The notes beneath the pieces were generated by a model. The model did no database searches. It was not told the DNA's origin and saw nothing but the letters and a program-made list of their open reading frames with translations. DNA of 63,805 nt, the filler included, from Salisapilia sapeloensis CBS 127946 (taxonomy: Eukaryota > Protista > Oomycota): the NCBI GenBank assembly GCA_023334545.1. It is 4 parts of 4 records of this genome, joined end to end, with 100 filler letters (N's around TTAATTAATTAA, not from the genome) between each part and the next. Parts side by side here need not be neighbours in the genome. Positions count along the whole stretch, not along the records: positions 13,981 to 43,490 come from JAADVB010000227.1; 3 more parts are not named here. One strand, given 5' to 3'. The position numbers and the translations under genes were made by a program. Below, piece after piece: positions 1 to 63,805 of the stretch. Numbering within the stretch: position 1 is the first letter of the stretch; the number at the start of each line of letters is the position of its first letter.

Positions 1-3000
1 CTCGTGCTGTTACTAGTGTGGGAGCTTAGTGGGAACAAGGCGGATGCTGCAAGCAGAGCTTATCGGCACGTTGTTACGACACTAAATAAGGATGAAGGAG
101 ATGAAGATGATCCCTTGTTGTCTCAGAAACTCTTCCTCGCTCTCATGGCAAGGCTTGGAGACATTGTCAAGGGCAATAGTCCTCTATCTACGACTGTGAA
201 CAAGAGTCGAGTGCTACGTAGTCTCCAGGTCGTATTCCATTTCTATGAAGAAGCAGCAAGTATGGATATCAAGAAGGTCGGGAAAGCAGATTCCTTTCTC
301 CCGAAAGTCATGGATTTATTAAAAGCAGCATTGAAAGAACCGACGCTCATGCAACTCGCGATCGAGACTTGTATGAGCTACCTACGTGTCTTATCTGTTC
401 GTGCTTTGTCGACGAACTTTGCTTCGATCCTAGTTAGTGTCTTGCCTTGTCTTCACGTTGATTCGTATGATATTTTGCGTGAACCTGCAGAGAAGGACTC
501 TCAAGTCAAGTGGAATGTCAATTCACTCGTCGCTACGTCTGATGATCGTCCACATGATATTGGAGACTTAGGACAGACAGCGCTGCGGGTACTAAGGTAC
601 CTTTTCATCGATCGTGGAAGCGACTTGAAAGACGCATTTCCTCGTATCCAATTGCTGCCATCTATCCCAGAGCTAGCAGAAGTGCATGCAGCTATCCGAT
701 CGACTATCGGAGATGTCGATAAGCAGAGTCTCACAGACTACTTGGACGTCATGTCGTCTACCTATATCAACCACTGGGACGCAGCTGTCCGAGAGGTGGC
801 GTTAGCACATCTCTTTAAAGTCCTCGTAACAAGAGCTTCCGAGCTGCAGACGCTTGTCCATGGCTCCGGCACGGCATTCGTACATGATACAGTCGTGAAG
901 ACGATGCAAGCGTTGCTGCAGTTGGCACAAGGCGAAGTGCAGGACACCATTAAGCTCTGGACAGGTCGATGTCTCGGAGCTCTTGGCGCGATGGATGCTG
1001 CTCGTATGCCGATGCATACGATCGAGAACCATTCGAGTATGACAGAGCTACCAGTACGAGAGCTAGCGTGTGTGTTGGTGGAAAAGTTCCTAGCGAAAGA
1101 GCTTCGTGCAGCACCTGGGAACACGGATTCCGTCGGCTTTGCCATCCAAGAACTACTCAAGGTCTTGCTCGGACAGATCGTCGCGTCTCCTGCTGATAGT
1201 GAGAAGACACTAGTGGATGAAGAAGGTAAGCAAGAAGAGACCCCGGATGCACATGCATGGCTCTGGCGTCGACTAGAACGTCGAGGTGTCTTGGATATCG
1301 TCGAGCCGTACTGGAAGACGCAGTACAAGGCTGGCGATCCACGTAGTGACCACGCGAGTAGAAAGAGATTTAAGAACACCTTGTACGACAACTATGAGCT
1401 GTCGTACGCCAATTGGCTTCAGTCCTGGTGCAAGCGATTGATGAGTATGTCGCACGATCCAGAGCGAAAGATCTTTGAAGCGTGTCGACCGGTCCTCGAG
1501 TCTTGTCCTCATATCGCTCGTTTCTTACTTCCTTATCTACTCCAAAGTGCTTTGCGTATACGTGATGAAGAGGTGTTCACCTCGATCGAACGAGAGATTA
1601 ATGCTGTATTGAACAGACAGGAGCTAAGTGTCTTGGCGGAAGACTATCTCCACTCTGGCCAAGGCTCGCATCCGAAGGCTTTTGCTGAGCTCTTGAGTCG
1701 ACATCATCAATGCGCTCAGATGATCTTCTCTGTCTTGGATGAACTTAAGCACTGGGTCTGGCGTAACGCTCAGAAGAAACTCGTGTCAAGTAGCTCGAGT
1801 CGTAGTGGTAACGCCGTTGCACCGAATCAGCCAGAGGATGATGATCAGGAGAAGGAGAATCTTGATGAGTTCCTTAAGACGATCCCGAATCGTGTCTTAT
1901 CGAACGCTGCGTATGGCATACGAGCCCATGCGCGTGCGATTCAATTGTTTGAACAGTTTCTTCGTCAACATGACTCGAGGCCGAGCTTTGACGAGAGTGT
2001 CGTCGGGTCTCAACGTGCCTTTGCACCCATTGCGTTGAAAGAAATATCGGATAATTCGTTCTATCTACAACAAATGTATAAGAGTTTAGATGATGCTGAT
2101 GCGATTAAAGGTATCGGTCGGATGCGACGGCTCTATGAGACGAAGAAGCAGCAGTCGCAAGATAGTTCCAATACTTCGAGTGAAACGTTAGAACAGCAGA
2201 ATCTCGCGAATGCTGCGCATGAGATTATTGAGTATGAACAAAGTGCACGATGGGATGATGCACTTGCATGCTACGATACGGTGCTTCAGACGATTTTGGA
2301 AGCTCCAAATGTAGACTTTTCGGAAGAGAGTGATAGCTACGGAAGTATCTTTGAAGGTATCATTCCGGCAGACATACGCCTCGCGAAGCCTGATCTGTAC
2401 TTTGGTCTGGTGCAAGGTTATAGACGTCTAGGACAGTACGCGAATGCCTTGAGCGAGATCAATGGTATCGCAGCTGCTGAGCCACGATACGCCGCGAAGC
2501 TGTATCCGCAAGCACTGGATTGTGCTTGGCGATTGCAGCAGTGGGGACTGATGGAAGGTCTTTTAGAGACGCAGTCGAGTGCGTCGAAACTAGATGTAGA
2601 AGGTAGAGGGCTTAAGCTCATGCTGGAAGCAGACGTTCCGAGTCTCGACATCTCGGAATTGTCGACGTCAAAAGCATTGTTACGCCTGCATCAAGGAGAC
2701 TTGAATGGTTTCCAAGCATCGCTTAAGGAAGCACAGTTAGAGATCATGGGACCTCTAGCAGCTGCATCAGCCGAGTCGTATCAACGTAGTTACCCGCTTT
2801 TGCATAAACTCCACTTTCTACATGAAGCAGAGCAAGGTATCGTCGCGATCCATAACATGAAGAGTGCGACGGAAGAGGATAAGCTACAGCTATGGGCGAA
2901 GCAGTGTCCTTGGGAAGGGAGACTGGAACAACTGCCATCGTCTCTCGAGTTCCGAGATCCGATCCTGGCACTACGTCGTGTCCTGATGACAGAAGGTAAG

Positions 3001-5283
3001 CTCAGTGATGACTTGCAGTCTGCGAATTGGCTCCAATACGCCAAACTCGCGCGAAAAGAGGGACAAGGGAGGACGGCTGCAAGTGCAGTCATGCGTGCTG
3101 AGGCTCTGGATAATGTCTACGCTCCGTTGGAGAAAGCCAAGGTGTTTGCTGCAAGAGGTGACGTCCATCAAGCACTGCAGTGGCTTGAACCTGCTCAGAT
3201 CAGTCCGAGTGAACTCGACTTTGACCACGTTCCAGATCGACGATATAGTGCCAAGATGCTACTGACAGGCACGATCTGGCTGCAACATTCTGGTCAACAG
3301 CATGGAAAGAGCATCATTGAACGCTTTAAGGCTGTCACGACGTATGACGGGACGTGGGAGAAGGGCTACTGGCATCTGGCCAAGTACTATGACTATCTCC
3401 TGACGAAAGGGTATCGGGAGAAAGTAGTAGACGGCCAATTGCCGACGATAGATCAGAACTTTCATTTGTACTTGATTAAGGCATTAGAGAATTATGTCAC
3501 GGCATTGTCGCTTGGGACGAAATCAGTGTACCAAGCCTTGCCTCGTTTGCTTACGCTCTGGTTCGAGTACGGCGAGACGTTGCAACCTCGTCGACGGTCC
3601 TCGACTCAATCGCTCTCACAATCTGACGCGTTATCTCAGATCCATGATGACGTGGTGAAGAGCATGGAGAGAGGGATACGAAAGCTACCGTCGTATGTCT
3701 GGATGTCTTGTTTCTCTCAAATCGCTTCTCGTATCTGTCATCCGAACGCACGTATCGCTGACTGCGTTCGGAATCTACTTGGTAACCTCTTGACAGCATA
3801 TCCGAAGCAAGCAATGTGGACGCTTTTAGGTCTTTCGGAGTCGCTCAATCGACAGCGACGAGAGCGTGCGAAAGGTGTGATTCAGTCCGTTCGCAAACGT
3901 TTTCATGAAACTGGTCGATCGGATCTTGCGGAAAGTCTCGATGATGGCATGTACCTCGTTCAGAAACTGATTGACATTGCCGGACAGGATCCAGGCGAAA
4001 GTCGGCGCATGAAGATACATATCAACCGCTTACGAAGTCGCATCCTAGTGCCCCGACAAGCTGCTCTCGTTAGTGTCTTACCTACGAATGGTCTAACACC
4101 TGCTGATGAAGAGCATGATGCTTACCCTCCATCCTCTCAAGTCTACATTCGTGGCTTTAGTGACGTCGCAGAAGTGATGCCGACGAAAGAGAAACCTAAA
4201 AAGATACAGATCTATGGTTCCGATGGGCGAACATACATGTTCTTGTGTAAGCGAGAGAAGGCAGGTGACCTTCGGAAGGATGCACGACTGATGGACTTGT
4301 GTACGATGATCAATAAGATGCTACAGAAGGATCCGGAGGCTCGACATCGGAAGATTCAGATGAGAACGTACGGCGTCACGACGCTGAATGAAGAGTGCGG
4401 ACTTATCGAGTGGGTTCCTCACACGACCGCCATGCGTCACTTGATCGGACGTATCTCCCAGACCGAGCGGGGTGTCTTGCAACCATGTCGTCTGTCCCAT
4501 CAGACGAAAGATAACTTTCTTCAGATGCAAAAGAAGTATGCTCGAGATCCAGTGAGGAGAGTCGAGTTCTATCGCAAGTATGTGCTCAAGGACCCGGCCT
4601 TTATGCCACGTTTCCATCAGTGGTTCGTGAATAACTTTGCCGACCCAACGGCATGGCATGAAGCTCGAAGAGCATTCTCTCGATCTGCAGCAGTTTGGTC
4701 AATGGTTGGACATGTCGTTGGATTAGGCGATCGACATGCTGAAAACATTTTAATTGATACCAAGACAGGCGAATGTGTCCACGTAGACTTTGATTGTTTA
4801 TTCGACAAGGGATTGAAACTAACAAAGCCAGAGATTGTGCCATTTCGATTGACACCGAATATGCTTGATGCACTTGGCATCACGGGGTACGAAGGTGCTT
4901 TTCGAACGAATTGTGAGGCATCGATGACGGTGCTGCGAGAGAATAAAGCTGCATTGCGTAGTGTCCTCGAGTCGTTCGTACATGATCCGCTTGTCGAGTG
5001 GGGAAGACGAGGGAAAGCGGGGACAGAAGCCGATCGGAATACAATCAGTATCTCGAATGAAACGATTAAAGAAGAGACGGCATCGATGCTGAACAAGATC
5101 GATGGACGACTGGATGGGATCTATAATCTCGGTGATGGGATCCGACCTTCGCAACGAGGATTGATTGCGAAGACGGAACAAATCTCACTGTCTGTTGCAG
5201 GACAAGTGGATAAGCTACTGAAGGAAGCGACAGCACCGGAGAATGCATCACAGATGTACATTGGCTGGATGCCGTTCCTTTAA
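1..5283 (+). CDS. ATR: ATR/Mec1-type PIKK serine/threonine kinase, 5'-truncated at window edge
   Basis: Frame is open from base 1 and intronless. UME/FAT-like helical region, then PIKK motifs GLGDRHAENIL and HVDFDCLFDKG...PEIVPFRLT, ending in an ATR-type FATC tail MYIGWMPFL-stop. Confidence 0.95.
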   Translation, partial: LVLLLVWELSGNKADAASRAYRHVVTTLNKDEGDEDDPLLSQKLFLALMARLGDIVKGNSPLSTTVNKSRVLRSLQVVFHFYEEAASMDIKKVGKADSFLPKVMDLLKAALKEPTLMQLAIETCMSYLRVLSVRALSTNFASILVSVLPCLHVDSYDILREPAEKDSQVKWNVNSLVATSDDRPHDIGDLGQTALRVLRYLFIDRGSDLKDAFPRIQLLPSIPELAEVHAAIRSTIGDVDKQSLTDYLDVMSSTYINHWDAAVREVALAHLFKVLVTRASELQTLVHGSGTAFVHDTVVKTMQALLQLAQGEVQDTIKLWTGRCLGALGAMDAARMPMHTIENHSSMTELPVRELACVLVEKFLAKELRAAPGNTDSVGFAIQELLKVLLGQIVASPADSEKTLVDEEGKQEETPDAHAWLWRRLERRGVLDIVEPYWKTQYKAGDPRSDHASRKRFKNTLYDNYELSYANWLQSWCKRLMSMSHDPERKIFEACRPVLESCPHIARFLLPYLLQSALRIRDEEVFTSIEREINAVLNRQELSVLAEDYLHSGQGSHPKAFAELLSRHHQCAQMIFSVLDELKHWVWRNAQKKLVSSSSSRSGNAVAPNQPEDDDQEKENLDEFLKTIPNRVLSNAAYGIRAHARAIQLFEQFLRQHDSRPSFDESVVGSQRAFAPIALKEISDNSFYLQQMYKSLDDADAIKGIGRMRRLYETKKQQSQDSSNTSSETLEQQNLANAAHEIIEYEQSARWDDALACYDTVLQTILEAPNVDFSEESDSYGSIFEGIIPADIRLAKPDLYFGLVQGYRRLGQYANALSEINGIAAAEPRYAAKLYPQALDCAWRLQQWGLMEGLLETQSSASKLDVEGRGLKLMLEADVPSLDISELSTSKALLRLHQGDLNGFQASLKEAQLEIMGPLAAASAESYQRSYPLLHKLHFLHEAEQGIVAIHNMKSATEEDKLQLWAKQCPWEGRLEQLPSSLEFRDPILALRRVLMTEGKLSDDLQSANWLQYAKLARKEGQGRTAASAVMRAEALDNVYAPLEKAKVFAARGDVHQALQWLEPAQISPSELDFDHVPDRRYSAKMLLTGTIWLQHSGQQHGKSIIERFKAVTTYDGTWEKGYWHLAKYYDYLLTKGYREKVVDGQLPTIDQNFHLYLIKALENYVTALSLGTKSVYQALPRLLTLWFEYGETLQPRRRSSTQSLSQSDALSQIHDDVVKSMERGIRKLPSYVWMSCFSQIASRICHPNARIADCVRNLLGNLLTAYPKQAMWTLLGLSESLNRQRRERAKGVIQSVRKRFHETGRSDLAESLDDGMYLVQKLIDIAGQDPGESRRMKIHINRLRSRILVPRQAALVSVLPTNGLTPADEEHDAYPPSSQVYIRGFSDVAEVMPTKEKPKKIQIYGSDGRTYMFLCKREKAGDLRKDARLMDLCTMINKMLQKDPEARHRKIQMRTYGVTTLNEECGLIEWVPHTTAMRHLIGRISQTERGVLQPCRLSHQTKDNFLQMQKKYARDPVRRVEFYRKYVLKDPAFMPRFHQWFVNNFADPTAWHEARRAFSRSAAVWSMVGHVVGLGDRHAENILIDTKTGECVHVDFDCLFDKGLKLTKPEIVPFRLTPNMLDALGITGYEGAFRTNCEASMTVLRENKAALRSVLESFVHDPLVEWGRRGKAGTEADRNTISISNETIKEETASMLNKIDGRLDGIYNLGDGIRPSQRGLIAKTEQISLSVAGQVDKLLKEATAPENASQMYIGWMPFL

Positions 5284-5358
5284 CTTGATACTGAATAAGA
5301 AATGACGTTTTGGATGCGAAACGAATGTCTCTATTCCATCGACATGACATGTATTTGA

Positions 5359-5970
5359 TTACTTTGTCGACTTGTCTTCCGATCGACTGAACGTACGTTT
5401 CGCCCATTTTAACGTCGCAAGAGTGAATGGGAAGCGGATCGGTTCAATGGCTTCGTTAAGCAGAACAGCGATGGCGAGGTCACCATGCTCTGGCTTGAGT
5501 TTGGTAGGGTCCACGAGCTTGTCACCACCCATACTCATGACAAAGTCCACAGCTCCGGCACTCGAGACGAAGCCAAAACGGAAAGCAGAGTAGATGGCGA
5601 CACCTGTACCGAGGTAAAGTCCAGTCCACCAGAAGAAGAAGGGCATGCCGTACTCGGTGATCGTCGACATAAATTTCCCTTTGCCTGACTTCTGCGTCTT
5701 GAGCTCTTCCACTTGCTTACGCAAGGCTTCATTTTCCTCTAGTAGCTCGTAGAAGCTCATATCTTCAGGCTTTTTCTCCTTCTTATCATCCGTCTGTGTC
5801 GCAAATCCGTGTACTTGGAGACCGTAGAATGGTGTCGCAGAGTGATTTTGGAAACCACGTCCAGTTGAGAGTAGGACACTTCCATTGCAAGGCAATGCAT
5901 TCGTTCGAAGACCAATGCACTGTCGCGTAGCTTGACGCAGTGCCGGACGGTAGAGTGACGCAGGCAGCAT
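5359..5970 (-). CDS. FAM210/DUF1279-family protein, probably mitochondrial
   Basis: Arg-rich, acid-free N-terminal presequence, then YGMPFFFWWTGLY...GDLAIAVLLNEAIEPIRFPFTL, which resembles the DUF1279 core. Confidence 0.75.
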   Translation of the reverse strand: MLPASLYRPALRQATRQCIGLRTNALPCNGSVLLSTGRGFQNHSATPFYGLQVHGFATQTDDKKEKKPEDMSFYELLEENEALRKQVEELKTQKSGKGKFMSTITEYGMPFFFWWTGLYLGTGVAIYSAFRFGFVSSAGAVDFVMSMGGDKLVDPTKLKPEHGDLAIAVLLNEAIEPIRFPFTLATLKWAKRTFSRSEDKSTK

Positions 5971-6057
5971 TAGGATGAAAAGCGATTGGTAGGCAAAAAG
6001 ATGAGATCGTGTTTGTCATAGAATGCCATTCTCGACTCCAGTGGTAACTTGGTGGAG

Positions 6058-8059
6058 CTAAACTTTCGTCACGCGGATCGATGTCCAGATGAGGATGACA
6101 GCTCCCAAGCTTGCAATTGCAAACGTCAGGTAACTCACAGTAGTCGCAGAAGTGAGTTGGCCGACGGGAACAGGTACAGGAGAGATGTGGAGGGGGATCT
6201 CGGGTAGTATGTGTCGCCAAGCCTTTTGGGCTGATGAGACAGTAGTCGGCCATTCCTACGTTTTATATTAAATGTGGTAAGTTCTATGTGATAAGTAGGT
6301 GGGTATGAAAAATAGAGACCAGATTGTATGGTTCGTCAATCGGTTCAATGCGTCTGGAGATTTTGTTTTGACGTGGGCAATGGATGAAAAAGTCTGGAGG
6401 AAAGAGTGGAGCTTGACGATATGTCTTGTCTTCGGCAGGTGCTTGGTATCGGAAGTGGATGGGTAAGTCCAGATGATAGTCCGTTGTGTTAAGACTAGTT
6501 ATACATGTCTAGTTACTACGAGAGCATATGATTAAGGTGGAAAGACACAGCATACCTATCTACTTCGAGTGCGATCGAGTGTTGCGTACTGACAGTCGAC
6601 GGTCGCTCGATTTCAATGTGCTTCTGGTGACTGAACAGACGTAAATGACCGAACCTCTCCAGTCGCTGTGGATCATGCAATACACGTATTAGTTTAAGTT
6701 TGAAGATGGGATGAGGGAAGCATACTCGTAGTTCATCCAAGTCGGCATATACACTGTGATCTAATGGGAATAGCAATAGCAGCGTTCCATCTAAACATTC
6801 TGAAGAATCCGGTAGCTTGACATGTATCTTGTACGCTTGATGGAAACCCTCTCCTTCCGCGTGAACGTTCACAACTGCCTTTTGAATTGTATCAGGCAAA
6901 GAGTCTGGAAGTTGTATCTGCAGTTTCTTAGCCTCTCCATTCACCACATTCACTGCATCTATGACCTGATGCAAGTGTGATGGGATTGTTGGAACGACAT
7001 GTGAAGCAACAGAGACGCCATCTGCTGTCCATCGTTCAGGTGGGAGTTCAATCTCCAACTGCTCTTTAGAAGTGCCAATGTAGGCTCTTAGTATATTCGT
7101 CTTTGGGACGGAGTCGACGGTGTAATCGATCACTACACTAGAGTATCGTTCTAGCAAGAAGTGCTCTTCAATGTGGATACTATTGAGTGCTCTTTCGATA
7201 TGGGAGAGAGGAAGTTTGAATGTAGATGGGTGATAAAGTCTTCCATCATCACTAGATGGGAAGCGAAAGATACTTGATAAGCATGTGTGCTTTCCAAACT
7301 GACTCAATAGGTCTTTACTGTCCCAGTCAGCTACATTGCAAAGTGCCTTGGCTAGGAATCCTGTAGCGGTTTTCGGTGAGAAATAATGGACTGATAGTAA
7401 TGATCGACGGAATGTCCACCTGGATATGGCTGGATTCTGGCATGCAGAGCTGGTAGTTGGGTTAGAAGAATAAGCAGGACTCGATGCTCCACCTTCTTGT
7501 AGTCATCATCAGTGTATTTGTCGTTGAGATGAACTCGAATGTGCACGCCGACAGTGCTGACACCGAGAGAGTGCACCGCAGACGGCATGAGCATGTCGAA
7601 CGACGAGCTCGTGATATTTGTTTCTGGTGTCCACGCAATCTATTTAATTCTTATACGTATGTAGGATGATTATGGACGAATTGTAGTGCTTGTACTTCGA
7701 TCTTCTCAATAAAAGCTCCACTGTGCACCTAATGATGCGCATATGAATACTTTGTACAGCATAAACAAATATAAGAGGATATAAAAGTCATTACCTGTAA
7801 ATCTTCCTCATACTGGCCTGTAAAGGTTCCCAGCACGCCATTATTTGATGTAGATACGAACAATTCACCATCTATTGCGTCCACATCACTGGTTTAATAC
7901 GATTTTAAAAGCATATAAGCGATATTCAACTATACTTTTGGTATCATGAGACAAAGAATTATCGTATTCTTGTGGCCATAATGTCCAAGAAGCTGAAGAT
8001 GCTGTTGCAACAGTGAAAAGCGCTGCCAACGCCAAGTACCGACGTAGATCGTATTTCAT
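6058..8059 (-). CDS. PIGX: PIG-X/PBN1-like GPI mannosyltransferase I subunit (multi-exon; middle exon boundaries not fully resolved)
   Basis: Signal peptide MKYDLRRYLALAALFTVATASS from ATG 8059. Exons encode VYADLDEL, IEIERPS and LDLPIHFRYQAP...PPDFFIHC (about 6340-6470). C-terminal VPVPVG plus TM helix, TAG at 6060-6058. Confidence 0.8.
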
Positions 8060-8190
8060 TGTTCCGAATTGAGTCTGTCTCGATATGGTGTGCATATTTC
8101 TATAGACATGTATGTAGCTTATATTGTGGATTCTACTTATCTTGAAGTTTGTATGTGGGATATGGCAGGCTAAAGACAACCGAAAGCAAA

Positions 8191-8774
8191 ATGGCGACAC
8201 GAGGTGCATGGCAGCTCAAGCAGCTCACGATCCGGTACTGCCAGTACGGTGGTAGCAGTCGCAATGTCAGGTAAATTTATATGAGGATTATCGTGAGCGT
8301 TTATTTGTATATTGAGGTTTTATTGAAATGTAGGGAGATGCTGCGTAGCGACCGATTCCGTCAATTTGTCGAGGCGAACCCGCAGGTGCAGTTCCAGACA
8401 GAGATCAAGAGTGCTCGTCACCCAATCGTCATTGGAGACTACGGTACGGATCCATAACAGCATCTATACGCAATAATAGTCGTATAAGTTCTAACTATGC
8501 TTGTCATGTAGTCTCGGACCACCGCAAGGTCTGCGATGTCAAGAACCAGGACATTGAGTCTGTCATGAAGCAGGTTTGTACAGTTATAAAAAGCCAACCT
8601 CTTTTTCCAATCACTAAATGGCATGATTCTGTAAATTAGATTGAACGCATGCGAAACACGAGTGGCCGGAAGATGACGAAGTTGAAAAAGCCTGTGGTGA
8701 CGGAGAAGCCGACTTTCCAGGGCATTTGGCAGCAAGACATGGAGTTCCCAGAGTTCACCATCGAGCACCAATAG
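8191..8774 (+). CDS. MRPL43: Mitochondrial ribosomal protein L43 (mL43); exons 8191-8270, 8334-8443, 8512-8573, 8640-8774
   Basis: Manual splicing at GT-AG introns of 63, 68 and 66 nt gives MATRGAWQLKQLTIRYCQYGGSSRNVR...HPIVIGDY...KPTFQGIW. Missing from the ORF track because of the introns. Confidence 0.9.
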
Positions 8775-9087
8775 ACATTTCCACTCGCTCAGCACGTAGA
8801 GCTCCTCCCGCTTAACACAACATATTGACATTTTCCGTCACTTTTCTCCCTCCACCTTCTCCTCTCTACTCCTCTAGTACCCACCACGCATGCATGCAAG
8901 TACATAAGTAGCACATACCAGTAGGACGAGCACATCCATCGCGGACGGAAGATACTTCCAACTTCAACAATCTGTCGGTCGCTCGAAAGTACCGTACTTT
9001 CGCGCAACATCCTTTTAATTGACTGGCTGCCAAGCACCTCGCAAGGAGACAAACAACCAAAAAGCCAATTGCCACAAGGTAGACAGG

Positions 9088-9705
9088 ATGGGTGCGTACA
9101 AGTACATGGAAGAGCTCTGGAAGCGAAAGCAGTCCGACGTGCTGCGTTTCCTCCTGCGTGTCCGCGCATGGGAGTACCGTCAGCTGCCGGTTGTGCACCG
9201 CTGCCCGAAGCCGTCCCGTGTCGACAAGGCTCGTCGCCTCGGATACAAGGCCAAGCAGGGCTTTGTCATCGTTCGTGTCGCCGTTCGTCGTGGTGGCCGT
9301 AAGCGCCCGAACGCCAAGGGTATCGTGTACGGTAAGCCGAAGCACCACGGTATTAACCAGATCAAGGCGACGCGCAACTTGCGTTCTGTGGCCGAGGAGC
9401 GTGCGACGGAAAAGTTCTCCAACCTCCGTGTGCTCAACTCGTACTGGATCAACCAGGATGCGACCTACAAATACTTTGAGATCATCCTCGTCGACCACTC
9501 GCACAAGCGCATCCGTCGCGACCCGCGCATCAACTGGCTCGCTCGCAACACGATGAAGCACCGTGAAAAGCGTGGACTTACGTCTGCTGGTCGCAAGGCC
9601 CGTGGACTTCGCAAGCGTGGACACGCCGCGAACAAGCTTATTGGTTCGTCCCACCGCCAGAACTGGAAGCGTCGCAACACGCTGTCTCTGCGTCGCTACC
9701 GTTAA
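9088..9705 (+). CDS. RPL15: 60S ribosomal protein L15 (eL15)
   Basis: MGAYKY...[10 protein letters not shown]...[12 protein letters not shown]...[22 protein letters not shown]...LSLRRYR; strongly biased codon usage. Confidence 0.98.
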
Positions 9706-9871
9706 ACATGACTCTTATGGTCTTCTAACAATGAAAGATGTGGGCAATTGGTTACCTCCATTCCGAATCCTATTGTTCTATTTGAAACGAAAGAATTTTT
9801 TCTTTTTCTTTTGTAATTACCGTATTTGATTGCCTAATCGTCCTTGAAGACCGAGTCCTTGACATCTAAAC

Positions 9872-10783
9872 ATGTATCGGCTCGCTCGGACCGCTAGCTC
9901 TTCCTCCCGTCGTCTCTTTAGCTCCTCGGCAGTCGAATCGACTGTTGTGAGAATCGAGAAGCTACGAGGGAAAGATGAGGGAATTGCATTGCTCACGATG
10001 GATCGCCCAAAGGGCATGAATGCTCTTGGAAAGCAGTTCATGGAGGAATTTAATAACGCTGTCTTTGATCTCCGTGGTAGCTCGGATGTTCGAGTTGTCA
10101 TTGTCCGTAGTACACTTCCTAAGGCTTTCTGCGTTGGCGCCGACCTCAAGGAACGCCGTGGCATGACGGCAGAACAAGCTGCTGCTACTTCGTTCGGACT
10201 GCGCAGTGCTTTCACGGCACTCGAGCAGCTGCCGATGCCGACGATAGCTGCGATTGAAGGTGTTGCACTGGGAGGCGGATTGGAGATGGCTCTCGCATGT
10301 GACTTTCGTGTTGCTGGAGGCAAGGCACTACTAGGTGCACCAGAAACCGCTCTGGCTATCATCCCTGGTGCCGGCGGGACACAGCGTTTGCCGCGTTTGA
10401 TCGGTACGTTGCTAGATCCAAGAGATAGTTATGTATGATGCTGATAATGATAAACAACAGGAGTATCCAAGGCAAAGGAGTTGGTCTTTACGAGTCGTCG
10501 TATCGGGGCAGACTCGGCGAAGGAGCTGGGGCTAGTCGAGTATGCTGTGGACGAAGGAGAGGCGTTGGACAAGGCGATGGATTTGGCTAGGGAGATCCTA
10601 CCTAATGGACCAGTGGGTGTCCGAATGGCCAAGGAAGCCATCTCCCGCGGTTCAGAAGTGGATTTGGCAACTGGACTGGCGATCGAACGTGCTTGCTACG
10701 CTCAAGTGGCGTGGACGAACGACCGGCTGGAGGGGTTAGAGGCGTTTAATGAGAAGCGCAAGCCAGAGTACAAGGGAGAGTAA
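9872..10783 (+). CDS. Mitochondrial enoyl-CoA hydratase/crotonase, AUH (methylglutaconyl-CoA hydratase)-like; exons 9872-10403, 10461-10783
   Basis: Crotonase motifs FCVGADLKE, ALGGGLEMALACD and ETALAIIPGAGGTQRL; a 57-nt GT-AG intron joins the two ORF-track pieces. Confidence 0.88.
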
Positions 10784-10821
10784 GGAAATACATGGCGAGA
10801 ACGTTGAGAAAAAGGAGCGCT

Positions 10822-12138
10822 TTATGGTTTCGTGACGATAGCGTTGACTTGCCATAGATGCAATGTCTTCTCTCGTGCGTAGGAAAAGTAGCGAGGTATG
10901 GTATTCACGTCTACTTCCTTTGCTTTCAGCCGGATGTCTTCTAGTTCTGTTGGCACCTCGTTGTCTTCTGTGAAGCACCCGCTACAAGTGAGATGGTTGG
11001 TTTCGATTAAACTAGGCTCTTGGATGTTGTGTGGACAGAGAATGGAGATGAAAGTATCGTAGCCAAGTGACATCTCTTGCAAGGTGTGTACGGAGAAGAC
11101 GATACGCTGTTCAGCACCTATAAATGCTGTAGCTTTAGGATGCTCTTTCATCACTTGAACCAATGCCAAGATGAAAGATGTAGCGGTCTCATCGTCGTAC
11201 AAGACATCACTAGACATCTTGGTATAAGAACATGATACGCATCGAGTTATGTTTATGGGGTTTTACCCTGCAATGATAATGCCTAGATCCTTCAGATCTT
11301 CCTTGTCTTGCAATGTCCAGCGGAAGCTGTCGTCTTCGCCAGCAGAAAGGAGCGGTTGTGTCCAGTCGAATCTGCGAAAGCGAAGGTCACCCTACATGGA
11401 TAAACTTTAAGTAGACAAGTATATCATCGTCCTATATGTCTCGGCACTCACAGACGTATTGGTACGAGCGTTACGGACTCCTAGCTTTAAGGCTTTCGTG
11501 GCAAAGTCTGTGGCAAAGACCACTCGTGCTTGTCTGGAAGCTACGAGAGCACTTAGACCTAGAAGGCAGTAGGTGGTCAAGGTTACTTGCTATCGGTAGT
11601 GCCAGGTAGAAGATTGCTTACATACCTACACCGCATCCCATTTCCAGGACAGTAGTATCTCTTATCGACTTAACATCATATCGTCATGAATCGTCAGTGT
11701 GAAGATGAATTAAGATATCAAGCAAGTACTTTGGAGGAGAGCATGAACTCTGTGAGTAGCAATGCTGCACGCCATAACTGCTCCCCTGCATCCTCCCATG
11801 TTGTGCTGTTTTGACAATAAAGCTTTATGACGTCTGACGTGGTCATGGAGTCGTTCGATCGCCTTAATCGTTTCCGCCGAGGTATGTCGAGGTCGCCATC
11901 GTCGTCTATTGCACCGCCAGCCTCGCTTTTAGTGCTGGCGTGCACTGGACTTCGGGGCGATGCAGAAATGAGTTCTAATCGAATTGATGGCTACGAACGA
12001 TGTGAATGAATCTACACGAGCTAGCACTGCAATTGCGAGTGAAGGGTATACTTTAGACGTTCCCATTAAAGCGTTTGAGTTGGACGCTTGCCCACTCGTC
12101 AGCTCCTGCACTACTTCGGACTGGACGCGATGATCCAT
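10822..12138 (-). CDS. METTL22-like (family 16) protein-lysine methyltransferase, multi-exon
   Basis: DDDGDLDIPRR, AGEQLWRAALLL, VLEMGCGVG (motif I), VFATD, FDW and SDVLYDD in successive exons. The start at ATG 12138 (MDHRVQSEV) needs an inferred 61-nt intron at 11991-12051. Confidence 0.75.
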
Positions 12139-12467
12139 TTCGCTTTTTCGATTGGCTCTGTAGTATGTGTATGCAAGAAGTATATAGTACTTGTGCCAGG
12201 CGCACCCCAAACGCACATGAAGTTACTTCGAATGCTTGTCGAAGGAATTACTTGTCCTATACTTCCACATGTCCATGTACTACCTACTCAGACAAGTAAA
12301 ATCGTTCTTACAAGTAAAAACCTACTGCCTGATACGCTCTAGCAGACTGAGTAAAATGACTTGCCTGCACGTGTAAATAGCCTACAAGGTACCTTCGCAA
12401 CAACCACATTAAATGCAAATGCGCGTTTCGAATTTCATTTCTTTCGTCAGAAAGTTTATCATCATGT

Positions 12468-12858
12468 CTAGAAACCGTGCAAGACGACCTGGGACTCCGT
12501 GCAAATCTCCTGGTCAACGAGGAACTCCCGGATGTTCGTGCGCTGGTCACCGGATAGCTGAATAATCTCTCCCAACTCGTCATCTTTCACGACAGCTCCG
12601 TTGCAGCTGAAGTTCTTCTTGAAAGCCTTCAAAATCTTCTTAATATCGAGGTCATCCGCAAGGCCTTGCACCGTCGTGAGGCACTTTCGGCCATTACGCT
12701 GCTGAACACGCACGTGGACCTTTCCACCGCCCATGGTCGTGTCATCCTTGGCATCAGCGAAGGCGTCTGTCGTACAATATTCTTAATATACCTTATATGG
12801 ATGTAGAAAAGTATGGGGGAGACATACCGAAGGTCTGGAAGTTCTGAATATCGGTCAT
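12468..12858 (-). CDS. SUI1: Translation initiation factor eIF1/SUI1, two exons
   Basis: MTDIQNFQTF, an intron, then ...KVHVRVQQRNGRKCLTTVQGL...FSCNG...IQLSGDQR...HGF. Confidence 0.95.
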
Positions 12859-12935
12859 CTCAGCTGTAAGTTCTTACTTGTTTTTTGTTGGTTTGAGAAG
12901 CCTTCTTCGAGAGGGATCGACCGAGTATACAAATT

Positions 12936-12946
12936 GCAAGTGAATC
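12936..12946 (-). promoter_or_regulatory. Inr-like core promoter element of eIF1 (GATTCACTTGC, followed by AATTT)
   Basis: Resembles the oomycete Inr/FPR consensus, about 80 nt upstream of the ATG. The identical 11-mer lies upstream of the P4-ATPase at 37925-37935. Confidence 0.45.
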
Positions 12947-13012
12947 ATTAAGAGACGCGTCCGCTCCGGAGGTCCTACTCATCCGCCAGACGGATCTGGT
13001 AACCACGTTTGA

Positions 13013-13880
13013 ATGGGGAATATACTGCCAGTGCTACAACAGCATCTAGATGAAGGTCGTGATATTATCATTGCAGATGCCATGGTGCCGTATGAATTGC
13101 TAGAGATGGAAGCGATTGAGAACTATTGGCATAGCTTTTATATGGACACCAAGCGGTTTATCCTGACTGAAGACCAATTTGAGGCTTTCTTGCTTCGAGC
13201 TGAAAAGTGGATGGACCCGCGAATTGACGTAGAAGCAGTGAAGAGAAAGATACATGCTGCATTTAAGTTGTTTCAAGGAGATCGGTGTTCGGAATTGATT
13301 GATATGGTCGAGTTCCTCACGGCGTTGGCATTTGTTGCCAAAGTACCTTTTGATGACAAGATTGAGCTCATGTTTGACTCGTGGGACCTCTCCTTTGGTC
13401 GTCAATTAAGTTTAGATAACTTTTTGATCTCTCTTAAATCAACTATTTGTGGTCTATCCAAGTTCTTGCTACCAGAGGACCAACCGACCAGAACGCCATT
13501 GGATGAGGACGATGTGTTTGCCTTTGGAGAGTTTCTATTTCGAAACATTCGGATGGATACAAAGGCACTACAGCGAGACGATCGAGACACCGTATCATAC
13601 GAACAATTTCACGAGTACTTTTCAAAGGACAAACGTGTTCGTCAACTCTTCACGCACCTTGATACTTCACTAGCTCCATCAATTCACGACGTGGGAAGAA
13701 CGGACCATACTACAGCAGATGAGAATCAAGAGTTTAGTGAAGATCTGTCGATGTTGGAGGAGAAGATTGATCGAGCTCAGTCGAAGGGTAATGAGGACGA
13801 AGGCCCAAGTTTCCACGATGAAGAGGAGTGGGGTGACGAGTTTCTCGCCATCAAGCCGTGGAAGGGCGCCATCGTGCCTC
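13013..13880 (+). CDS. EF-hand (NCS/calcineurin-B-like) plus EML/HELP protein, 3'-truncated by assembly spacer
   Basis: MGN start; EF-hand-like IDMVEFLTAL...DDKIELMFDSWD; ends at DEFLAIKPWKGAIVP, the KPW motif that precedes HELP domains; runs into Ns. Confidence 0.7.
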
Positions 13881-13980
13881 NNNNNNNNNNNNNNNNNNNN
13901 NNNNNNNNNNNNNNNNNNNNNNNNTTAATTAATTAANNNNNNNNNNNNNNNNNNNNNNNNNNNNNNNNNNNNNNNNNNNN
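13881..13980. other. Artificial contig spacer N44-TTAATTAATTAA-N44
   Basis: Exactly 100 bp with a six-frame-stop linker; identical copies at 43491-43590 and 62643-62742. Confidence 0.97.
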
Positions 13981-15556
13981 CCTTGTCGTGCGCAGCGAGA
14001 CTGTCGCTGCGACTCGTGATGAGGTTCGAGACGAGTGTCGATAGGCCTGGACAGCGGCAACTGAGGCCCATGAGACCCAGACGCAGTTCGTCGTCGCACA
14101 CGAGGTTGGACGGACTCATCCTGGCTGCTTCGAGCAACGTACGATTGTCCGAGTTGACGAGCATCGCGAACATTTGCGTATGCTCCGGCAGGTGCTGTGA
14201 GACTGCCAGAACACGAAGGACGGTGGCAGCGTCTTCCTGTCGGCCGTCTCGCGCAAACTTGTTCGGGATGAAGAAGACGGCGAGGGCTTGCTGCAGCTTG
14301 ACCATAGCCAACGTCGGTGCGTTTAGGACAGAGTCATAGATCAAGAAGACGCGCTTCATGTACCGCGGATTGGAGTTAACAAAGCCCATGACGTCTCGCT
14401 GGAACTGCGCCTGCTCCTCTTCGTCTGAGAACTGCATCAACACGACGATGTGCGTCTCCTGCACTCGATTGGCACCATGTCGACGCATCCACTTTGCCAC
14501 CAATGACTCATCCTCACTTTCCGTACTACTGCTACTGTGCTCGCTCGACTTTTCTGCATCTTCTTGTCGTCCTTCCTCCATCTCTTCATCCTGCGAAGTC
14601 GACGAGCGTCGATGTCGATCCGACTCATAGTCCGACTCGAAGCGTTTTAATGTGCTTCGACGATTGCTGCCTGATCGACGGCCTTCCAAGACTGCTTCGT
14701 GGTCTGGGTGGAAGAACTCGCGGATAAAGTCTTTGAGCTGAGCGGCAGACGGATTCCCTGTAACGATGACGTGCATCGTGTTGCGACTGCAGTCGTACTG
14801 GATCCCACCCAGACGCTCGTCTCCGTACAATTGAACGAACTCTGCCGTCTCGTTCGCGAATATGTAGATACCGACGATGATCATGATGCAAATGAGTGCT
14901 CTTCCGAGGAGAGTGGACGGACTAAAGTCTCCGTACCCGACGGTGGAGGCAGTGACGAACATAAAGTAGACGGAAGAGAAGAGGCTCCAGGTTTCTTCAC
15001 ACACAGGATAGTCAGACGTTCCGGAGCTTTTGGCGCTTAGTATCGTCTGGCCATTCCCACCTTCACTGCTGCATTGGTACACGTACAGCAAGTAGTTTTC
15101 CGTATTCGGAATTTCACCCATGCGCTCGAGTGCGAAGACGACACACGACGCAAAGAAGATGGTGCATATGGCTTTAAACGCGACGAGCAAGAGCTGCGTC
15201 GAGAAGGTCTTACGAGGGTAGAGTGAAAAGAGACTATCTATCACGACGTAGAAAATGTATGCTCGGAGGAAACCAAAGTCTAGCCAGGAACGGAGACCGT
15301 CTTCCGTCTCGACTGACAAGACAAAGTGCGACACGATGGACAGGAGGTCGAAGACGTTGTGGAACTGGACGCTAAACCTGGTTTTATGTAAAAGACAAAT
15401 CGTTAAGCTCATGTGAGTGGTGTACCAGACAAGGTTGGCGGATGTAGTTGTCTCGAAGCTATTCATGGCATACCGTACCCGACGGAAGCAGCTATAAAGA
15501 CTGCTGACTCGATGGACCAAGACAAAAACTTCACTGCTAGAGATCTTCTCGCGTCG
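13981..15556 (-). CDS. Slo/BK-family calcium-activated potassium channel, 3'-truncated; probable extra first exon at 15763-15792
   Basis: S1-S6 segments, pore TASTVGYGDFSP, RCK1 motifs HVIVTG...FIREFFHPD and DAATVLRVLAV...LCDDELRLGLMGLSCRCPGLSTLVSNL. Acceptor at 15557 and GTAAGT donor at 15762 are inferred. Confidence 0.88.
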
Positions 15557-15767
15557 CTGTTATTAATATGGTGTATAGCCATACTCTAAGCGGCACAGAC
15601 GTAGGCAAACGTGATAATCTGCACAACATCATTCTGCAAAGCACATATTGGTATATTGTTAGAGAAGGCATTCTGTCGAGGTAGATAAAGTCGAAGCAAC
15701 AGCGGCATATATCGACGCATCTCGACCTAACAGCAGCATAAGTCGACTCAAAGGCGACTTACCTCAA

Positions 15768-15803
15768 CATAGCGGCGACATAGTAGCGACATAGTGGCGA
15801 CAT
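15768..15803. repeat. 11-bp tandem repeat CATAG(C/T)(G/A)GCGA x3 plus CAT
   Basis: Units catagcggcga, catagtagcga, catagtggcga, cat read directly from the sequence. Confidence 0.85.
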
Positions 15804-15893
15804 TAGCTCGGCTTATGTTGCGTCAACGCCAGCCAAACTTTCGAATACCAAATCTTACGCTTGGCTCGCGATCGAATAATAGTAATAGAATCC

Positions 15894-16427
15894 ATGCCAA
15901 CGCCTGGTGATAGAGGAAGTATTGTTATCCGAGAGTACCATAGCGCTGATGAGCCGCAGGTTGTAGCATTATTCAAGTGCACACAACAGGACCAAATTAA
16001 CAAGGCCGATACACCATTTAAACCGCCGATGACATATTACTTCGAAGGATGTCTGAAAACGGACATGGCGGATTTGGAGGGTACCTACTTGACTCCTGGC
16101 GGCAATTTCTGGGTTGCCGTTGATGGAGAGGAAATCGTCGGTATCGTTGGTGCGGAGAAAAAATCGGACGACTTAATCGAGTTGAGGCGAATGGCGGTGG
16201 ATGCTTCCTATCGTCGCTATGGGATTGGCCGGCGACTAGTCGATCGAGTAGAAACCTGGGGTCGGGACCATGGCTTCCAGACAATCAACTTACATACTTT
16301 GAATCTAATGGACCATGCTCAAGCTTTTTACGAATCGATGGGATATACTTTACAAGACGAACGTCACAATATCCTGGAAGAGCCTCGCATGACCGTCATT
16401 TCGTATACAAAGAGATTAGAAAAGTAA
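15894..16427 (+). CDS. GNAT N-acetyltransferase (NAT8/Camello-like), copy 1
   Basis: IVIREY...GGNFWVA...IVGIVG...ELRRMAVDASYRRYGIGRRL (acetyl-CoA motif A)...AQAFYESMGY; first ATG at 15894. Confidence 0.88.
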   Translation: MPTPGDRGSIVIREYHSADEPQVVALFKCTQQDQINKADTPFKPPMTYYFEGCLKTDMADLEGTYLTPGGNFWVAVDGEEIVGIVGAEKKSDDLIELRRMAVDASYRRYGIGRRLVDRVETWGRDHGFQTINLHTLNLMDHAQAFYESMGYTLQDERHNILEEPRMTVISYTKRLEK

Positions 16428-17001
16428 AATGATAATAAAAGTTTGTCAAATAACTTTTACACGCTATTACTTTTTCCAATTTGTAAATCGTTAGCGTCGG
16501 ATCTTCCGGTGCTAGCATTGAATCGACAATCTTGTATCCAAGAGATTGATAGAAGCGTCTCGCATGGTTCTTGGGGCCTCCATTCCAGAGGAAGATGCTT
16601 GTAAAGCCTTGCTTTTCTGCCCATTCTTCTAAAGTCTGCATCAATTGGGCACCGATACCTTGTCTACGGTACTCTGCCGAAACAGCCATACGACGTAGCT
16701 CTGCCTGGTCTTCCGTCTTCTTTTCTAGGCCAACCATACCGATAATTTTGTTCGGCATCGCCTCAGCAACCCAAAATTGCCCGCCCTTTTCCTGGTAAGC
16801 TTCCTCGATATGGCCGAGATCGGTTTTTAAACTGTCCACTATGAACTCTCGCCAGTCAAATGTTGTCGCATTTGAGCCATTTACATTGTTCTCAGCCTCC
16901 TGATCATTTATGTAGACGGATAGACCGTCCACAAAGAGCTCATTAATGCCTTCTTGGTCACTCGATTGAAAGAAGCGAATGTTTGACCGTGCTTCTGGCA
17001 T
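16396..17001 (-). CDS. GNAT N-acetyltransferase (NAT8/Camello-like), copy 2
   Basis: NIRFF...GGQFWVA...IIGMVG...ELRRMAVSAEYRRQGIGAQL...ARRFYQSLGY. ATG 17001 is chosen by alignment with copy 1; the 3' end is uncertain. Confidence 0.85.
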   Translation of the reverse strand: MPEARSNIRFFQSSDQEGINELFVDGLSVYINDQEAENNVNGSNATTFDWREFIVDSLKTDLGHIEEAYQEKGGQFWVAEAMPNKIIGMVGLEKKTEDQAELRRMAVSAEYRRQGIGAQLMQTLEEWAEKQGFTSIFLWNGGPKNHARRFYQSLGYKIVDSMLAPEDPTLTIYKLEKVIACKSYLTNFYYHFTFLISLYTK

Positions 17002-17453
17002 GAGTCTTTTTCCTAGGAAGTCTAATCTGCGATGTGACGCTCCTCTACCTCGATCGGTAGCAAGCCCGGTCAGTCTATGCACTATCATATGCGCGTATAT
17101 TTCATGCTCCATCAGCTTTCCTTCCGACACTGCATCCTTCGTCGACAATAAACCTGACTCACAAGAAATGAATTAGCGACAGAAACTCGAAGCTTCGAGT
17201 ACTGAAAGGTGCTTCATCTGAAAGATAACGCAGATCTCCCTTTTGATAAAAGTATGACCAAAGCAGTCGTTACTCCAAGTTCAAGGTGTGTATCCTGACG
17301 TGCCAATGGTTTGCCACTCGGGACGAAACAGATTTAAATAAGATCATGTACGGATGCCCCATTGAAGTTTGGGATGCCTAATTCCATGCGCGGGATACAA
17401 TTACCGGCTTTATTTAGGTCGTTAATTGGGAAAGATGACTGGATTGAGTCATC

Positions 17454-18278
17454 ATGGTACGAAGATCTATTGGTACCTTCTTCGCGGCTCCATTCTTGAT
17501 CACAGCGTTGGTTTTAAGGACCGTAGTTTTGGTAGATTACACCAATGTGAAAGAGACAACGTTGGCGAAAAATAATCAGCCGTCCTATGAAAGATTTTAC
17601 TTTACGCAAAAGATCGGAGACCAATGGCTTGACGGATACATCGCTAGTCAATGTAAAAGTTTCGGTAAGTGTGATCCTCACTGGAGCGTCAAATTTGATT
17701 ATAAAGGACAACTACATGTCGCTCTTATAGTAATCTGAGATCCTGACTTTCGCACTGTGGCAAATACAAATCGCATCCAGAAACCGAAGATTGGCGATGG
17801 TTCACAACTTTGGACGGTCGAAAATGCAAAGGATGGTCCTGCTAGTGTCGGTGACAAGAGCCTATCCGGACTCCCCTCTGAACTCTTTTCAGGTAAAATA
17901 AGGGCTGAAGGGAAAGGCTTGTCTTTTGTAAGAACCTTTCGACCCATTCGGTCTGTCTGGAGCAAAAATAAGTAAGGTCTCATCCGACATGGAAATTTGG
18001 AATAGGTAGTTTACTTGGAGCTCTTAACAAACAGTCATGACTCCATAAATACAAAACCATACAGCCTCGTTTCTCTTGGTGACTCCGATAATAGCATAAT
18101 CAAACTTCCACAGGCTGTACACCATAGGCTTGACTCGCTTCAACCGGTCCATTCGCATGGAGGAAAGCTAAATAGTGAGCTTCTGTCGACTGATGAGACC
18201 ACTAAGACCGAAGCCCCTAAGCTTTGGAAGCTGACATGTCTGTTAGCGATTGTGAAGACAGCCAGCTATCGAACATAA
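17454..18278 (+). other. Unassigned reading frame: spliced orphan gene or pseudogene
   Basis: Three ORF-track fragments lie in one frame with only 3 internal stops in 275 codons; hydrophobic N-terminus; no family recognised. Confidence 0.3.
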
Positions 18279-19989
18279 CCGATTGAAAGCCTTATGAGCT
18301 CTCAGTCCACTGTAAAACGGGTGAAAAAAGGTTATGAGAGAGTATAAAAAGATGTCTGCGTCGTAAGCTTCCAGCAGATATGAAAAGCTAATAAAACATC
18401 ATTCCAGATGAGAAACAGATTAGAGCGCTATCCACTTCCTGTATAAGCAAATAAAGATGGCCTTGTTCGACACTATTTGTCTTCTTCAGTATCTCTTGGT
18501 GTATGGTAAACTATCGAGTGCTCAGTCCGCTTCATGTGTGCTCTCGTAGAAACGGTATGGCAAATACACGGATAAGTGCATACAGCCCACTTTCCTTGCG
18601 AAGTGAAATCAATAACTGCTCAGAACATGAATGATAACGTCATTCGAACACTGTCTAGTTATCCTTTCGTACTCTCTCTTCGTCCAACGTGAGAGGTTAC
18701 TTGCTTTTGACCGGTACTACTGGTAATCTCACATCCGAGCGTTTCGGCTTCGAAAGAAAGCACATTTTGGTCTAGGCGGGTGAAAAGAGGATTGAAACTT
18801 TGGGAAAAGCATAGAGCAGCCGGATAGGGTATTGGCTGATGAATGTGATAGCAAGATACGATTGATAAGCTGCCTCTCGCGTGCTCGCTGAACGAAGTTT
18901 CATTTAAAATTTGATGTAAATGAAGCTCTCCACATGGCTAAGCTGTCAGTCAATTCATTTGCAGTTCGAAGCTCATCGCTGGATAGTAGTCAATATCTTG
19001 AATCCTCATGGTCATTTTCCAGATTTTTTAAAGAGCTAAGGATGCTCGCAATAGTCATATATCGTCCACACTTTTCTCCGCTACGAGTCACGCCGGACCA
19101 ATGTAAAGGCAGCTCTGCTCGCTCAGAAGCTTTAATTATGAGTACCACGGTATTAAATTTAGTCAAAACTGTAGCACTGGCGGACGGTGGCAAAGGGATG
19201 ACTGGACCAAACGAAATTAATTTGTGGATCCACATGACCAACCTACTCGCCTTCTGTGTCGAATAAGGTAGGCACGTGTGAGCATTGTCATCTCTTGTGT
19301 AGAGGCCCTTTCGTCAGGCACGTACATATAAACCAGGCTTTGCACCTAGGTCAAAACGCGGCTTGCATCGATTCGAGAAACGCGTCTCTTATCGGGAAAG
19401 AGCCGGATGGCCATATGCCGGTTGAACGACATACTCCCGCTCTTTTCTACATTGCGTAGCTATTCTGATACTTGAAGATTTTCCCATTCATACCACCTTT
19501 CGGATGCCTTTCGGTCACACTAAGACTCTCTGGTAGTCCGTGAGCATTCCATTTATAAGGTGTGATAGATCTATTTCTAAGTTACCACAAAAGATCCAGT
19601 TAATCCATACGTATGATGCACATTTCGATGGTCTGAGTATGAATAAGTCGGCATAAGATGCTCCGTTCCAAATGTTTTACATGGGTATGTAAGCTGTCAG
19701 TATGCTCAGTGTTAAGCGCACTCGAGGAGTAGGAGACCAGTAATCTGGCAACTCGTTCATGAAAGATGTGAAAGAGTCGTTTGAAATCATGTATCGCCTC
19801 TTCTTCTCTGCACCTCTCCCAATCATGCTCTACACACGTAAGTGAAGATGAGATGACAACTTTCTGAGCCCATCCCAAACTTTAGTACCACCTGTCTCTG
19901 TCCTGGTTGGCACTACGTCACACCTGCATGTCGACGTTCGGAGATCGACATATTCCGTTTAGTCCACAGACAAAGCTCGAGCCTTCGAG

Positions 19990-20005
19990 ACTCACTTCTA
20001 CTTCC
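19990..20005 (+). promoter_or_regulatory. Inr+FPR-like core promoter of the DAACS gene (ACTCACTTCTACTTCC)
   Basis: Matches the oomycete YCAYTYY-N-WTTY pattern 35 nt upstream of ATG 20041. Confidence 0.55.
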
Positions 20006-20040
20006 ACCAGCTACGACTCACATCTGCCTCGGAAACCAAG

Positions 20041-21636
20041 ATGCCCGGATCACCGATTTCTGGATACAACGAAGCAGGTACGCCGAAAGGCGACGACGAC
20101 GCTCCTGCGGCGCCTCAAAGCGCGTTCATGAAGTTTTACTCTGGTCCGTTCGGCGTCGTTGCTGGTGCCGTCCTTGGTATTGCCATCGGTGCTGCCTGCA
20201 ACAGTTCCCACCCGTCAGAGGTAGTCACTTCCTGGGTGGGAATCCTCGGTACGCTCTTCATTAACGCCATTAAATGTCTGGTCGCTCCAGTGGTTTTCTG
20301 CTCCCTCGTTGTGGGTATGGCCGATATGCTGGCCGTGGGTAAGGCTGGCACGATCGGTTGGCGTGCTGCCGTCATGTACGTCCTGACGAGTGTCCTCGCC
20401 GCCATCGAAGGTCTCATCTGGGTTTTGATCTTCCGAAACTCTTTCTCTTCTCCGGAAAAAGAGAAGGAGGACGAGACGCCAAAGTTCGCTTTCGAGTGCC
20501 CGGAAGAAGGCGAGTACCTGACGTCTGTGAACGGTACGCTCGAATGTGTCGTGGATGAAGATTTCGAGTCCAGCGGGAAGCACCAGAACGAGTCCATCTT
20601 CATGGTGGAAGACATCAACTCGTACTTTGCTCTGCCCGAGTCTGAATTTGCAGAGCTGACAGTGTCGGAAGCTCTACAGGGCCAGCTAAAGGCTATGGTT
20701 CCGGCAAACATCACGGAGGCATTTGCCAACGCTACTCTGCTATCCATCGTCATGTTCGCCATGCCGTTCGGTGTTGCCATTGCTGCGCTGCCGCCTGACA
20801 TGAACCTCCTCGCAAGCTTCTTCCGTGAGGTGTACGAAGTGTTCATGAAAATGATCCACTGGGTCATTATGTGCACTCCCATCGCCCTCGTCTCTCTCCT
20901 CGCAGGCGTCATTATGAAGCAGGATGACCTTGCCCAGACGTTTAGTGATGTTGGAATCTTCGTGCTGTGCTCAGTGATCGGCATGATGTGCCACTTGCTT
21001 CTTGTCTACCCTACTCTGCTGTTGGCTTTTGCTCGCATCAACCCGTTGCCGCACATGCGAGCGATGATGCCTGCCATGGTATTCGCCTTCAGTTGTGCGT
21101 CGTCGATGGCAACACTGCCGGTGACTATGCGCTGCGTCGACTCGACTAAAAAGGTCAGCAAAGCCTTAAGTCGCTTCGTGCTATCTCTTGGAGCAACGAT
21201 CAACATGGACGGTGCTGCGTTGTGCTACCCCATTAACATCGTATTCATGGCGGAAGCCAGCGGTCAGGGCCATCTCATCGGCACGGTGGAATACATCATG
21301 ATCATCATTGTGTCGACAGTCGGTGCCGTCGGTGCCGGTCCTGTGCCGTCTGCCTCGATCGTGATGACGATGACGATCTGGTCGAGTGTGTTCCCGGACG
21401 TTGCGCTTCCCTCCACCTTTGCCTTCATCGTTGCGACGGACTGGCTGCTCGACCGCTTCCATACGGCGACGAATGTGACTGGTGATACTATCATCTCACG
21501 TATCATTGCAAAGATGGTCGGTGAGGACCAGCTTGAGGAAGAAGAGCTCGGCGCCATGAGCAACGCCATTGACCGTGTATCAGAGCGTTACTCAAGCCAC
21601 TACGGTGGCAAGAGTGACACGCACGAGCGCTACTGA
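20041..21636 (+). CDS. Dicarboxylate/amino acid:cation symporter (DAACS/SLC1/GltP family)
   Basis: FINAIKCLVAPVVFCSLV, AFSCASSMATLPVT, GATINMDG and DWLLDRFHTATNVTGD; intronless. Confidence 0.93.
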   Translation: MPGSPISGYNEAGTPKGDDDAPAAPQSAFMKFYSGPFGVVAGAVLGIAIGAACNSSHPSEVVTSWVGILGTLFINAIKCLVAPVVFCSLVVGMADMLAVGKAGTIGWRAAVMYVLTSVLAAIEGLIWVLIFRNSFSSPEKEKEDETPKFAFECPEEGEYLTSVNGTLECVVDEDFESSGKHQNESIFMVEDINSYFALPESEFAELTVSEALQGQLKAMVPANITEAFANATLLSIVMFAMPFGVAIAALPPDMNLLASFFREVYEVFMKMIHWVIMCTPIALVSLLAGVIMKQDDLAQTFSDVGIFVLCSVIGMMCHLLLVYPTLLLAFARINPLPHMRAMMPAMVFAFSCASSMATLPVTMRCVDSTKKVSKALSRFVLSLGATINMDGAALCYPINIVFMAEASGQGHLIGTVEYIMIIIVSTVGAVGAGPVPSASIVMTMTIWSSVFPDVALPSTFAFIVATDWLLDRFHTATNVTGDTIISRIIAKMVGEDQLEEEELGAMSNAIDRVSERYSSHYGGKSDTHERY

Positions 21637-22024
21637 GCCCGATTCCTTAGTTTCTCCATTGCTTTGTCCTGTCTGTTGGCGGGAAGAAGCGGTTCGATAG
21701 CTACCAGTGTTTAAGATGTGTATAAGTCTGGTAATAGATATCCATTTTTTTGTAAATAAGGCTGCTCCTGCTGGTTCTATGCATGAGCAGTCAAGGTCTC
21801 CATTCTGTCGGCTGCGCTGAGATCCATATTGGCATTCAGTCTACACACACTAGGACCGTACTGCACACGGGTCGCTGGCCCAAGTTACCACGTGGATGCG
21901 GTGCAGACTTTGTAGTCTTGGGTGCAAGGAGCTAACAAAGACGCACTAGACGGTAGGTCGTGACCGAATGGTTTAATCTATTCACTGATATGTTTTGCAC
22001 GCCTACACCATCACATGCGGTAAC

Positions 22025-25000
22025 CTACTCGTATGTTCCTATAGACTTTGGAGCTACCTTCCACACTAGCAAACTCTGGTCTCGTCCTCCGACGCTCACA
22101 ATATATTCATCGTCGCATGTGAATGAGACGTTTGTGACGCTCGCCCCATGACCACTGAGTATTATTGCTTGCTCACCTCTGGTGACACATGGGGACGGCA
22201 GTAAGCGTATCTCGCCGTCGTTGTTAGCTGCCGCTAGCCACGGACTCTTGTGCGCTCTGGCCACGGCGTCAAATGTCAATTGAGGGTACGCTGGATCCCA
22301 TAAGCCCTGCGTCTCCCATGTCAGCACGCAACTAGCGTTTGCCCACTGGACGTCTCGCATGGTCGAAACGCTCGTGACCTGGCTTCCATCCAATGTACTT
22401 ACATATATTAACTCCATCGCGTCCGTATCAAACCGAACGACTGAGCTGTCGGAGGAAAAGTCCAGGTGCATGACTCGACCCGTGGCTCTCGTGAACTTAA
22501 AGCGAAGCGCAAAGCCGTCCAGTGTCGAGTATATATACACAGCGTGATCGTTGCCACCCATCGCGATCATCGTGCCATCGGGTGAAAACACCATATCATT
22601 GATACTTTGTCGCGAGTCACGACCTTCGTGCAGAATTTCGAGTGAGATGGCATCGAGGACTACGAATGCACCATTCTTCTTGCCATTCATATCGCCTCCG
22701 CCTTCACTCGCACTGGTTTCTCCGGTCGTAGCTTCGCCATATCCCACCGCTAGCCAGACACCGTCACCAGAATATGCAGCCGCTCTTAACGGAGCATCCA
22801 ATGTCGCTTTACTTCGAGCTTCCTTCTTTATCAGATCCCAAACACGTACAGTTTGGTCTTCTCCAACCGTTGCAACCAAGTTTGGATCAGTTGGATGGAC
22901 TGATAATCCAGACAGATACCCGAGACCTGCATGACTTTCTAGCACCAACGCTGTATCGCTCGTAATTTGGGATAGCTCGAGCAGCTCTCCTGTCTTTGTG
23001 CCTACAAGTATGCGGTTGGTTGGTGTGTCCCAGTAGACGCTCTTAATGATTGGACTGAGAGGAGTTGGTCGAGCATTTGATATGTCAAATTCTGCTAAAG
23101 GTGTGATGTCAGTAGTCCAAAGACGAACTCTGCCATCAAAGCCGCCAGTTACCATTCCAGTTGACGAAGTATGCACAGCATAGATTGGGCCATTGTGAGC
23201 TGGTACGACTTTACTCACCACCGCTGCGTTCCAGACATAAAGCTGCCCGTTGGAGCCACCTGTAATCGCGGAAGATCCCATCGATCCACCACAGAGCTGA
23301 GGTATGGACCGACCATCCGAACGAGCGCTGTGTTCTCCACGTGTTACTATTAGCTGTGGTGCATCGATCTTCCAGAATAAAACGTCGCCTTGACCGCCCG
23401 ACACCAAGTGGTAACTTGTCTTGGAAGTGTCCTCCACGAAGGTAGCGAAGAATACTCGTTCTCTTCCACACTTTGCAGCGCAAAGCAGAGTAGCATCAGA
23501 CCACAGACCACTGGTAGATGTGTACACTGTAATTGAATGGTGTTCATCCTGCCCGACAGCGGCCAAAAGCTTCCTGGAAGGATTAAAAGCAATGTAGCTA
23601 ATTGCTTTGCGATGAAAAGGACCAAGCTCTGTGACTTTTTTGCATGCAGAAGGTTCCCAGATATGTATGACGGGGTTTTCTCGCTGTGAGTCATGATTGA
23701 CCATTTCTCCTGTAGCAGCTAAAGACCCGTCCCCACTTTGAGCTAGACATACAATCGGTCGTGAATGCTGCGTGTACAGTGTTTGCTGGCCGAGCCTTCG
23801 ATCGTAACAAACTGCAACGCATCCTGCTGGAAACAAGATATGCCCGGATCGACAGTAAGATGCATTGTTTCTCGCATCATATGCACGAAATCCAAAGATA
23901 TGCTCCAGTTCGAACGTGTAATTAAACAAAGTTGTTTTCGACTCAGCCGCTGCAGTGCTTTCGCTGGCATCGGATGGAGCGATGATTGCACTCATATAAG
24001 GTTTTACAACCTCGCCTGCACCAAACGATAGCAGCATGCCACAATTCTCAGGGATAAATTGTCCCTCGAGCTGAAGCTCTGGCTCGATTTCCATCTCCTT
24101 TGTCCCTTCTTGCACTATAGCAGGAACTCTGGATACATCTTCACTCTCACTTACTCCTGTAATTTTCTTCACTCTCCATTGCAGTACGCAGCGGTCGAGT
24201 GCTCCAGCCGTCATGCAGTGGGACCTTGAAGGTGAAAACGCAAGCCGTGAGACCTCGCCAGAATGGCCAGCGTAAGATCGCCAACCAGCTCCATCGATAA
24301 AGCATGGAAACTTGAACAAGCGTAATGAACCATGCGTCATCCCCGCGATAAGAAGCTCTTCCTCGCCAGTATCAGCATGGTCTTTAGAGCTAAGACTTGA
24401 ACTAGCAGATGCAAATGGAGCGACAACATGCTGCGCCTGGGTTGCAGCAGTTGAAGCTGGCCACATACCTCGATTTGACCAGTTGTAAAGAGTCGTGCAA
24501 GTATCCCATGTTAAATCACGCAGCGCAGTAGCGCTTGCCACATGTGATCCTGTGGTAATGTCAGCAAAGAGCAGTTCGAATGCTCCACAGGAGCTTCGTA
24601 GATACTGCGAGTCGCTCGATATGTCAATATTTGTGATAAAGCTCTTGTGCTTGGAGAAAACGGCGCGCTTAGAAAAGTTGTTTGGTACGTCGTAGATGTA
24701 AACATTATTGTCGAGTGCGCCAACAACGAGCGATTGGCCATCCGGAGAGAAAACCGTGACACTGATGGGCATCTTGCAATCCCGTGTCTCAAAGACTAGA
24801 TCCACACTCATGCCGTGATCTTCAAAGACAAGTAGGCCCCCATCTTTCTTGTGGCGCTTACCTTCCAAGCTTCCGCCTAACCCAACCGCGATGAACTCTC
24901 CTTCAGGCGCATACGCACAAGCCCGACTTGATGTGTCTATTGCCTGCTCGATTACTAGAACGTGCCGCATGGAATCCCAAACGCGTAGAACCCCGTCATC

Positions 25001-28000
25001 TCCTGTTGTGCACATACGATTTTTCGTCGCGCATACGCTCATCCCGAGAAGGCTACCTTTAAAATGATGAGATAGATTGGAAATGTCCACTCCATCCGGA
25101 GTACGTGGCAAGATTCTTGTGCCATCTACTGCGGACAGTTGATGCAGACCACAATCCCGTGTACCGACGAGAAGGATGCCACGATCATCGTCCCAAAACA
25201 CACTTCTAATGGCATACTTCATGACATTAAATTCAGTAAACTCTGCCAGACACTCGAGCTCGTTATTCCACAATTTTACAACTCCATCTTTACCTCCACT
25301 TGCAAGCTGAACAGCCCCAGCTTTTGTTTTGCAGCAATGAAGTGCAGCTACGCATCTAGTGTGTGCACTTACGACACTCATGAGTTCCGGACCTTTGAAT
25401 CGGAACAATTCTCCACTTGTTGTACCAACTATCGCGTCTCCAGCATTACCAAACTCGACCACGCTTAAAAAGGTTTGCTTCATGCCTCGTTTGCCGAATA
25501 CCCCTTCCTTTTTTACCAGGTTACCATTGCCGAGTCTCCATAGTGTAATTGCGTTGACACCGACGGTCATCAAATTCGTGTAGCTAGGTGCGGCTTGGGC
25601 GTCTCCATCTCGCGGTGTAATTGAGACATCAGGCAAAAAGGTCAATCCACAAATCCGACCGACTTGACTAGCTGAAGCTTGGGCAAGAAGTGTCTTGTTG
25701 CGCCAGTCGTATATGGCTAATGTACATGTAGCATCTAAGTCAACACTCGCCAACAAGACTCCAGATGAATTAAAGCGTAGCTCAGAGACACCGCATCGAT
25801 GTACACCACGAAGAGAAGCTAGCAATTCTAACGTATCAATCCTCCATACGTGAATCGCTGGGTATTTCCCACTTTCTCCAGATGCAGCAATTTCACCAGA
25901 AACACGCTCAGCCGATGACTTGGATGTTGGCGGTCTATCGCCCGTCATTGGTCGAGCCGATCTCGACATTTGGCTTCCGCAGTGGATAGCAAGAGAGAGC
26001 ACAGCCCCTGTATGCTGCTTGAAATGGCGCTGAGTCCACAGCTTTGGGTCTAGCACAACGACAATATTAGCAGCAGGATAAACCCAAAGACCTTTTGCTT
26101 TAGTGATGAAAGCGTTATTGCGAGCGTCTTCGCTTCGATAGCCGTATACCCATTCTAATTCCAAATCTGTCGACGGAAGAGCAGCCAACTGAATCTCCTC
26201 TTCTCTTGGAGCATCTTTGGGGGGAACTGCGCTGGAAACCCATGGCTTAACAGGAGCTACCTTGACTTCCTTTTCAGCAGCATCTACCGCTTGTTTCTCT
26301 TTGTACTGGTGTAGCAGCTCAATGCCAAAGTCACCAGCCCTCACTGCTTCATGATCTACATCTGGCTCCTTAATATCGTCTCGAAGTTCCAATTCATCGT
26401 CCGATGTAGGATTGTATTCGTACTCATCAGCGTGATGGACGTCATTACTAGTGTCGTCGTACTCGACTCGCCACTGGAAGATGCAGCGATCCTTCTGAGA
26501 GCAGGAAATGACAAACTTATTCTCAGCGGTAAAGAGAACGTTAGAGATGCTTGTAGCTGACGCTTTAAATAGCTGACCTTGGCAATCGCCAGATGCACAA
26601 GGGTATCGATATAGACGTAGAATCCCATCTGTGTCTCCAGTAACTAGCAAGGGCTCTATCACGCCACCTTGTCCAATGTATGATCGGGCAGCTGAACTAA
26701 CCTCATAGCAGCTTTTAGTCGTCTGAGGCCATGCACCTTGCATCGGCCATCCGTATATGCATGTCCACGTATGCCAATCAATGTCTTTGAGTGTCGCTAT
26801 ACGAGTGATTTCGACTCCTGATGCCACTTCGAAGAAAGCCATTTCACCCTTGTTCACTGCATTAGCCATGATGTACTCTTCGGAAGACGCAAAGTCCAGA
26901 TGACTAAGGACCAAGCTAGTATCACGGGTTTTACATTTGCCTTTGGAAGCCCAATCCTCTGCATTGTACAGATAGATATTGCAGTCACTCGAGCCCACGG
27001 CCAGTGTCTGACCGGTCGACGAAAACTTCACATTTCGAATTGCACGCTTAGCGTCCTTTGCTTCGTACTGAACTGCCAGTGAACTCTCCTTTAAAATAAC
27101 GAAAGCACCTTGTCGATCGGGATTGACCAGCGGCATATCGTAAAATCGAGGTAATAGGGCTTCATCATCAGTATCCGCTCCTTGGCCAACAACTAGACTC
27201 GTGCCATCAGGAGAATAGCCACAGCTCCGTAGCGGTGACTCCAGTGTTGCTATTCTAATTAAACGATGATTCTCGATATCCCACACACGCACCGTCCGAT
27301 CATCGCCGACTGTCGTAACCAGTTGCTTCATCGGATGAGTGGCCATGCCATGGAGTTCATACGCATAGTGGTTGTTTATGATTGCCCCTCGATGTAAATT
27401 GGATCCATCGTTGGCCGATATCTCGTATACTTCCGCACCAGAAGTACTTACGATGAGCTTTGCTCCTCCATCAGGTGAAGCAGCTAAGCTGTGTATGCGT
27501 GAAGAAATACTACCCAAGGCATCAATGTCAAAGGTCGGACCAGGCTCTAGCCGTTTGCTCCACATTCTGACTTTGCCATCTTTCCCACCGCTAATCAAAC
27601 CACCAGAGTACGTATGCAAGACGTTGACAGCAGATCCATGAGCTTTGATTGCTTTGACGCAATTTCGTCCTTCAAAGACAAGGATATGTCCTTGAGACGC
27701 TCCAGCTAGTATCATGTCCACACACCCAGTGTTCTTTTGCTGTGCTGGAGATAGTTGAAGCACTGCTACGCACAGTAAAGCTTGCATCTTTGCAGTGGCA
27801 CCAAGAATGCCTGGTCGTTTGAGATAAGATATGTTGCCTGGAGCTTGCCGGTCGGCAGTTTCTTGATGCCAAAAGAAAATGTGACGTTGACCACACGTGA
27901 CGAAATCGAGTCCAGACGTAGTTGTTATACACCCGAGTATCTGCTCTCGACCACATCGGTCAGCAAAAATTATCGAGGGACTTTGTGGCCAGTCAACGCG

Positions 28001-29320
28001 ATTATCTGTCGATTTGTTGGCAGCAAATGGCCACTGGTAGACAGCCACGGTGTGGAAGGTATCTTCGCCAATTGATACTAATGTCCGTCCGTCGGACATC
28101 CACTTTAAGTCTGTGATTCCCATCGTATGGAAACCTTGAATGACACTAAGTGGACGAACGAGTTGTTGCGAGTTCCATATCACAATTTTCGACCGGAGCT
28201 GCCGACCTTCGCCAGAAGCTACTATACGTCCGTTCGTGGGATTGATTGCCAAGCATTGCACGGGGCCAGAGTGGAAAGTCGCAAAGCGTTGTTTGTGTTG
28301 AATGACATCGTACATGATCACGACAGCTCCTGCTGGGTAGACTATTTCGCCGACAGAAAGATACCGCATCGACTGGCGTAGATCACTATTAAACCCATAG
28401 ATCCAGTCAAGGCTCAAGCTAGCATTTGGTAAAGTCGGATCAAGTGGTGGTGGGGCACTTGGCTCCGCGTTCTGTACGACCATCTGCCATGGCTGTACAG
28501 GCAATGGTTTGTCTTCCGCAAATATTGGAGCTTTGGGATCCAGTGGAAAGCTGACAGTGTTGGTAGACGTACTCGAAGATGTCGCCGTATATGTCGTGGC
28601 TAATGGAAGAGTGGCGCTGTCACTGACTTCTTGGTCTACTGTGAATCGATTTTGATTCGTAAAGTCTGTACCATTGTCAAAGTAGTCGACCCATGTCATG
28701 ACTTCTGGCATTGTATTAGCAAATTTGAGAAACTCAAACAACGTGAGCGTGTCTTCCGATGAGGTCTTTTGAGATTGATGGAAAGCGTGGATCGCAATGT
28801 CTTCTAAAGTCATTTCGGACGGGCATGCAATGTCGAGTGAAAGCTTGCATAAACCAGTTAGAGTGGATCGCATTGCCAGTGTCAGTTCATCGACAGACAC
28901 TTCTCCAGCCTCATTAAAGTCGTAGCAGTTGTAGATGAAAGTGAGCTTTCGATCAATTGGCATTGCTGATATCATTGCGATTGTACCGAGGAATTCGAGA
29001 GCATCTACTAGCCCATTGTCGTCCGTGTCAAGAGCTTGGAAAAGTGCCGCTGACAGCTGATCCATATCTAACCGGATCGTGATTTGCATGGAAGATTGCA
29101 GTGCTCGACAAATCTCAACCAGTTCGTCCTGGTTTAGACCAAAGCCTTCCGCGACGTCATTAAATCCCTCCCAGAGCTTATTGATATCTTTTTCCGATGC
29201 TGCATTAACAACCCATTGTTCAGTTACATTGTCAAGTCGATATTGCATAGATGATTGCCTACCATTAAGAAAAGGTTTTGCAGCTTGGACGAAGCAAGCC
29301 TTGCCGTGTAGTTGACCCAT
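22025..29320 (-). CDS. EF-hand plus triple HELP/WD40 (TAPE) EML5/6-like protein
   Basis: First ATG is 29320 (the ORF-track start at 29332 is TTG). EF loops DTDDNGLVDALE and DFNEAGEVSVDE. Three KPW/QPW/KPY...L(D/E)(W/H)(I/V)(Y/F)G HELP motifs, each followed by WD40 arrays. Confidence 0.88.
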   Translation of the reverse strand: MGQLHGKACFVQAAKPFLNGRQSSMQYRLDNVTEQWVVNAASEKDINKLWEGFNDVAEGFGLNQDELVEICRALQSSMQITIRLDMDQLSAALFQALDTDDNGLVDALEFLGTIAMISAMPIDRKLTFIYNCYDFNEAGEVSVDELTLAMRSTLTGLCKLSLDIACPSEMTLEDIAIHAFHQSQKTSSEDTLTLFEFLKFANTMPEVMTWVDYFDNGTDFTNQNRFTVDQEVSDSATLPLATTYTATSSSTSTNTVSFPLDPKAPIFAEDKPLPVQPWQMVVQNAEPSAPPPLDPTLPNASLSLDWIYGFNSDLRQSMRYLSVGEIVYPAGAVVIMYDVIQHKQRFATFHSGPVQCLAINPTNGRIVASGEGRQLRSKIVIWNSQQLVRPLSVIQGFHTMGITDLKWMSDGRTLVSIGEDTFHTVAVYQWPFAANKSTDNRVDWPQSPSIIFADRCGREQILGCITTTSGLDFVTCGQRHIFFWHQETADRQAPGNISYLKRPGILGATAKMQALLCVAVLQLSPAQQKNTGCVDMILAGASQGHILVFEGRNCVKAIKAHGSAVNVLHTYSGGLISGGKDGKVRMWSKRLEPGPTFDIDALGSISSRIHSLAASPDGGAKLIVSTSGAEVYEISANDGSNLHRGAIINNHYAYELHGMATHPMKQLVTTVGDDRTVRVWDIENHRLIRIATLESPLRSCGYSPDGTSLVVGQGADTDDEALLPRFYDMPLVNPDRQGAFVILKESSLAVQYEAKDAKRAIRNVKFSSTGQTLAVGSSDCNIYLYNAEDWASKGKCKTRDTSLVLSHLDFASSEEYIMANAVNKGEMAFFEVASGVEITRIATLKDIDWHTWTCIYGWPMQGAWPQTTKSCYEVSSAARSYIGQGGVIEPLLVTGDTDGILRLYRYPCASGDCQGQLFKASATSISNVLFTAENKFVISCSQKDRCIFQWRVEYDDTSNDVHHADEYEYNPTSDDELELRDDIKEPDVDHEAVRAGDFGIELLHQYKEKQAVDAAEKEVKVAPVKPWVSSAVPPKDAPREEEIQLAALPSTDLELEWVYGYRSEDARNNAFITKAKGLWVYPAANIVVVLDPKLWTQRHFKQHTGAVLSLAIHCGSQMSRSARPMTGDRPPTSKSSAERVSGEIAASGESGKYPAIHVWRIDTLELLASLRGVHRCGVSELRFNSSGVLLASVDLDATCTLAIYDWRNKTLLAQASASQVGRICGLTFLPDVSITPRDGDAQAAPSYTNLMTVGVNAITLWRLGNGNLVKKEGVFGKRGMKQTFLSVVEFGNAGDAIVGTTSGELFRFKGPELMSVVSAHTRCVAALHCCKTKAGAVQLASGGKDGVVKLWNNELECLAEFTEFNVMKYAIRSVFWDDDRGILLVGTRDCGLHQLSAVDGTRILPRTPDGVDISNLSHHFKGSLLGMSVCATKNRMCTTGDDGVLRVWDSMRHVLVIEQAIDTSSRACAYAPEGEFIAVGLGGSLEGKRHKKDGGLLVFEDHGMSVDLVFETRDCKMPISVTVFSPDGQSLVVGALDNNVYIYDVPNNFSKRAVFSKHKSFITNIDISSDSQYLRSSCGAFELLFADITTGSHVASATALRDLTWDTCTTLYNWSNRGMWPASTAATQAQHVVAPFASASSSLSSKDHADTGEEELLIAGMTHGSLRLFKFPCFIDGAGWRSYAGHSGEVSRLAFSPSRSHCMTAGALDRCVLQWRVKKITGVSESEDVSRVPAIVQEGTKEMEIEPELQLEGQFIPENCGMLLSFGAGEVVKPYMSAIIAPSDASESTAAAESKTTLFNYTFELEHIFGFRAYDARNNASYCRSGHILFPAGCVAVCYDRRLGQQTLYTQHSRPIVCLAQSGDGSLAATGEMVNHDSQRENPVIHIWEPSACKKVTELGPFHRKAISYIAFNPSRKLLAAVGQDEHHSITVYTSTSGLWSDATLLCAAKCGRERVFFATFVEDTSKTSYHLVSGGQGDVLFWKIDAPQLIVTRGEHSARSDGRSIPQLCGGSMGSSAITGGSNGQLYVWNAAVVSKVVPAHNGPIYAVHTSSTGMVTGGFDGRVRLWTTDITPLAEFDISNARPTPLSPIIKSVYWDTPTNRILVGTKTGELLELSQITSDTALVLESHAGLGYLSGLSVHPTDPNLVATVGEDQTVRVWDLIKKEARSKATLDAPLRAAAYSGDGVWLAVGYGEATTGETSASEGGGDMNGKKNGAFVVLDAISLEILHEGRDSRQSINDMVFSPDGTMIAMGGNDHAVYIYSTLDGFALRFKFTRATGRVMHLDFSSDSSVVRFDTDAMELIYVSTLDGSQVTSVSTMRDVQWANASCVLTWETQGLWDPAYPQLTFDAVARAHKSPWLAAANNDGEIRLLPSPCVTRGEQAIILSGHGASVTNVSFTCDDEYIVSVGGRDQSLLVWKVAPKSIGTYE

Positions 29321-29595
29321 GATGTTATCCAAGTCCTGCTGGTGCCTATAGCCGAGTGGTCACTTCGGCGTGACCGTTCAAAAGATCTCCGCGGTCGAAC
29401 GAAAGATCAGGATACGTAAAACCGTTTCAAGTGCGTGGTAAGCAGTATCAGAAGGTATTGAAGTAAGAAGATAAATAAAGCTTATGGTGAAGTATGTAGA
29501 TGTGAAATTTCGTGGTTTATCTACATCAGCCAGCGTGTGGATACGTTGGCTCTTGGTAACCAGCGGAATAGCCTAATTTAGGAGAAGGAAAAAGC

Positions 29596-30168
29596 TTACT
29601 GGATGAACTTCTTGAATGCCTCAGACTCGGCAAGTTCCGAGTTGTTGGAAATTGCGTTCAAGATCTTGGCGAACTGGGCCTCCCGATCCTTCATCAACTT
29701 GTCGTTGTGCTTTTGCATGACGGTGCCGAATCCAGAGCGAGGAAGAGGAGGAAGAGTGGACGTGTTCTTGAGGTCAGCGTACAGCTTCTTAAAGTCAGAG
29801 AATCGCTTCTCAGTTTTGACACTTTCGTCCGTCGACTCAATCTTGTAAAAAACGACTCCACCATCACCAACGTGTGCGCCGCTCACATTGTAGTTTGCGC
29901 TTTCCGTTGCAGCTTCAGGAGTTTCCTCCTCAGGCTGCTCTGAAGCTGAAGCGTCAGCTTCTGGCTCGTGGACACTCTTGGGCTCTTCCTCAGTCGTTTC
30001 CGTCTCCGGTTCCGCAGTTTCAGCAACCTCTTGCTGAGGCTCTTCCTCCGCTTCGACCTTGGCCTCTTCGGCTTGGCTCTTTGGCTGCTCCTGGTGCTCC
30101 TCTACTTGGTTGGAAGCCGGAGCGACGTCTTCATGCTCTTGGACAGGGGTAGATTGCTTGCAGCCCAT
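29596..30168 (-). CDS. Small PX-domain protein with MGCKQS N-terminus and acidic linker
   Basis: C-terminal PX signature VFYKI...KRFSDF..LY..L...LPPLP...R..F..IL; Glu/Ala/Pro-rich linker. An in-frame upstream ATG exists at 30270. Confidence 0.8.
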   Translation of the reverse strand: MGCKQSTPVQEHEDVAPASNQVEEHQEQPKSQAEEAKVEAEEEPQQEVAETAEPETETTEEEPKSVHEPEADASASEQPEEETPEAATESANYNVSGAHVGDGGVVFYKIESTDESVKTEKRFSDFKKLYADLKNTSTLPPLPRSGFGTVMQKHNDKLMKDREAQFAKILNAISNNSELAESEAFKKFIQ

Positions 30169-30208
30169 TGTTGGAGATGTGGTTGTTGGCGAGTCGGTCA
30201 ATTCGATT

Positions 30209-30225
30209 GTGAAGTAGAGAATGAA
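30209..30225 (-). promoter_or_regulatory. Inr+FPR-like core promoter of the PX gene (TTCATTCTCTACTTCAC)
   Basis: Good match to the oomycete Inr/FPR; lies between ATG 30270 and ATG 30168. Confidence 0.55.
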
Positions 30226-30963
30226 GGGAGAAGAGGACGGCAGAGACAGTCGGGTGTCAATCGTTAGCATCACCGTAGAAACTTAGCACGTTTTGCTCTT
30301 TTCGCAGAGAGAGGTAATTGAAATGCATGTAACGGTATCGCATGTGCAGTCCGCCCAGTAAATGCGGATGCATGGAGGGGTTCAATGGATAGATCGGGAT
30401 CTGAATTGGCATGAATGTATCCATGTGGTCTCGAGTTTACATGATACGGTCACCTGGCCATGGCAGAAGACTCCAAAAGTGTATGCCCAGTCCATCGACT
30501 GAACCGCCGCGGTTCTCTTCCGCGTTGCTGGCCAGATGTCAATAAAATGGAGGCGGCTAGTCTCAACTAGCACTGCTTATGTCATTCCCGCGACATGAGT
30601 CTCTGCCATTGGGGTTGATAGGTGACAAATGACCAGGACCAGCCATTAGCCCGATGCGATAGACGTTCACGTCGAGAGATCGCCCGATGGGAAGCTTCAG
30701 TATTGCAAGTGTATGTTGCACACTGTGGTACCTGATCGTTTGAATGCAACTACAGGGTTGTCGCATCGAAGGTAAAAGGTGCATGTTTGTACCAATGCGA
30801 CGCGGTACATGCTCTTTGTATCCATCCAACGATGAAACGTCATTCGGACGTGATGTACTCTGCCACTCCATACACAATGGATACATCAAGAGTATCTCTA
30901 TAGCTCATCTCTAGATAGAAACGTCGATGACCAACTTGGAAATGAAAACAAAACCTGTTCAAC

Positions 30964-33682
30964 TTAAATGTCATACATCTTGCCATCGCTCGTAGACGGC
31001 GCTCGTTTCGAGCTTTCGTCCTGATCCGGATACTCTCCATTAGGTCCATTCGAATCCGTAAAGTCACCTTGGAGCTCCGCACCTTTGCTCTGGTGCATAC
31101 GCAACAACGTCTTCAACTCATAGTGAAGGACCATAGCACTCGGTCGAGCGTTCGGTCGGAAACTCATACACCTCTTGGCTAGATCCTTGATATCGTCTGG
31201 CGTATTCGCTCCAATGGACGGCGTCTCCTTGCTCGTCACCTTGAGCACTATCAAGGCGTTCGTAATACCTTCAAAAGGCCGTCGACATGTCGCCAACTCG
31301 GTCAGCAGGATCCCGAACGAGTAAATGTCTGCCGACTCGGTGTACCTCTCACCTCTCAGCACCTCTGGCGCGATCCACGCCATCGTCCCAATCCCAGCCG
31401 TCATCGTCGCATCCACCTGCCACTCTCGACTGACACCAAAGTCACTCAGCTTGGCTTCATATTTAGGACCGAGCAGCACGTTCTTGGCTTTCAGATCGCG
31501 ATGGATGATAGGAGAGCTAAAGGAATGTAGGTAGACAATCGCTTCCACTACGTCCAGAGCCATCTCCGTCTTGGACGGAAGCATGCTCGAGTTCCGGAAC
31601 CAATCGAACTCGTCCGGGTGGCTCATTTCACGAGAAAGCTGTTTCTTTAGGAGCTGATCCAAGTCTCCATTCGGCATGTACTCGAAGACGACAGACATGT
31701 CTGCCAGTGTGCTCCAACTGACACCTAAGAAGGTAACGACCTTTGGATGCGAGAACTGCGTACAGAGCTTGATCTCATCCAAGAATGCTGCCAGACACCG
31801 GTCGTCATTGGCTTTTTCCGGAAGGATGGTTTTCACGACGACGTACTGCTGGCTATACACAGCCAAGTGGATACGTCCGAAGCCTCCTTTCGCAATCACA
31901 CGCTCTAACTGTACCTCTTGCATCGGAATACGGTACTTAACGAGAGCACTGTCCAATCCGTCCGATAGTTGCGTTGTCACTTGCGCAAAGTCCGATGCTT
32001 TGGAGTACAACATGGAAAAGTCATGGGATGCATGCGATTGGAAGCTCGAGCCAGACGAGTGCCGTGCACCAGACGAACGTTTACTATTATTGAACATGCT
32101 CGGACCACGCTCCTGCGTTGGTGGAAACATTGGATGCGGCGGTTGCGACACTTTGCTGTCACGCTGAGAGTCGAACGCTGCTTCGAACGCTTCATTGTCC
32201 ATGCCTTGGGTGTTAAAGGCCCGGTCGTCTTTTTGCTGCTTCTTATGACGATAGTATCGATAGCCAATGAACAAGAGAACACACAAAAGCACAACAAAGA
32301 GGCAAATAACGACGATGAGCGTCGTGGAGAGACCACTGTCCTCTTCTTCCGAGTCACCCATGCTCTGACTCGTGGAGATGCCGTACTTGGCTTCGAACTC
32401 ACTGTCGGAGATGACACAGAGCGTGACACCGCCTTGGTTCACCTGGCCTGCGTCAGCGTCCGAGCAAGGAGAATAGGATGCGTTCGTCCGGACGTTAAAG
32501 ACGTCCATGCCTCCGATCGTTTGGTAATCTGTTTGAGACACCTCGAATTCTTTCAGTGGGACATCGACCATGGTCAATTCCTTTAGCGTAAGAGGGAAGG
32601 AAACGCCATGGATGCTTTCAATGTTGTTGTACGAAAGGTTCCTATTGGTATTGCATGAGGATATGGATAGACAGGTAGATGAGGTAGGAACGTACATTAG
32701 TACGATGGAGTTGGGAAAGTTGTAGTCAGTCAAGTTATTAAAGTTGTTCGAGTACAACATCCTACAGCATACATTAGTATACCGATGTAGCATGCAATGC
32801 ATATGTATGACGTACAGGCCCTGGAGGTCTTTCGGAAGGTCTTCGGGAAGAGAATCAATGTTGTTCTTGGAGGCGTCCAGATTCTTCAAGTTGGGTGGAT
32901 AATACTGAACCTCCAACTCTTTCATGTTTGTATTCTGAATCGATCTGTAGGTCCAAGGATTAGTGGTAGGTAGAGACAATGAGACAGACAAGAGCGTACA
33001 TGGAAGTGATGCTGTCGACAAAATTGGCGTCCTTCAAAGTCCCCAAGTCCATGTCGTGTATGTACAAAAGTCGGAGCTTGTCGGGTAGACTCATGCCTTT
33101 GAGAGAGGTAAAGCCATTGCCACCTAGGAATAGCTGGAGAAGACTGTCTGGCATGTTGATGTCATCGAAACTCGATAGACTGTTCCAACTCAAGTCCAGA
33201 ATTTGCAAGTTAGGTGGAACAGCTAAGTCGGAGAAGGACTCGATCTGATTGCCAGCTAATCGCCTGCAGGTACACGTAAGCATTTCCACATACGAAATCG
33301 AGAGGACAGGTACATACAGCTCTTCAATGGAAGACGCCTCGTCCATATCGGGAAACTTTGTCAGTTTGTTATTTTGCACATTCCTATTGCATCATGAGTA
33401 TAAATGGTAGGTGGGCGCATGGCTGAAAGGCACGTACAAGAGGCGGAGGTCTTCTGGTAGGCTATCAATGGCCTGAATTCCGAGTTGTCCAGTAGCCAAC
33501 TCGTGATCTCCCGAGACGACCAACTGTGTCCACTGGCAGCTCTCATCGTAGACGACTGCCCTAGATGAGTTCTTCGGGTCCTGCGCAAGTGTGATGAGGC
33601 CATCGAAACTACTGCAGTCGGACGCCCCCCACGCTGTCGACGCATATGCCAGCGTTATGGCCACCAACGGTAGCAGTTGCAT
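30964..33682 (-). CDS. LRR receptor-like kinase (TKL group); introns 33384-33437, 33264-33317, 32945-32999, 32762-32815, 32642-32695
   Basis: Signal peptide MQLLPLVAITLAYASTAWG; 22-aa LRRs; TM LIVVICLFVVLLCVLLFIG followed by a basic stop-transfer; kinase motifs IAKGGFG, HRDLKAKN, DFG and GTMAWIAPE. Confidence 0.92.
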
Positions 33683-34107
33683 GGTCGATCGAAAATTTGT
33701 GGAATGGCGGTGCAAGATGGGCACGGACGCAATCGGCGGGAAGTAGCACAGTCGGTGATGCTACTGACGATGTGGAATCCAGTGCCAGTTACTTCTACCC
33801 CCATTGGAGCTGCTGGTGTGGCGGAAGGCAGGAGCCAGTTTCTCGGTACAGTTGATGGGCGAGCTAAATATACCCCTCTGTGTTAATTCTGGCGCATGCT
33901 CCGTCTGGTTTACCACGTCATATCGGTTAAGAGTTGGATTGTTTGTAACGAGTCAGTCTTTTGCTAGAATACATACACTTCATTAAAAAAACACACGGAT
34001 AAAGCATGGAGCATTGGATAAAGTGCACAAGCACATACAAATTTAAGGTACAAGACTGGCTAAAGGGACACTTAGAGTGCTCTTCTTGAAACCACAGAAT
34101 TAGTAGT

Positions 34108-35961
34108 ATGGACGCGGAAGATAAGGACGCTTTGCGCGAGTGGCTGGAACGCACGCTCGAGCCACTGTATGCAGACTTGTATGTATGTATTATAAAATTT
34201 ATCACTCACCTCGGATATCTAGATGTGATGCTGATCCGGAAGTGCTTGCCAAGTACGTCTTGGCGCTCGTTCAGAATGATCCGCAAAAGCCTGGACTGCA
34301 GGAAACGTGCGTCAGTAAGCTCGAAGAGTTCCTCGCAGACGGTGAGCATACACACACACTACTTTGCGCTTCGGCTCCAACACATCCTTTACATCCTACA
34401 CGTTCAAGAGCATATCTTCTCACACTTAAAATGTAGAAACGGAGAACTTTGTCGCTCGATTATTCAAGGCCATCGAGACGAAATCCTATAAAGAAGGCAC
34501 AGAAGAGTTGAGTGTCGACAACAACCATGCTAGTGACGCTCCTGCGCGGCATGAATCAGAATCTGAGTCCTCCGCCCATGGTAAGCGGAAGCGACATCGA
34601 CAGTCCGAGTCCGAATCCGAGCACCACGCACGCAGTCCTCCTCCATCCGAAGAAGACCACCATTCGCATCGACCGCACAAGCGCGCGCAGTACGACTACC
34701 AGAATCAGAATCAGATGCCGCCGCCCTATATGCAGCACGGTCGGCATGGAGGCGATCGGAGGCGGCCGTACGGCATGCCAGACTGGAATATGCCGCCTCA
34801 CATGCCTGTGGGTATGTGGCCGCCACCTTATGGTCCGATGGGTCGAGGCGGTGGACGATTTGGACCGATGCCACCAATGGGAGGTATGCCACCCATGCCC
34901 AACTACCCGATGGAAGGTCGTGGTGGACACTTTGGTGGTCGAGGCGGTCGCTACCGGTCTGGAGATGAGAATGGAGAGGAGAAAGAGGAGACCGGGGCAA
35001 AACGGACTCTACGTGTGATCCACGTCGACCCCAAGTACGTCAACATGACCAAGCTAAGTGCTCACTTTAGTCGTTTCGGAGACGTCGTGAACGTCCAGAT
35101 GCGTCCAAAACATCGTAGTGCATTCGTCCAATTCGCGAACGAGTCGAGTGCTACAAGAGCATTCCACTCGCCCGTCCCAGTCTGCAACAACCGTTTTATC
35201 GAAGTCAAGTGGGCTAAGTACGACACGAATGACTTGCCTGAGAATGATGATAGTGGCAATGTGGAAGAGACTAAAGAGACGGAGGAAGTGAAGACGGCGG
35301 AAGAGTTGGCGGAACAGGGCAAGAGGATCCTGGAGCAGAAGAGAGCCATGTTGGAGAAGCAAAAGGCCTTGAGAAAGCAAAAGGAAGATCTCGTACGGAA
35401 GCAGTTGGACCAGCAGAAACTCATGCTGGAAAAGATGAGTCAGCAGCCAGATCAGTTCTCAGTGGATGACAAGAGGGCGCTTTTGAATAAAATCACCAGT
35501 CTCTCGGATGAGCTCAAGAGTCTGTCGGAGACCACGGTGTCTCGGGAGGCGGACAACGGAGGCAGAGGAAGAGGTCGTGGTCGCGGACGTGGTCGCGGTC
35601 GCTTTGGTCGTGGCGGTAGATCCAACACGCTGGACAACCGCACGACTGTCGTCCGTGTATCTGGTCTCGGAGACGACTTGAAGAGCTCCGAGGCGCTGAA
35701 TCAGCACTTTGGCTCGTTTGGAAGTGTGGAGCAGGTGGAGGTGAATGGAGATGCGGAAGCACTGGTCAAGTTTGGCGACCGGTATGGCGCGGAGGCAGCG
35801 ATGCAGCACGGGAAAACGGCTGGGGAAACCCAGTTGACGCTGGAGTGGGCCCCTGCGAGTGTACTTGCGAGCGACTCGAACGAAGAAGTCAAGGTATATG
35901 ATTTTTTATATGTATGTGAGAAATGATGTCTGACGATGTGCGGATGTAGGCGAGCGAGTAG
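34108..35961 (+). CDS. RBM26/RBM27-like PWI-RRM-coiled coil-RGG-RRM protein; exons 34108-34166, 34223-34341, 34437-35893, 35950-35961
   Basis: Spliced PWI domain (LREWLERTLEPLCDADPEVLAKYVLALV); RRM with CNNRFIEVKW; RGRG repeats; second RRM NTLDNRTTVVRV...HFGSFG. Confidence 0.85.
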
Positions 35962-37924
35962 GATCTTTTTTTACATTTTTCACCTTTGGTATAAGTGGTC
36001 TTGGCTCTGGCGTACCACCCTACGAGCAAGAAGGACATAATACAAGCAAGTTGATACGACGAAATTGTGCAAAATAAAAAGATATTTGGAGTTGACTAGT
36101 TTTGCTTGGTGCTGCTTTCCGTTCTGGAAGAGATTGTTTTGATGTGTGGAAGGATGCGGGTAGATACTTGAGACAGTGTTTGATGCTGTTAATATCATAT
36201 CATGAGCTGGAAGAAGATAGTCATCGCGTCGGTTACCAATGGTGAAGGAAGATGTTTGATAGGTCTTTTGAGGAAAACGTGCTTGTCGAGGCTGGATGAG
36301 ATCCAATTGAACTCGACGCATATTTGGAAGGTAGACTTGCTAGGTAGAATCTATTGCTAAACAGTTGAACTGTTCGCACGATACATCTCGGGTCGCACAT
36401 CTTGCAGTGTGCAGTAGCAGTATTTTTGACCGTCTAGTAGCTGTCTAGCTATACATCCGCTTTGACTAATGATCGAGCAATTTTATAAAGGCAGAAAGTA
36501 GATTGTACGGATATCAACAGATAGCTAGGACTAGAAAAGAGTTGATACAAAAGAGTTTTTTACTTGGTCATTGCTCGGTTGTATCATGCTAACAGCGAAA
36601 GCAGAAGTTACGGTCAAATCCTTCAAGTAGGTATTGATGTACACAAAGCTTTGATGTATCTTTAAGACAGCAGGGTATAGATAGTGTTTTAATGCTGCTC
36701 GCAGCTCACGTACGTGCGACAAACAAGCTTCTCTCAATACGCATGGGCATTTGCTACGTGGTACCGTCCAGATTGAATTGGAGAACTAGATTTCCTTCGT
36801 GTCTTCTTGTAAGCTTATGACAAAGTCGATTAAAGGCTCACAGCTAACTGACCACAAACCAGATCTGTGCAAGCATGATGCAAGCGTGAAAGTCTTACTA
36901 CGGAAGCTTTATAGAGGCAATATTCGAGTGCAATCACGAAGCTGCGCAAGCTATCACTAGCTCAAGATAAAACACCATACATTCGATGGACTTGGACAAG
37001 ATACGTTCCAGATAAAAAGGCATTGCAACAAGACTGACAGCTACAAGCTTCAAATCTCTCTGATTAATGGATATGTCTGATAAACTCTATCTTGTAGCAC
37101 ATCATGAATCCCATCCATTCAGCTAAATCGGGTAGGACTTCATGTCGACTAGACGTCGGATATAATCAGGTTGCTGTTTTGAGCTAGTACGCCAGCACTT
37201 GCACTGACTGCCTCTACGTTCCTTTCAATTTATCGCGCGATCACTGATATGCCTGCGCCTTTCTTCGTGCAAGAAACATTGCTCTTCCGCGTCGTCGTCG
37301 CATACAGTACACCTACATGCTGTGTTTGTAACTTTTGACTTGGTGACCTTGGTGTCAGCATTGATTGGTGGCATCTCGACTGTGATGGACTTTCCTTGTG
37401 CCTTCCTCTCCGCGTGTACCTGCTAGTGTAGCTTTACACGCTTACGTGGAAGTTTTCACTACTTTGAAAGCGACGTGGAGGAGAAGGTTCAGACTTTCCT
37501 CGAACCCCAGAAGCCATTTGAGGTCGTGGTATCGCCTATTCAAGACGCTTCCGGAGTCACACCCGTATCAACTGTCTCATCCCACCCAGAATCCATTCTC
37601 AATCTTGGCATCAAACTTGAAACATTCGCTCCACCCACCATGAATGCACCAGACACGATCGTTGCCTTCCTAGGCACCACCTCGCGTAGTGCGTATCCAT
37701 TTAAACTCGAAATAGAATAGCAGCTCCATCTATTTACTATCTCAACTTGCACCAATCACACACAAGCATAAAGAGCGAGGTAGGTTTAAGGTTTATTCCT
37801 CGTCCCAGCATTCAAAGTTGTAGATTACACCCACCACGGGGTAGGTTTATTCTGGCGACATTTGGACGAATCGACCGGTAGCTACGATCGGAATTTGCAC
37901 CTATCCACTTCGTCCTATCAGTTC

Positions 37925-37935
37925 GATTCACTTGC
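37925..37935 (+). promoter_or_regulatory. Inr-like element upstream of the P4-ATPase (GATTCACTTGC)
   Basis: Identical to the eIF1 upstream 11-mer; 66 nt before ATG 38002. Confidence 0.4.
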
Positions 37936-38001
37936 GTAATCAAAGCGTCGAGCACTCGTGGTCTGAGTCTAGTCGCTTCCACTTCGTAACTCGTCGTACT
38001 C

Positions 38002-41000
38002 ATGGCGAAGGGCAACGGCTTGCCGTTCTCGTTGACGAAAGACACAAAACCTCCGCGTAATAACAGTCGATTGCGACAGACTATTGCCTCGCCATCGCCG
38101 TTCGGGAGTGGCTCGTCCTTCACATCAGTCACCAACGCCGATGCGAGAAGCCAAGAACAACGTGCTTTAGCGTTTGCACGGCATCAAACAGTGGAAACGT
38201 TGCCACAAGTGCCTCCAGAAGCAAGGCTGCATCCGCTCCAGCCATCCCGCGACCTCTTTCGAACGTACACCGAGTCTGACCTGAATGCACTCCGAACGAA
38301 CTATTATACAACTGGCGAAGGCAGTACGAGTGACTACAACCGGCATGTCGGAGATGATTATAATGGTCCGCTCACACCACAGACACCGAGGACGCCTAGA
38401 ACACCGAGGACACCCTCTCGAACGCCATCGAGTGCAGCAATAAGGAGGCGAGTGAGTAACTGGGGCTACCGTGTCTTCACGAGACCATTGCCTCGGTCCT
38501 TGCGATGGCACGCGAATGGCAGAAATTATACTCGGTACATGACACGAGGCAATACGGCCTCCTTACAAACGCGTTTGCGTAAGAAACGAGAGCCTTCGTT
38601 TAATGAAGCAGACGAAGGGCCAGGCCTATCAGCCTCAGTAGAAGATCCTGCACTAGTACCTCAGCGTTCTATGAGCAGCTCTGTCCTGTCGATGGAAGCA
38701 TGGTTTAACTCTGCTGCCGAGACGATGGGGTACGAAGTCAAAGGCGAGTCCAGTCGCATTGTGAGTATCAATGGCGGAGGACCGGCGGACTTTAAAGACA
38801 CCGAGCCAGTGGTCGAAGCGCCCGAGGAGGAGGAAGAGGAAGAGTTCGCAAGCAACGAGATCCATACGTACCAGTACACGTGGTGGTCCTTTGTCCCTGT
38901 CTTCCTTTACCTCCAGTTCAGCAAGACAGCCAACTTGTACTTTTTGCTCATCGGTATCCTGCAGCTGATCCCAAGCATCAGTCCAACCGAAGGCGTACCT
39001 CTCCAGTTCATTCCACTCACAATCGTCACAGTCATCGACGCACTCTTTGCTGCGTACGAAGACTACAAGCGTCATGAAGCAGATGATGAAGCCAATTCCA
39101 CCAAGACTGTTGCGTTCAATCGTTTCTCTAGTCAATTTGAAACATGTGAGTGGCGGGATCTCAAGGTCGGTGATTTTATTCGACTTGAAAATCATGAAAC
39201 AGTCCCAGCAGACGTCCTGATTCTAGCTGTGACACCTGCAGAAGGTAGCAACGCAGGAGGAGCTGCTGGTGTCTGCTACGTCGAGACGAAGAATTTGGAT
39301 GGAGAAACGAATCTCAAGCTCCGAGAAGCTCCGTCCAAATTATCCCACGCCATGTTCTTAAATGAAGAGAACGCTGACAAGGTCGGATTCGGCTACGTCG
39401 AGAGCGAGGCACCGAATGGAGATATTAACAAGTACTCTGGAACCATGTACCTCGATGGTTTTCGAGACGACGACCTCTTGTCTGGACTGGAGAACGGGAA
39501 GGAGCGGCAGGGGATGGGACTGAATCTAAAGAACATGCTGTTACGAGGCAGTCGCGTTCGGAACACAAAGCAGGTGTACGCCCTCGTGGTGAACACTGGT
39601 GTGGACTGTAAGATCATGCGTAGCTCTGGCGACGGATTCGCCGTCAAGGTGAGTAGCATCGACGAGATGACAAACCGCCAGGTTATCATGGTCGTCATAC
39701 TACTCGTCATCATCTGTCTCATCGGTGCAATTGGCAACCAATTGTGGTCGTGGGATGACATGGGCGCGTCGGAAAAGAGCCACGAGATGTTGGATGACAA
39801 GCTGACACAGACTGCGATTGGTGCCTTTGTCTATTGGTTCACTATGCTCGCGTCCATGGTGCCGATCACGCTGTACGTGTGCATAACGCTCGTGAAAGCT
39901 CTGCAAGGGAAGTTCATGCAGATGGACCTGGACATGTACGACCCGGCATCCGATTCGCCTATGCTCGTCCGGAACATGCAGCTGAATGAACAGCTAGGAC
40001 AGATCTCTCATGTCTTTTCCGACAAGACCGGGACGCTCACATGTAACATCATGGAGTTCCGCAAGTGCAGTATTAACGGCGTTAAGTACGGCAAAGGCAC
40101 GACTGCCATCGGTCGAGCAGCTCGCATGCGAGATGACTTTGTCGGCGATCCTGTGTCGGAAGAAGAGGACGATGATTTGGACGTGAAAGAGATGGTGGAG
40201 AACGTGAACTTTAAAGACGCATCATTCTGGCAGCATATCGGAGGACAATCCACTCAGTCGACGTACATTCGCGACTTTTTCCTCCACTTGGCGCTTTGTC
40301 ACGGCGTCTTGATCGAAGAGGATGAGGAAAAGCATGAGATCAAGTACTCTGCGTCCAGTCCGGATGAACAAGCACTCGTATGTGGTGCCAAGTACGTCGG
40401 ATTTGAGTTTGTAAAGAGAGAACCAGGTAGCGTCTGGGTGAAGAATCCAGAGGGACAGGTCGAGATTTATGAAGTGCTGGAAGTATTTGAGTTTGACAGC
40501 GCTCGGAAACGCATGACAATCGTCGTCCAGCGTCGAAGGAAAGACACGGAGTTGAGGCAGATGACGAGCAGTGACGACGACGAAGGAGATGAAGTGCTTA
40601 TCTTGACGAAAGGAGCCGACAGTGCCTTGGTGCCGCGGCTGCAAAGTGGAGAAGAGGAGCATGTGAAGAAGACGCTCGACCATCTCGAAGCGTTTGCACG
40701 TGACGGACTTCGGACACTTGTGGTCTGCTCCAAGAAACTGACGCATTATCAGTGGCAGGCGTTCCACGTCCGATACCGTGCTGCGATTGCCGACATGAAC
40801 GAAGTGGGGAAGCTGAATCGAGGAGAAGAGAATCTGATCTCGAGGCTGCAGGAGGAAATGGAGTCGGATCTACAGCTACTTGGCGCTACTGCCATCGAAG
40901 ACCGACTGCAGGACGGCGTGCCGGAGACCATGGAGCGTCTGGCAATTGCTGGCATTGGCGTGTGGGTGCTTACGGGCGACATGGAAGAGACGGCGATCAA

Positions 41001-42966
41001 CATCGGATATGCCTGCCGTCTCTTGCATAACGGTCTGCAGCGTCACGTCATTAACAGTGCGTCATACGAGACCAAGGCGCGTATTCTAAAGGAGCTAGAC
41101 CGAGTCTTTCATGCTGTGCATGATGATCCGGAGGGAGACGGACATGCGTTGGTGATTGACGGCGCGAGTCTCAATCTTATTCTCCCGGACCCGTTGCTGA
41201 ACTTGCATTTGTTGCGTCTAGCACTTCTATGCAAAGTGGTGATTGCTTGTCGCGTGTCGCCACAGCAAAAGGCTCAGCTAGTGGAACTCGTCAAGGTGAA
41301 TGTCGAGACATCGCATACGTTGGCGATTGGAGACGGCGCGAACGATGTGCCGATGATCCAAGCAGCACATGTCGGTGTGGGCATCAGTGGACAGGAAGGC
41401 ATGCAGGCTGTGAACACGTCGGACTTTGCGCTGGCTCAGTTCCGGTTCCTCGCTCCGCTCTTGCTGACGCATGGTAGATGGAACTATGATCGCATCGCTG
41501 CTTTGGTCGTGTATACGTTCTACAAGAACGTTGCGTACTGCCTGTCCTTGTTCTGGTACACGCTGGCCCAATCCGGATACTCTGGTACGATGGTCTACAC
41601 AGCATTCATCCAGCAAGGTTACAACCTGTTCTTCACCTCTTTTCCCATTGTCATCTTGGCTGTGTTCGACAAGGACGTACCGAGACAATCGACGCTTGAT
41701 TTTCCTGTCTTATACCATCACCAGGCACGTGAGAGGAGTGAGTTCACGTACGCCAAGTTCTGGTACTGGATCGTCATGGGCTTTATCGACTCGGTGCTCA
41801 TCTACTTTGTCTTCCTCGGAGCATCATATACGATCACTGGAGACGGAGGGACGATGCCATTCGAAGTGCTGCAGTCTACAGCATGGACTGTCCTCTGTAT
41901 CGCCGTGAACGCACGTTTCTGTGTAATGGTCCGATCGTGGGATCAGCTGGAAATGTGGGGACTTCTCGTCTCGGTCCTCTTCATCTATCTCGCCCAGTGG
42001 CTCGTGGATGAACTTCCGCTCGGGTATGAGACTGGATCCTTCCCGTGGGTCTTTGGATCAGCAGAGTTCTGGATGGGTCAAATACTCGCTGTTGCTGTCA
42101 TCTTGGCGAAAGACGTCTTTATCGAAACGTACCTCTGTCGCTTCCGACCTTCCTACTTGGACTTAGTTCGAGAGACGACGTTGGCGAGTGACCGGAAGAT
42201 TCAGAAGAGTTTTCAGGACGTCAAAGCCACTGACAATGACGATTCGATTGATTACGTACGTCAGGAGACACCTGCAAACGCACAGCAGGAAGCAGTTCTG
42301 AGAGACGAGGAGAACCAGATGTCTCCTGTAGAAGGACATGAGGCAGCCATACAACGACTGAAGGACGTCCGACCTCCACAACCTTCGTTCCTCACGACGG
42401 AATTAGCTTCGATGATGGACTACCGAGAGCGTCGGATGCATGAAGCTGCTCCTGTGCCTCGATCAGCACCGAGAAGAGCCCCGTTGTATCGCGGCTTTGC
42501 CTTCGAACAGCCGGCGCAAGTGTTCGACTGGATCTTGTCGGGACCTCAGTCGAGAAAGCAGACAGTGGACGCCACTGTACGACAGCGTATTCTTAATTCC
42601 GATGATCCGGTCATCTTTGAGAATGAACGTTATCAACCGTTTTGTGGATTCGGAAGCACCTATCCAGGGTACTTGCTCCCTACGGACCGAAGTCGATGGA
42701 GTGATCGCTCTGGTAAGATCAGCGCCATGGCGATCCCGTTGATGGGTCTCGAGTTGGATCTGGATGTGCCTGGAGCGGATAGCGACGGATGGATATACGC
42801 GAAGGACTTTAAACTCTTCAACGTCAACAAGGTGGAACCGCCGACGGGAGGCATTGGCGGCATCCCGCCTGGACTTGTGCGCAGACGGCAGTGGAAACTG
42901 TCGGACGAGTATCGAGAGAAACTGCGCGATAGTCGCGCGTCAAGTGTGCGGCATACGGTAGTGTAG
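38002..42966 (+). CDS. P4-type ATPase (phospholipid flippase) with C-terminal DysF-like domain
   Basis: YVETKNLDGETNLK, VPITLYV, DKTGTLT phosphorylation site, SSPDEQAL, GDGANDV and QAVNTSDFA; C-tail RGFAFEQ followed by DysF motifs; intronless. Confidence 0.95.
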   Translation: MAKGNGLPFSLTKDTKPPRNNSRLRQTIASPSPFGSGSSFTSVTNADARSQEQRALAFARHQTVETLPQVPPEARLHPLQPSRDLFRTYTESDLNALRTNYYTTGEGSTSDYNRHVGDDYNGPLTPQTPRTPRTPRTPSRTPSSAAIRRRVSNWGYRVFTRPLPRSLRWHANGRNYTRYMTRGNTASLQTRLRKKREPSFNEADEGPGLSASVEDPALVPQRSMSSSVLSMEAWFNSAAETMGYEVKGESSRIVSINGGGPADFKDTEPVVEAPEEEEEEEFASNEIHTYQYTWWSFVPVFLYLQFSKTANLYFLLIGILQLIPSISPTEGVPLQFIPLTIVTVIDALFAAYEDYKRHEADDEANSTKTVAFNRFSSQFETCEWRDLKVGDFIRLENHETVPADVLILAVTPAEGSNAGGAAGVCYVETKNLDGETNLKLREAPSKLSHAMFLNEENADKVGFGYVESEAPNGDINKYSGTMYLDGFRDDDLLSGLENGKERQGMGLNLKNMLLRGSRVRNTKQVYALVVNTGVDCKIMRSSGDGFAVKVSSIDEMTNRQVIMVVILLVIICLIGAIGNQLWSWDDMGASEKSHEMLDDKLTQTAIGAFVYWFTMLASMVPITLYVCITLVKALQGKFMQMDLDMYDPASDSPMLVRNMQLNEQLGQISHVFSDKTGTLTCNIMEFRKCSINGVKYGKGTTAIGRAARMRDDFVGDPVSEEEDDDLDVKEMVENVNFKDASFWQHIGGQSTQSTYIRDFFLHLALCHGVLIEEDEEKHEIKYSASSPDEQALVCGAKYVGFEFVKREPGSVWVKNPEGQVEIYEVLEVFEFDSARKRMTIVVQRRRKDTELRQMTSSDDDEGDEVLILTKGADSALVPRLQSGEEEHVKKTLDHLEAFARDGLRTLVVCSKKLTHYQWQAFHVRYRAAIADMNEVGKLNRGEENLISRLQEEMESDLQLLGATAIEDRLQDGVPETMERLAIAGIGVWVLTGDMEETAINIGYACRLLHNGLQRHVINSASYETKARILKELDRVFHAVHDDPEGDGHALVIDGASLNLILPDPLLNLHLLRLALLCKVVIACRVSPQQKAQLVELVKVNVETSHTLAIGDGANDVPMIQAAHVGVGISGQEGMQAVNTSDFALAQFRFLAPLLLTHGRWNYDRIAALVVYTFYKNVAYCLSLFWYTLAQSGYSGTMVYTAFIQQGYNLFFTSFPIVILAVFDKDVPRQSTLDFPVLYHHQARERSEFTYAKFWYWIVMGFIDSVLIYFVFLGASYTITGDGGTMPFEVLQSTAWTVLCIAVNARFCVMVRSWDQLEMWGLLVSVLFIYLAQWLVDELPLGYETGSFPWVFGSAEFWMGQILAVAVILAKDVFIETYLCRFRPSYLDLVRETTLASDRKIQKSFQDVKATDNDDSIDYVRQETPANAQQEAVLRDEENQMSPVEGHEAAIQRLKDVRPPQPSFLTTELASMMDYRERRMHEAAPVPRSAPRRAPLYRGFAFEQPAQVFDWILSGPQSRKQTVDATVRQRILNSDDPVIFENERYQPFCGFGSTYPGYLLPTDRSRWSDRSGKISAMAIPLMGLELDLDVPGADSDGWIYAKDFKLFNVNKVEPPTGGIGGIPPGLVRRRQWKLSDEYREKLRDSRASSVRHTVV

Positions 42967-43325
42967 AAATTGACAAACTGTATTTACAGCTGAACAAGGA
43001 CTTTTATCAATTTCCTTTGTATTATTTGAAGATCTATAAGTGTTGAATAAGTGAAGCAGACAGATAGACAGGAGAACAGATATCGTGGTAGATACTCCTC
43101 TTGAGCGACTACAATTGCAAAAGACTACTGTTAGTTTGTCTACTTGTGTATATATTATAACAAAATGATCCTTTCTGCAACAATTACGCAATCAAAATCG
43201 TTCCGAGAAGCTACTGACGCAGTAGCTTCAGATACTCGAGCAACATGGTACATTTACGTCACGCGAGGCTTGTAGGCATTGCAAGATCGTTTTCAAGTCA
43301 ATCTAGAGACAAACGCAATTCAGCA

Positions 43326-43490
43326 ATGGCATCAGCAGCCTCGCAACGACTCGGTGAGTCCGAGGTATTCGACCTCGTGTGTGACTACCTTCGCACTCGG
43401 CAGTTCTACAAGGCAGAGGAGACGCTGAGGTCGGAGCGAGAGCATGTGGCCAAGCAGAGCGACTCAGAGACGCAGCGGGCGAACCCGCAG
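43326..43490 (+). CDS. LisH-motif protein, N-terminal fragment truncated by spacer
   Basis: EVFDLVCDYLRTRQFYKAEETLRSE fits the LisH pattern; the rest of the gene is lost in the gap. ATG 43245 is an alternative start. Confidence 0.55.
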
Positions 43491-43590
43491 NNNNNNNNNN
43501 NNNNNNNNNNNNNNNNNNNNNNNNNNNNNNNNNNTTAATTAATTAANNNNNNNNNNNNNNNNNNNNNNNNNNNNNNNNNNNNNNNNNNNN
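43491..43590. other. Artificial contig spacer N44-TTAATTAATTAA-N44
   Basis: Same 100-bp structure as 13881-13980. Confidence 0.97.
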
Positions 43591-43959
43591 GCAACGAGGA
43601 TCCCTGCTGGATCTAGCAATATGTGCATCTCGGCTCTAGAGAGGCATATCTTGCTCATGCTTCCGTGTTCCGTGTAAATGGCACGCTTTCGGTACGCCGT
43701 CGGCCTTGGTGTGGTACAAGGATCCAAGATCGCAGGGCAGATCTCTTCGTCCGTTTGCCCATATGCCTTTATTCGAAGCGTCCAGAATAGATAGAAGTCC
43801 ATTTCAACCAATGGATATGCCCTTAACTATATTTTCCTCCAATGAAAGGCTCTCCATAGGAGCAGTGTGAGCCACTTGGTCAGTTCTCGTTTCGACAGCA
43901 AACGGGAAGGAAAAAGAGAGTTCGTGCCTTGTTTCTGTTGTCCTGGATCTCTCGATAGC

Positions 43960-46900
43960 ATGGCGTCGGCGCAGTTCTCGTACTCGAGCGCTCGTCTTCG
44001 CCGAGTGCAGTACCTCCAATTCGGCGTCTTTAGCCCGGAGGAGGTGCGTGCCATGAGTGTGACGAAACAAACAAAGGTCAACGACCGGATCATCCCGGAT
44101 GGTATCTCGCGCCCCGAGACGTACTTGAACGGCCACCCGGTCGTTGGTGGCATCGGTGATCCGCGCATGGGCACGTGCGACTTTCGCGCGCGCTGCAAGA
44201 CCTGCGACTGTAAGTCAACCTTTCATTTTCTACACAATGCCCTCGATCTATCTTGGAGCATCGAGGCGCGTAGTCGGTGGTCTCCTGTATTTGTGTGTAG
44301 CTACCATGGTAGCATATGCACTGCACGTAGCATGGACCTATGACACCATGGATGATTGCAGTGAATAGCAATTAACATTCTATACGATACCCATAGGCAC
44401 ATACAGTGGCAGTGGTGGCAAAGTGAACGACTGTCCGGGTCACTTTGGGCACGTTGAGCTCGCTCGACCGATGTTCCACATGGGGTTCATGAAGGAAGTG
44501 TTAAAGATCCTCCGATCGGTCTGCTTCCACTGCTCAAAGGTCTTGAGTGACGAGCGAGACCATCGTTTCCGGTCCGCCATGAAGATCAAGAACGGCAAGC
44601 GGCGACTGAAAGCAGTCTATGAGATCTGTAGCAACAAGAGCATGTGTGAGTACGGTGAAGAAGCCGACATGGAGAAAATGCGAGAGGACTTGAACATCGG
44701 ATTGCAGGGTGGACTCGACGACAAGTCTCGCGTGAAAGAAGGCGGGCACGGCGGGTGTGGTGGCCTGCAGCCAAAGTACCGTAAACAGGGCATCCAGCTC
44801 TTTGTAGAATTCCCAGAACAGATGGAAGACGTGCCTGGTTCTGGTGACCGAAAGCAGAATCTACCTGCCGCGAAGGTGCTTTCGATCTTTAAGAACATTT
44901 CAGACGAAGGATGCTTTGCGCTCGGACTAGACCCTCGATGGGCACGACCGGAGTGGCTGCTGCTGACACTTATGCCGGTTCCGCCGCCCCACGTCCGTCC
45001 GTCCGTTGCCATTGATGGTATGGCACGTGGCGAAGACGACTTGACACACAACTTGGCATCAATTGTCAAGGCAAATCTGGCGCTTTTGAATTGCGTTCGG
45101 AAGGGAGAACCGTCCCATATCATTGAGCAGTTTGAGCAGTTGCTCCAGTTCCACCTCGCAACGTTCTTGAATAATGAGCAACCTGGTCTGCCACAGGCAC
45201 AACAGCGGTCTGGTAAGCCGCTTAAGACGCTGCGGCAGCGACTGAGGGGTAAAGAAGGTCGTATCCGTGGTAACTTGATGGGCAAGCGAGTCGACTTCTC
45301 CGCTCGTACGGTCATTACGGCCGATCCTAACATTGATATCGACCAAGTTGGTGTTCCTCGTTCAATCGCTATGAATCTGACCGTCCCGGAACGCGTGACG
45401 CCGTTCAACATGGCGTACATGCACCAGCTGATTTCGAACGGTCCGTTGGAGCATCCAGGTGCCAAGTACATTATCCGAGAGGATGGCAATCGTATCGATC
45501 TGCGGTACATTAAGAACAAGTCGGACTTGGCGCTTAAGTGCGGCTGGATCGTCGAGCGTCACTTGCGAGACGATGACTTGGTCCTGTTCAACCGACAGCC
45601 GTCTCTCCATAAAATGTCCATCATGGCGCATCGAGTCAAGGTATTTGACTGGAGTACCTTCCGACTGAATCTGTCCGTCACATCTCCGTACAATGCCGAT
45701 TTCGACGGAGACGAAATGAATCTGCACGTTCCGCAGAGTCTGACAGCACGTGCCGAAGCGCAGGAGATGATGATGGTCCACAAGGTGATCGTGACGCCAC
45801 AGAACAATCGTCCAGTCATGGGTATCGTCCAGGACTCTTTGCTCGGTGTTCAAAAGTTCACCAAGCGTGATATCTTTGTCAATCGAGATGTCGTCATGAA
45901 CTTGCTCATGTGGGTGGAAGCTTGGGATGGGCGTGTCCCGACGCCTGCGATCCTCGTGCCGAAGAAGGGTCAGTTGGGCAAGTACACGCCGATCTGGACT
46001 GGCAAGCAAGTCTTTTCGAGTATCATTCCGAACATTAATTTCATGGGCTTTGCCTCGACGCACGACTCGAGCGAAAAGTTCTCTGCCTTGGCGCCTCTAG
46101 ACTCCCGTGTGATCGTTCAGAAGGGTGAGCTCTTGGCTGGTATCATTGATAAAAAGGTCATCGGGTCGTCTGCAGGTGGTATCATCCATACGTCCATGCT
46201 GGAAAAAGGACCAGAGGAGACGCGTGTTTTCTTGGCAGCAGTGCAAAAACTCGTGAACAACTGGCTCGTCGCGCGGAGCTTCACGGTCGGTGTGTCGGAC
46301 ACGATTGCCGATGTCAGTACGTTGAAGACGATCGTCGACATCATTACACAAGCCAAGGTCCAGGTGCACGACCTCGTCCAGCGCGGACAGAAGGGCGACC
46401 TCGAGACGCAGCCCGGCCGAACGATGGTCGAGAGCTTCGAGCAGTTGGTGAACAAGGTGCTGAACACGGCTCGAGACCAGGCTGGGCGAGAAGCCCAGGG
46501 TTCGTTGGACGAGACGAACAACATTAAGGCGACGGTTACGTCTGGATCCAAAGGTTCTTTCATTAACATTTCGCAGATCATTGCGTGTGTCGGACAGCAG
46601 AATGTCGAGGGCAAGCGTATTCCGTACGGCTTCAACCACCGGACACTGCCGCACTATGGCAAGGACGACCTCGGACCGGAGAGTCGAGGGTTTGTCGAGA
46701 ACTCGTACCTGAAAGGTCTGACGCCGCAAGAGTTTTTCTTCCACGCCATGGGTGGTCGAGAAGGTTTGATCGATACGGCCGTCAAGACGGCTGAAACAGG
46801 GTACATTCAGCGTCGACTGGTCAAGGCCATGGAGAGTGTCATGGCGAGATACGACGGTACGGTTCGTAACGCCCAGGGCGAAATCATCCAATTCTTGTAC

Positions 46901-49735
46901 GGAGAAGACGGCATGGACGCAGTGTGGGTCGAGAAGCAGCGCTTTGACAGTCATAAGCTCAAGAAGGACAAGTTTGAAAGGAAGTACGTGCTAGATCCGA
47001 CGAGTGACTCGCTTGGATGCATCCCGCACTCGCCTGATCAGTTGTACTTGGAGCCGGAGCTCATTAAGGACATTCGTACGAATCCTCAGACGCAACAGTT
47101 GCTTCGAGACGAACTGGCGCAACTGCAGAGAGACCGAGGGAACTTGCGCGTGATTCTCGCCAGTCGAGGGCAGGGACAGGAAGCAGATAACGCTGCGCAG
47201 ATCCCAGTTAACGTCAAGCGACTGGTGGAGAATGCGCAGCAGCTCTTTAGCGTCGACTTGCAGAAACCGTCAAGTCTCCACCCGAAGACAATCATTGAGG
47301 GCGTGCGAGGGTTGTGCAAACGTATTGTTGTCGTCAAGGGAGACGACGCGCTAAGTGTCGAAGCTCAGGAGAATGCGACGCTCTTCTTCCAGATCTTACT
47401 GCGGAGTACCTTGGCGTCAAAGTGCGTGACGCTTGAATATCGTCTGACGGAAACGGCGTTCGAGTGGCTACTTGGAGAAATCGAGAGTAAGTTCACGAGC
47501 GCGCTGGTGAGTGCTGGCGAGATGGCAGGTGTCGTTGCCGCCCAGAGTATCGGAGAACCGGCGACGCAGATGACGCTGAATACGTTCCATTATGCTGGTG
47601 TGAGTGCGAAGAACGTAACGCTCGGTGTCCCTCGTCTCAAGGAGATTATGAACATTGCGAAGGACGTCCGTACGCCGTCGCTCCAGATCTTCTTGACGCC
47701 CGAGTGTGGTAGCGACGCAGATAAAGCCAAGTTCATCCAGTCGCAGCTTGAGTACACGACGCTCGCGGATGTGACGAAGAGCACTGCGATCTGGTACGAC
47801 CCCGATCCGATGAGCACGGTCATTGAAGAAGACGCCGAGTTCGTCGCGACGTACTATGAGATGCCGGATGAAGACGTACCTGTGGCGCAGTCTCCGTGGC
47901 TGCTGCGAATCGAATTGAATCGAGAGATGATGGCTGATAAGAAGCTGACGATGAGCGAGATTGCGTCGCAAGTCGAGGCAGAGTACGGACAGGACCTGTC
48001 GTGTATCTTTACGGACGATAACGCTGATAAGCTGGTGCTGCGTATTCGCATCATGAGCGACGAGGAGGAAAAGGTACAGCGGAATGGCGAAACGGCCGTG
48101 GGTCAAGAGGACGATACGTTCTTGAAGCGAGTGGAGCATAATATGCTGACACAGATGAAGCTGAGAGGTATCCAGGGCGTCAAGAAGGTGTACATTCGGC
48201 AGGCGAAACCGACGAAATGGTCTGAAGAGGATGGGTTCATCCAGAAGGAAGAGTGGGTGCTAGATACGGATGGAACGAACCTCTTGGACGTCATGTGCTA
48301 TCCGCAGGTGGATGAAACGAGAACGATATCGAATGATATTGTCGAGATCATCCAGGTGCTCGGTATCGAAGCTGTCCGACGAGCGCTCTTGAATGAAATT
48401 CGGCAGGTCATTTCCTTCGATGGAGCTTACGTCAACTATCGACATCTGGCTGTCTTGGCAGACGTCATGACGTTCCGGGGACATCTTATGGCGATTACGC
48501 GGCACGGGATCAATCGCAACGACTCTGGTCCGCTCGTCCGATGCTCGTTCGAAGAGACGGTGGAGATCCTCATGGACGCTGCGATCTTCTCGGAAGGAGA
48601 TCAGCTCACGGGTGTCTCAGAGAACGTCATGCTGGGCCAATTGGCTCCTCTTGGTACGGGACTCATGGATCTTGTCTTAGACGCCAAGAAACTGGCGCAT
48701 GCCATCGAGTACGAGGCGAGCGAGATCCAACAGGTGATGCAGGGACTCGACTCGGAGTGGCGTAGTCCGGACCAAGGAGGAGCGACGCCCATGCACACGC
48801 CATTTGCGTCCACGCCTGGCTTCTCCGCCAGCTCTCCCTTCAGTCCTGGTGGAGGCTCTTTCAGTCCAGCAGCAGGTGCCTTCTCTCCGATGGCGAGTCC
48901 TGCTAGTCCGGGTATGATGGCCAGTCCTGGCTTCAGTCCTGCGTCTCCGGCGCAGAGTCCGGCGAGTCCGCTGAACGCTGCCAGTCCGGCGTACTCTCCC
49001 ATGAGCCCAGCCTACTCTCCGACGTCTCCGGCCTACAGTCCGACGAGTCCGGCATATAGCCCGACGTCTCCTGCCTATTCGCCGACAAGTCCAGCCTACT
49101 CGCCCACTAGTCCGGCGTATTCCCCAACGTCGCCTGCCTATAGTCCTACGAGTCCAGCCTATAGTCCGACTAGTCCGGCCTACAGCCCAACGTCGCCTGC
49201 GTACAGTCCGACCAGTCCTGCTTACAGTCCGACGAGCCCGGCGTATAGTCCGACGTCTCCTGCTTATTCGCCGACGAGTCCAGCCTACTCGCCCACTAGT
49301 CCGGCATACTCCCCAACGTCGCCGGCTTATAGTCCGACATCGCCGGCGTACTCGCCGACGTCGCCGGCTTACTCGCCCACGTCTCCGGCCTACAGTCCGA
49401 CGTCTCCGGCATATAGTCCGACGTCGCCTGCGTATTCGCCTACGAGTCCGGCGTACAGCCCGACGTCTCCGGCATACAGTCCGACAAGTCCAGCGTACTC
49501 TCCGACTAGTCCTGCTTATAGTCCTACGAGTCCGGCATACAGTCCGACCTCGCCTGCGTATTCGCCTACATCTCCAGCGTACTCTCCTACGTCGCCTGCT
49601 TACAGTCCGACATCGCCTGCGTATAGTCCGTCTAGCCCCGAGTACAAGCCAGCAGAAGGCTACGATCCGAGTGCGAGTGGGTATAGTCCGACGATGGAGG
49701 AAGAAGAGAAGAAGGAGGATGTTAAGGAGGAGTAG
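43960..49735 (+). CDS. RPB1: RNA polymerase II largest subunit; exons 43960-44209 and 44397-49735
   Basis: VQYLQFGVFSPEE, CKTCDC...DCPGHFG zinc site, GKRVDFSAR, catalytic NADFDGDEMN and a heptad CTD. Confidence 0.99.
48992..49642 (+). repeat. RPB1 CTD heptad array: YSPMSPA + 29 x YSPTSPA + YSPSSPE
   Basis: 49013-49621 is 609 nt = 29 x 21 nt; units differ only at synonymous sites. Confidence 0.95.
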
Positions 49736-49780
49736 AATATCCTTTGAAACCAATGCAAACTCTTGTTGATTTTTATTTTC

Positions 49781-50791
49781 TTACTCGGTTAATGCTATGG
49801 CCGTCATGAGGCCGATGCCGACGCACATGGCCATCGTCTCTTTCATCGTTTGAAGGAAGGAGCAGTCTTCCAATAGCTCTGGAAGGACACTCGTGCATGC
49901 TATGTAGATGAACCCTCCGGCGGTGAACGGAGAGATCCAGGCAGAACTAGAGTCGCCGGCGCCTTCCATGAGGAGACCGAGTACGCACCCGACCATGGCT
50001 CCAACTGCCGTGAGCAACTGGGTTACCATTGCTTGCTTCCGGGAGAAACCGGACTGGAGGAGGATGGCAAAGTCCCCGATCTCGTGCGGAAGTTCGTGGA
50101 GCAGCATGGCCAATGTGGTCTGCCATCCTGTGCCTCGGAGGAAGGTTGCACCGATGGCTAAGCCGTCGGTAAAGTTGTGCGTAAAGTCGGCAGCTAGGTT
50201 GAGGTATCCTGCTGCTGCGATCGGTGCAGAGGGAGGAGCTTGGTCGTCGTCGTCTTCGGAATCGCTCTGTTTGTCCTTGTGAGTATGATCATGGGCATGA
50301 CCAGTGTGTGCTCGCACGAGCTTTTCCAGGAGCAGGAACGAGATTATTCCCGCTAGTGTATACAGCCATACGGACAAGTCGGATACTGTGTGGCTGTGGT
50401 GTCCATGAGCATGATCGTGATTATGATCTGGAAGCGAGTGCGGTAGCAAATGCAGCATGGCATCGCCCAGCAGTCCTCCCGCTGCAAAGCTTAGAAAGAC
50501 ACGTAGTAGAGGCTGCTGTGTGTGTGCATTCCCTACGCCTAAAGGCACAAACAGCAACACTAGTACAGGTGCAGCGCCCACGAGTGCCGTCGCGAATAAC
50601 GCCTCCGCCCACACATACACGTCGAATCTGTCAATCATTGCGTCCTTGTCCACTCTTTCCCCTTGATGACCATGATTTTCATGGTGGTGGGTATGTCCAT
50701 GGTCATATCCATCATGCTGGTGATGCTCATGCGCAACAACGCAGCATAAAAGCAACGGCAGTACGAAGAACGTGCGAAGGTATCTCTCCAT
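49781..50791 (-). CDS. ZIP (SLC39) zinc transporter, LIV-1/ZIP7-like
   Basis: Signal peptide from ATG 50791; His-rich N-terminus and loop; FAAGGLLGDAMLHLLPH, HNFTDGLAIG and LLHELPHEIGDFAIL. Confidence 0.92.
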   Translation of the reverse strand: MERYLRTFFVLPLLLCCVVAHEHHQHDGYDHGHTHHHENHGHQGERVDKDAMIDRFDVYVWAEALFATALVGAAPVLVLLFVPLGVGNAHTQQPLLRVFLSFAAGGLLGDAMLHLLPHSLPDHNHDHAHGHHSHTVSDLSVWLYTLAGIISFLLLEKLVRAHTGHAHDHTHKDKQSDSEDDDDQAPPSAPIAAAGYLNLAADFTHNFTDGLAIGATFLRGTGWQTTLAMLLHELPHEIGDFAILLQSGFSRKQAMVTQLLTAVGAMVGCVLGLLMEGAGDSSSAWISPFTAGGFIYIACTSVLPELLEDCSFLQTMKETMAMCVGIGLMTAIALTE

Positions 50792-50888
50792 TATCGAACG
50801 CACCTGCCGCTTCGTGAATCGTGGGCAGATTGTTGAAGTTGGGGTGTCCCATCGAATTACTTGCATGGGCGCACCTGGTCCACGCGTC

Positions 50889-50933
50889 GCCAATTTGATT
50901 GGCTGGCGTGCGAACCTGCGAAACTTCGAGATA
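50889..50933. promoter_or_regulatory. Divergent ZIP/Hsp110 promoter: inverted CCAAT pair (50889-50903) and heat-shock-element-like cGAAacTTCgaGAta (50919-50933)
   Basis: GCCAAT-TTG-ATTGGC palindrome; nGAAnnTTCnnGAn with one mismatch, about 90 nt upstream of a heat-shock gene. Confidence 0.5.
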
Positions 50934-51019
50934 AGGAGAGCGATCGTACTATTTAGAGCCATTTCGCCTTCCTCCGATTCGTCTTCAGATCCGAGAGAAG
51001 TCAAAACCTTAGAGCAAGT

Positions 51020-53515
51020 ATGTCTGTGGTTGGTATCGATTTCGGGAATGCCGACTGTGTCATCGGCCAAGCCAAGCGCGGTGGCATTGACATTATTTTG
51101 AATGAAAACTCGAATCGCAAGAATCCGTACGTACACGTGGTATCCTACGCCGTTGATACAAGTACCTGATATGTATGTCATATAGGACGCTCGTGGCCGT
51201 GCAGGACAAGCAGCGATTCATCGGTGAATCTGCCGTCAGCCTCGTACGTAGACTAGTAGCAAGATGCACGTAAAAATAGATGTTCATCGATATGTCTATA
51301 GGCGCGTATGCACTTTAAGAACACCGTCACGGATGTCAAGCGATTGATGGGACGCAAGTTCAAGCACCAGGAGGTGCAGGATGAGATCTCCCGTCTCGCA
51401 TTCCGCTGCACGGAGCTCCAGAACGGCGACGTCGGCATCGTCCTCAACTACGATGGCAAGGACGTTACCTTCTCGTGCGAACAAGTCGTCGGCATGCTGC
51501 TCAACAAGATGCAGCGCGTCGCCGCTGGTGCCAACGACAACGTTGCACCTGCCTTTGCCGTCGTGTCGTGCCCAGGATACTACAGCGACGCCCAGCGCCG
51601 TGCGCTCCTGAGCGCCTGCACCATCGGAGGCGTCAACTGCCTCCGCATCCTCAACGAACACACGGCCATTGCGCTTGCGTACGGTATCTACAAGTCCGCT
51701 CGCAACCTCTTTGACGAAGAGAAGCCGCAGCACGTCATGTTCATCGACATGGGTCACTCGAGCTACACGGTGTCTATCGTCGCCTTCGTCCAGGGCAAGC
51801 TCCAGGTCAAGTCGGCTTCCTACGACCGATTCCTCGGTGGTCGTGACTTTGACATGGCTCTCGCCAAGGATGCTGCCGCCGCTTTCCAGGAAAAGTACAA
51901 GATCGATCCACTTGCGTCGCCCAAGTCCCGCATCAAGCTCTTGCAGGCGTGTGAAAAGTCCAAGAAGAACCTCAGTCCGCACGGCGTGAACGCCACCTTC
52001 TTGAACATTGAGTGCCTTGCCGAAGACCGTGACTACAGCGCTCAGATCACGCTGGAAAAGTTCGAAGAGCTCATTGATCCGCTCCTCAAGCGTCTCGACG
52101 ACCCGATCAACCAGGCGCTCAAGGACGCTGGTCTCGAGAAGAAGGATCTTAAGGACATTGAGATCATCGGCGGTGGTACTCGTGTCGCCAGTGTCAAGCG
52201 CCACTTGTCCAAGTTCTTCGGACTGGACGAAAGCGCGCAGAACTACGGTCTCAGCACGACGTTAAACGCCGACGAGTGTATCGCTCGTGGCTGTGCCCTC
52301 CAGTGCGCTATCCTGTCTCCTGTTTTCAAGGTGAAGGAGTTCCAGGTGAGCGACCGCATCGGCTTCCCGGTTAAGATTACGTGGGACGACGCGACGGACG
52401 TGTCTGCCCCTGTCGACAGCGAAGAGAACGATGAGGACGTGGACATGGAGTCTACGGGCGACCAGTCGACGCTCATCTTCTCCCGTGAAGACGAGTACCC
52501 GAAGACCAAGAGGGTGACTGTCCGTCGCGACGCTCCCTTCTCTATCGAAGCTGCGTACGACGAGTCTGCTAAGGAGTTCCTCCCGAAGGAATCCGAGCTT
52601 TCTCTTGGCAAGTACTCTGTCTCTGGCATGCCCCAGGAGCCGTCCAAGATCCGCGTGAACATGCAGACGGACTTGAACGGTATCTTTAGCGTCGTGTCGA
52701 GCCACATGATGCAAGAGGTGGAAGAAGAGGAGAAGGAGGAGGATGCCAAGGAAGGTGAGGAAGCGCCTAAGAAGAAGCGTTTCCGCAAGGTGCCTCTGAC
52801 GGTCGAAGGCAGCGTCCCTGGTCTGTCGGTGAAGGAGGTGAACGCCGCGACGGAGCAGGAGCTCCAGATGGCCCAGCAGGACCGCGTCATCGAAGAGACG
52901 GCCAACAAGCGCAACGAGCTCGAATCGTTCGTGTACGAGATGCGCAACACGTTGAGCGAGCGTCTGTCTTCGTTCGTCAAGAGCGAGGACAAGAGCAACA
53001 TTGAGAACAAGCTCACGGAGACCGAGGACTGGTTGTACACGGATGAAGGCTTTGACAGCGTCAAGCGTATCTATCAGGACAAGTTGGACGAGCTGAAGGG
53101 TCTAACGAACCCGATTGAGTTCCGTTACAACGAGAGCTCGGCGCGTGGTCCGGCTGCGTCGGAGCTTCAGACGATGGTCGAGGAGTACGTTCGCATGGCC
53201 AACTCTGGTGATGACAAGTACGCGCACTGGACGGATGAGGAGCGTAACACGATGCGTCAGAAGTGCGAGGAAGCCAAGACGTGGTTGTACGAGCTCATGG
53301 AGAAGCAGAACGCGCTGGACAACACGACGCCGCCGGTGTTGACGTCGGACAACATTCGACAGAAGGCGCAGGAGGTCAAGGCTGCCGTGACGCCGATTGT
53401 GAACAAGCCCAAGCCTGCCCCCAAGGTGGAGACCCCTGCTGCGCCAGAGGAGACGCCCAAGAAGGAAGAGGACAAGGAAGAGGAGGAGGAAGGAGAGAAA
53501 ATGGACTTGGACTAG
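51020..53515 (+). CDS. Hsp110/SSE-type Hsp70-family chaperone; introns 51127-51185 and 51244-51301
   Basis: MSVVGIDFG...NENSNRKNP, FIDMGHS, TTLNADECIARGCALQCAILSP and RNELESFVYEMR; acidic insertions; tail KMDLD rather than EEVD. Confidence 0.95.
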
Positions 53516-53622
53516 ATTACCTTTGGCCGTTAACAAGATACTGTTTTCCTTTACATCTCTTGTAGATCTGCTCTTGTTCTGGATACTTTGGTGGCAGAGT
53601 CTCACTGGACGATAGGAGGGAG

Positions 53623-54881
53623 ATGAGGAAGAATATGATGGTACTGATACTTTTATGTGGGCAAGTGTGGAGTGCCATGTCTTTAGGTATCCATCTAAAG
53701 ATAAGCACGAAGGGAGAGGATAAAACGGTTGTGCCAGTCGCTTTTGGGTTCTCCAAGTCGCTTGGATATACTATCACAGACTGCGAGTACAAGCAGTGGG
53801 TTCTTGAGGACGAGCGTGCTGGAGGTGTGAATGTGGTGTTCAACAATATAAATACTCCGGGAGCGAAAGTGGTGGTGAGCGATCTGGATGAAATTCGACA
53901 GCAGTACTATACAGATGAGGCGGATGGTGTCGAAACCAAGTATATTCGTGGAAGTGGTGTCATTGTGACATATATGCCGGAGGAAGAGTGTGATGCTAGT
54001 GCAGATGACTTTGGAGTCAAGATAGACCGAGTTGTCTTTCATTATTCGGCCGACTACCTCGCACCCAAGCAAATGGTGTGTGGTGAAGATGATCGGGTGA
54101 ATGCAGTCTGCCTCATTGAGGACGACAAGTTTACTGCTGAAGCTGAAGCGAGTGTGTTTAAAGGAATATTCGAATTATCCCGTGCTGTGGTGAGGATTCT
54201 GCTTCTGTCGGAGAATGGTCTTTGGATACCATGCACCGGATGGCTGTACGGTAATGCTTTCATCGAGTACACGAAGCGTATCATCTACTAACCTTTCGCA
54301 CAGACGACGACTATGTCGTTACTGCCCACCACTGTATCATGGATCAAGCCGCAGCAGATACGGCTAGAATTATGTTCGGTTGTGATGAAGTCGTATGCAA
54401 CAGCACAAATGACGTGTGGGATCGTGTTCCTTGCGAAGATGAAGTTGTCGGGTCAAGATTAATTTCCACTAGCTTTGAACATGACTACTCGGTATTAGCG
54501 CTTCATGACGATACCGGTGGTAACTGGACGAGCAAGTATGGTGCGCTCGAGGTGTCTCGGTCAAAGCCAAAGCTCAATGAGCGCATAGCTGTTATCCAGC
54601 ACCCGTCTGGGCTTGGTAAGAAGATAGCCATTTCAGATGACCAGAATGGAGAGTCTACAGAGTCCCTAATCACGAGGTTGAAGGAAGAAGAGGTGTACTA
54701 TACTGCTGATACGGAAGGTGGTAGCTCTGGAGCGCCTGTGATCGGACTCGAGTCGATGCAAGTGATCGGTATACACTACACCTCAGCGGATAGTGGTTGT
54801 GAAAATGTGGCGCATGCTACTAGTGCTTTTTGGAAAGATGTTCAAGCTAGTATTGAAAAAGATAAAGGCATGTTGGGATGA
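53623..54881 (+). CDS. Secreted trypsin-like serine protease; intron 54251-54303
   Basis: Signal peptide. A 53-nt intron with a TACTAAC branch point joins CTGWLY to DDDYVVTAHHC (His); HDYSVLAL (Asp); DTEGGSSGAPV (Ser). Confidence 0.88.
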
Positions 54882-55548
54882 TATCTGCAAGCATCAATTA
54901 GAACTATTGTTTTTCAATGACTAGGCTCAAATGGTAACACATTTTATGCCGTTTATTAGATCTTTGCTACGTTTAAATGTTCCTCCGGAAGATCCATGTT
55001 CATTGTTGCCATCGCGAACAATTGAAAGGTGACTAGAAAACATGGAACACCTTAACAAATTTTCGTCAAAAGTCCGGCCGTATCAAAGTGTATCTCTCAT
55101 TCTCATTACTCTAGAAACTGGAGCAGGAAGCTATAGGATGTTCATTATAGTAGTAAACGGGCTTCTACAAGATAAAAAAAAAACCATGAATACCATGCTT
55201 TATCTTCAACATCTTCCTACAGTAATTATAGATTTCCAATGCTTAATACAAGCTAATTTCTCATCCATTTGTACTATTCAGATGACTAGACTCAGAAACA
55301 TTAGCAAATTGAGCTGGCGATACCGAAAAGACCAGGTTCTAGTCGAATGAAGTAGTATGCGCAAATTGATACAAGATCTCTTGGAGCAACAAAGATCTCC
55401 TAGTTGTTAATTTATTGCAATAGAACTTATAAATAATTGGCCAACTTGTAGCATACTTTGAAATGTATCAATAGTACATGAACGAACATCGACGGTAGTG
55501 GCCTACCTTTGGCCACGACTTTCGGACGTATAAAACCATTCAGGCACC

Positions 55549-56040
55549 ATGGCGAGGTATGGCCCCTAAACTAGTCTCTTCCTTTGCCTCTGCATTTTAT
55601 AGACGCACTCTCATTGCTATAAAATATGGCTGACTTGTGTTATTTCGTGAATATGCAGTGGATCCACCGAATACAAGCGTGTGCAGGAGGATGAGGAAGA
55701 GTTCCAAAAAGGTCCTATGAGTGTGCTTTTGCAGAGCGTCAAGAACAATACACAAGTCCTCATCAACGTCCGTAACAACCACAAGCTACTTGCACGAGTC
55801 AAGGCATTCGACCGTCATTGCAACATGTACGTGCAACTCCATTTCTTATCAAATCATGAGTTATTCGCATACTTATCGTCTGTCAGGGTCCTGGAGAACG
55901 TAAAGGAGATGTGGACGGAACCTCCCAAGTCTGGCAAAGGCAAAAAGGGAGCAAAGCCGGTGAACAAAGATCGCTTCGTCAGTAAGATGTTCCTACGTGG
56001 TGACTCGGTCATCCTCGTCCTGCGCAATCCAAACACCTAA
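55549..56040 (+). CDS. SNRPD2: Sm core protein D2; exons 55549-55556, 55659-55826, 55887-56040
   Basis: [12 protein letters not shown]...[36 protein letters not shown]...[14 protein letters not shown]. Confidence 0.95.
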
Positions 56041-56224
56041 GCTAAGCTTTGACCAATAACGCACTAGTTTCCATGCTCCTTTATTGGTTTGATCCACTTC
56101 ACTCCTTATCTGCTGCACCTATACGAATGCTATTTATAAACGTTGTCATCCTTTCCATCGGATTAGATGCTCCTGATCTCTGTGCACCTCTCTACCTCAT
56201 GCATCGTTCATTACTGTATATTCG

Positions 56225-56716
56225 ATGCCAGCGTCGCTGTCGGACTTGCCACCACACCTGCTCGCGTGTGAGATATGCTCCTACTTGAGTGCAACCGACT
56301 TGCTTCATCTTGGTAGCTCTAATCGCCACTTGTACCAAGTCAGCTCGAGCTCAGTGCTGTGGGCTCCTCTAATCAAGTGCGAGTTCGGCATCGACCCTGT
56401 GCACATCAGCAAGCGTCTTCCACCGACCTCCCTCTGTCTGATGGTGCCGCAGTCGCCAACAAGAAACTGTCCTCGGTTGAACTGGAAAGCCGTGTACCTC
56501 GCCGCCGTTAAAGACTGTAATGTGCTCACTTGTTCATCTCTTGCTACTGACATGATCTTACCCGAGTGTCCACCTCCGATTGCCTTGTCAAGTGTCGAGC
56601 GAAGGATTCGGACTGAGATGGCGATGATGCTTCAGCTCCAGCACTGTCGGACGAATACGCAAGACCTGATGAACCAGTATGCGTCGTGGATGCTCTCAAG
56701 TCTCAAAGCAGAGTAA
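56225..56716 (+). CDS. Small F-box protein
   Basis: N-terminal LSDLPPHLLACEICSYLSATDLLHLGSSNRHLYQVSSSSVLW; no substrate-binding domain recognised; the 3' end could be spliced. Confidence 0.7.
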   Translation: MPASLSDLPPHLLACEICSYLSATDLLHLGSSNRHLYQVSSSSVLWAPLIKCEFGIDPVHISKRLPPTSLCLMVPQSPTRNCPRLNWKAVYLAAVKDCNVLTCSSLATDMILPECPPPIALSSVERRIRTEMAMMLQLQHCRTNTQDLMNQYASWMLSSLKAE

Positions 56717-56907
56717 AGCTACATGTAAATAAGCACTTGCGCATTTAAACGCTCTTGCTGAGCTCTATTCATGTTTATTTCCTTTACTCGCGTCTACGTT
56801 TCCTTGCAAGGTTTCTTCTGTCGTATAGCTGTATCTTTCATGCAGATAAGAACAAAGTCCAAGGAAAAACAAAGCAATACGTATTTCTTATCCTTTGCTC
56901 CAATGCC

Positions 56908-59900
56908 TCACACAACGGATGATGGCGTGTACACACTACTATTGGGCCCATGCAGTTTCTTGGGGGAATTCGACAAGTCGATCTCGGCCTTTTCACGAGA
57001 CTCTTCCCCTTGCGCAGTCCCATTGTCATACGTACCACTTGCAATCGGCTGCGCTACGTTATCCGGAGAAGACGTGATGTCAATCGCAACGTCCGACCGA
57101 TCGTTTCCACTCGGCACCTGCGCGTTTCCACCCGACAGCGTCGTCCGTTCCGGCACCGCTGGCAAGTTCTCTTCCTGTCGTCCATTCTTCCCGCTCTCTT
57201 TACGACTTGGAGCAGGCAAAGACGATGCATTGGACAGCTTGGCATTGTGTCTCACTGGCGCAGAGTGCGGTGCGACGCTCGAGCTCCCGCCAAAGGATCG
57301 ACTGTTCCCAAGCACCGAAGTAGACGCCGGAGGTCCACCTTGGTCTGGCGGGTGGAAGAAGCAGACGTCTTCGAACATGAGTTCCTGTAACCTCGGTTTA
57401 GTCAATTCGCAGTTCTCGAATTCAAAGTCGAACGGCGTCGCGCACTTGCGTTCCGCAGTCTGGTCTCGCACCAAAGACAAGTACGGATGGTCGAGCGCTT
57501 CTTCTATCGTAATGCGCCGTCGAGGATCAAAGACGAGCATCTTTTCCAACAGATCGAGACACTGGGCAGAGGCACGAGGGTAGATGCTCGATAGAGGTAC
57601 ACGAGGCTTCTTGGGCTGACGCAGGATGAAGCGCTTGGCCTTGGGGTTCGTGATAAAGTCGAGCGTGTCTTCCGCCGGACTCCCAACGACATCCATGATA
57701 ATCTTGAGCTGATGGAGGTAGTCGTGTCCAGGGAAGAGAGGTCTGCGGCCGAGCATTTCGGCTAAGATGCAGCCAATGGCCCACACGTCAACTTGTTTGT
57801 CATACTTGGACGAGAGCAAGAGCTCTGGCGCTCGGTACCATCTTGTGACAACGTACTCTGTCAGCCCAGCGTCCAAGCCATGCACGCCTCGAGCAAGTCC
57901 AAAGTCACATAACTTTAGATCGCAGTTGGAGTTGACGAGCATGTTGCTCGGCTTCAAGTCTCGATGGATGACTTGGGCGGAGTGGACGTAGTGGATGGCG
58001 ACGATCATCTGGTACAAAAAGTACTGGATATGGTCATCTCCGAGACTCTGGTTGGAGTGGATGACACGATGCAAGTCCGTCTCCATCAAGTCCATGACTA
58101 TGTACACGTCGTTGAACTCTGGAAGCGAAGGTGGACGCACAAGATCCAGCAGATTCACGAGGTTCGGGTGGGTTAGATGGCGCATGAGACGGATCTCACG
58201 CAAGATACGCTTCGCATCAATCAAGTCATTGAACGCGTTCGGGATGTTCTTGATCGCCATCGCCTGACCGGTCTCGCTATTACTCGCAGCAATAACACAC
58301 CCATATGCGCCTTGGCCGATGGCCTTGATCATCTGATAGCGCTTCGGAACGTCAAACGTCGTGCTGCCGACACGGAACTGATGGTTGTCCCGCTTCGTGT
58401 CTCGGAAGGAGAAGCCTCGCGCCAGAGCGCCTCGTTGGCTGGCGTTAAATCCGGACGGAGGCGTCTTCCGAGATGCACTCACATCGATCGGAGACATCTG
58501 CACGCCGTTGCGAGACGACTGGAAGGGAGATTCTTGCCTGTCCGCCATACTCCGCTCTGAAGGTTCGAACGTGATGCTTAGCTGGACACGACCGCATGAG
58601 AACTTGGTCTCGTTCGCAGACAAGAGCATGTACCACTGCGGCACACTTCCTTTGGCAATATCTTGCTGCAAGACACTCTCACGAACCGTTCTAGAGGTAC
58701 TTGCGAGCGCCAGGAACGGAGCTAGGTTGACCTTGGCGACACCGACGATCTGCTCCGTGCACTCGCCTTCAAAGCCTTCTTCCTTGACTTCCCACGCTTC
58801 AATCAGCATAAAGCACGGCTTGCCTTTCGATAATCCTTTGAACGGGATCTCTAGTCGTGAGTCCCATGTTGGGTCCGACAGTTCATCCGCGTCGCTCATG
58901 TCCGTTCGAGCAATACAAGACTCGGATGACGTCGGAGCGTAGATGTTCGTCTTGCCGTCTGTTAGAAGACGTAAACCGAGGAAGAGGCGACGACCAGCTT
59001 CATGATGCGAGTCCGTCGGGGTCATCTCGCCATTCGACAGGTTCTGGATCTGCTCTCCCTTGCACGCAGTCACGTGGAGCGTGCCAGGCGGATGGTCCTG
59101 ACTGGCGTTCCCCACGACCGCAGCCATAGGCAACGACAGACTGGACGTGGCGCTGCAGCCAAAGACGGCCGAAGCGGCGACCGGATCCGCGTTGATGTGC
59201 AAGCTCTTAACACGACCGTCAGGTGCGAACTCGATCGTATGCTGCCACTGCTGGGTGAATTTGCGTCCATTGTCTCGATTCTTCATGGTCTCCCGACCAG
59301 CGACCACGGCGGTGCTGCCTTCTTTGGCCTGCGCAATGTCCGTGACGAAGAACGCCGTGAACTCGACCGTCTCATACAGGATTGAAAAGAAATGGAGGAC
59401 GCCGTCAAGACCGTGGTATTCTCCCCAGAACGGGACGGTCGGGGCGTAGTTGGAAGATAGGACAACGTCTCGTGAGAGTTTCGGGAAGAATTGTGGCGAG
59501 GACGCGTGGGAGATGAGGAGCTGGCGGAAGGCCACGTAGAACGAACGAAGGTCTACTTGCGTGGGAGACATTTGCATGGGGAGGGAGGCTGCATCCACGA
59601 GCTGTCCGTTCAGTGTTGGCCGCTTGACACCTTCATCGATGGCCGCTTGCATCATATCGACCCACATATCTTTTTCTAATTCCGTGGCACAGCACAGATG
59701 GAAGTGCTTGTGGCCCTGTGTCTCAATGAGGAAGCCATGTGCCTTGCCGTAATTCTCCGGTCGGACCTTGGTGACGATCATACGGCCGCGGAGGTTCCGA
59801 CCAGAACGAGCGTCTTCTTTAGAGTTGTAGTACGTGAGGGAAGCTCCATCTAGGACGAGATAGCGCTCTTCCCACCGAGGTAGCCAGTCCCCTTTCTTCC

Positions 59901-60102
59901 GTACGAGTCCTTCCCAGTGGACTTCGTGCGTCGGGCCGGCGTTACTATCTCCGGCCGAGCTCGGGCCTTCGTCGGTATCGACGGCGCTGTGTTCTGCTTG
60001 CCCTGCACTGCGCCCCGTGGCGGTGCTTTGGGCTAAGATGTCGTCCGTGGCGGCGGACATGCGTCGTGTAGAAGTTTCTGATCGATTATACGATGCGTCC
60101 AT
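56908..60102 (-). CDS. Multidomain MAP kinase: PH - NTF2/SnoaL-like - C2 - MAPK (TEY)
   Basis: PH (EGLVRKKGDWLPRWEERYLVL...WVDMM); NTF2-like (VPFWGEYHGLDGV...); C2 (GTLHVTACKG...PTWDSRL...VGVAKVNL); kinase IGQGAYG, HRDLKPSN, DFGLAR, LTEYVVTRWYRAPE. Confidence 0.93.
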   Translation of the reverse strand: MDASYNRSETSTRRMSAATDDILAQSTATGRSAGQAEHSAVDTDEGPSSAGDSNAGPTHEVHWEGLVRKKGDWLPRWEERYLVLDGASLTYYNSKEDARSGRNLRGRMIVTKVRPENYGKAHGFLIETQGHKHFHLCCATELEKDMWVDMMQAAIDEGVKRPTLNGQLVDAASLPMQMSPTQVDLRSFYVAFRQLLISHASSPQFFPKLSRDVVLSSNYAPTVPFWGEYHGLDGVLHFFSILYETVEFTAFFVTDIAQAKEGSTAVVAGRETMKNRDNGRKFTQQWQHTIEFAPDGRVKSLHINADPVAASAVFGCSATSSLSLPMAAVVGNASQDHPPGTLHVTACKGEQIQNLSNGEMTPTDSHHEAGRRLFLGLRLLTDGKTNIYAPTSSESCIARTDMSDADELSDPTWDSRLEIPFKGLSKGKPCFMLIEAWEVKEEGFEGECTEQIVGVAKVNLAPFLALASTSRTVRESVLQQDIAKGSVPQWYMLLSANETKFSCGRVQLSITFEPSERSMADRQESPFQSSRNGVQMSPIDVSASRKTPPSGFNASQRGALARGFSFRDTKRDNHQFRVGSTTFDVPKRYQMIKAIGQGAYGCVIAASNSETGQAMAIKNIPNAFNDLIDAKRILREIRLMRHLTHPNLVNLLDLVRPPSLPEFNDVYIVMDLMETDLHRVIHSNQSLGDDHIQYFLYQMIVAIHYVHSAQVIHRDLKPSNMLVNSNCDLKLCDFGLARGVHGLDAGLTEYVVTRWYRAPELLLSSKYDKQVDVWAIGCILAEMLGRRPLFPGHDYLHQLKIIMDVVGSPAEDTLDFITNPKAKRFILRQPKKPRVPLSSIYPRASAQCLDLLEKMLVFDPRRRITIEEALDHPYLSLVRDQTAERKCATPFDFEFENCELTKPRLQELMFEDVCFFHPPDQGGPPASTSVLGNSRSFGGSSSVAPHSAPVRHNAKLSNASSLPAPSRKESGKNGRQEENLPAVPERTTLSGGNAQVPSGNDRSDVAIDITSSPDNVAQPIASGTYDNGTAQGEESREKAEIDLSNSPKKLHGPNSSVYTPSSVV

Positions 60103-60440
60103 GCGTCTAATTTGGTATGTGCTCGATCAAGCGAAGGCCCGTTTTGGTGGCGACCGAGGAAGAGGATATGCGCGTGATCGGACGCAGCTATTCGTATAGT
60201 CTGGATACTAGCACACACACACACTTACAAGCAGTCTCGTGGACGTCACTAGTAGCAAGATGAGAGGGTGGAGGGACTCGTGACCTACGCAGCCGGATTT
60301 CGAGTCGGTGCTGGTTAGTAGTTTTTTGGATGTCTTTTATTTTGTACACGTTGCCACGTCGTGCGTTACAGTAGAGTGGTATTTTACCCAATCACAGACC
60401 TCTTTGAAGCTTTGGCTCCGATAGGATCGAGTCGAAAAGG

Positions 60441-61466
60441 ATGGGGGGAGGTACCCGTCTGGACACTTCAGCTCCTGCTGTGCGAGTGGCAAGAGATATG
60501 ATGCGACCCATGGGACTCTCTGCAATCGCTCTATCCGCAACACCCGAGAACAAAAAGACTTTGGCAACGTCGACTCATACGGAGAAACCAGGTCTGAAGC
60601 TGGTCATCGGCGCTGGTGTCACGCTCGGATATGAATTTGCACTCGGACATGCATTGGAGTTTGTTAAAATCGTTAAGCAAACTTCTCCTAATAAATCCTA
60701 TCTGCAAGTGATCAATGGCATCGTGTCCAAGAAAGGGGTGGCTGGCATCTGGGATGGATTCATGCCATGGGGAGCCGTCCAAGGTGTCTTCAAAGGTGCT
60801 GTCTTCTCCTGGGGGCACGCTACCACGCGCAAAGTGGTGCAGCCACTGGTGGACAACCAGACGATCTCTGTTGGTGTCGCGGAAGTGCTTGCTGGTGGTG
60901 CAGGCGGTGGTTTCCAAGGCTTTGTGCTTAGTCCCACGCTCTTGTTAAAGACGCGTGTGATGACAGATCCGGTCTTTCGTTTGAACATGACGCCGCTAGA
61001 GACGAGTAAGAAGAGTCTAGAGATCGGGATGAAAGTGATCCATCAAGAAGGCATCGCAGCGCTCATGAAAGGCTCGATCGTCTTCTCCATGAAACGCGTG
61101 GCGGACTGGTCCACTCGCTTCTTCTTCTCCGTCCTCGCAGAGAACCTCCTGTACAAGCGAAAGGATCCTACGTATCAATTGACGACGAGTGAAAAGATGA
61201 CTGCGTCGTTACTTGGTGGTGTGGGCAGTACCGTCTGCACGTTACCAATCGACGTCATGGTCGCCCAGATCCAGCAAGCGTCCAAGGCCGGTGCGCAGGT
61301 CGGCGTTATGGAAACCTTCAAGCAAGAATTCAAGCAAGGCGGCATCAAACAAGTTGCTGGATTCGCCACGAACGGATTCGTTGCCCGTGTGGCGCACGTG
61401 TGCTTCACGACCATGATCATGAAGACCGCCACGAGCGTCGTGTACGACGCGATTGAAGGCAAGTAA
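60441..61466 (+). CDS. Mitochondrial carrier (SLC25), Yhm2-like citrate/2-oxoglutarate clade
   Basis: Three carrier repeats. GFMPWGAVQGVFKGAV, KRVADWSTRF and EKMTASLLGG resemble yeast Yhm2 as I recall it; the subfamily needs confirmation. Confidence 0.8.
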   Translation: MGGGTRLDTSAPAVRVARDMMRPMGLSAIALSATPENKKTLATSTHTEKPGLKLVIGAGVTLGYEFALGHALEFVKIVKQTSPNKSYLQVINGIVSKKGVAGIWDGFMPWGAVQGVFKGAVFSWGHATTRKVVQPLVDNQTISVGVAEVLAGGAGGGFQGFVLSPTLLLKTRVMTDPVFRLNMTPLETSKKSLEIGMKVIHQEGIAALMKGSIVFSMKRVADWSTRFFFSVLAENLLYKRKDPTYQLTTSEKMTASLLGGVGSTVCTLPIDVMVAQIQQASKAGAQVGVMETFKQEFKQGGIKQVAGFATNGFVARVAHVCFTTMIMKTATSVVYDAIEGK

Positions 61467-61530
61467 AGAGCGAGGTGCAAGTAGATGGACAAGTGCTTTT
61501 GTTTCTGTACACAACATGCTTTTTTGTCTT

Positions 61531-62205
61531 TCATTGGAATTTTGTGGGAAGGTATCGAGTGTGAGTGTCAAGGAGGTAGTTCTCAGCTCGTTGCATAAGC
61601 TCATAGTCGTCATCCTCTTCATGGTCATACCTTATTTCGTATCGAGACGGATAAGAGCCTGAGAGAATAGTATGAAGTAGCTACGTACCCTAGTAGATGG
61701 CAGAGTCCATGCGCGAATAGCTCTGGCAGGCGTTCATTTAAAGAGCTAAATCCATTTTTCTCTGGCTGCTCACATTGGTGCTGGATATATGGAAGGCTTA
61801 GGAAGATGTCGCCTAGGTATCGGTCGTCTATCGATCGCACGCGTGGGAACCGGCCAGGTCGTGTGATCTATGACAGATCATTTATGGACTGCTGCCGATA
61901 TGTCAAAGATAGAGTGGTACTTTGTGTGCCGGGAAGGAGAGGACATCCGTTGGCTTGTCCTTCTTTCGATACCGCTTGTTTAACTGATGAATGTGGTCGT
62001 CAGTTGTGAGCATGACACCGACATCCCTGCGTTCATTCTTATTAGCACGTACTCGTTTCAACGATGCATTTCGTTTAAATACAAACCATGGACCACCTGG
62101 ACACTTCATACATCGGACCATAGCATTCACTTGTGCGTCCATAAGTGGTAGAGATACTGCATATCGACCTAGTTCCGACCTTAACGGCTTTGCTACCAGT
62201 ACCAT
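61531..62205 (-). CDS. YBEY: YbeY endoribonuclease (organellar rRNA maturation); exons 62205-61921, 61867-61689, 61630-61531
   Basis: LNKRYRKKDKPTDVLSFP, YLGDIFLS and the spliced metal motif HGLCHLLGYDH. Confidence 0.92.
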
Positions 62206-62642
62206 GCTTCTTGTCCGCAGCTTGATGTGATAGAGGTTATAAATAGTAATTGCGCTAAATAGGTTTCCTTCCCACTAATGGCAAACCTGATGACTGCATG
62301 AGGTCACCACCGGAAACCGATGTGCATTTCGATCTTATCGATAAATCACGGTCGGAACGAGATTGCCTAGTTGTACGAGGAATACTGGTTGTACGACTTG
62401 AGCCATTTAACCAGAAAAACCTTCGAGGTCATCTTGGTCTCATTTGATCAATATGAAGAAACTTGTTTAAAAAATAATACTTTGACATATAGTTTTAATA
62501 TGGCGTGTCAAACCTGTCAAAATTGCAAAATATAATGAGGTGTCTGATTGCCAAATAATTGCCGATAACTTCTAAAACAGTCGGAAGTTTTATTTCGAGC
62601 GCTCATGAATCAGTCAGGCTCCAAATAGGATAAACCACCTCC

Positions 62643-62742
62643 NNNNNNNNNNNNNNNNNNNNNNNNNNNNNNNNNNNNNNNNNNNNTTAATTAATTAANN
62701 NNNNNNNNNNNNNNNNNNNNNNNNNNNNNNNNNNNNNNNNNN
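62643..62742. other. Artificial contig spacer N44-TTAATTAATTAA-N44
   Basis: Same 100-bp structure as the other two spacers. Confidence 0.97.
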
Positions 62743-63805
62743 ACTCAGGTCTTGTTTACTCCAAGAACGTCATCAATATGCTGCAACTCTCACACAGATC
62801 GTGCTACAGCGAGCATGGTAATCGAAACCTCGATTTCACCAGATGATGGAGCACGAGAGGCAATTTAGACAAAGAGCATGAAGCTGCGTCTTTGTTCGTA
62901 GTAGAGACCATTCACTTTCGTAATCCTCGTTTGACGGAAAGTCATATTGACATGTTATGAAAGATTACTATGTCATGTAGCTAGTCCGGATCGACAATTC
63001 TCAGCGAACGCAGAGTTTGCCGATTCGGTTATCACGTATAGACTGAAAACATGCAAATTCCCATTTCCTCTGGATTCGATTCAGCGCGACCACGGTTTTA
63101 TTCATTTATTATTGTTTCTGGAGAAGGGCACATGGAAATGTATTCCTGAACAGGTATGCTGTCGACGCTGGGGTACATACAGAAACGTCTTTGAACGATG
63201 CCTTCGAGATTGGTGCGTTGTGTATATGCACGGTGGTGGTCAAGAATTCGATCAACAGCTCGATGTCGTATATGAGCTTAAGAAGGAATCCCAGCTCGTC
63301 TTAGCTTTCGCACTTGATGAGAAGCTAGAACAGGTCTCTGCGAGAACGGAAGCATTGCTGGGTTGGTCATCACTGGCGAGCTTCTAGTTGAACTGCAATA
63401 GAGCCATCAAATAGATACCCTAAGCACATCTTCACGTTGCGTGGGCGATATGAATATCACCATATACGAAGTCTGGTCATCCAGCACGACCGCCTCCGAG
63501 ACGAAGAGGATATTGCGAGACTGATCTGGAGTCGTCAACAAGTAGATACTACAAATTAGCTATTTTATATTTCTCTGCGGGTGTTAAGAGCATAGTAGAC
63601 GTACTCGCTTGCCCCTCAATCTACTTGTGAGTGCCTAGATTCCATCCTCTGACCTTTCGCTTTCTAGCTTGAAGTGCGTTCCTACAAACTTCAAGTAGAG
63701 ATACTTGAAAGGACGGATGGGGTTTTCAGCGAGCTCTCATGAGGCAAGAAATACCATGTAGAGTCTCTGGACCATCCCATGATACGCTTTGGAGTGCGCT
63801 CTATC

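What the first reader, a model, noticed from the sequence alone, without database searches (positions are those of the whole stretch)
42487..42966. P4 flippase with a DysF domain directly after the autoinhibitory GFAF motif
Seen: after the last TM helix the tail carries YRGFAFEQ (42487-42510). About 35 aa later come IFENERYQPFCGFG...LLPTDRSRWSDRSG and DSDGWIYAKDF...LVRRRQW (about 42610-42900). Established: G(F/Y)AFS is the autoinhibitory C-tail motif of Drs2/ATP8 flippases. These two blocks are the N- and C-halves of the DysF fold (dysferlin, Pex30, TECPR1). The TECPR1 DysF recognises cytosol-exposed sphingomyelin, and the Pex30 DysF binds phosphatidic acid. Inference: a flippase whose brake is coupled to a built-in lipid or asymmetry sensor. 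I do not know this fusion from animals, fungi or plants.
Basis: partly seen in the sequence, partly recalled or inferred. Interest (0 to 1): 0.7.

Follow-up and report, generated by a model that had tools for sequence, protein, structure and literature searches.

The report
Oomycete flippase with DysF tail domain
An oomycete lipid flippase carries a genuine but trimmed DysF (dysferlin-type membrane-binding) domain about 30 residues after the conserved GFAF brake motif of its tail; I found this build only in oomycetes and in no paper, and what it does is still untested.

Summary
Window 38002-42966 (+) is one uninterrupted 1654-aa P4A lipid flippase of the Drs2/ATP8A class. Its tail has GFAF at aa 1498-1501, and a roughly 100-aa domain at aa 1534-1634.

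That domain is a real DysF domain:
- The tail alone hits bona fide DysF proteins (TECPR1-like, VPS13-like, VASt-DysF, Pex24p-like) at E 1e-8 to 1e-15 in a 1.84-billion-protein library.
- A family profile hits the solved TECPR1, myoferlin and dysferlin DysF structures.
- A confident model (pLDDT 89.5) superposes on TECPR1 N'DysF (Z 8.5, 2.8 Å over 91 residues).

Pfam misses the domain. It is trimmed: the inner Trp hairpin is deleted, and the TECPR1 sphingomyelin residues K152/K153/W154 are absent.

Transcript-like contigs from two independent runs cover exactly the whole gene, unspliced. The fusion is conserved in two sister paralogue families (39 and 20 proteins found), all named ones from oomycetes. 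Only 2 of this genome's 10 P4-ATPases carry it.

The "brake coupled to a lipid sensor" idea is plausible but untested. Tail docking on the P+N domains got only weak support (0.46 against 0.01 for controls). No paper describing the fusion was found. I file it as a new variant of known kinds.

The parts
38002..42966 (+). Complete intronless ORF, 1654 aa: a P4A-type phospholipid flippase (here called flipA)
   Evidence: ORF listed. Pfam PhoLip_ATPase_N and PhoLip_ATPase_C are above their cut-offs. The closest solved structures are Drs2p (E 4e-187) and ATP8A1.
37892..43005 (+). Extent of the transcript-like contigs (5114 nt in run X3; 5056 nt, 37950-43005, in run X2)
   Evidence: each run has one whole contig with 0 differences and no joints, and zero depth in the immediate flanks. 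The library type is not on record ('RNA?' is a guess).
38371..38433 (+). Low-complexity TP(Q/R)TPRTPRTP repeat inside the long N-terminal extension (aa 1-272) that precedes the flippase core
   Evidence: Translation; Pfam finds nothing before aa 273.
38818..38994 (+). PhoLip_ATPase_N (aa 273-331)
   Evidence: E 2.9e-22, 78.6 bits against a cut-off of 29.
40021..40035 (+). DKTGT phosphorylation motif (aa 674-678). DGET is at aa 433 and GDGAND at aa 1110.
41410..42150 (+). PhoLip_ATPase_C (aa 1137-1383), covering TM5-TM10; the last hydrophobic segment ends at about aa 1380
42493..42504 (+). G-F-A-F motif (aa 1498-1501), the counterpart of the Drs2p GFAFS autoinhibitory motif; here it is followed by E instead of S
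   Evidence: It is invariant in all 28 aligned orthologues and 100% identical as a segment.
42505..42540 (+). Conserved segment after the motif (aa 1502-1513; consensus (D/E)QPAxIVNWIL), predicted helical
   Evidence: 52% mean identity; P15 invariant; W21 and L23 nearly invariant.
42601..42903 (+). DysF domain (aa 1534-1634), trimmed type. N-half is aa 1534-1572, the shortened middle aa 1573-1594, GWxYxxDF aa 1595-1606, and the last strand VRRRQW aa 1623-1634.
   Evidence: Sequence homology. Fold. Protein-language-model neighbours are all PF06398 clusters.
42820..42867 (+). Hypervariable loop of the DysF domain (aa 1607-1622). It sits where TECPR1 has K152/K153/W154. It is 17 aa here and 9-61 aa in orthologues, where it is often Lys-rich.
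   Evidence: 7% mean identity.

Best explanation
Shown: the gene encodes a catalytically intact Drs2/ATP8A-class P4A lipid flippase. Its cytosolic C-terminal tail (aa 1381-1654) holds the invariant GFAF motif, a conserved short helix, a linker of about 20 residues, and then a trimmed DysF domain. The whole is made as one unspliced message. It is conserved in two sister paralogue families across oomycetes.

Inferred from Drs2p, ATP8A1 and ATP8B1: in the resting enzyme the GFAF stretch lies in the cleft between the P, N and A domains and blocks the cycle.

[quoted passage not shown] The linker is short and the headpiece sits far above the bilayer. So DysF on the membrane and GFAF in the cleft should be hard to have at the same time. 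Binding of the DysF tip to some feature of the cytosolic leaflet would then pull or hold the brake off, which is lipid-gated activation. The lipid is unknown. It is unlikely to be recognised as in TECPR1, because that site is not kept.

My odds: the DysF identity and the fusion are real, about 0.97. The regulatory coupling as described, about 0.4.
For: - Flippase identity.
- GFAF invariant in 28 of 28 aligned orthologues, and G[FY]AF[SA] present in five other P4-ATPase paralogues of the same genome. Its role in Drs2p and ATP8A1 is documented (10.1101/606061; PMC11775268).
- DysF by sequence. phmmer of the tail hits a TECPR1-like protein (P0062, E 7.4e-10), a VPS13-like protein (P0061, 6e-10), VASt+Pex24p proteins (P0057, 1.4e-11) and P0048 (3.7e-15). 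In each case the matched stretch coincides with the Pfam Pex24p region at profile positions about 230-358.
- The family profile A2 hits the solved DysF structures: 8p5p at 2.2e-21, myoferlin at 5.6e-11, dysferlin 4cah at 6.1e-8.
- DysF by fold. The AF2 model has pLDDT 89.5 and pTM 0.81. Foldseek matches 8p5p at E 5.8e-5, probability 1.0. VIA-align gives Z 8.5, 2.8 Å over 91 aa; the only other matches at Z 5 or more are myoferlin and dysferlin DysF.
- One mRNA.
- Strong constraint: the DysF N-half is 90% identical on average across oomycetes, against 37-52% for the flanking tail.
- Families A and B are sisters even with the tails removed.
- DysF tips bind membranes in TECPR1 and Pex30 (PMC10476172, PMC12101078).
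- In these hits DysF is repeatedly fused to lipid-handling modules: VASt, VPS13, C2, C1, Lipase_3.
- Tail against the P+N domain: ipSAE 0.46 against a best control of 0.01. The tool's verdict is 'weak support'; the three runs agree in at least 63% of contacts and the partner's pLDDT is at least 73.
Against: - No experiment here or in the literature touches this tail.
- The complex prediction pass is weak by the tool's own counts: only 5 of 78 solved complexes pass at 0.60 or under, and all 4 passing mismatches scored in that range. Autoinhibited Drs2p and ATP8B1 structures exist, so it may also reflect memory of them.
- The TECPR1 lipid-site residues K152/K153/W154 map to G/I/P, and that loop is hypervariable.
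- The domain is near neutral (net -5 to +4). This argues against a simple anionic-lipid clamp.
- The inner Trp hairpin and R165/R167 of the Trp-Arg ladder are lost in family A.
- The very high conservation of the N-half would fit a protein-protein surface at least as well as a lipid site.
- The motif reads GFAF-E/D rather than GFAFS in family A.
Confidence: 0.4

Rival explanations
1. The DysF domain is a targeting or tethering module. It places these two flippases at a particular membrane or contact site, as the Pex30 DysF does at ER contact sites, and does not gate the GFAF brake.
For: Pex30 needs its DysF for contact-site localisation (PMC12101078), and the TECPR1 DysF recruits that protein to damaged membranes (PMC10476172). 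Only 2 of the 10 P4-ATPases in this genome carry the domain, which fits paralogue-specific addressing. C-terminal tails of other P4-ATPases carry targeting signals (table quoted in PMC11775268).
Against: A ten-helix membrane protein is already anchored in a membrane, so a weak lipid-binding finger adds little for addressing unless it acts in trans. The constant short spacing to GFAF in both families (about 33-65 residues) suggests a link with the brake.
Confidence: 0.3
2. The DysF domain is a protein-binding surface. Either it is part of the autoinhibitory plug itself, packing on the A/N/P headpiece, or it is the docking site for an activating partner, playing the part that Arf-GEF Gea2p or Arl1 play for Drs2p. 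Lipid is not its ligand.
For: The N-half is 90% identical across oomycetes, much more than DysF domains in general (28% mean column identity in A2). The lipid-site loop known from TECPR1 is not conserved. The whole tail scored 0.46 against the P+N domains, with controls at 0.01 (weak support).
Against: Among the papers I read, only lipid or membrane ligands are documented for DysF domains. The complex tool returned no interface, so it is unknown whether the DysF or only the GFAF stretch made the contacts. A weak pass is more often wrong than right unless the guess was likely beforehand.
Confidence: 0.2
3. Artefact: the resemblance to DysF is chance, or the tail belongs to a separate neighbouring gene that has been joined to the flippase by a wrong gene model.
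For: Pfam gives no hit on the tail. The first AF2 model, built from orthologues only, was poor (pLDDT 60).
Against: The 1654-codon frame is continuous. One contig in each of two runs spans the gene exactly. The same build is found in 39 plus 20 proteins from many genera. Library-wide E-values reach 1e-15 against true DysF proteins, and there is a fold match at Z 8.5.
Confidence: 0.02

Closest known systems
Drs2p (yeast) and ATP8A1/ATP8A2/ATP8B1 (human): P4A flippases with an autoinhibitory C-terminal G(F/Y)AFS tail
   Same: Same ATPase class; these are the best PDB matches (6psy E 4e-187, 6k7g). The catalytic motifs are intact. A G-F-A-F motif sits in the cytosolic tail after TM10 and is followed by a conserved segment, as in Drs2p, where residues up to about 1302 are needed for inhibition (10.1101/606061).
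   Different: The tail is much longer (274 aa), with GFAF 118 aa after TM10. The serine of GFAFS is E/D in family A. A folded DysF domain follows the motif, whereas the known tails end in disordered sequence. No PI4P, Arf-GEF or phosphorylation control has been shown here.
TECPR1 N-terminal DysF domain (PDB 8P5P), a sensor of cytosol-exposed sphingomyelin
   Same: It is the best structural and profile match. The shared signature is ENxR-aromatic, LLPxDR..WS, GWxYAxDF and VRRRxW. The equivalents of tip residues R76, W77 (here Y), L88, L89 and D143 are kept.
   Different: K152/K153/W154 are not kept, and W154 is essential in TECPR1. The W116/W118/W122 hairpin is deleted and R165/R167 are lost. 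The domain is near neutral instead of strongly basic. It is attached to a pump, not to an autophagy E3 adaptor.
Pex30/Pex24p-family DysF domain (yeast), which binds phosphatidic acid at ER contact sites
   Same: Same domain family: the hits reached from this tail match Pfam PF06398 positions about 230-358. In both cases the domain sits on the cytosolic tail of an integral membrane protein (PMC12101078).
   Different: The membrane part is a reticulon-homology domain, not a pump. The Pfam model does not reach its cut-off on the flippase tails (best E 0.0066 to 0.23). The PA-contacting aromatic and basic cluster has not been mapped here.
P4-ATPase-guanylate cyclase chimeras (P4GC) of alveolates and oomycetes
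   Same: Another C-terminal domain fusion to a P4A flippase in the same lineage (PMC13466520). This genome has two of them, 2609 and 2529 aa.
   Different: The fused part there is a large membrane cyclase and the flippase is thought to serve the cyclase. Here it is a small soluble lipid-binding-type domain behind the brake motif. In the tree the P4GC genes are distant from families A and B.
Inner DysF domains of dysferlin and myoferlin (PDB 4CAH, 2K2O, 9H6X)
   Same: Same fold (Z 6.3, 5.0 and 6.5), and profile hits at 6e-8 to 6e-11.
   Different: Ferlin DysF domains are nested and carry the full Trp-Arg ladder. They were not recruited to damaged membranes in the TECPR1 study (PMC10476172).

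Membership tests
P4-ATPase (lipid flippase), P4A / Drs2-ATP8 class | The N- and C-terminal P4-specific Pfam domains score above their curated cut-offs | tested here: met
   PF16209 scores 78.6 bits (cut-off 29) and PF16212 scores 208.8 bits (cut-off 28.3).
P4-ATPase (lipid flippase), P4A / Drs2-ATP8 class | The P-type catalytic motifs DKTGT, DGET and GDGAND are intact | tested here: met
   They are at aa 674, 433 and 1110.
P4-ATPase (lipid flippase), P4A / Drs2-ATP8 class | The closest solved relatives are P4A flippases | tested here: met
   Drs2p at E 4.3e-187 and ATP8A1 at 1.3e-186. Neo1 and ATP9 (P4B) are much weaker, at 1e-93 and 5e-88.
P4-ATPase (lipid flippase), P4A / Drs2-ATP8 class | ATP-driven lipid transport together with a Cdc50 subunit | not testable with these tools
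   This needs biochemistry.
Drs2p-type autoinhibited C-tail | A conserved G(F/Y)AFS motif in the cytosolic tail | tested here: met
   GFAF is invariant in 28 of 28 orthologues. The fifth residue is E/D in family A and S in family B.
Drs2p-type autoinhibited C-tail | The tail docks on the N/P/A headpiece | tested here: inconclusive
   Complex prediction gave 0.46 against a best control of 0.01, verdict 'weak support'. It may also reflect memory of solved homologues.
Drs2p-type autoinhibited C-tail | Removing the tail activates the pump | not testable with these tools
   This needs an ATPase assay of truncated protein.
DysF domain (dysferlin / Pex24p-Pex30 / TECPR1) | Significant sequence similarity to established DysF domains, covering both halves | tested here: met
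   Single-sequence phmmer gave E 1e-8 to 1e-15 against proteins whose matched stretch is Pfam Pex24p above its cut-off. Profile A2 hits 8p5p at 2.2e-21.
DysF domain (dysferlin / Pex24p-Pex30 / TECPR1) | The fold: a central pair of long antiparallel strands with a wrapping loop | tested here: met
   The model (pLDDT 89.5) has strands at residues 11-18 and 99-106. Z 8.5, rmsd 2.8 Å over 91 of 105 residues of 8p5p_B. Caveat: the alignment that guided the model includes true DysF domains.
DysF domain (dysferlin / Pex24p-Pex30 / TECPR1) | The Trp-Arg stacking ladder (TECPR1 W116, W118, W122, W138 with R159, R161, R165, R167) | tested here: inconclusive
   Family A keeps only the equivalents of W138 and of R159 and R161. 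The W116/118/122 hairpin is deleted and R165/R167 are L/D. Family B keeps one more Trp and R165. This makes it a trimmed version of the ladder.
DysF domain (dysferlin / Pex24p-Pex30 / TECPR1) | The Pfam PF06398 model reaches its cut-off (a detection criterion, not a structural definition) | tested here: not met
   There is no hit on this tail at E<=1. Orthologue tails score at best E 0.0066 and 0.23. PF06398 models the whole 358-position Pex24p protein.
TECPR1-type sphingomyelin sensor | The sphingomyelin-site residues, above all solvent-exposed W154 with K152/K153 | tested here: not met
   By alignment they are G, I and P here. The loop is 9-61 aa long and 7% identical among orthologues. I do not file the domain as a sphingomyelin sensor.

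The most novel reading that the evidence does not exclude
The pump carries its own leaflet sensor. The DysF finger reads a property of the cytosolic leaflet that the pump itself changes (a product lipid, phosphatidic acid, or packing defects) and releases or re-engages the GFAF brake accordingly. That would give oomycetes a self-contained feedback device for membrane asymmetry, doing within one polypeptide what PI4P, Arf-GEF and Arl1 inputs do for Drs2p.
Probability: 0.2. Interest if true: 0.8.

Novelty: new variant of a known kind. Interest (0 to 1): 0.6.

Why it matters
How P4 flippases are switched on at the right membrane is an open question. The known answers (PI4P, small-GTPase regulators, tail phosphorylation) all act in trans on a disordered tail. 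Here a folded domain of a membrane-binding kind is wired in cis about 30 residues behind the brake motif, and it has been kept in two paralogue families since before the oomycete radiation. That gives a compact natural system for testing whether lipid binding can gate a flippase.

It also adds a trimmed DysF type, without the inner Trp hairpin, to a domain family whose biochemistry is only now being worked out. It shows that Pfam-based surveys miss this domain; the published domain picture of Phytophthora PcApt1, for example, used Pfam alone.

Oomycetes include major crop and animal pathogens, and one oomycete P4-ATPase has been shown to matter for growth and infection (PMC9127794). Whether that gene belongs to family A or B was not determined.

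Tried and rejected
- Pfam on the whole protein and on the tail gave no family on the tail. Pfam on ten orthologue tails or fragments gave only sub-threshold Pex24p hits.
- phmmer of the tail against PDB sequences gave nothing relevant. The profile built from orthologues only (A1) hit TECPR1 DysF first, but only at E 0.36.
- AF2 with the orthologue-only alignment gave a poor model (pLDDT 60). Its Foldseek search was not significant. I replaced it with the model built on alignment A2.
- Aligning 91 full-length hits as a vehicle for a bulk Pfam scan failed. I scanned 31 hits in batches instead, and screened all 149 listed hits (P0040-P0188) locally for a flippase core.
- Complex prediction of the P+N domains against the tail gave weak support only (0.46 against 0.01). 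I report it as weak, not as evidence of binding.
- Two hits in the phmmer list are bacterial repeat proteins (P0074 at E 4.4e-8 and P0171 at 2.8e-4, made of Ig/PKD/CHB_HEX domains). I treat them as compositional false positives.
- The TECPR1-like sphingomyelin-sensor reading is rejected because the key residues are absent.
- The gene-model artefact reading is rejected.
Full report
**1. What is in the sequence**

Window 38002-42966 (+) is a single open frame of 1654 codons. Pfam places PhoLip_ATPase_N at aa 273-331 and PhoLip_ATPase_C at aa 1137-1383, with the usual P-type domains between them. DKTGT (aa 674), DGET (aa 433) and GDGAND (aa 1110) are intact, and the last hydrophobic segment ends near aa 1380. 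The closest solved proteins are Drs2p (E 4e-187) and ATP8A1, well ahead of the P4B enzymes Neo1 and ATP9. So this is a P4A flippase of the Drs2/ATP8 class. It has a 272-aa low-complexity N-terminal extension and a 274-aa C-terminal tail.

YRGFAFEQ starts at 42487, and the FENERYQPF...LLPTDRSRWSDRSG block, DGWIYAKDF and LVRRRQW follow before the stop.

**2. One gene, one message**

Two runs of the same organism from an independent 2019 study each hold one whole contig lying on 37950-43005 (5056 nt) and 37892-43005 (5114 nt). Both have no differences and no joints, and depth is zero in the immediate flanks. That is the pattern of an assembled transcript covering the 5' UTR, the full ORF and a short 3' UTR. 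However, the library type is only guessed to be RNA, and contigs cannot show strand. A related organism (about 93-95% identical) also covers the tail.

**3. The tail is conserved**

A search confined to aa 1480-1654 found 39 flippase-length proteins at E 2e-54 to 5e-19. All the named ones are oomycetes: Phytophthora, Peronospora, Hyaloperonospora, Bremia, Plasmopara, Pythium, Globisporangium, Lagenidium and Albugo. Saprolegniales (Thraustotheca, Aphanomyces) appeared in the exhaustive search.

GFAF, FENxR and RRRxW are in nearly all of them. In the 28-sequence alignment A1, 43 columns are invariant. Segment by segment, mean identity to the window protein is as follows:

| Segment | Mean identity |
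|---|---|
| GFAF | 100% |
| Following helix | 52% |
| Linker | 37% |
| DysF N-half | 90% |
| GWxYxxDF stretch | 62% |
| Loop before the last strand | 7% (length 9-61 aa) |
| Last strand | 70% |

**4. Is it DysF?**

Pfam says nothing about the tail, and the orthologue-only profile reached TECPR1 DysF only at E 0.36. The decisive result is the exhaustive phmmer search with the tail alone against 1.84 billion representatives. It gave 169 hits at E<=1e-3.

Besides flippases, the hits include:
- P0048 (E 3.7e-15),
- P0057, a VASt+Pex24p protein (1.4e-11),
- P0061, VPS13-like (6e-10),
- P0062, with Hyd_WA, Tectonin and Pex24p domains, i.e. TECPR1-like (7.4e-10),
- P0065, P0069, P0066, P0094, P0118 and others.

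In each of these, Pfam Pex24p scores above its cut-off at profile positions about 230-358, exactly where the tail matches.

A 60-sequence alignment (A2) shows the shared signature: E-N-x-R-aromatic, G-(W/F)-G, LLPxDR..WS, GWxYAxDF and VRRRxW. Its profile hits the solved DysF structures: TECPR1 8p5p at 2.2e-21, myoferlin at 5.6e-11 and dysferlin 4cah at 6.1e-8.

With A2 as input, AlphaFold2 gave a confident model (pLDDT 89.5, pTM 0.81). Foldseek matched it to 8p5p at E 5.8e-5 with probability 1.0. VIA-align gave Z 8.5 and 2.8 Å over 91 of 105 residues. The only other matches at Z 5 or more were myoferlin (Z 6.5, and 5.0 for the NMR entry) and dysferlin (6.3) DysF domains.

The language-model neighbours are all PF06398 'Peroxin/Ferlin' clusters. 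The same genome supports the link. The A1 profile also finds a classical DysF gene on contig C587, a piece of which hits Pex24p at 4.9e-4, and a VASt protein with a DysF N-half.

I take the DysF identity as established. One caveat is that the good model was guided by an alignment containing true DysF domains. That is legitimate given the sequence homology, but it is not an independent line of evidence.

**5. What kind of DysF**

Compared with TECPR1 N'DysF (residue roles from PMC10476172), family A has deleted the hairpin carrying W116/W118/W122 and has lost R165/R167. It keeps the equivalents of W138 and of R159 and R161.

Of the sphingomyelin-site residues:
- R76, L88, L89 and D143 are kept, and W77 is Y or F.
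- S90 is P, and I142 varies.
- K152/K153/W154 fall in the hypervariable loop and read G/I/P here.

Net charge of the domain is -5 to +4, unlike the basic TECPR1 domain. So this is a trimmed DysF that should not be filed as a sphingomyelin sensor. PA binding, as shown for Pex30 (PMC12101078), is neither supported nor excluded.

**6. Distribution and origin**

The genome (22.4 Mb, 1365 contigs) has ten P4-ATPase loci:
- Two carry GFAF plus DysF: this gene, and a 1474-aa paralogue on C628 with YTGFAFS followed by a DysF that keeps more of the classical features.
- Four have G[FY]AF[SA] and one has GNAFS, all without DysF.
- One has neither.
- Two are flippase-guanylate cyclase chimeras.

The C628 type is also oomycete-wide, with 20 proteins found.

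In a maximum-likelihood tree, families A and B are sisters (95/90). They remain sisters when only the pump core (aa 272-1385, 1068 columns) is used (0.926). The simplest history is one fusion in an early oomycete followed by duplication.

Among the 149 listed phmmer hits screened (P0040-P0188), only five have a flippase core. With P0010 and P0039 from the first search that makes seven, and all the named ones are oomycetes. I found no example elsewhere. However, more divergent fusions could lie below the 150 hits listed or beyond the word-index sensitivity, so absence outside oomycetes is not proven.

**7. How it may work**

[quoted passage not shown] GFAFS sits at the vertex of P, N and A over the nucleotide site, and residues up to about 1302 reach the A domain and are needed for inhibition. 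PI4P and protein partners relieve the inhibition (10.1101/606061; PMC11775268).

By homology, the invariant GFAF here and the conserved helix after it would do the same. This is inference. The only test available, folding the P+N domains with the tail, gave 0.46 against 0.01 for controls, a 'weak support' verdict that may also reflect memory of solved homologues.

The DysF begins about 20 residues after that helix. DysF tips insert into membranes in TECPR1 and Pex30. In the hits seen here the domain is again and again joined to lipid-handling modules: VASt, VPS13, C2, C1 and lipase. The most economical mechanism is therefore a membrane-binding finger on a short leash behind the brake. Membrane engagement of the finger and cleft engagement of GFAF would compete, which gives lipid-gated activation.

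I put about 0.4 on this. Two rivals remain:
- A pure addressing or tethering role (0.3).
- A protein-binding or plug role (0.2). This one is favoured by the unusually high conservation of the N-half and by the loss of the known lipid-site loop.

**8. Novelty**

Full-text searches found no paper combining a DysF domain with P4-ATPases, flippases or oomycetes. The P4GC survey and the 2009 survey of oomycete chimeric genes do not mention it. The PcApt1 study lists only the Pfam flippase domains.

Automatic annotation has noticed the domain at least once: UniRef names an Aphanomyces flippase tail fragment 'Peroxin domain-containing protein'. Both parts are known kinds, and the combination and the trimmed domain type are what is new. 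I rate it a new variant of a known kind, with interest 0.6.

**9. Surroundings**

The neighbouring genes are ordinary eukaryotic genes with no evident link to the flippase: a BK-type K+ channel, an SDF symporter, a 2435-aa EML-like WD40 protein, a PX-domain protein, a kinase and an RRM protein.

Noticed in passing
L009:3157-3666 (- strand) = G000:C587 about 8156-8665: A classical DysF domain with the full W.W..W hairpin, GWIYAFDF and VRRRRW. It is interrupted by one in-frame TAG between the two halves, and a 940-aa open frame follows in the same frame. This may be a short intron or a broken gene. The upstream piece hits Pfam Pex24p at E 4.9e-4.
   Followed up: partly
L008:3107-5938 (- strand) = G000:C649: A 944-aa protein with two VASt lipid-transfer domains ends in a DysF N-half (IFENQR...LLPTDRGRF). 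The C-half matches just downstream of the stop, so an intron or frameshift probably splits the domain. VASt-DysF proteins recur among the hits (P0057, P0069, P0088, P0108, P0113, P0139).
   Followed up: partly
L007:3391-7812 (- strand) = G000:C628: A second flippase paralogue (1474 aa) has YTGFAFS followed about 65 residues later by a DysF that keeps more classical features (a Trp in the middle, and RRRRWVRK). Its family is also oomycete-wide.
   Followed up: yes
L015 (G000:C423) and L017 (G000:C507): Two flippase-guanylate cyclase chimeras of 2609 and 2529 aa, the P4GC type already described for oomycetes and alveolates.
   Followed up: partly
window 42505-42507 (aa 1502) and alignment A1: In family A the residue after GFAF is always acidic (E/D), where Drs2p, the ATP8 proteins and four other paralogues of this genome (including the DysF-bearing C628 gene) have Ser. 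This could be a fixed phosphomimic-like change, but its meaning is unknown.
   Followed up: no
window 38371-38433 (aa 124-144): A TP(Q/R)TPRTPRTPRTPSRTPSS proline/threonine/arginine repeat lies in the 272-aa N-terminal extension. It may be a phosphorylation-rich regulatory region.
   Followed up: no
alignment A1, columns about 160-235 (loop before the last DysF strand): In Peronosporales the hypervariable DysF loop is expanded to about 50 aa, with an acidic run followed by a poly-Lys run (for example RKKNKKKKxKK). The window's protein has only 17 uncharged residues there.
   Followed up: partly
proteins P0053, P0054, P0061, P0067: DysF domains related to this tail occur with Lipase_3 (a dinoflagellate protein with five DysF stretches), with PDZ and C1, within a VPS13-like protein that also has a Vps62 domain, and with C2. 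This is a broad association with lipid-handling proteins in protists.
   Followed up: partly
window 22025-29332 (- strand): A very large (2435 aa) intronless EML-like protein with several tandem EML beta-propellers and three HELP motifs.
   Followed up: no
proteins P0074 and P0171 (one search list): Two bacterial repeat proteins (He_PIG/Big_9/PKD and CHB_HEX_C_1 arrays) appear in the phmmer list at E 4.4e-8 and 2.8e-4 with many short stretches. They are likely compositional false positives, a reminder that not all 169 hits are DysF.
   Followed up: partly
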